A stretch of DNA of 25,756 nt. It comes from a virus. Taxonomy: Duplodnaviria; Caudoviricetes. Of the stretch, positions 1 through 25,756 are shown one piece after another. Location: the IMG/VR virus record IMGVR_UViG_3300034410_000162, positions 1 through 25,756 of that record; one strand, given 5' to 3'. The notes below the pieces were generated by a model. It was not told the origin of the DNA. It did no database searches and was given only the letters and a program-made list of their open reading frames with translations. The position numbers and the translations under genes were made by a program. Each line of letters opens with the position of its first letter. The stretch's first letter is position 1.

Positions 1-1770
1 GTGCTGCGCTTAGTCTTTGACGTTGAGACTGATGGTTTACTTCCTCAGCTAACAAAGCTTCACTGCATCGAACTGTTAAACGCCGACACCGGCGAGCAGT
101 GGGGCTATGGGCCCAAAGAGATCGAACGCGGTATCGCTGAGCTCGAGGCTGCTGACGAAATCATTGGTCACAACATAATCGGGTTCGACATTCCAGCGAT
201 TAAAAAGGTTTACCGTGACTTCAAAACGAAGGCCAAGGTAACTGACACGCTGGTGTTGTCGCATCTCCTGCACGGAGATTTAAAGAATGAAGACTGGGAG
301 CGTAACTGGCGTGATCAGGATGAGATGCCGAAGCGTCTCTATGGTTCCCACTCTCTAAAAGCCTGGGGCATACGCCTCGGCGACCACAAAGACGACTTCG
401 ATGGTGGTGACTGGAAAGCCTGGTCACCGGATATGCAGAAGTACTGCCGCCAAGATGTCGCCTTGAACCACCGCCTACTCGAGCACCTAGACACCGATAA
501 CTGGTCACAGGAAAGCATCGACCTAGAGCACCAAGCCGCTGAGCTGTGCTTCCGTATAGGCAACAATGGCTGGACATTCAATCGAGACAAAGCATCTGAG
601 TTATATGCTGAGCTGGCCGCTGAGCGGTCAACGATTGAAGCCGAGCTGCACGACTTGTTCGAGCCTTGGGAGATACGCACTCCGTTTATACCTAAGGCAA
701 ACAACAGCAAGTATGGATACGAAAAGGGTGTCCCTACTGAAAAGGTGACTGTCGTTGAGTTTAACTACAACAGCCGCCGCCACATCGAAAGGTGCCTCAA
801 GCACAAGTACGATTGGAAACCAAAGCTTCTCACCAGCAGCGGCCACGCTCAAATAGACGAGGTGGTCCTTGGCGGTCTTAACTATCCAGAAGCACAGAAG
901 TTGTCGCGGATGTTTCTATTGCAGAAACGTCTGGGGCAGCTCGCAGAAGGGCGTAATGCCTGGATGAAACTCGTCAACACTGATGGACGCTTACGACACC
1001 AGATTGTGCCTAGTGGCACTGTGTCGGGACGCGCCGCGCACCGGTTCCCTAACTTGGGACAGGTGCCACGGGCTACTCAGCCTTTCGGTAAAACATGCCG
1101 AGAGCTGTTCACTGTTCCCCCAGGCTTCAGCCTTGTGGGATCGGATTTGTCCGGCATCGAGCTGCGGATGCTCGCTCACTACCTCGATGATGGTGGAGCC
1201 TATGCAAAGCAGATACTTGAAGGCGACATTCATACGTTCAACCAAACGGCTGCAGGTCTCGAGACACGGGATCAAGCAAAGACGATGATATATGCGCTTT
1301 GCTACGGAGCCGGTCCAGCTCGCCTAGGTGAAATCCTTGGTGCTGGGTTTAAGGAAGGCAAACAACTGCAAGATCGCTTCTTCGCAGGGATGCCAGCCTT
1401 TGTCTCATTAAAGCGTGGGATACAAAAAGCCGCTGATCGAGGATACCTAAAAAGTCTCGATGGTCGTCGGGTTCCAATCCGGTCGGCTCACAGTGCATTG
1501 AATACCCTGCTGCAGTCTGCGGCTGGGTGCATCTCGAAGAAATGGATTTGCTTAGTTGATACTGCGTTGAGGGACGAAGGACTGGATGACAGGACTTATA
1601 CGGTAGCTTGGGTACACGACGAGATCCAGATCGCTTGTTTACAAGGAATTGAAGATCATGTCGGTACTATCGCTGGACGAATGGCGCAAGAAGCTGGAAG
1701 AGCGTTCAACTTATCAATCCCAATCGACGCAGAGTACTCCTGGGGAACAACCTGGGCTGATAGCCACTGA
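1..1770 (+). CDS. T7 gp5-like family A DNA polymerase with 3'-5' exonuclease domain
   Basis: ExoI FDVETDGL, ExoII GHNIIGFDIP, SHSLKAWG, motif A GSDLSGIELRMLAHY, motif B RDQAKTMIYALCYGAG, motif C AWVHDEIQ, C-terminal WADSH. GTG start at the first base of the window. Confidence 0.97.
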   Translation: MLRLVFDVETDGLLPQLTKLHCIELLNADTGEQWGYGPKEIERGIAELEAADEIIGHNIIGFDIPAIKKVYRDFKTKAKVTDTLVLSHLLHGDLKNEDWERNWRDQDEMPKRLYGSHSLKAWGIRLGDHKDDFDGGDWKAWSPDMQKYCRQDVALNHRLLEHLDTDNWSQESIDLEHQAAELCFRIGNNGWTFNRDKASELYAELAAERSTIEAELHDLFEPWEIRTPFIPKANNSKYGYEKGVPTEKVTVVEFNYNSRRHIERCLKHKYDWKPKLLTSSGHAQIDEVVLGGLNYPEAQKLSRMFLLQKRLGQLAEGRNAWMKLVNTDGRLRHQIVPSGTVSGRAAHRFPNLGQVPRATQPFGKTCRELFTVPPGFSLVGSDLSGIELRMLAHYLDDGGAYAKQILEGDIHTFNQTAAGLETRDQAKTMIYALCYGAGPARLGEILGAGFKEGKQLQDRFFAGMPAFVSLKRGIQKAADRGYLKSLDGRRVPIRSAHSALNTLLQSAAGCISKKWICLVDTALRDEGLDDRTYTVAWVHDEIQIACLQGIEDHVGTIAGRMAQEAGRAFNLSIPIDAEYSWGTTWADSH

Positions 1771-2068
1771 GGAAGAGCTGTTTCTACAGCTTCCAATGAT
1801 GGCCGCAGTCTACACTGTTCTGCACAACACTTGGCGTTCTCCCTACACAACCAAATCAGACTTTGCCAGGGCTCACGCCAACTACGTTGCGATGTGCTCC
1901 AGCGAAGACCTGATTACCACAAAGATTGCAGAAGACACCTGGGGCAACGAATGGCTCATCACTGAGATGGGCATGGCGTTCATGCAGGAGCTGCAGTTCA
2001 CATTAGAAAGGATGAGTAATGAGCTCGGAATCGACTTCCCGACCCCAGAAGCTGACCCTACTGATTGA
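1658..2068 (+). CDS. T7 gp5.7-like winged-helix protein (putative host RNA polymerase modulator)
   Basis: YTVLHNTWRSPYTTKSDFARAHANYVAMCSSEDLITT...GNEWLITEMGMAFM aligns by eye with T7 gp5.7 (YLKVLQAIKSCPKTFQSNYVRNNASLVAEAASRGHIS...GGAWEITASGTRFL). It lies between pol and exonuclease as in T7. Start is uncertain: ATG 1658 has AAGGA at 1643-1647; alternatives are 1796 and 1799. Confidence 0.75.
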   Translation: MSVLSLDEWRKKLEERSTYQSQSTQSTPGEQPGLIATEEELFLQLPMMAAVYTVLHNTWRSPYTTKSDFARAHANYVAMCSSEDLITTKIAEDTWGNEWLITEMGMAFMQELQFTLERMSNELGIDFPTPEADPTD

Positions 2069-2792
2069 TGCTGATTTATTCTTATACCAGGCCGCTGCGG
2101 CTGCTGAGGATGAGATCGATTGGGGTGATGATGTTTGGTCGCTAGCTACTGACCTGACTGAAGCCAAGCAAATCTTTAAAGATAAGCTGAGCCAAATCCA
2201 CGACCGCTTAAAGACAAAGGAACAGATCCTGTGCTTCAGCGACCGTGAAAACTTCCGACGAGATGTTGACCCGTCATACAAAAGCAACCGCAAGAAGACC
2301 CGTAAGCCGGTAGGCCATAAGGCTCTTATTGATTGGGCTAAGTCTACTTACAAGCATTACTGGAAGCCCAAGCTTGAGGCTGACGACTGCATGGGCATCA
2401 TGGCGACCAGCCCTGGAGCCAACACAATCATCGTGTCTGACGATAAAGACATGAAGACAATCCCAGGGCGTTTGTATCGACCGATGGCTGACGAGATGCT
2501 GACGATCTCTTTCGAGGATGCTCAGCGCAACTTCTACACGCAGGTTCTGACCGGTGACACGACAGACGGATACAAAGGCATCCCTGGTATAGGCCCAAAG
2601 AAGGCCGAAGCCATCCTTGGGTCACGCCCTGACTGGGGCATCGTCATACACGCCTATCAGAAAGCAGGCATGACGGAGACAGAGGCCAAGAGCCAAGCTC
2701 GGTTGGCACGGATCTTACGCTGGTCTGAATGGGACGCTTCCGAGGGAACCCTAAAACTATGGGAGCCGGAACATGACCGCCAAGCAAGTTAG
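2019..2792 (+). CDS. T7 gp6-like 5'-3' exonuclease (FEN/RNase H type)
   Basis: LLIDADLFLY, YKSNRKKTRKP, LEADDCMGI, IVSDDKDMKTIPG, LTGDTTDGYKGIPGIGPKKA. AAGGA upstream of the ATG. Confidence 0.95.
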   Translation: MSSESTSRPQKLTLLIDADLFLYQAAAAAEDEIDWGDDVWSLATDLTEAKQIFKDKLSQIHDRLKTKEQILCFSDRENFRRDVDPSYKSNRKKTRKPVGHKALIDWAKSTYKHYWKPKLEADDCMGIMATSPGANTIIVSDDKDMKTIPGRLYRPMADEMLTISFEDAQRNFYTQVLTGDTTDGYKGIPGIGPKKAEAILGSRPDWGIVIHAYQKAGMTETEAKSQARLARILRWSEWDASEGTLKLWEPEHDRQAS

Positions 2793-3096
2793 CCGCCGTG
2801 AAAGCTATGAGCAGAGCATGAAGCGCATGTCTAGGGACACAAAGACGAGCAGCCGATCTGATGAGATTAAAGAGCCAACCCATTACGCAAGGTGGGCTAT
2901 CGAGCCGGTCGATATGATCATGCAGAACGGCCTCGAGTTCTGGAGAGGCAACATCATCAAGTACGTCATGAGGGCTGGCTTTAAGAAGGGCAGCTACAAG
3001 ACGACGAGAGAGGCAGAGATTGCCGACCTCAACAAGGCAGCTCGCTACATCGAGATGCGTATCAACCAATTACAAGGCAAGGACATAACAGAATGA
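2773..3096 (+). CDS. DUF3310 family protein (T7 gp1.7 nucleotide-kinase-like)
   Basis: Signature PTHY...IEPVD...FWRGNIIKYVMRAGFK...DLNKAARYI. ATGA overlap with the RNR gene. Confidence 0.85.
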   Translation: MTAKQVSRRESYEQSMKRMSRDTKTSSRSDEIKEPTHYARWAIEPVDMIMQNGLEFWRGNIIKYVMRAGFKKGSYKTTREAEIADLNKAARYIEMRINQLQGKDITE

Positions 3097-5000
3097 ATAA
3101 CGCCATCCGAGAGCTGCCCACCGACTACCAGAACTTTATTGCCTACTCCCGATACGCACGGTGGATGCCAGAGGAAGGTCGCCGAGAGAACTGGGGTGAA
3201 ACAGTAGAGCGTTTCATCGAGAACATCTGCCGCCCTGTTGCCGGTGTAACTTCTAAGGATCTGTCGGAGCTGCGTGATGCAATCCTCAACCTTGAGGTGA
3301 TGCCTTCAATGCGAGCCATCATGACTGCCGGTGAAGCCTCACGCCGAGACAACACCTGCATCTACAACTGCTCATACCTGGCGGTGGATCACCCTCGTGC
3401 ATTCGACGAGGCCATGTTCATCCTGCTGTGCGGCACTGGTGTCGGCTTCTCAGTAGAGCGTGAGTACGTCAACAAGCTGCCTTGTGTGCCAGCCAGCTTG
3501 GCTGACAGTGACGACACGATCGTCGTGCAAGACAGCAAAGAAGGATGGGCTAAGGCCTACCGCAAGCTGATTAGCTCGCTGTATACTGGTGACATTCCCA
3601 AGTGGGATGTGAGCAAGGTACGCCAGGCCGGTACCAGGCTTAAGACCTTCGGAGGCCGCGCCTCAGGCCCCGAGCCACTCGACCAGCTCTTTCGCTATAC
3701 AATCGAGAAGTTCCAAGCCGCAGCCGGTCGCAACCTCAATGCCTTTGAGTGTCACTCAATCATGTGCAAAGTGGGTGAGGTGGTTGTCGTCGGTGGTGTG
3801 CGCCGGTCAGCAATGATCAGCCTCAGCAACCTGCAAGACGATAAGATGCGAACAGCCAAGAGCGGCAACTGGTGGACTGATCGTCCTGAGATGGCGTTGG
3901 CTAACAACTCTGTCGCCTACACTCAGAAGCCGGACATGGATGCCTTCCTGAAGGAATGGCAGAGCCTTGTCGAAAGCAAGAGCGGTGAGCGTGGTATCTT
4001 CTCACGAGTTGCAGCTCAAGAACATGTCGCCTCTCACGGTCGTCGTGACCCTGAACATGAGTTCGGCACTAACCCGTGCAGCGAGATCATCTTGCGCCCT
4101 AATCAGTTCTGCAACCTCACTGAGGTGGTCGTCCGAGCTACGGACACCGAGGCATCACTGAAGCGAAAGGTGCGCCTAGCGACGATGCTCGGCACGATCC
4201 AATCAACCTACACGAACATGCCATACCTGCGCCCCATCTGGTCTAAGAACACCGAGGATGAGCGTCTGTTGGGTGTGTCACTCACAGGGATTATGGATAA
4301 TGAAATCACTAGCAAGCCAACTGAAAAGCTTCTTAACAAGCTTCGTGACCTCGCTGTATCGACGAACAGCAGTTATGCTGAGCAGCTTGGAGTTAGTCCA
4401 TCTGCGGCCATCACTTGCGTCAAGCCTTCTGGCACTGTATCGCAGCTTGTGGATAGTGCTTCTGGCATTCATGCTCGTCATAGCGGTCAGTATGTACGCA
4501 CTGTACGGGGTGATAACAAAGATCCTCTCACGCAATTCATGATGGACCAAGGCGTACCTAACGAGCCTTGCTTCATGAAGCCTGACAACACGACTGTGTT
4601 CTCGTTCCCAGTCAAGAGCCCCGAGGCTGCAGTCACTCGCAATGACATGTCGGCTCTCGAGCAGCTTGAGCTGTGGAAGACGTATGCTTTGCATTGGTGT
4701 GAGCATAAGCCCAGCGTCACCATCTCGGTGCGAGACGACGAGTGGATGCATGTGGGTGCTTGGGTGTACGACAACTTCGATTTACTGTCGGGCATCTCAT
4801 TCCTACCACACTCGGATCATAGTTATAGACAGGCACCTTACCAGGATGTCGAGAAGAAGATCTGGAACCAGGTCGCTCGGCAGATGCCTAAAGAGATCGC
4901 CTGGGCTGAGCTCGCCACATATGAGCAAGGCGAGGACAACACTGCAGGATCACAGACGCTGGCTTGCTCCGGTGATAGCTGTGAGATTGTGGACATATAA
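3093..5000 (+). CDS. nrdJ: Ribonucleotide reductase, probably monomeric class II (adenosylcobalamin-dependent)
   Basis: MPSMRA, YNCSY, GTGVGFS, VGGVRRSAMISL, TNPCSEI (thiyl Cys), CNLTEV, TCVKPSGTVSQL and C-terminal redox pair CSGDSC. No beta subunit gene nearby. Confidence 0.92.
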   Translation: MNNAIRELPTDYQNFIAYSRYARWMPEEGRRENWGETVERFIENICRPVAGVTSKDLSELRDAILNLEVMPSMRAIMTAGEASRRDNTCIYNCSYLAVDHPRAFDEAMFILLCGTGVGFSVEREYVNKLPCVPASLADSDDTIVVQDSKEGWAKAYRKLISSLYTGDIPKWDVSKVRQAGTRLKTFGGRASGPEPLDQLFRYTIEKFQAAAGRNLNAFECHSIMCKVGEVVVVGGVRRSAMISLSNLQDDKMRTAKSGNWWTDRPEMALANNSVAYTQKPDMDAFLKEWQSLVESKSGERGIFSRVAAQEHVASHGRRDPEHEFGTNPCSEIILRPNQFCNLTEVVVRATDTEASLKRKVRLATMLGTIQSTYTNMPYLRPIWSKNTEDERLLGVSLTGIMDNEITSKPTEKLLNKLRDLAVSTNSSYAEQLGVSPSAAITCVKPSGTVSQLVDSASGIHARHSGQYVRTVRGDNKDPLTQFMMDQGVPNEPCFMKPDNTTVFSFPVKSPEAAVTRNDMSALEQLELWKTYALHWCEHKPSVTISVRDDEWMHVGAWVYDNFDLLSGISFLPHSDHSYRQAPYQDVEKKIWNQVARQMPKEIAWAELATYEQGEDNTAGSQTLACSGDSCEIVDI

Positions 5001-5012
5001 TAAGAAGATGGT

Positions 5013-5087
5013 GTGCAGGGGCAAGACGGTATCCACTGATGCTTCCCTAATGACAGGCCGCTGGACTGCGCTGACAAGCCCCTGCAC
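5013..5087 (+). ncRNA. Putative structured RNA element downstream of RNR
   Basis: Perfect 10-bp inverted repeat GTGCAGGGGC (5013-5022) / GCCCCTGCAC (5078-5087). Inner stem CGG(TA)TCCA/TGGACTG. Loop contains GATGCTTCCCT. Confidence 0.4.
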
Positions 5088-5165
5088 TTCTACTTATATA
5101 GGCAACATGCCCATAGTTACAACGTGAACAAAGAGAGACCGAGGTGTCTATCTTTGACATGAATA

Positions 5166-5188
5166 GACTTATGTCCACCCTAAGGAGA
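5166..5188 (+). promoter_or_regulatory. Putative phage single-subunit RNA polymerase (T7-like) promoter
   Basis: GACTTATGTCCACCCTAAGGAGA matches T7 TAATACGACTCACTATAGGGAGA at 12/23 positions, including CAC (-7..-5), TA (-2,-1) and GGAGA (+2..+6). It lies upstream of the late block. Only one copy seen, and no RNAP gene in the window. Confidence 0.4.
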
Positions 5189-5211
5189 GTTTCCCCCTGT
5201 AGTCTCATGAG

Positions 5212-5258
5212 GGACTGCCGACCAGGCATATGATATGGACTACAGACCAGGCATATGA
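5212..5258. repeat. 22-bp direct repeat, two copies, 25-bp period
   Basis: GGACTGCCGACCAGGCATATGA (5212-5233) and GGACTACAGACCAGGCATATGA (5237-5258), 2 mismatches. Confidence 0.9.
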
Positions 5259-5263
5259 GGCCT

Positions 5264-5369
5264 CTCAGGACATGCTGTCGTCTTCTTATGTGGCAGCACT
5301 CAGGACTACTCAGGTGGCTCTCAGGCAGCGTCTTAGGACTACTTAGGTGGTACTTAGGTGGTACTTATG
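5264..5369. repeat. Array of CTYAKG hexamers at about one helical turn spacing
   Basis: CTCAGG, CTTAGG or CTTATG at 5264, 5285, 5299, 5309, 5320, 5332, 5342, 5353 and 5364. Spacings are 21, 14, 10, 11, 12, 10, 11, 11. Confidence 0.88.
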
Positions 5370-5489
5370 GGGTAAGCCCCGATTTGTACTGCAAAGAATA
5401 AGCCTCGTCCCATCAATTGTCAGACCGTCGATCGTCGGTCATCTAAAATGTCAACGGATACAACATCCGTTACCCTTCACCCCTAATGA

Positions 5490-5502
5490 TATCAATAGCT
5501 TA
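5490..5502 (+). promoter_or_regulatory. IHF consensus site
   Basis: TATCAATAGCTTA is an exact match to WATCAANNNNTTR, in non-coding DNA. Confidence 0.5.
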
Positions 5503-5527
5503 GCTCTCTTAAGGTTCCATATCGGCC

Positions 5528-5554
5528 AAAAGAGGCCCCCGTGGGTCTTTTATT
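5528..5554. terminator. Intrinsic terminator-like hairpin, possibly bidirectional
   Basis: AAAAGAGGCCC-CCGT-GGGTCTTTTATT: GC-rich stem with G-U pairs, flanked by A and T tracts. Confidence 0.45.
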
Positions 5555-5585
5555 AGGTCGATTTCAAAAGGCCGCTAAAGGGTTT

Positions 5586-5603
5586 GTCGTTGTTGTTGTT
5601 GTT
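5586..5603. repeat. (GTT)5 microsatellite
   Basis: GTC followed by five GTT units, in the leader of the first structural gene. Confidence 0.85.
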
Positions 5604-5650
5604 AGACCTCTTTCGTGAGAGCCCTAGATTCTACATATGGAGCACTTATC

Positions 5651-6352
5651 ATGGCACTAGAGACTGCCACCATTATCTCAGACCTCAACAGTTCGAACCC
5701 CACGTCCACTGATGGCCTCGCCCAGGCAGACGACCACATTCGACTGATTAAGGCAGTACTGCAGAGCACGTTCCCCAACATCAATGCAGCCATGACCGCT
5801 ACTGATGAAGTACTCAACGGTCTTAACGCTCGTGTTACCGACCTAGAGGCACTCGACCCAATCCCAGCCGGTGAGACCATGCTTTTCTTTGAAGCTGATG
5901 CCCCCACAGGATGGACGAGGGTTACCACCCAACACAATAAGGCCCTGCGTGTTGTAGGCTCGTCTGCTGGTGGAGCTGATGGTGGCAGCGTGCCGTTCAG
6001 CTCGGTGTTTCAATCCAAGACCCCTTCTGGTTCCATAGCAGTCACCGTAGCCTCTCACCCGCTGACTAAGGCTCAGATCCCAGACCACACCCACACCTAT
6101 AAGTATCAGACGGGACACTCCAACAGTACGACTGCTGCCTTTAGTGCCGGTTTCGTCCTTGCTGCCAGCTCTAACCGAAGTCTTAGGCATACCGCGAGTA
6201 ACGCAAGTAGTGACAGTGTTGTCATAGGATCGCCGGATTTAACCCCCACGGCTCAGGGGCACACCCACGCTGGTTCGACGGGTACCTTCACAGGTAATGC
6301 TTTGGACTTTGATGTCGAGTATTGTGATGTCATCCTGGCGCGTAGGGACTAA
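5651..6352 (+). CDS. Short tail fibre / tail-collar-type protein
   Basis: GGAG at 5639-5642 before ATG 5651. N-terminal ADDHIRLIKAVLQSTFPN anchor, collar-like AGETMLFFEADAPTGW, and SHPLTKAQIPDHTH and GHTH motifs. Confidence 0.75.
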   Translation: MALETATIISDLNSSNPTSTDGLAQADDHIRLIKAVLQSTFPNINAAMTATDEVLNGLNARVTDLEALDPIPAGETMLFFEADAPTGWTRVTTQHNKALRVVGSSAGGADGGSVPFSSVFQSKTPSGSIAVTVASHPLTKAQIPDHTHTYKYQTGHSNSTTAAFSAGFVLAASSNRSLRHTASNASSDSVVIGSPDLTPTAQGHTHAGSTGTFTGNALDFDVEYCDVILARRD

Positions 6353-6357
6353 TAACA

Positions 6358-6663
6358 ATGAAGATTGAAGTAGAGCCCAACTGTCCCTTAGATAAGTTTA
6401 AACCCTGCCGCCAAAACAAGTGCGCTTGGTTTACTCAGGTAAGAGGCACCGACCCCAACACTGGCAACGAAGTCGATGAATGGGGATGCGCGATGTCTTG
6501 GATGCCTATGTTGATCCTAGAAGGCGCAGCGCAGTCTCGTTCTACAGGGTCTGCCATCGAAAGCTTTCGCAATGAGATGGTGAGGGCGAACCAAGACAAT
6601 CTAAAGGTACTGGCTGACCAGTTCACGCCCCATACCCTGAAAGATAAGCTAATAGAAGGTTAA
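6358..6663 (+). CDS. Four-cysteine phage protein adjacent to the tail fibre (function unknown)
   Basis: CPLDKFKPCRQNKCAWF...WGCAMSW and ESFRNEMV, a pattern I recognise from tail-fibre-adjacent phage hypotheticals. Tight operon spacing. Confidence 0.75.
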   Translation: MKIEVEPNCPLDKFKPCRQNKCAWFTQVRGTDPNTGNEVDEWGCAMSWMPMLILEGAAQSRSTGSAIESFRNEMVRANQDNLKVLADQFTPHTLKDKLIEG

Positions 6664-6669
6664 TCACTC

Positions 6670-8286
6670 ATGGCTATATTACCCATCCGCGACCTAGGCA
6701 GTGCCGGAACGGTAACAGATGTAAGCCCATACAACCTTCCTTTGAACGCCTTCTCGCGGTCGGTAAACATCCGCTTTGATGAGGGCAAGGCTCGTCGGTC
6801 TCCAATCTTTCGGACCATGTTGCCTAACCTCACATTCACTCCACGCTTCTGCTTTGGTATCGTTCCGTCTACAGGCTTTGACACTGTCGTTGTCGCCTCG
6901 GACGACTACCAACTGCACGAGTACGTCTCAGGCAGCATGAACAACCGTTCTGGTTCCATATCCTCGAATGTAGACCCCCGCCCCTTTACGTCTACCCAGT
7001 TAGCGAATGTATCCTACGTCAATCGCCCTGACAAAGTACCCAGCTTCCGAGGCCCTGGCGGCACTAACTTTGCTGCATTAAACAACTGGCCTAGCAACTA
7101 CCGCTGTGTGTCGCTGCGGTCGTTTGGTGACGTTCTGATTGCCTTGAACACCACAGAGGGTCCAACCTCGTTTCCTACGCGGGTGCGCTTTTCAGACATT
7201 ACATTGTCGAACACCGTCCCGACTACCTGGGACGAAAGCGACACCACCGCCTCAGCAGGTTTTAACGACTTAGTGCAAATGGATACACCTATTGTCGATG
7301 GTGGCACCCTCGGTTCCAACTTCATAATCTACAGCTCCACGCAAGTTTGGCTGATGGAGTTTACCGGCGGCACATTCTTGTACAACTTCCGTAAGCTTTA
7401 CACTGACTGCGGTTTGATTAACCAGAACTGCTACACAGAAGTTGACGGAAAGCATTTCGTTTTTGGCCCTCGGGACATCTACGTTCATGACGCTACATCC
7501 AAGCAGTCTATATGCGACGAGCGCGTCAAGCAGTTCATCTACCAAGGCCTCAACGTCTCCAAAGCTGACAGGTGCTTCGTACACCACAGCTCAGATCTAA
7601 ACTTGATTTACTTCTGCTATGTATCAGGTGATGAGCTTGTCGGCTTCCCTAATACGGATCGCTGTAACCGAGCTGCAGTATATAATTATAAGAATAATAC
7701 TTGGTCGTTTGCTGACCTGCCTGATGTTGCTGCGGCAAGCCTGGCTAACGTCAACACAGTAGAAACCTACGGCACTGCCTCCGGCCTAACCTACAACACT
7801 GTAGGCGGCTCGTACTACGACCAGGAAGACAGCTTTGCTCGTCACTCTGTGTTTGTGGGGCCCAGCAGCTCTGCCAACGGAATTACAAGTAACAAAATCT
7901 ACGTCATGGATTTGGCGGATGATGGTCAGGTGTCGTTTACTTATGATACTGAGGCTAACAAACCTGCCATGTTAGAGCGTGTAGGCATTGACCTGGATGA
8001 GGCTCAGAACGAGCTGAGAGGCTATAAGAACATTAGCCGCATCTACCCTCAGGCTATGACAAAGAACACTGACAACACGACTTTGTCGTTTCAGTTTGGG
8101 GCTGCGGATGTACCCAACGAGACACCCAACTACGACAACGCAGTCACCTTCGATCTCAGCCTTGACTACAAGATCGACACCAGAGCTGCCGGTCGATACC
8201 TGAGTTATAAGATCACAGTCGCTGATCAGAAAGACTTTGAGTTTAGTGGCTTTGATTTAGAAGTAACCGCCACCGGACGGAGGTAG
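6670..8286 (+). CDS. Tail nozzle / DNA stabilisation protein (functional analogue of P22 gp10 and T7 gp12)
   Basis: 538 aa, beta-rich and propeller-like (VRFSDI, TWD, AGFNDL, AVYNYKNNTWSF, RAAGRYLSYKI). Lies upstream of the ejection proteins. Confidence 0.75.
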   Translation: MAILPIRDLGSAGTVTDVSPYNLPLNAFSRSVNIRFDEGKARRSPIFRTMLPNLTFTPRFCFGIVPSTGFDTVVVASDDYQLHEYVSGSMNNRSGSISSNVDPRPFTSTQLANVSYVNRPDKVPSFRGPGGTNFAALNNWPSNYRCVSLRSFGDVLIALNTTEGPTSFPTRVRFSDITLSNTVPTTWDESDTTASAGFNDLVQMDTPIVDGGTLGSNFIIYSSTQVWLMEFTGGTFLYNFRKLYTDCGLINQNCYTEVDGKHFVFGPRDIYVHDATSKQSICDERVKQFIYQGLNVSKADRCFVHHSSDLNLIYFCYVSGDELVGFPNTDRCNRAAVYNYKNNTWSFADLPDVAAASLANVNTVETYGTASGLTYNTVGGSYYDQEDSFARHSVFVGPSSSANGITSNKIYVMDLADDGQVSFTYDTEANKPAMLERVGIDLDEAQNELRGYKNISRIYPQAMTKNTDNTTLSFQFGAADVPNETPNYDNAVTFDLSLDYKIDTRAAGRYLSYKITVADQKDFEFSGFDLEVTATGRR

Positions 8287-8292
8287 TACCAT

Positions 8293-8574
8293 ATGGCTAT
8301 CAATGAAAAGCAGGACTTGATCGTCAATAACTACACTCGTGGGCAATACCCAGTCCTCAGCGAAGACGATGCTCGGCGTTATATACAAGACGAGCTGCAG
8401 CGGATTGAGGTTTTCTCGAGACAAGCCGCTGAGGCTTTAATCCAAGTGGCTGACCAAGCCCCCGCTAACCCACTTAAGGGCATGGTGCGTTACGCCGTTA
8501 GCCCTTGGGACCCATTAGGAAATGGCACAACCGGCCTAATGGTTTACAACGGCACCGCATGGGTCGCCGTATAG
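8293..8574 (+). CDS. Small tail-associated protein
   Basis: 93 aa; helix YIQDELQRIE then PANPLKGMVRYA...WDP...GLMVYNGTAW. GGAGG upstream; follows the nozzle gene. Confidence 0.7.
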   Translation: MAINEKQDLIVNNYTRGQYPVLSEDDARRYIQDELQRIEVFSRQAAEALIQVADQAPANPLKGMVRYAVSPWDPLGNGTTGLMVYNGTAWVAV

Positions 8575-9107
8575 ACCGCCTGGCACCGGCTTTAGCCCTT
8601 GGAGATGAGTACAGATCATTTCTCAAGCACAAGGCCGACCAGGGAGCCTTCCGAGATGCGCTTATGCGCTTCCAGGGGGCAGTAGAAGAGAGCGATGACC
8701 GTCTAGGTCACAACGCAATGGCTGCGATGGTACCTGTTACGCATAATTTTGCGGATGGTCAGTATATAAGACAGATGGACATGGCGGCTGGCACGATTGT
8801 TGTCGGTCATATACACGCCAGAAACCACCCCTACTTCATTACCAAGGGTGATTTGTCGATAATAACAGAACAAGACGGAGAGCAGAGGATACAGGCCCCT
8901 CACAACGGCATAACATTAGCCGGAACCAAGCGTATCTTATACGCGCATGAGGACAGTACTCTGATTACGGTACATCGAACCGACAATCTTGACGTTAATG
9001 AGATTGAACGTGAGGTCCTGGCTAAGAGCTTCGATGATCTCGAGCTCACTCCCATGCAAACCGAGCACATAGAGGCTCTCATAAATAAAATCGGAGAAAG
9101 CAAATGA
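8559..9107 (+). CDS. Cupin-fold protein
   Basis: HNFADGQYIRQMDMAAGTIVVGHIHARNHPYFITKG...AGTKRILYAHED. ATG 8559 overlaps the previous gene's end; start uncertain. Confidence 0.75.
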   Translation: MGRRIDRLAPALALGDEYRSFLKHKADQGAFRDALMRFQGAVEESDDRLGHNAMAAMVPVTHNFADGQYIRQMDMAAGTIVVGHIHARNHPYFITKGDLSIITEQDGEQRIQAPHNGITLAGTKRILYAHEDSTLITVHRTDNLDVNEIEREVLAKSFDDLELTPMQTEHIEALINKIGESK

Positions 9108-10180
9108 GTTTTGCAATAACAGCAGCAGTAGTAGGCGGCGCAGCCTCTTATGCTGGAGCAAGCAAGCAAGCAGATGCCGCAGATGCAGCCTCACGCCGCC
9201 AAATGGCTGGCTTTGAGCTGTCTAAACCGTTTGTGGAACGGATGTACAGCAACTCGGAAGATTATCTTAACGACAGTCTGCAGTATGGTAATTATAAGGG
9301 CCAAACATTAGCGGGTTTTAACCCGTTCTCCCAGCAAGGTTACAACTATCTAGGTAACACTTCTCAGCAGATGATGGGTCAACCTGCAAACTTCATGCAG
9401 ACGACCGGCAATTTCGCTAACAACGCTGCAGGTTTGTACGACCAGGCTCAAAGAGGCGAGACTTTAGACAACGCAACTGCATATGCCACCAACCCAGCCA
9501 ACTACGGTTCTCTTTTGGATGCAGCAATGCGCGATGACACGCGCAGACTGCAAGAGCAGACGCTGCCTGGTATCAACCAGTCTGCCATGGCTAGCAGTAA
9601 CGTCAACGGCTCTCGCGCGGGTGTTGCTGATGCAATCGCTCTTCGCTCTTACGATGATCGTCGGGCTGATGTTGGGGCTAACATTCAGCAGCAACTGATG
9701 GATCGCAGCATTCAACAGCAGAACCAAGATTATTCTAATGCAGTCTCAGCTAACAACAACCTGGCATCGATTTACGGCAATGCATTCGGTATGCAGGGTC
9801 AAATCGGCGACCGCATGGCGGGTGCAGGTGCTGGGCTACAGGCGCGTGAAGCGGCTGAGCTTCAAGATCAGCGTTCTCGTTTCGAACAAGACCGCGATTT
9901 CGGTATGGATCAGTATATCAAATACAATGCTGGCATCTTGAACAACGCACAGATGCAATCACCTCAGAACCCTGTCGTTAACACTGTTGACCCGACTGCT
10001 GCTGCACTTGGCGGCGCAATGTCTGCCTATGGTTTGGCTGGTGGTTTCAATTCTGGCGGGGGCAATCCCTTTGGTAGCTTGCAAACCGGCCCCACAGCGC
10101 AAGCTAGCGGTCAAACGTATGCCCAGCAACCAAATGGTCGGTTTGTAAACCAACGCTTTGTAAACATGGGAGGCAACTAA
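9104..10180 (+). CDS. Ejection / internal virion protein 1
   Basis: Gly/Ala N-terminus (AAVVGGAASYAGASKQA), Gln/Asn/Ala-rich helical body, NGSRAGVA motif. GGAGA SD; position typical of DNA-transfer proteins. Confidence 0.7.
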   Translation: MSFAITAAVVGGAASYAGASKQADAADAASRRQMAGFELSKPFVERMYSNSEDYLNDSLQYGNYKGQTLAGFNPFSQQGYNYLGNTSQQMMGQPANFMQTTGNFANNAAGLYDQAQRGETLDNATAYATNPANYGSLLDAAMRDDTRRLQEQTLPGINQSAMASSNVNGSRAGVADAIALRSYDDRRADVGANIQQQLMDRSIQQQNQDYSNAVSANNNLASIYGNAFGMQGQIGDRMAGAGAGLQAREAAELQDQRSRFEQDRDFGMDQYIKYNAGILNNAQMQSPQNPVVNTVDPTAAALGGAMSAYGLAGGFNSGGGNPFGSLQTGPTAQASGQTYAQQPNGRFVNQRFVNMGGN

Positions 10181-10181
10181 G

Positions 10182-11333
10182 ATGGCACTACCTTTACTCC
10201 CCTTAATTAAAGGCATCGGCCTTTTAGGTCTTGGCGGCACGGCTCTTGGGACTGCTACTACAGGTATGAACCACCTGGCTCAGGGAGCTCCCCAAACGGA
10301 TGTTAACGTACCCCCAGCGTTGATGCCTACCACGGCAACCCCAATGCCCATGCTAAACAATCCGTCAGCAATGGCTCGCTTTGGTGTGCCAATGGCACCA
10401 GTACCGCCGAAGCAAAACATCGGAACTAATGAAATGCTGGCGCGAGCTGGTGGCGCGATTATGTCCAACGCTGCAAAAGGCGGTCCCGCCGCTTATGGCG
10501 CAGGTCTCGAAGCCTATGGCGATATGATGGACAAGAACCGCGAGATGGAGCGTTTGAGTGCTGTCGATCAGTACAATGCTGCTGCCGCTCAGCAAAGTGC
10601 ATTAGGCAAAATGAAGCCACCTGTAGCTCCTATGGGTGCTGAATACACCACTGCAGCCCTGACTGCTATTGAGGGTATCGAGAACGCTGTTGCAAAAGCT
10701 GAAGCGTCCGGCATGAACCCATTTGATGATGTGACAGGCATCATGGGCACAATAATGAAGTACTATCCAGGCTCCAATTCCAATGACGTTTCTTCTCTGA
10801 TCGAGACTGTCGTGTCTTCTGTTGGTTTCGACCGACTGCAAGCCATGCGTGATGCATCTCCAACTGGCGGTGCGTTGGGTCAAGTGTCTGAAGTAGAATT
10901 GAGACAGCTTAACGCTTCTATCGCTAACTTACGTCAGTCTCAGGGTACACCACAGTTTAAGAAGAACCTGAGCATCGTCAGACGACAGCTCGAGCGCACT
11001 GTTTACTTCATGAACCTGCGCGTCCAGCAGTACAATGACGAAATGAGGGGTATTGTTCGTTCATCTAACACTACCTCTGATCAGCTTTATTCTACCTACA
11101 ATCAATATAGAGGCGGTGGAGCTGCACAACCCGCACAACCCGCACAACCTGCCGTACCAGGAACGCAAGCTCAGAATCCTGCTGCTGCCGCTGCTGCTAA
11201 TCCAGCTCCCGCCGCTGCTCCTGCAGCTCCTGGCATCACTAATATGGCACCAGCAGCTCCTGCAGCTCCCCAGCAGCAGCCTCCAACTCTGACGACTCAA
11301 GGCGGTGTCCAGTACCGCCCACTCCCTCAGTAG
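10182..11333 (+). CDS. Ejection / internal virion protein 2 (P22 gp20-like DNA transfer protein)
   Basis: GFDRLQAMRDASPTGGALGQVSEVELRQL motif, hydrophobic Gly-rich N-terminus and Pro/Ala/Gln-rich tail. Confidence 0.7.
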   Translation: MALPLLPLIKGIGLLGLGGTALGTATTGMNHLAQGAPQTDVNVPPALMPTTATPMPMLNNPSAMARFGVPMAPVPPKQNIGTNEMLARAGGAIMSNAAKGGPAAYGAGLEAYGDMMDKNREMERLSAVDQYNAAAAQQSALGKMKPPVAPMGAEYTTAALTAIEGIENAVAKAEASGMNPFDDVTGIMGTIMKYYPGSNSNDVSSLIETVVSSVGFDRLQAMRDASPTGGALGQVSEVELRQLNASIANLRQSQGTPQFKKNLSIVRRQLERTVYFMNLRVQQYNDEMRGIVRSSNTTSDQLYSTYNQYRGGGAAQPAQPAQPAVPGTQAQNPAAAAAANPAPAAAPAAPGITNMAPAAPAAPQQQPPTLTTQGGVQYRPLPQ

Positions 11334-11373
11334 CCCTAATACTCTCATCATTTTAAGAGCGAGGTGCTTATAG

Positions 11374-14300
11374 ATGGCAATCTATGAGATCAATGGTGCT
11401 CGTTATGAAATTGACGATACCAATCTAAACCAACAACAGCTCGAAGCTGCTGTCGAAGAGATCGCAGCCCAACCCCGTGACAGTGCTCTAGGATACAGTG
11501 TCGATCAGGCACAGATGTTAGGATACAAAGGTACTGAAGCTTTCGGTAGTGCATTACAAGGCCTCGGCCTCGACACTGTAGGATCCGCGTTGCAAGGCTT
11601 TGGAGCTCGTGGAGTAGCTCAGCAGGAAGAAGACATTGCTCGTGGTAATTACCAGGCTCAATACACTGGATCACTCTTAGAACAAGATGATATCGGCGAT
11701 GCCGCTGGATGGCTCCTAGAAGGTATGCAAGCTAATGCTGCCTCTGGTGGATTTGCCTTGGCAGGTACCGCCGCCGCTGCCGTAGCTGGGCTTGTTAGCG
11801 CACCGGCAGCGATGCTTCTGGGGGGCGCAACCCTCGCTGGTTCCTTCTTAATGGGAACAGGCGAAAGCGCATTAGAACAAGAAGAAAAGACAGGAAACTA
11901 CGACAGCTCTGTTGCCCTGGGCACAGGTGCCTTGATTGGTTTCTTAGATCGGTTCGGTGCCGGTCGCGTGTTCAGCCCTAGCGAGCTGGGCAAGATGTCA
12001 GTCAAAGAGCTTTACGAAAAGCTAGCCAAGAAAGGCTACACCGAGGCAGCTCAAGAAGTTGCAAAAGAGATCGGCAAGAAGGCCGTGACTGAGGGCGTAA
12101 CCGAAGCAACACAAGAAGCTGCAATCATAGGCTCTGCCGCTAGTCAGGGCGGTCAGTATACAGCCGGTGAAGTAGGCAACCGCCTAGTCGATGCTGCTGC
12201 GCTGGGCACGGGCTTTGGTGGAACTGCCGCAACAGCTCAGACGACTGTGCAAGGTGCTGCTCAGGCTGCTGGCTTTGCCAAGTCTTCTACACAGCGTCAA
12301 GCTGATACACTTTCTAACGCCGCAGCGACTATGCTTGAGCGCGGTATGGATACCGGCGATCAGGCGATGATTGATAAGGCTAAAGAAGCTGGCTTTGCAA
12401 TTGAGTCAGCCAAGAATGGTGACTTAGCTCCGCTGAAGAAGCTTGCTGTAGAAGAACAAGAAAACAACGACCCGTCCGAATTAGCTAAAGCAAGCTTTGC
12501 TCAGCGTCTGCAGGGCATCATTGATGACGAGTCAGCAAGTGACCAGCCGTTTGATGTCGAGAACATTGACGTAAATGATGCTCAAAGTGCTCGCGGTATT
12601 GTGGACTCAGCGCACGGATCGATTAAGGAAGGCATTAACAACTTAAAAGCAATCCTTAAAGAAGGCGGCACTCTGGCTGATGGCACTTCATATGCTGGCC
12701 TGAACCCTCAAAACGCTAAGACCTTTGACGAGCTGATGCAGCGCGTCGAGGCGATGGTTGGCGTTAATATGGCAAAGAATAAAGTCAAGAAGACCATTAC
12801 TGAGAAGCAGGTCGGAAAGATCAAAGAGCTTGTCGGAGACACCCAAGAGGGTCAGCAGCTCGTTAACCTAATTCGCGAAAGCGTTGTCCTGACCGACTTA
12901 CACAATCAGGGTTACCAGGGCGGTCTTAGTAAAATCACAGACAAGCTAAACCCATTTGCCCCAACCGGCTCCTACAACACTTCAGCACTCGTTCAAGCGG
13001 CGGTCCGTGCAGGTGTAACAGGTGCCGCTGCCGCAGGTACAGGCGGCATGAGCTTGGCAATCCAGCTTCCTATCGTCGGTTTTGGTCGTTTGTATGATGC
13101 CCTAGGTGGTGACCGCAGCACTGTGTCATCGTTTATCCGTGACAACAAAGCTGGCGATGTTCTACCGGAACCAACGCCTCCTAGTATTGTTGCAGACCAA
13201 GCCGCAGCTCAACAACGTCGAGAACAAGTCTCAGCAGCTATGCAGCCACTATTAAACCAAGGCAAGAAACCCTCTGGCGGTCCTGTTGCTAAGGTAATTG
13301 AAAGGGCTCAGGAACAGTTAGTAGGGATCGAGGTAACGCAGGACGATTATGATGCGGCTGTTGATTACCAAATCGCTACGGTTACTACTCCTTTGCAAAA
13401 AGAAGTCTTCCAAGACATTAAGGAACGCAAGTACAGAGACCAGATGCCCGAAGATGCTATGGCTGTTCTTACAGAAACAATCGTAACAATGAAAGATGGC
13501 GAGGCACAGGCTGCACAAAACCGGCTGCGTAAATCTCAAGAAGCTATGATTGCGTTCGAACGAAACCAGCGCATTGAGCAAGGCAAAGCCGACAACCGCG
13601 CAGCAGTGCAAAATCTCCTCGATCAGCTCAACGCTGACAACGTGATCAACAAAGGCCACAAGGCGCAGCTCCAAAGTGCTTTGTCAGGTACCTTCCTGCG
13701 TGACCTCGGTCGCAACCCAATGGCGACTGTCGAGAACACCATCAAGGATCTGCAGGACAATGGTGTACCGCAAGAAGCGATCGACACCTACATCATGCCC
13801 TACGTCCAGCGCGTTGCACGTCAGCAGGACTCACGCCCTCAAGAGTTTACTGAGGAAAGCACTGTATTGGAACGCGAGCCGGTTGAAGCTGCACCGCGTC
13901 GAGCACATAGAGAAATCGGTGAGCTTCTAACTCAGCAGCAGCTCGATAAGTACGGCAAGCCTCTGGAGCCAATGGGTGACGAGGCTGACTTTACTACCTT
14001 AGTCGATGCAATGACTGAAGAGGCTGAATACCAGCTCGCTCAAACTCCTGATGCTGTAACGTGGTATGCGGATGACATTGACACAGCCATGAATACGACA
14101 AACGAGTACATGCCTAGGCTGTTCGACAGTGCCGACAATCGGCAGATTATGTTTGTCTTAGCTGCACTGACATCTGTTGGACATACGCCTACCATCAACT
14201 GGCGATATGCTTCTGACCTGATGCGTCATTATATAGATACAGGTGAGATTGGTATTATAGACACTGCCGAGCAGTTTCAGAAGAAAGACCGCTTTGGCAA

Positions 14301-16140
14301 GCCCCGCATGGTTAACCCACAGACTAGAAGCCTGTTCGGGCTAAAGTCAGGAAGTGTCGAGCCTGGTTTGAAGATCTTCCGGCATATGCTGGAGACTAGG
14401 GGTGTAAAAGACACGCTGGATTTCTTATACAGTAACCAGAAGAAATCAGACATCGACGCTATCCGTAAGGAAGCCGGTTTTGGGCCGCAGGGTAAAATCA
14501 AAGGCGGCAAGAATGCTGAGGTGCCTGGTATCTTTATGTTTGGGCCAAAGGTTGGGCCTTTCTTTCTCAACCTAAATGGCATTAACGAAGTTACAGTAGA
14601 CGTTTGGGCTACTCGCACCTATCGTAGATACACTGGCGATCTTCTTAAGAAAGATGCTAGCGATGGTAACGGCTTAAACGAACAGCCAAACGAAGTTGAG
14701 CGTCCTACTATGAAAGAGGCGTTTACCGAAGTTGGTAACCGACTAAATATAACTCCACAAGCTGCTCAGGCCCTCTTGTGGTACTATGAACAAGGCCTAT
14801 ATAGAGATTATGGTGCAACAGTTAAGAGTGAAAGCTTTAGTAATGCAGCAGAAACGTACAAACAGAGACTGGGCGCAGAGCAAGGAAGCGGGGGAACTGC
14901 TGAGAGCATCTCGGGAACTGCTGGAGGCATCCTATCGGAACAATCAGCCCAACCCGAGCTCCCAGGCATCCTCGCCGAGCCGCAGGGAAGTACCCAACCC
15001 GCCGAGCCTGTTCAAGAAGCAGTAGTACCTACTACTCGCCAGATAGCAGCTCAAGAAGATAACGCTAAGCCTCTCTTTGAAGTAGGAAAGCGCGGCGGTG
15101 AGTTCCAGAACGGTATTAACAAAACCGAAGACCTACAGCGTTTAGCTAAGGCTCTTGGTATTGTCGTTAAGACCTTCCAGTCTATGGCGGCGATGAACCG
15201 TGATCGTGGATCTAACGGCAAGTCTGGTAGAACGACTATGGGCGTAGCTACGATTGCACATCGCGGCGCACAACCTCCTAAAATCTCCATTATGGAGCCA
15301 GGCTTTCCACGTCGGCGTAAAAACAACAGTTACCCCGTACAAACTAAAGAAGACTTTATTACAACATTTGCCCATGAAATCGCCCATGTAATAGAGGCTC
15401 TGAATATGAGCACGGCGACACCGGAGGCGGCTCTACAGTTTTACGAGCCAAATGTACGAAGAAGTCCAATTGCGACTGACCAGTATTGGGTCAATAGCGG
15501 CTCGTTCCGCGAGGCTCTTCTCGATCTAGTTCGTTATGCTCACGGAGAAGGTGACAAGTATGCTTTGCCGGAGGGATGGACACAAGAGGACGCTAAGCTC
15601 GTCGAAGAAGAAATAAAGTTTCTTCAAGACTACGCTATGGTCAATGTTGACATAGGCGATGGCAGAAGTGTTACCTCCTTTGTTCGCGGCCCATTCGGTG
15701 CCGACCCTGAGGCCTTTGTGGAGGCTTCTTTGGAGAAGTACCGTGAGGCTAGGGAACAGTTTATTAAAGATGGTATTGATCCCAACAGGATAGTCAGCGA
15801 GGCTGAGTATGCTTCCGAGGCGCGTCGAAGAGCAACGCAAGCTCGAGACAGTTACATCCGTAACCCAGCCGAGTTTGCTGTAGATCCGATCTGGACGTAC
15901 ATAGTCGATCCTGCTTTTGCACGAGACACTATGCCTAAGACAACTGAGTTCATCCGTAAGCTCTTAAACAATAGCGGCTTTAGTAAGAACACGATTAAGT
16001 TCTATTCATCACCTATGGCAACAATAATGGCTGTCGCTTTGGCAGTACTCGCAGCCAATGGCGGCGAAGAACCAGAAGAGCAGCCTATCCCACCAGGCGC
16101 GTTGTCGCCTCAAGGGCAGGGGGCTCTTTCGGTTATATGA
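11374..16140 (+). CDS. Large ejection protein with C-terminal HhH glycosylase-like and zincin metallopeptidase domains (polyvalent-type)
   Basis: 1588 aa with GAGGTG SD. Gly/Ala hydrophobic segments in the N-terminal part; GPKVG...VTVDVW..R...AQALLW at aa 1057-1136; HEIAH at aa 1334-1338; YIRNPAEFA near aa 1500. Confidence 0.8.
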   Translation: MAIYEINGARYEIDDTNLNQQQLEAAVEEIAAQPRDSALGYSVDQAQMLGYKGTEAFGSALQGLGLDTVGSALQGFGARGVAQQEEDIARGNYQAQYTGSLLEQDDIGDAAGWLLEGMQANAASGGFALAGTAAAAVAGLVSAPAAMLLGGATLAGSFLMGTGESALEQEEKTGNYDSSVALGTGALIGFLDRFGAGRVFSPSELGKMSVKELYEKLAKKGYTEAAQEVAKEIGKKAVTEGVTEATQEAAIIGSAASQGGQYTAGEVGNRLVDAAALGTGFGGTAATAQTTVQGAAQAAGFAKSSTQRQADTLSNAAATMLERGMDTGDQAMIDKAKEAGFAIESAKNGDLAPLKKLAVEEQENNDPSELAKASFAQRLQGIIDDESASDQPFDVENIDVNDAQSARGIVDSAHGSIKEGINNLKAILKEGGTLADGTSYAGLNPQNAKTFDELMQRVEAMVGVNMAKNKVKKTITEKQVGKIKELVGDTQEGQQLVNLIRESVVLTDLHNQGYQGGLSKITDKLNPFAPTGSYNTSALVQAAVRAGVTGAAAAGTGGMSLAIQLPIVGFGRLYDALGGDRSTVSSFIRDNKAGDVLPEPTPPSIVADQAAAQQRREQVSAAMQPLLNQGKKPSGGPVAKVIERAQEQLVGIEVTQDDYDAAVDYQIATVTTPLQKEVFQDIKERKYRDQMPEDAMAVLTETIVTMKDGEAQAAQNRLRKSQEAMIAFERNQRIEQGKADNRAAVQNLLDQLNADNVINKGHKAQLQSALSGTFLRDLGRNPMATVENTIKDLQDNGVPQEAIDTYIMPYVQRVARQQDSRPQEFTEESTVLEREPVEAAPRRAHREIGELLTQQQLDKYGKPLEPMGDEADFTTLVDAMTEEAEYQLAQTPDAVTWYADDIDTAMNTTNEYMPRLFDSADNRQIMFVLAALTSVGHTPTINWRYASDLMRHYIDTGEIGIIDTAEQFQKKDRFGKPRMVNPQTRSLFGLKSGSVEPGLKIFRHMLETRGVKDTLDFLYSNQKKSDIDAIRKEAGFGPQGKIKGGKNAEVPGIFMFGPKVGPFFLNLNGINEVTVDVWATRTYRRYTGDLLKKDASDGNGLNEQPNEVERPTMKEAFTEVGNRLNITPQAAQALLWYYEQGLYRDYGATVKSESFSNAAETYKQRLGAEQGSGGTAESISGTAGGILSEQSAQPELPGILAEPQGSTQPAEPVQEAVVPTTRQIAAQEDNAKPLFEVGKRGGEFQNGINKTEDLQRLAKALGIVVKTFQSMAAMNRDRGSNGKSGRTTMGVATIAHRGAQPPKISIMEPGFPRRRKNNSYPVQTKEDFITTFAHEIAHVIEALNMSTATPEAALQFYEPNVRRSPIATDQYWVNSGSFREALLDLVRYAHGEGDKYALPEGWTQEDAKLVEEEIKFLQDYAMVNVDIGDGRSVTSFVRGPFGADPEAFVEASLEKYREAREQFIKDGIDPNRIVSEAEYASEARRRATQARDSYIRNPAEFAVDPIWTYIVDPAFARDTMPKTTEFIRKLLNNSGFSKNTIKFYSSPMATIMAVALAVLAANGGEEPEEQPIPPGALSPQGQGALSVI

Positions 16141-16625
16141 CCGTTAAAAAGAAATACCCTCAGCGAGCTCCGAAACGTAACTACTTTGCCGAGTTAAGTA
16201 AGACCGCTGAGGGCCGCGCTAAACGTGCGGAGTGGGCTAAACAGCCACGCAAGAACCCTGGAAGACCGGCTGGTGTCCCTCATGGTTACACCAAAGAGAC
16301 CATTGAGCCGATCCGAGCAAAAGCCAAACAAGAAGCAGAAAGGTTTGTACAGATCATGTCAGACAACGGCGAAGCCCCAGAAGATGATTTCGCTAAAGAA
16401 GCCCTCAAGACAGCAGTCGAGGTAATGCGCGTTCCTGGTGAAACCAGGGAGCGTCTTGCGGCGGCTAGGCTTGTCTTGGACTTCACCAAGCAGAAACCAG
16501 CATCAAAGTCCGATGTAACTATCGGCAAAGCAGAAGGCTTCTTAGAAGGCCTACTGGAGCAGGAAGAAGAGAGCACCACAGATGGAACAAAAGCTGCAGC
16601 AGATACGGAAGAAGCTATACACTAA
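16137..16625 (+). CDS. terS: Terminase small subunit (putative)
   Basis: Basic N-terminus with NPGRPAG, helical RLAAARLVLDFTKQKP. Overlaps terL by 44 nt. Confidence 0.7.
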   Translation: MTVKKKYPQRAPKRNYFAELSKTAEGRAKRAEWAKQPRKNPGRPAGVPHGYTKETIEPIRAKAKQEAERFVQIMSDNGEAPEDDFAKEALKTAVEVMRVPGETRERLAAARLVLDFTKQKPASKSDVTIGKAEGFLEGLLEQEEESTTDGTKAAADTEEAIH

Positions 16626-18153
16626 CTTCCCCTATTACGCTAACGCAGCTCTAAAGATACGAACTAAGCAAGGTGACATCACCCCACTTAAGCTCAACCA
16701 AGCACAGGAGATACTCGACAAAGCAGTTCAAGCTCAGCTCGATACTGAAGGTAAGATCCGAGTAATCATTCTGAAGGCCCGACAGCAGGGTCTGTCCACC
16801 TACACTGGTGGCTACCTCTATTATTCAGTGTCGCAGCAGAAAGCGCGTAAAGCGATGGTCGTTACACACCACGCTGACAGTACTCGGGCTCTGTTCGATA
16901 TGACCAAGAGGTTTCACGAGCACTGCCCTGAGATACTTAAACCCCACACTAAGTACTCAAGCAGAAGGGAATTGTCTTTTGATATACTTGACTCATCTTT
17001 CGTTGTTGCCACAGCGGGTGGCGACAGTGTCGGTCGCGGAGAGACACTCACACACGTCCACTGTTCAGAGCTTGCATTCTGGCCCAAATCTAATGCTGAA
17101 GAGGTTTGGAACGGCTTGCTTCAAGCGGTACCGAATGCTCCTGGCACTGCTGTTTTCGTCGAGAGTACCGCGAATGGTGTAAGCGGCATCTACTACGATC
17201 TATGGCGAGGAGCTGTAGAGGGCAAGAATGGCTTCGTGCCGGTCTTCATACCTTGGTATGCGGATCCGACATATCGAGAGCCGGTGCCTGATAAGTTTGA
17301 GCGAACACCCGACGAGATTGAGCTCGCCGATCTGTATGATCTGGATGATGAGCAGTTAATGTTTCGTCGCCGTAAAGTAGCTCAGAACGGGATCGACCTG
17401 TTTAAGCAGGAATACCCCAGCGAACCTGAGGAAGCTTTCCTGACAACAGGTCGTCCCGTGTTTAACCTGGAGAAGCTGCAAGAGCAGTTGAAAGAGACCA
17501 GAGATGTCGAAGAGCGTCTCGCTTTAGAAGGCGAAGACTTCGTCGAGCACATGCGAGGCGAGCTCACGACATATAGAAAGCACGACCCAGGCGAGCAGTA
17601 CATTATCGGTGCTGATGTCGCCATGGGTGTTAGCCGAGGTGACTACTCAGTCGCCCAAGTCTTAGACAGTAAAAAGCGACAGGTCGCCACCTGGCGCGGC
17701 AGGGTTCACCCTGACTACTTTGCTGATGTTCTGCGAGCACTCGGTTACTACTACAACGAGGCTAGGATTATCGTCGAGAATAATGGTCACGGCATCTTGA
17801 CGTGTACCCGATTAGGTAAGGACTACGCTTACCCTAACTTCTACACGGAAGTGCAGGTCGATAAGATTACCGACAAAGAGACAATCAAGCTTGGCTTCTC
17901 AACTACCGCAAGAACCAAGCCGCTTATTATTGACCAGCTTCGCGCTTCTCTAAGAGAGGACGAGCTGGAGATAAACGACAAAACAACACTTAGAGAAATG
18001 CTTACTTACATCGTCACCGACAGTGGGTCGATGGAAGCGGAGCCAGGCTGCTTTGATGATTGTGTGATGTCACTGGCACTAGCCAATCACATACATGAAG
18101 GAGCTTGGGATCCAATCGATTCAACCGATGATTACTACGAGGATATGGTCTAA
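16582..18153 (+). CDS. terL: Terminase large subunit
   Basis: Walker A LKARQQGLST, GRGET, Walker B VHCSELAFW, coupling motif ESTANG, nuclease IGADVAMG...DYS and FDDCVMSLALA. Confidence 0.96.
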   Translation: MEQKLQQIRKKLYTNFPYYANAALKIRTKQGDITPLKLNQAQEILDKAVQAQLDTEGKIRVIILKARQQGLSTYTGGYLYYSVSQQKARKAMVVTHHADSTRALFDMTKRFHEHCPEILKPHTKYSSRRELSFDILDSSFVVATAGGDSVGRGETLTHVHCSELAFWPKSNAEEVWNGLLQAVPNAPGTAVFVESTANGVSGIYYDLWRGAVEGKNGFVPVFIPWYADPTYREPVPDKFERTPDEIELADLYDLDDEQLMFRRRKVAQNGIDLFKQEYPSEPEEAFLTTGRPVFNLEKLQEQLKETRDVEERLALEGEDFVEHMRGELTTYRKHDPGEQYIIGADVAMGVSRGDYSVAQVLDSKKRQVATWRGRVHPDYFADVLRALGYYYNEARIIVENNGHGILTCTRLGKDYAYPNFYTEVQVDKITDKETIKLGFSTTARTKPLIIDQLRASLREDELEINDKTTLREMLTYIVTDSGSMEAEPGCFDDCVMSLALANHIHEGAWDPIDSTDDYYEDMV

Positions 18154-18155
18154 CA

Positions 18156-20165
18156 ATGGCAGACATCAAATCATATAGTGAAATGTCCGACGCAGAGATC
18201 ACTAAGATCGTTGAGACAAACATTCGCCGCAGCGTGGGTTACTACGACAGCGAAATCTCAACTGAACGCCGCAGAGTTATCGAGTATTACAACGGCAAGC
18301 TACCGAAAGCACCTGAAGGCAAAAGCAAGTATGTGTCTATGGATGTATACGACAGCGTCGAAGGTCTAAAGGCCAGCCTGCTCGAGACGTTTGCTGCCGG
18401 TAACCGCATTGTAAAGTTTGCGCCGCAAGGACCAGAAGACGTGGCTAAGGCAGAAGTATGCAGTGCCTATACAGACTATGTCTGCTTCCGTCAGAACGAT
18501 TTGTACTCCGTTATGAGCTCGGTAATCCACGATGGTCTCACAGCTCGAGCCGGTGTTGCCAAAGTCTACTTTGAAACAAGTGAAGAGCAAGAAGAGCAAG
18601 AGTTTATCAATCTTACACAAGACGAGCTGGACATGCTCTTGGCCGACGAAGGTGTCGAGCTTGGAGACAGCGATACAGATGACTTCGGTCTTATCAGCGG
18701 TAACGTATATGTCACCCGTGACACCAGTCAGGTTAAGATTGAAAACATTGCGCCGGAAGAGTTTCTAATCGAGCCTCAAGCTCGTGCGCTGCATCCTGAC
18801 TTTATTAACTTCTGTGCCCATCGCACTCGCAAGACACTCAGTGAGCTGCGCGACATGGGTTATGACGAAGACAAGATTAGCAAGCTTAGCGATGCCGATG
18901 GTGTCGAGATGGAAACAGACCCTGAAATCCTAGCTCGTCACGAAGGCACCGGCTCCGACCGAGGATTTAGTGCCGAAGGCTACCAAGACCAAGTACGCCA
19001 GGTAATGTGCTATGAAGCGTACATCCAGCTAGACAAAGAAGGCACTGGAACAGCTCGTCTATACCGCGCCTTTATGGCTGGCACTACGTTGCTCGATTGT
19101 GAGCTGGCAGACCGCATTCCGTTTATCGCCTTTGTGCCGATCCCGATCCCTCACGCTTTCTTCGGTTCCAACTTCGCTGAGAAGCTTGTCGCCACGCAGA
19201 ATGCTCGCACGGTACTTACGCGCTCCATCCTAGACCACGCTGCGATTACCAACGCGCCTCGCTACATGGTGACAAAAGGCGGTCTAACCAACCCGCGTGA
19301 ATTGATTGACAACCGTGTAGGCGGCTTAGTTAACGTAACGCGGCCCGATGCTATTCAGCCGATGCCGCAAGCACCTCTCAACCCGTTCATCTTCCAGACC
19401 ATTAAGATGCTGGACGAGGACAAAGAGGACACCTCAGGTGTGTCACGTTTGAGCCAAGGCACGAACAAAGATGCTGTAAGTAAACAGAACAGCAGTGCGA
19501 TGATTGAGCAGTTGGCCTCTATGAGCCAGACCCGTCAGAAGATTATCGCTCGCAACTTTGCTAACCAGTTTATCAAGCCGCTCTTCCACGAGGTGTATCG
19601 CCTTTGCGTCGAGAACGAGGACTACGAGAAGATTATTCAAGTGGCCGGAGACTTCATTGCGGTAACACCAGGCGACTGGGAGCAAAAGCGCGATGTCATG
19701 GTCGAGTTGAAACTCGGATACGGAGAAGCTGACAAAGAAGCTCAGAAGCTTGCAAACCTGCACGTCACGCTTAGCCAAGACCCAACACTTTCACAGTTAT
19801 ACAAGCCTGAGAACGCTTACGCGCTCATGCGTGATGCAATGCGTCACCAAGGCATCCTAAATGTCGAGGAGTACTTAACGCCTCCCGATCAGATACCACC
19901 TCCGCAGCCTGATCCTAACGCGGATATGCAAATGCAGATGGTGGCTAAACAGCTCGAGATCCAAGATCGTCAAGTTTCGATCAGTGAGCAGAAGGCAGCT
20001 TTGGAAGCCCAAATCTCCCAAGCCAAATTGGAGCTCGACAGAATGAAAGCACAGAACGAGCTGGCAATCCGGTCGGATAGTCAAGACCTCAAAGAGGAGC
20101 AGTTCTTGCACAAACAGCGGATAGACCAAGCCGAGCTACAGCTCGCCCGTCTGAAGCAAAACTAA
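18156..20165 (+). CDS. Portal protein
   Basis: 669 aa directly after terL. SKYVSMDVYDSVE, IENIAPEEFLI, PFIAFVPIPIPHAFFG, SGVSRLSQG, and a C-terminal Gln-rich coiled-coil barrel as in P22/SU10-type portals. Confidence 0.92.
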   Translation: MADIKSYSEMSDAEITKIVETNIRRSVGYYDSEISTERRRVIEYYNGKLPKAPEGKSKYVSMDVYDSVEGLKASLLETFAAGNRIVKFAPQGPEDVAKAEVCSAYTDYVCFRQNDLYSVMSSVIHDGLTARAGVAKVYFETSEEQEEQEFINLTQDELDMLLADEGVELGDSDTDDFGLISGNVYVTRDTSQVKIENIAPEEFLIEPQARALHPDFINFCAHRTRKTLSELRDMGYDEDKISKLSDADGVEMETDPEILARHEGTGSDRGFSAEGYQDQVRQVMCYEAYIQLDKEGTGTARLYRAFMAGTTLLDCELADRIPFIAFVPIPIPHAFFGSNFAEKLVATQNARTVLTRSILDHAAITNAPRYMVTKGGLTNPRELIDNRVGGLVNVTRPDAIQPMPQAPLNPFIFQTIKMLDEDKEDTSGVSRLSQGTNKDAVSKQNSSAMIEQLASMSQTRQKIIARNFANQFIKPLFHEVYRLCVENEDYEKIIQVAGDFIAVTPGDWEQKRDVMVELKLGYGEADKEAQKLANLHVTLSQDPTLSQLYKPENAYALMRDAMRHQGILNVEEYLTPPDQIPPPQPDPNADMQMQMVAKQLEIQDRQVSISEQKAALEAQISQAKLELDRMKAQNELAIRSDSQDLKEEQFLHKQRIDQAELQLARLKQN

Positions 20166-20174
20166 GGATAGTAA

Positions 20175-20462
20175 ATGTCTATTAATACCCAAGAAGAGCA
20201 GATGATCCATCTCGGCGACCTCGCTGAGCAGCTAATACAAAGCGAGGCCTTCACCGAAACGATCAATTCATTAGTGGAAGCTACGTTTCAAACATTCGTC
20301 AACTCTGCCCCAGAGCAGGAAGACGATCGTCAACGTGCCTACACGCATTACCGTGCCCTCGTCGATATCACTAATACGCTACGCCAGCGCGTGAGCGTTC
20401 GTGATGAAATCAACGCAAAGCATGACGGTGACAACAACCAAACAGACGAAGAGGAAAGCTGA
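20175..20462 (+). CDS. Small helical protein between portal and scaffold
   Basis: 95 aa with AAGGA SD; its position is common in such head modules. Confidence 0.75.
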   Translation: MSINTQEEQMIHLGDLAEQLIQSEAFTETINSLVEATFQTFVNSAPEQEDDRQRAYTHYRALVDITNTLRQRVSVRDEINAKHDGDNNQTDEEES

Positions 20463-20466
20463 GACC

Positions 20467-21531
20467 ATGTCAAACAACGTCCCAGATAATACTCGAACAA
20501 ATATCCCGCTGTCTGTCGATGACGCGGCGGATGCACTCTTGGCTCGCTGGACTGACGCTGATGAAAATCAGCCATCAGAAAGCGATGTTCCAGAGGCAGC
20601 AGAATCGGAACCCACCCCCGAGACTAATGGTTCCGATCTGGTCGATGAGCAAGATACCGAAGTCGAACTAGACGACGATCAAGATCTTGAAGGCCCTGAA
20701 GAAGAGGAGCTCGACGAAGACGACTACGAAGATGAAGATGATCAAGAAGAAGAAGAGACAGAGGAAGAGGCCGAAGAAGCCCGTAAACTGTCCGAAGATG
20801 ATCTCGTCCCAGTAACTGTTGACGGAGAGACCCATCAGGTACCTGCCAAGAAGCTTGCGCGTCTTTATGGACAAGAGGCCTCGCTCACCCGAAAGTCTCA
20901 AGAACTAGCTACCCAGCGTAAAGCTGCAGAAGAGGCAGTGGGTAAAACCAATGCAGTTATGCAGCGTATGCTTGAGAAGGCTGAAGAGGCATATAAGCCT
21001 TATGCCGAGGTCGATATGTTGGTCGCATCTAAGACCATGAACGACTCGGACTTCGCGCAATTGCGTAAAGAAGCCCAACAAGCAGAGGAGCAACTTAAGT
21101 TCCTTCGTGAAGAAGCCGACACCTATTACTCATCAATGCGGTCTGAGCAAGACAAGCTTCTGCAGGAGCAAGCCCAGACAGCAGTGAAGGTACTGCAAGA
21201 GGCAGTGCCGGAGTGGTCCAACGAGCTCTACAATGACATCCGCACTTATGCGGTTGCCCAGGGCTTGCCGGAAGAACAGGTGAACATGATTGTCGATCCT
21301 AACTCGATCATGATCTTGAACAAAGCGCGTCTTTACGACCAGGGCAAAAGAGTTGCCTCCGCCAAACGTAAGAAAGCATCAACAAAGAAAACTATGCGGT
21401 CGCAGAAAGCCCCGCCTAGCTCAAAGCAGTTGAAAACAGAGAAGCTTGCTAAGTCCCGTGCCAAGTTGCACGAGCGCGGCAGCGACATTGATGACATTGC
21501 AGATGCACTTATGGCTCGCTGGGAAGAGTAA
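20467..21531 (+). CDS. Capsid scaffolding protein
   Basis: GAGGA upstream of ATG 20467. Very acidic N-terminus, VTVDGETHQV...QEASLTRKSQELA motif, coiled coil, basic C-terminus. Precedes the major capsid gene. Confidence 0.88.
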   Translation: MSNNVPDNTRTNIPLSVDDAADALLARWTDADENQPSESDVPEAAESEPTPETNGSDLVDEQDTEVELDDDQDLEGPEEEELDEDDYEDEDDQEEEETEEEAEEARKLSEDDLVPVTVDGETHQVPAKKLARLYGQEASLTRKSQELATQRKAAEEAVGKTNAVMQRMLEKAEEAYKPYAEVDMLVASKTMNDSDFAQLRKEAQQAEEQLKFLREEADTYYSSMRSEQDKLLQEQAQTAVKVLQEAVPEWSNELYNDIRTYAVAQGLPEEQVNMIVDPNSIMILNKARLYDQGKRVASAKRKKASTKKTMRSQKAPPSSKQLKTEKLAKSRAKLHERGSDIDDIADALMARWEE

Positions 21532-21564
21532 AACCCCCGCTGGAACATTGAAAGGAATAAAACA

Positions 21565-22449
21565 ATGGCAGCATATACCACTTACGACCAAGTAGGCCTG
21601 GCAGAGTCGGTTGAGGACGTAATTCACGACATTACGCCTACTGATTGCCCATTCTACAGCCTCATCAAGAACGAGAAAGTAAACGCTCGTACATTTGAAT
21701 GGATTGAAGATAGTCTTTCTGCAGCCGCTGATAACGCCCAAGTAGAGGGCTTTACGGCAACTGACGGAACGCTGACTACACCTTCGACCCGTTCCAATAC
21801 GACCCAAATCATGACCAAAGTATTCAACGTCACAGCAACCGCTGATGCCGTTAAGACTTACGGTCGTGCGAAAGAGACTGCGTACCAGCTTGGTAAAGCT
21901 CTGAAAGAGATTAAGCGCGACTATGAACGCGCCATGATCGGCGTAGACAACGCTGCTGTGACAGGCAACGGATCTACTGCCCGTGAAATGGCTTCTGTTT
22001 CGCAACAGATCTCAACAACGGTTGATGCCGGTTCAGGTTCTACTGATCCGCTCACTGAAGCTAAGCTTCTCGAGCTGGGTCAGGATTGCTATGACAACGG
22101 TTCCGACCCAAGCATCCTCATGATTAAACCTGCCGACGCTACTATTGTAGCTGGCTTTGCAGCCGCCTCAGGCCGCAATCGTGAGTTCGCTCAAAGCCGC
22201 GAGCTGGTCAACGTAATTGACCTGTACGTCTCGCCATTCGGTGAGTACCGCGTTGTACTCAACCGCCACCAGCTCAGCACCAATGCGTTCCTCATCGATC
22301 CGTCGATGTTCCGCACGGTGTCTCTGCGCCCGTTCACTCGCACTCTGCTTGCTAAGCAAGGCGACAGCGACCGTCACATGGTCACTGGTGAAGTATCTGT
22401 CAAGCACAGCAACTTCGCTGACTCGGGCATGATCACAGGCCTGTCATAG
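21565..22449 (+). CDS. Major capsid protein (DUF5309 / SU10-type, HK97 fold)
   Basis: ESVEDVIHDITPTDCPF, FEWIEDSL, NTTQIMTK, KEIKRDYE, YVSPFG, LAKQGDS. Strong AAGGA SD. Confidence 0.93.
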   Translation: MAAYTTYDQVGLAESVEDVIHDITPTDCPFYSLIKNEKVNARTFEWIEDSLSAAADNAQVEGFTATDGTLTTPSTRSNTTQIMTKVFNVTATADAVKTYGRAKETAYQLGKALKEIKRDYERAMIGVDNAAVTGNGSTAREMASVSQQISTTVDAGSGSTDPLTEAKLLELGQDCYDNGSDPSILMIKPADATIVAGFAAASGRNREFAQSRELVNVIDLYVSPFGEYRVVLNRHQLSTNAFLIDPSMFRTVSLRPFTRTLLAKQGDSDRHMVTGEVSVKHSNFADSGMITGLS

Positions 22450-22467
22450 GTCTCAGTGATTAGCTGA

Positions 22468-22530
22468 TTGGGAACCCAGGGGTTTGCAGGTTTCTGCTCT
22501 CCTTACTGCTGCCCCTGGGGGACCTTCCAA
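22468..22530 (+). ncRNA. Putative structured RNA element downstream of the capsid gene
   Basis: CCCAGGGG (22475-22482) / CCCCTGGG (22512-22519), inner GCAG/CTGC, outer GGAA/TTCC. Loop contains TGCTCTCCTT. No U-tract follows. Confidence 0.5.
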
Positions 22531-22552
22531 CGACATAAGAAAGGAAGCATCT

Positions 22553-22864
22553 ATGTCTGACACAAAAGACACGAAATCATTACACGACATTAAAGAGGAA
22601 CTGATCCAAGACGGTGATCGCGTTACTCGTAAGAAGTCACAAGTCATTCCACAAAGCTTTATCCAAGATCTACGCAATCAACGCTTTGCCAGCTCGCACA
22701 CGCGAGAGGGCGAAAACCAGCGTCTCGCATCGATCCCTGTAGCAGTTCACGAGAAGTGGCTGCGTGAAGGCTTTGATCTATTCCAGCATTCTCACAAGGA
22801 TGTACTGAGACGTTTGAGAGCCGAAAACCTCGACGCATTTATAACAACTAACAAGCAGGTGTAA
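22553..22864 (+). CDS. Conserved phage hypothetical protein downstream of the capsid gene
   Basis: AAGGA SD before ATG 22553; RLASIPVAVHEKWLREG motif; 103 aa. Confidence 0.8.
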   Translation: MSDTKDTKSLHDIKEELIQDGDRVTRKKSQVIPQSFIQDLRNQRFASSHTREGENQRLASIPVAVHEKWLREGFDLFQHSHKDVLRRLRAENLDAFITTNKQV

Positions 22865-22866
22865 CC

Positions 22867-23046
22867 ATGGCTGCAGGCAAAGGACTATACGCAAACATCC
22901 ACGCAAAGAAGAAACGCATCAAAGCCGGATCAGGTGAGAAGATGCGTAAGGCAGGTTCCAAAGGCGCACCTAAAGCTTCTGCTTTTAAGGAGGCCGCTAA
23001 GACCGCCAAGAAGAAGCCAGCCAAGAAGCGCAGCGGGTATGCCTAA
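22867..23046 (+). CDS. Small Lys/Ala-rich basic protein (59 aa, absent from the ORF track)
   Basis: MAAGKGLYANIHAKKKRIKAGSGEKMRKAGSKGAPKASAFKEAAKTAKKKPAKKRSGYA. AGGT upstream; I recognise GLYANIHAK as a recurrent phage motif. Confidence 0.85.
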   Translation: MAAGKGLYANIHAKKKRIKAGSGEKMRKAGSKGAPKASAFKEAAKTAKKKPAKKRSGYA

Positions 23047-23233
23047 TTGCGACACATATTATGCTCGGTTCTTTCGTGACTTTCGCGGCGCATACATCTG
23101 GGCATCCGAGCTCGGCGAAGGCAAAGGCAAGTCCTTTAGCTTTGACGTGAAGTGGGACAGCGAGGCATTGGCTTGGAAGGCCTCAGCCCGATGGACAATA
23201 CCGACATCCAATAGAGAGGATAAATCGCAATGA
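23039..23233 (+). CDS. Hypothetical protein (64 aa)
   Basis: MPNCDTYYARFF...; overlaps the upstream stop and has an ATGA overlap with the adaptor gene, filling the gap. Confidence 0.6.
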   Translation: MPNCDTYYARFFRDFRGAYIWASELGEGKGKSFSFDVKWDSEALAWKASARWTIPTSNREDKSQ

Positions 23234-23844
23234 ATTATGGCGATCTTAAAACGCATTTTACTGAAGTGCTGAACCGCAGCGATATCAGCACAGTCCTAAC
23301 TGAGCGTTTTATCGACCAGGGCTTGGCGCGTATCCAGCGCAGCCTCCGAGTGCCTTTTATGGAGAAGCAGCGGAACTACACTATCAGCAGCTCAACCCAA
23401 TCACTTGTGCTGCCTAACGACTTTATCGAGACACGAGATCTCTATCACAGCTCTGGCACGACACTTGAGCGCGTCAGCATGGAAACAATGCAAGCCCTCA
23501 AAGCAAACAACCTAGTCGGTAACCCAACTAAGTACGCTCGGGAGCAAGCTGAGCTACTTATCTATCCGTATCCTAGCGATGGGACAGTGACACTTAACTA
23601 CTATGGCGAGCTTGAAGCCTTTGTGTCGGATAGCACTGAGACAACAATCACGAAAGTGGCACCTGACTTGGTGATCTATGCCGGTCTAACCTTCGCAGCC
23701 GATTTCTATCTTGATGAGCGCAGCCCACTGTTCGAGGCAAAGTACAAAGCCTTCCTCGAGGAGCTACAAGAGCAGTCTAACGACCAAGAGCTCAACGGCG
23801 GCACCCAAAGCATTTCCCTAGCCTTTACATATGACGAGGAGTAA
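23230..23844 (+). CDS. Head-tail adaptor / tail tubular protein A-like
   Basis: MNYGDLK...LNRSD, FIDQGLARIQRSLR, LPNDF, IYPYP, PDLVIYAGL. GAGGA SD. Confidence 0.82.
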   Translation: MNYGDLKTHFTEVLNRSDISTVLTERFIDQGLARIQRSLRVPFMEKQRNYTISSSTQSLVLPNDFIETRDLYHSSGTTLERVSMETMQALKANNLVGNPTKYAREQAELLIYPYPSDGTVTLNYYGELEAFVSDSTETTITKVAPDLVIYAGLTFAADFYLDERSPLFEAKYKAFLEELQEQSNDQELNGGTQSISLAFTYDEE

Positions 23845-23849
23845 CCCGC

Positions 23850-25756
23850 ATGGCCAAAAGTAGTTTCTTCAAAGATGGCGGTGCCGACTCTGGAACCTTT
23901 GCAAGCCTCGACTCAAAGCTTGCGGCTGCAGAGGCCAGTAAGGTAGCAGCCGAAGCTGCAAAGGTAGCAGCCGAGCAAGCTGAGACAGATGCCCAGACCG
24001 CAGAAGCCAATGCACTTAGTCACGCCAATACTGCCTTGCAAAACCAACAGTCTACGTCTGCACACGTCACACAAACGACTAACAACGCTACAGGCGCACA
24101 ACAATCTGCGACAGCAGCACAGAGTAGTGAAGACGATGCTAGAAAGCTCGCAGTAGAGCCTGAGGACAGTCAGTATGCCTTAAGTAACGGAACGATTGGA
24201 TACTCCGCGTTACACTACAGCGAGAAAGCCGACGATAGTGCTGTATCTGCAGCAGCAAGTGTAGTTACAGCAGCCGGACACGTCTCGACCGCATCTGGAC
24301 ACGCTACAACAGCCGGTGGACACGCCTCTACAGCGTCAGGACACGCTGCCACCGCTACCACAAAAGCAACTGATGCCACCGCATCTGCCGCAGCAGCTTT
24401 GCAAAGTGAGCAGAATGCAGCCCAATCGGAAACCAATGCAGCTCAGTCAGCAAACACTGCTTCTGGGCATGAGGCCAATGCCTCAACAAGCGAGAATAAC
24501 TCGGCGAACAGCGCACAAGCAGCAGGTAGCAGTGCTTCGGCGGCGACCACTTCAGCTAACACTGCCTCAGGCCACGCGACCAATGCAGGTAATTCAGCTA
24601 CGGCATCCGCTAACTCTGCTACTGCATCCTCAAACTCAGCCGGTTCTGCCGCATCATCTCAGACTGCCGCAGAGGCAGCTCGTGACAGCGCACTGGCTGC
24701 TCTCGACAGCTTCGATGACAGATACTTAGGTGTGAAATCATCAGACCCCACTTTGGACAATGACGGAAACAGCCTCGTAAGTGGAGCCCTTTATTTCTCA
24801 TCCGCTGACACATCAATGAAAGTCTACGACGGGTCTCAGTGGTTGAACGCCTATGCATCACTGTCAGGCGCATTGGTTGCCAACCAGAACCTGAGCGACC
24901 TTAACAACGCCGGTACAGCTCGTACTAACTTAGGCCTGGCCTCAGTGGCCGCATCGGGTGCCTATGGTGACCTGACCGGCGCACCTAGCTTGAGCAGCTA
25001 TATTACCAATAACGTAAGCGGCGACTTCACTGTCGATAGCGGAACACTATTCGTGGACGCTGCTACAAACCGCGTTGGTATCAACCTTGGCTCAGGTGTA
25101 AGCCCGACAGTGCCGTTAAATGTTGCAGGGACAGCTAGGTTTCAAAGTACGACCAGTGCTGGGCAAATGCTCGAGCTGACTAATTACAGCGGTTTTTCTA
25201 AGTTCTATCGATCAAATGGTCGTTTAGAGTTTCAAGCTGGCAACAATAGCAATGATCAATTGATCCTTGGCAACACGGGTGGTTTGACCTTTGGTGGCAA
25301 CGATGTTCTGACATCTGCCAGTACAATCGACGCAGCCACACTTGATGGTATTGATAGCACCAGCTTCTTGCGTAGTGATGCTGATGACTCAGTTTCAGCT
25401 AACATTTCTTTTGGCGACAACAACAAAGCCATCTTCGGTGCTGGCTCTGACTTGAAGATTTATCATGATGGGTCGAATAGCTACATTGTTGATAACGGCA
25501 CAGGTGATTTGCTTATTCGTGCAGAAAACAATCTATTTCTAAAGCGAACAAACAGTGATGAAACATATTTTTCTGGCGCAGTAAATGGTGCTGTAACGCT
25601 GTTTCATAACAACAATCCAAAATTAGCAACAGCGATTTCAGGCATCGATGTTAATGGCAATATCAATCTTGGCGATGCTGGTAAGGCCATCTTCGGTGCT
25701 GGCTCTGACTTGCAGATTTATCACGATGGTTTTCATGCAAGGCTAAGGGAAACTAC
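23850..25756 (+). CDS. Long tail fibre protein (3'-truncated by the window; absent from the ORF track)
   Basis: GAGGAG SD, ATG 23850, frame open to the window end. Ala/Ser/Thr heptad stalk, then FDDRYLG..DPTLDNDGN..GALYF, NLSDL..ARTNLGL, DAATLDGIDSTSFLRSD and two KAIFGAGSDLxIYHDG repeats. Confidence 0.9.
   Translation, partial: MAKSSFFKDGGADSGTFASLDSKLAAAEASKVAAEAAKVAAEQAETDAQTAEANALSHANTALQNQQSTSAHVTQTTNNATGAQQSATAAQSSEDDARKLAVEPEDSQYALSNGTIGYSALHYSEKADDSAVSAAASVVTAAGHVSTASGHATTAGGHASTASGHAATATTKATDATASAAAALQSEQNAAQSETNAAQSANTASGHEANASTSENNSANSAQAAGSSASAATTSANTASGHATNAGNSATASANSATASSNSAGSAASSQTAAEAARDSALAALDSFDDRYLGVKSSDPTLDNDGNSLVSGALYFSSADTSMKVYDGSQWLNAYASLSGALVANQNLSDLNNAGTARTNLGLASVAASGAYGDLTGAPSLSSYITNNVSGDFTVDSGTLFVDAATNRVGINLGSGVSPTVPLNVAGTARFQSTTSAGQMLELTNYSGFSKFYRSNGRLEFQAGNNSNDQLILGNTGGLTFGGNDVLTSASTIDAATLDGIDSTSFLRSDADDSVSANISFGDNNKAIFGAGSDLKIYHDGSNSYIVDNGTGDLLIRAENNLFLKRTNSDETYFSGAVNGAVTLFHNNNPKLATAISGIDVNGNINLGDAGKAIFGAGSDLQIYHDGFHARLRET
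25428..25729 (+). repeat. 44-bp direct repeat within the tail fibre gene
   Basis: GCCATCTTCGGTGCTGGCTCTGACTTG(A/C)AGATTTATCA(T/C)GATGG at 25428-25471 and 25686-25729. 42/44 identical, 258 nt apart. Confidence 0.92.

Follow-up and report, generated by a model that had tools for sequence, protein, structure and literature searches.

The window analysed here, a 25,756-nucleotide stretch of viral DNA (Duplodnaviria; Caudoviricetes; IMG/VR record IMGVR_UViG_3300034410_000162), contains on its forward strand a giant open reading frame that lies directly after two genes matching ejection-protein families. This position supports the ejection-protein slot in the initial annotation, which had placed a DNA glycosylase domain inside a virion ejection protein. 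The features on which our analysis draws are given below, where residue counts refer to the best-scoring relatives of the domain.

9104..10180, + strand: upstream ejection protein gene 1 (context), matching phrog_4287 'DNA ejection protein' (E 1e-10)
10182..11333, + strand: upstream ejection protein gene 2 (context), matching phrog_2534 'released from the phage upon host infection' (E 2.6e-7)
11374..16140, + strand: ORF of a giant polyvalent-type protein (1588 aa) that occupies the third ejection-protein slot and carries the predicted glycosylase domain
13951..14868, + strand: predicted OGG2-like HhH-GPD glycosylase domain (aa ~860-1165), related to DUF7178/phrog_3842
14062..14067, + strand: invariant W897-Y898 (144/144 each), which may line the pocket
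14173..14199, + strand: S934...N942 motif, aligned with OGG2 T-P-Q-S in a non-significant profile comparison
14434..14541, + strand: putative ~31-residue insertion in the HhH hairpin relative to OGG2, from a weak profile alignment and the secondary structure of the model
14548..14550, + strand: K1059, predicted catalytic HhH lysine (145/145)
14560..14562, + strand: F1063 (K+4), predicted base-stacking face (F 141/145, Y 4/145)
14599..14601, + strand: D1076, predicted catalytic aspartate (D 144/145, E 1/145)
14767..14781, + strand: Q1132-x3-W1136 (145/145 each), predicted to read the Watson-Crick edge of guanine and to stack on the base
15049..16083, + strand: C-terminal module of variable sequence, likely a zincin metallopeptidase (MPTase), which contains HEIAH (aa 1334-1338) and E1500

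The initial annotation had read three motifs in the giant protein, FGPKVG at aa 1056-1061 (K1059), VTVDVWATR at aa 1073-1081 (D1076) and AAQALLW at aa 1130-1136 (Q1132 and W1136), and all three lie where it put them. Taken by themselves the motifs are no more than suggestive: when the 1588-aa protein is shuffled 5000 times, their loose spacing turns up in 182 of the shuffled sequences, and a tighter pattern, built after the alignment was seen, in 0 of 5000. The case rests on conservation and fold. The domain family comprises 2571 clusters at 50% identity, mostly within giant phage proteins, and the relatives counted are the best 150 of these 2571 profile-search matches, minus 5 already included, taken with no motif filter; loci from motif-selecting scans were excluded from the conservation evidence. 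Counts over these 145 top-scoring relatives are biased towards conserved members, and among them the proposed catalytic Lys and Asp are retained and the Q-x3-aromatic reader is intact, W1078, G1069 and G1147 are each found in 145/145, S934 is found in 144/144, and position 942 is N or D in 142/144. The K-D spacing is 17 residues in 74 relatives, 18 in 48 and 19 in 22, and the wedge position 936 is variable (G 78/144, Q 27/144, N 10/144). The dN/dS of the domain is 0.18 against relative L002. In 13 relatives the domain keeps 53-58% identity where the other long regions have 9-35%, strong conservation of the kind that a fixed chemical substrate would lead one to expect. Selection alone does not account for the near-identity seen in close relatives, and it is the putative peptidase that is the swapped or fast part by these comparisons, since the terminase (96%) and capsid (93%) of close relatives are conserved to a similar degree as the domain, and dS between close relatives, 0.13 in the domain, is saturated in the peptidase region. 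The stretch is matched by marine metagenomes of five studies (P3-P7) at word shares of 0.41-0.58. Contigs from RNA libraries overlap parts of the gene; two runs among these resemble a single data set that may contain DNA, and for that reason we draw no inference of expression from them.

The model of the domain (pLDDT 91.7) is two-lobed and all-alpha. In a structure search of 48,161 chains, the 23 rows that reach Z>=5 are without exception HhH-fold proteins, and the first non-member appears at Z 4.6. The best match is the OGG2 enzyme TmOgg (3n0u; Z 11.4, rmsd 4.0, 197/209 aligned), followed by QNG1 (Z 9.3), NTHL1 (8.9), AGOG (8.8), EndoIII (8.2) and hOGG1 (8.1), with HhH-fold amino acid:DNA transferases at Z 6.3. 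Helical models may reach Z near 13 in this search, and we base the fold claim on the gap to outsiders and on the coverage of TmOgg, not on Z alone. The HhH-GPD fold put forward in the initial annotation is thus predicted by a confident model and by every row at Z>=5, and the proposed likeness to OGG1 and EndoIII stands at the level of the superfamily but not as the nearest relationship, the closest fold being OGG2. Foldseek against the PDB gives 8-oxoG glycosylases at ranks 1-3 and 5-12, with a best E of 0.031 and no match at E<=0.001. A helix of the model starts one residue after K1059, consistent with a lysine that opens HhH helix 2. By sequence, the domain matches neither PF00730 at E<=0.001 nor any NCBIfam entry, and PDB searches with the domain and both alignments returned no glycosylase; the PPR-repeat matches in one of these searches were rejected as summed-repeat artefacts. 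Global hhalign failed to align the domain with OGG2 or EndoIII, local hhalign was not significant against either (P 0.038-0.078 and 0.08-0.12, respectively), and an Atlas search without DUF7178 gave scores <=0.80, where the Ogg-HhH and AGOG clusters listed are at chance level and were not counted.

The OGG2 enzymes (TmOgg, SsOgg, MjOgg; PF22175) resemble the phage domain in their two-lobed all-alpha core without an A-domain and in their collinear K, D and D/Q-x3-W residues, Q1132 and W1136 falling on OGG2 D200 and W204 in a weak alignment. The phage domain differs from them in its low identity (12%), in having no PF22175 among the families listed for it, in having Phe at K+4 where OGG2 has His and Gln where OGG2 has Asp, and in its variable wedge, putatively longer hairpin and extra N-terminal helix. 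The free C-terminal Lys carboxylate of OGG2, nine residues past the Trp, is absent, as the chain runs on for 450 aa, and K213, invariant in the OGG2 alignment, corresponds to the variable position 1145 (K in 34/145 relatives). With OGG1 the domain shares the superfamily, the K-D spacing and the Q-x3-aromatic reader, but the beta-sheet A-domain with its Gly42 N7-H sensor is absent from the model and hOGG1 aligns over residues 117-325 only; a complete stand-alone family member of 352 aa exists. With EndoIII it shares the superfamily, the spacing and the Arg pattern after the Asp, D-x-W-x-x-R-x-x-N-R in the phage domain matching the D-T-H-x-x-R-x-x-x-R helix. There is no Cys in aa 860-1169 and hence no EndoIII-type four-Cys Fe-S cluster. 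The HhH-fold amino acid:DNA transferases (aGPT-Pplase2) known in phages need a catalytic Cys with a neighbouring Glu, and the phage domain has no Cys. The hairpin appears non-canonical when set against OGG1 and EndoIII, and it is non-canonical in QNG1, for which the published description gives a K-D spacing of 32, a blocked DNA cleft, a C-terminal carboxylate and insertions in the HhH hairpin. In contrast, the phage domain has a spacing of 17-19, is internal and has no such carboxylate; F1063 is the equivalent of QNG1 I203 by spacing, and QNG1 W299 is replaced by Ala or Ser. AGOG sequences were found in 0/401 genomes, with controls likewise blank, the structure search gives AGOG ranges only, and no counterpart of the AGOG Gln31/Trp69 sensors could be mapped in the phage domain. 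The HhH glycosylase Dag1, as described in its preprint (bioRxiv 10.1101/2025.10.29.685425), cuts 7-deazaguanine DNA and uses K118, D132, D184 and W188. By that description it resembles the phage domain as an HhH glycosylase with a K/D/D-x3-W tetrad that acts in phage-host conflict, and differs in being host-encoded, with a K-D spacing of 14. The K/D/[Q,D]-x3-W pocket is common to OGG, AGOG, QNG1 and Dag1 and reads guanine-type bases generally. The Q-x3-aromatic pair in the initial annotation holds up as a guanine-face reader but not as evidence of 8-oxoG specificity, since QNG1 and Dag1 share the motif.

The closest family is DUF7178 (PF23802)/phrog_3842, small phage proteins of which some are annotated 'glycosylase' in GenBank. 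DUF7178 matched 42 of 51 aligned members at E<=1 (best 6e-12), the stand-alone Dorin gp6 (197 aa) matched the profile with a probability of 95.6% (E 1e-8), and the domain and DUF7178 share WY, SP, K-x3-F-x2-N, T-V-D-x-W and Q-x3-W motifs. At 23.3 bits (E 6.7e-5) the domain falls below the 27-bit cut-off of the family; it is related to DUF7178 by sequence but is not a member. It differs also in size (~300 against ~200 aa) and in being fused within giant proteins of the virion block rather than stand-alone at genome ends. The relatives occupy three 'time-zero' slots, namely ejection-protein fusions, genes adjacent to portal or MuF, and DUF7178-like genes at genome ends, the last including those of soil actinophages. 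The gene order around the carrier gene is the same in relatives L010 and L011, gp16 of the podovirus OANV1 has the domain in the matching ejection slot, and in related phages the same slot is filled by two divergent clades that share one catalytic set. No virion proteomics of carriers was found in the literature, and the OANV1 paper contains no mass spectrometry.

The giant protein resembles the polyvalent proteins (Iyer et al. 2017, PMC5512222) in being large and multidomain, in its virion-gene neighbours and in its HEXXH+E module. The zincin MPTase of polyvalent proteins is defined as HEXXH with a downstream Glu, and the C-terminal HEIAH module is likely of this kind, judging from H1334, E1335, H1338, E1341 and E1500, which are invariant in 16 proteins and in 8 aligned sequences, and from an HExxH motif in 76/106 large relatives; the module had no Pfam or PDB match. 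Among 25 carriers scanned, relatives have ART-PolyVal, LPD38, LPD22, GNAT, NUDIX (1/25), HATPase and methyltransferase domains, and a custom ART profile finds ART-PolyVal in 40/145 best-scoring relatives. An obligate pairing with an ADP-ribosyltransferase of its own was rejected, as that profile misses this protein and all 20 of its closest relatives. None of the LPD Pfam models matches the glycosylase domain. The main text of Iyer et al. 2017 (PMC5512222) contains no 'glycosylase', 'base excision' or 'endonuclease III', and a 2022 follow-up paper on polyvalent proteins no 'glycosylase' or 'HhH'.

Based on the conserved residues, the gene slot and the predicted fold, we consider it probable that the domain is an active guanine-type N-glycosylase that would be packaged and delivered at entry, as the ejection slot here and the matching slot of OANV1 gp16 both argue. 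Our favoured reading, at a probability of roughly 0.37, is that it would act in cis on the genome that the phage brings in, clearing it of oxidised guanines (8-oxoG or FapyG type) before replication starts. In the proposed mechanism, the giant ejection protein with its OGG2-like domain would be packaged in the virion and injected with the DNA, where the flipped base would be stacked between F1063 and W1136 and its Watson-Crick edge read by Q1132. D1076 and K1059 would then cleave the glycosidic bond, AP-lyase nicking may accompany this, and the gap would be filled by host repair enzymes; the C-terminal HEXXH module may release the glycosylase domain. This reading is favoured by the fold match led by TmOgg and the Foldseek ranks, by a K-D spacing like that of DNA glycosylases and not of QNG1, by the invariant catalytic and base-reading set, and by the low dN/dS and strong conservation of the domain. 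It is guanine that singlet oxygen oxidises, in phage DNA too, according to a review, and marine metagenomes match the stretch; with the lesion already present at entry a few injected copies may be enough. Against it stand the non-significant Foldseek and OGG2 profile scores, the Gly found at the wedge position in 78/144 together with the putative hairpin insertion, and the conflict-effector domains that neighbour it in relatives. No 8-oxoG sensor was identified, the Gly of the OGG1 A-domain and the OGG2 C-terminal carboxylate both being absent, and the pocket also serves 7-deazaguanine in QNG1 and Dag1. Genome ends are the usual location of anti-defence genes, and the stand-alone relatives found there also count against repair; their soil actinophage carriers indicate that sunlight is not the common factor. 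Hosts generally possess their own MutM and MutY, which argues in the same direction, as does phage PM2, whose DNA damage, the review notes, did not track loss of infectivity.

A close rival, if on its own unlikely, is a Dag1-like weapon that would excise 7-deazaguanine-type bases and nick host DNA (Dpd-type marks) or the DNA of rival modified phages, sparing the carrier's own unmodified genome. The tetrad described for Dag1, QNG1 as second-best fold match and a reader of 7-deazaguanine, the failure to find a known N7-H sensor in the domain and the accompanying conflict domains all fit such a weapon, and anti-superinfection roles are allowed for polyvalent proteins by Iyer et al. 2017 (PMC5512222). 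QueC, found in 0/50 carrier records and 0/16 near-complete ones, also counts for it. Most phages lack QueC, and this blank is therefore of low power. No aromatic pocket for a 7-substituent could be mapped where QNG1 has W299, and a few injected copies would fit action in cis better than the destruction of a chromosome or a late-arriving rival. It is improbable, in our view, that the substrate is instead small or single-stranded, as for a QNG1-like N-glycosidase acting on cGAMP, c-di-GMP, (p)ppGpp, oxidised dGTP or tRNA queuosine: the putative hairpin insertion, of the kind said to block the DNA cleft in QNG1, the loss of a conserved wedge and the single NUDIX-bearing carrier speak for it, but the K-D spacing and EndoIII-type helix are those of DNA glycosylases, the QNG1 carboxylate is missing, and Dorin gp6 is OGG2-sized with no room for the insertion. 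Considered more broadly, an offensive guanine N-glycosylase delivered at entry, whether its target is 7-deazaguanine-marked host or rival DNA, which it would cut, or immune signal nucleotides, which it would relieve of their guanine, is a tentative proposal with somewhat less than an even chance.

Counter-defence in cis, by which a defence-placed guanine adduct (ADP-ribosyl-guanine or alkyl) would be removed from the entering phage DNA, is consistent with entry delivery by three routes, with the polyvalent context and with the two clades that keep one catalytic set in one slot. We nevertheless see it as a slim prospect, as an invariant Gln on the Watson-Crick edge would fit a bulky N2 adduct poorly and selection on the domain is purifying, not diversifying. 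Marks of the DarT1 type, moreover, arise during replication, on single-stranded DNA, and NADAR hydrolases reverse them. Least probable is that the module binds or senses DNA without catalysis, that it is a base-modifying transferase, or that the protein stays out of the virion. Inactive EndoIII domains serve as sensors in END nucleases, phage transferases match the fold, and no direct virion evidence was found; yet the END domains are without catalytic residues whereas K and D are invariant here, the transferases depend on a Cys that the domain does not have, the gene keeps its slot in relatives, and proteomics detected a polyvalent protein in phi24B virions.

The literature searched describes no base-excision enzyme as cargo of a polyvalent or ejection protein and offers no direct precedent for packaged repair enzymes. 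The family is large, and yet it appears in Pfam only as a sub-threshold DUF. DUF7178 now gains a testable activity in cultured phages, including OANV1 gp16, DC33, CRP-738 gp40, ICBM2 gp3 and the cluster A mycobacteriophages. If the offensive reading is true, the domain would be the phages' counterpart to the Dag defence enzymes and a move in a newly described glycosylase arms race. It would represent a new class of weapon carried in virions, for counter-defence or for use by phage against phage, spread over thousands of aquatic phage lineages and, in the stand-alone form, soil phages. If the favoured reading of oxidised-guanine repair is true, phages would come equipped in advance to mend damage incurred outside the host, in the water, which would bear on the infectivity of marine virions.

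By its predicted fold and catalytic residues, the domain at about residues 860–1165 of the giant protein belongs to the HhH-GPD superfamily, and to that extent the initial annotation of an OGG1/EndoIII-like domain stands; the narrower placement does not, as the domain does not qualify as a member of OGG1, OGG2 or EndoIII. The coding features are:

11374–16140, + strand, ORF of the giant protein (1588 aa)
15049–16083, its C-terminal HEXXH module (HEIAH and E1500)

The AlphaFold2 model, built on a 51-sequence alignment, is nearly all helix (pLDDT 91.7, pTM 0.89). Foldseek against the PDB gave no match at E ≤ 0.001; TmOgg, an OGG2 enzyme, was best (E 0.031, TM 0.60 by target), and ranks 1–3 and 5–12 were all 8-oxoG glycosylases. 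With an exhaustive structural aligner (48,161 chains), the fold was borne out by all 23 rows at Z ≥ 5, each an HhH-fold protein, led by TmOgg (Z 11.4, rmsd 4.0, 197/209 aligned) and including QNG1 (9.3), NTHL1 (8.9), AGOG (8.8), EndoIII (8.2) and hOGG1 (8.1). Helical models may score high by chance in this aligner, a caveat answered by the near-complete coverage and the clean gap in Z, with the first non-HhH protein at 4.6. Profile comparison with 41 OGG2 sequences was non-significant (P 0.04–0.08), yet this alignment is still collinear, pairing D1076 with the catalytic Asp, Q1132/W1136 with D200/W204 and S934 with T46; it also shows an HhH hairpin longer by ~31 residues, and its Lys register shifts by one residue between two profile runs.

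The three motifs and K1059, D1076, Q1132 and W1136 lie exactly where they were first placed, and since 182 of 5000 shuffled versions of the protein reproduce the loose motif spacing, the motifs alone are only a lead. The sole Pfam match of the region is DUF7178 (23 bits, under the 27-bit cut-off); it also matches phrog_3842, and 29 of 30 matches in an Atlas search with the domain likewise carry DUF7178 (score 0.96). Searching with a profile built from six sequences gave 2571 clusters at E ≤ 0.001, 730 of them at 1e-30. Conservation was counted in 145 relatives (the best 150 of the 2571 matches minus five already in hand; at least 1000 aa in 106, under 450 aa in four), top scorers that bias the counts upward. 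Within this set the proposed Lys and Asp are indeed conserved, K1059 in 145/145, together with W1078, Q1132 and W1136, and D1076 in 144/145; position 1063 is F or Y in all 145, and W897, Y898 and S934 are each kept in 144/144. In comparisons with 13 orthologues that are more distant, identity is 53–58% in the domain and 9–35% in the remaining long regions. Compared with the related locus L002, its dN/dS is 0.18, and dS, 0.13 within the domain, reaches saturation in the C-terminal module, indicating that the giant gene is mosaic. Only six GTDB MAG contigs matched the domain, and the family therefore looks phage-borne. In BFVD, weak matches to the fold extend to many more large proteins of phages (ranks 14–40, E 3e-4 to 5e-2), which suggests further clades of the domain in polyvalent proteins.

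The record is linear (25.8 kb, 64% complete). Genes for DNA polymerase A, an exonuclease and ribonucleotide reductase precede the virion block (SU10-type portal, capsid, adaptor). Since the closest cultured terminase, from Roseobacter phage CRP-7, matches at only 38%, the phage represents an uncultured marine podovirus group; the stretch is matched in marine metagenomes of five studies (shares 0.41–0.58, possible source runs excluded). T7-like replication genes are linked to an SU10-type head module at positions 1–5000 and in L101, a locus of the near relative G008. That 57.4-kb virus record also encodes a T7-like RNA polymerase, integrase, MazG and thymidylate synthase. It contains a pair of virion modules, with portal, terminase and capsid each present twice, and probably joins two related phages. 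In its second module, the giant protein is frameshifted several times and built on the scaffold seen in the window's protein; its version of the domain belongs to a divergent clade that is closer to DUF7178 and has the same catalytic motifs.

Immediately upstream of the giant gene lie two genes for ejection proteins (E 1e-10 and 2.6e-7), an order kept in loci L010 and L011, in agreement with the ejection-protein slot originally assigned. In podovirus OANV1 the domain lies within the 2986-aa gp16, downstream of the tail tube and three smaller genes; in the compared record G033 the carrier gene is flanked by genes matching internal virion proteins; a complete 352-aa member is encoded between the portal and a MuF-like head gene; and in CRP-738 a divergent clade lies two genes downstream of the portal. 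Stand-alone relatives of Dorin gp6, itself linked to the domain profile at E 1e-8, occur in 142 phage records and begin no more than 10 kb from the end of the record in 38 of the 40 mutually redundant rows listed, gp3 of ICBM2, for example, adjoining the terminal repeat. Such genome ends are usually transcribed first and tend to carry many anti-defence genes. The portal/MuF-adjacent and genome-end routes point to the same timing as the ejection slot. From the gene slot we infer that the giant protein is packaged; a polyvalent protein was detected in phi24B virions. Limnohabitans phage DC33 (PQ492659.1), with a 3125-aa carrier, is filed under Inoviridae, yet it measures 39 kb and its virion block resembles that of tailed phages, so that its taxonomy line is likely wrong.

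According to Faucher et al. (2012), hOGG1 Q315/F319 correspond to OGG2 D194/W198 and AGOG D218/W222, and 8-oxoG is discriminated via an N7-H acceptor different in each subfamily. The OGG1 sensor depends on the A-domain, whereas our domain model has none, and that of OGG2 is the C-terminal carboxylate, which a domain inside a longer chain cannot provide. K199, I203, D231, D298 and W302 of QNG1 surround 7-deazaguanine, and the defence enzyme Dag1 (K118/D132/D184/W188) cleaves 7-deazaguanine DNA (bioRxiv 10.1101/2025.10.29.685425). Because both have the catalytic tetrad for 7-deazaguanine, it denotes a guanine-type N-glycosylase and not 8-oxoG repair, and the Lys, retained in QNG1, is no proof of lyase activity. 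The domain has zero Cys, which rules out an EndoIII Fe-S cluster and an amino acid:DNA transferase mechanism; it is predicted to work like an OGG2/AGOG-type glycosylase. Two bacterial Ogg-HhH-like proteins (L092:1132-2118 and L093:1378-1863) have the K, D and D-x3-W with the OGG2 C-terminus missing, and look like candidate Dag-type defence glycosylases.

We consider it probable (about 0.8) that an active guanine-type N-glycosylase is present at entry. Tentatively, we propose that it would excise oxidised guanine from the phage's own genome, a substrate chosen because the nearest enzymes do that and the substrate looks fixed, and because the lesion predates entry, a small number of copies would be enough to act in cis and the phage is of marine origin; a review describes guanine as the target of singlet oxygen, in phage DNA as well. 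Against it stand the missing OGG1- and OGG2-type 8-oxoG sensors, the conflict domains as neighbours, the genome-end position of the stand-alone relatives and the occurrence of carriers in soil. A Dag-like weapon against 7-deazaguanine DNA comes close to the oxidised-guanine proposal but is itself doubtful; QueC, sought in 50 carrier records, was present in none, which is compatible with such a weapon but weak. Removal of a host-imposed guanine adduct is improbable, and so is a nucleotide or RNA N-glycosidase, which the hairpin insertion and lost wedge would favour. That the protein is inert or unpackaged we regard as the least likely.

Among 25 carriers scanned, Pfam families were ART-PolyVal (6), LPD38 (4), HATPase (2) and LPD22, GNAT, NUDIX and methyltransferase (one each), with none in 11. 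The C-terminal HEIAH and E1500 fit a putative zincin peptidase of polyvalent type, the commonest polyvalent domain according to Iyer et al. (2017; PMC5512222). This module is hypervariable (54–56% identity in relatives whose glycosylase domain is 95–100% identical) and may be swapped, or directed at a host protein. The last part of the protein (16041–16140) comprises a hydrophobic helix (aa ~1557–1574) and a tail that is conserved, acidic and rich in proline; this end may anchor it in a membrane or serve as a signal for packaging. Literature on polyvalent or ejection proteins and DNA glycosylases did not describe the domain, and that on DUF7178 yielded nothing, few subscription papers being covered in either search; some GenBank entries for small relatives are already annotated 'glycosylase'. 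The domain is an HhH-GPD variant that is probably deployed as virion cargo.
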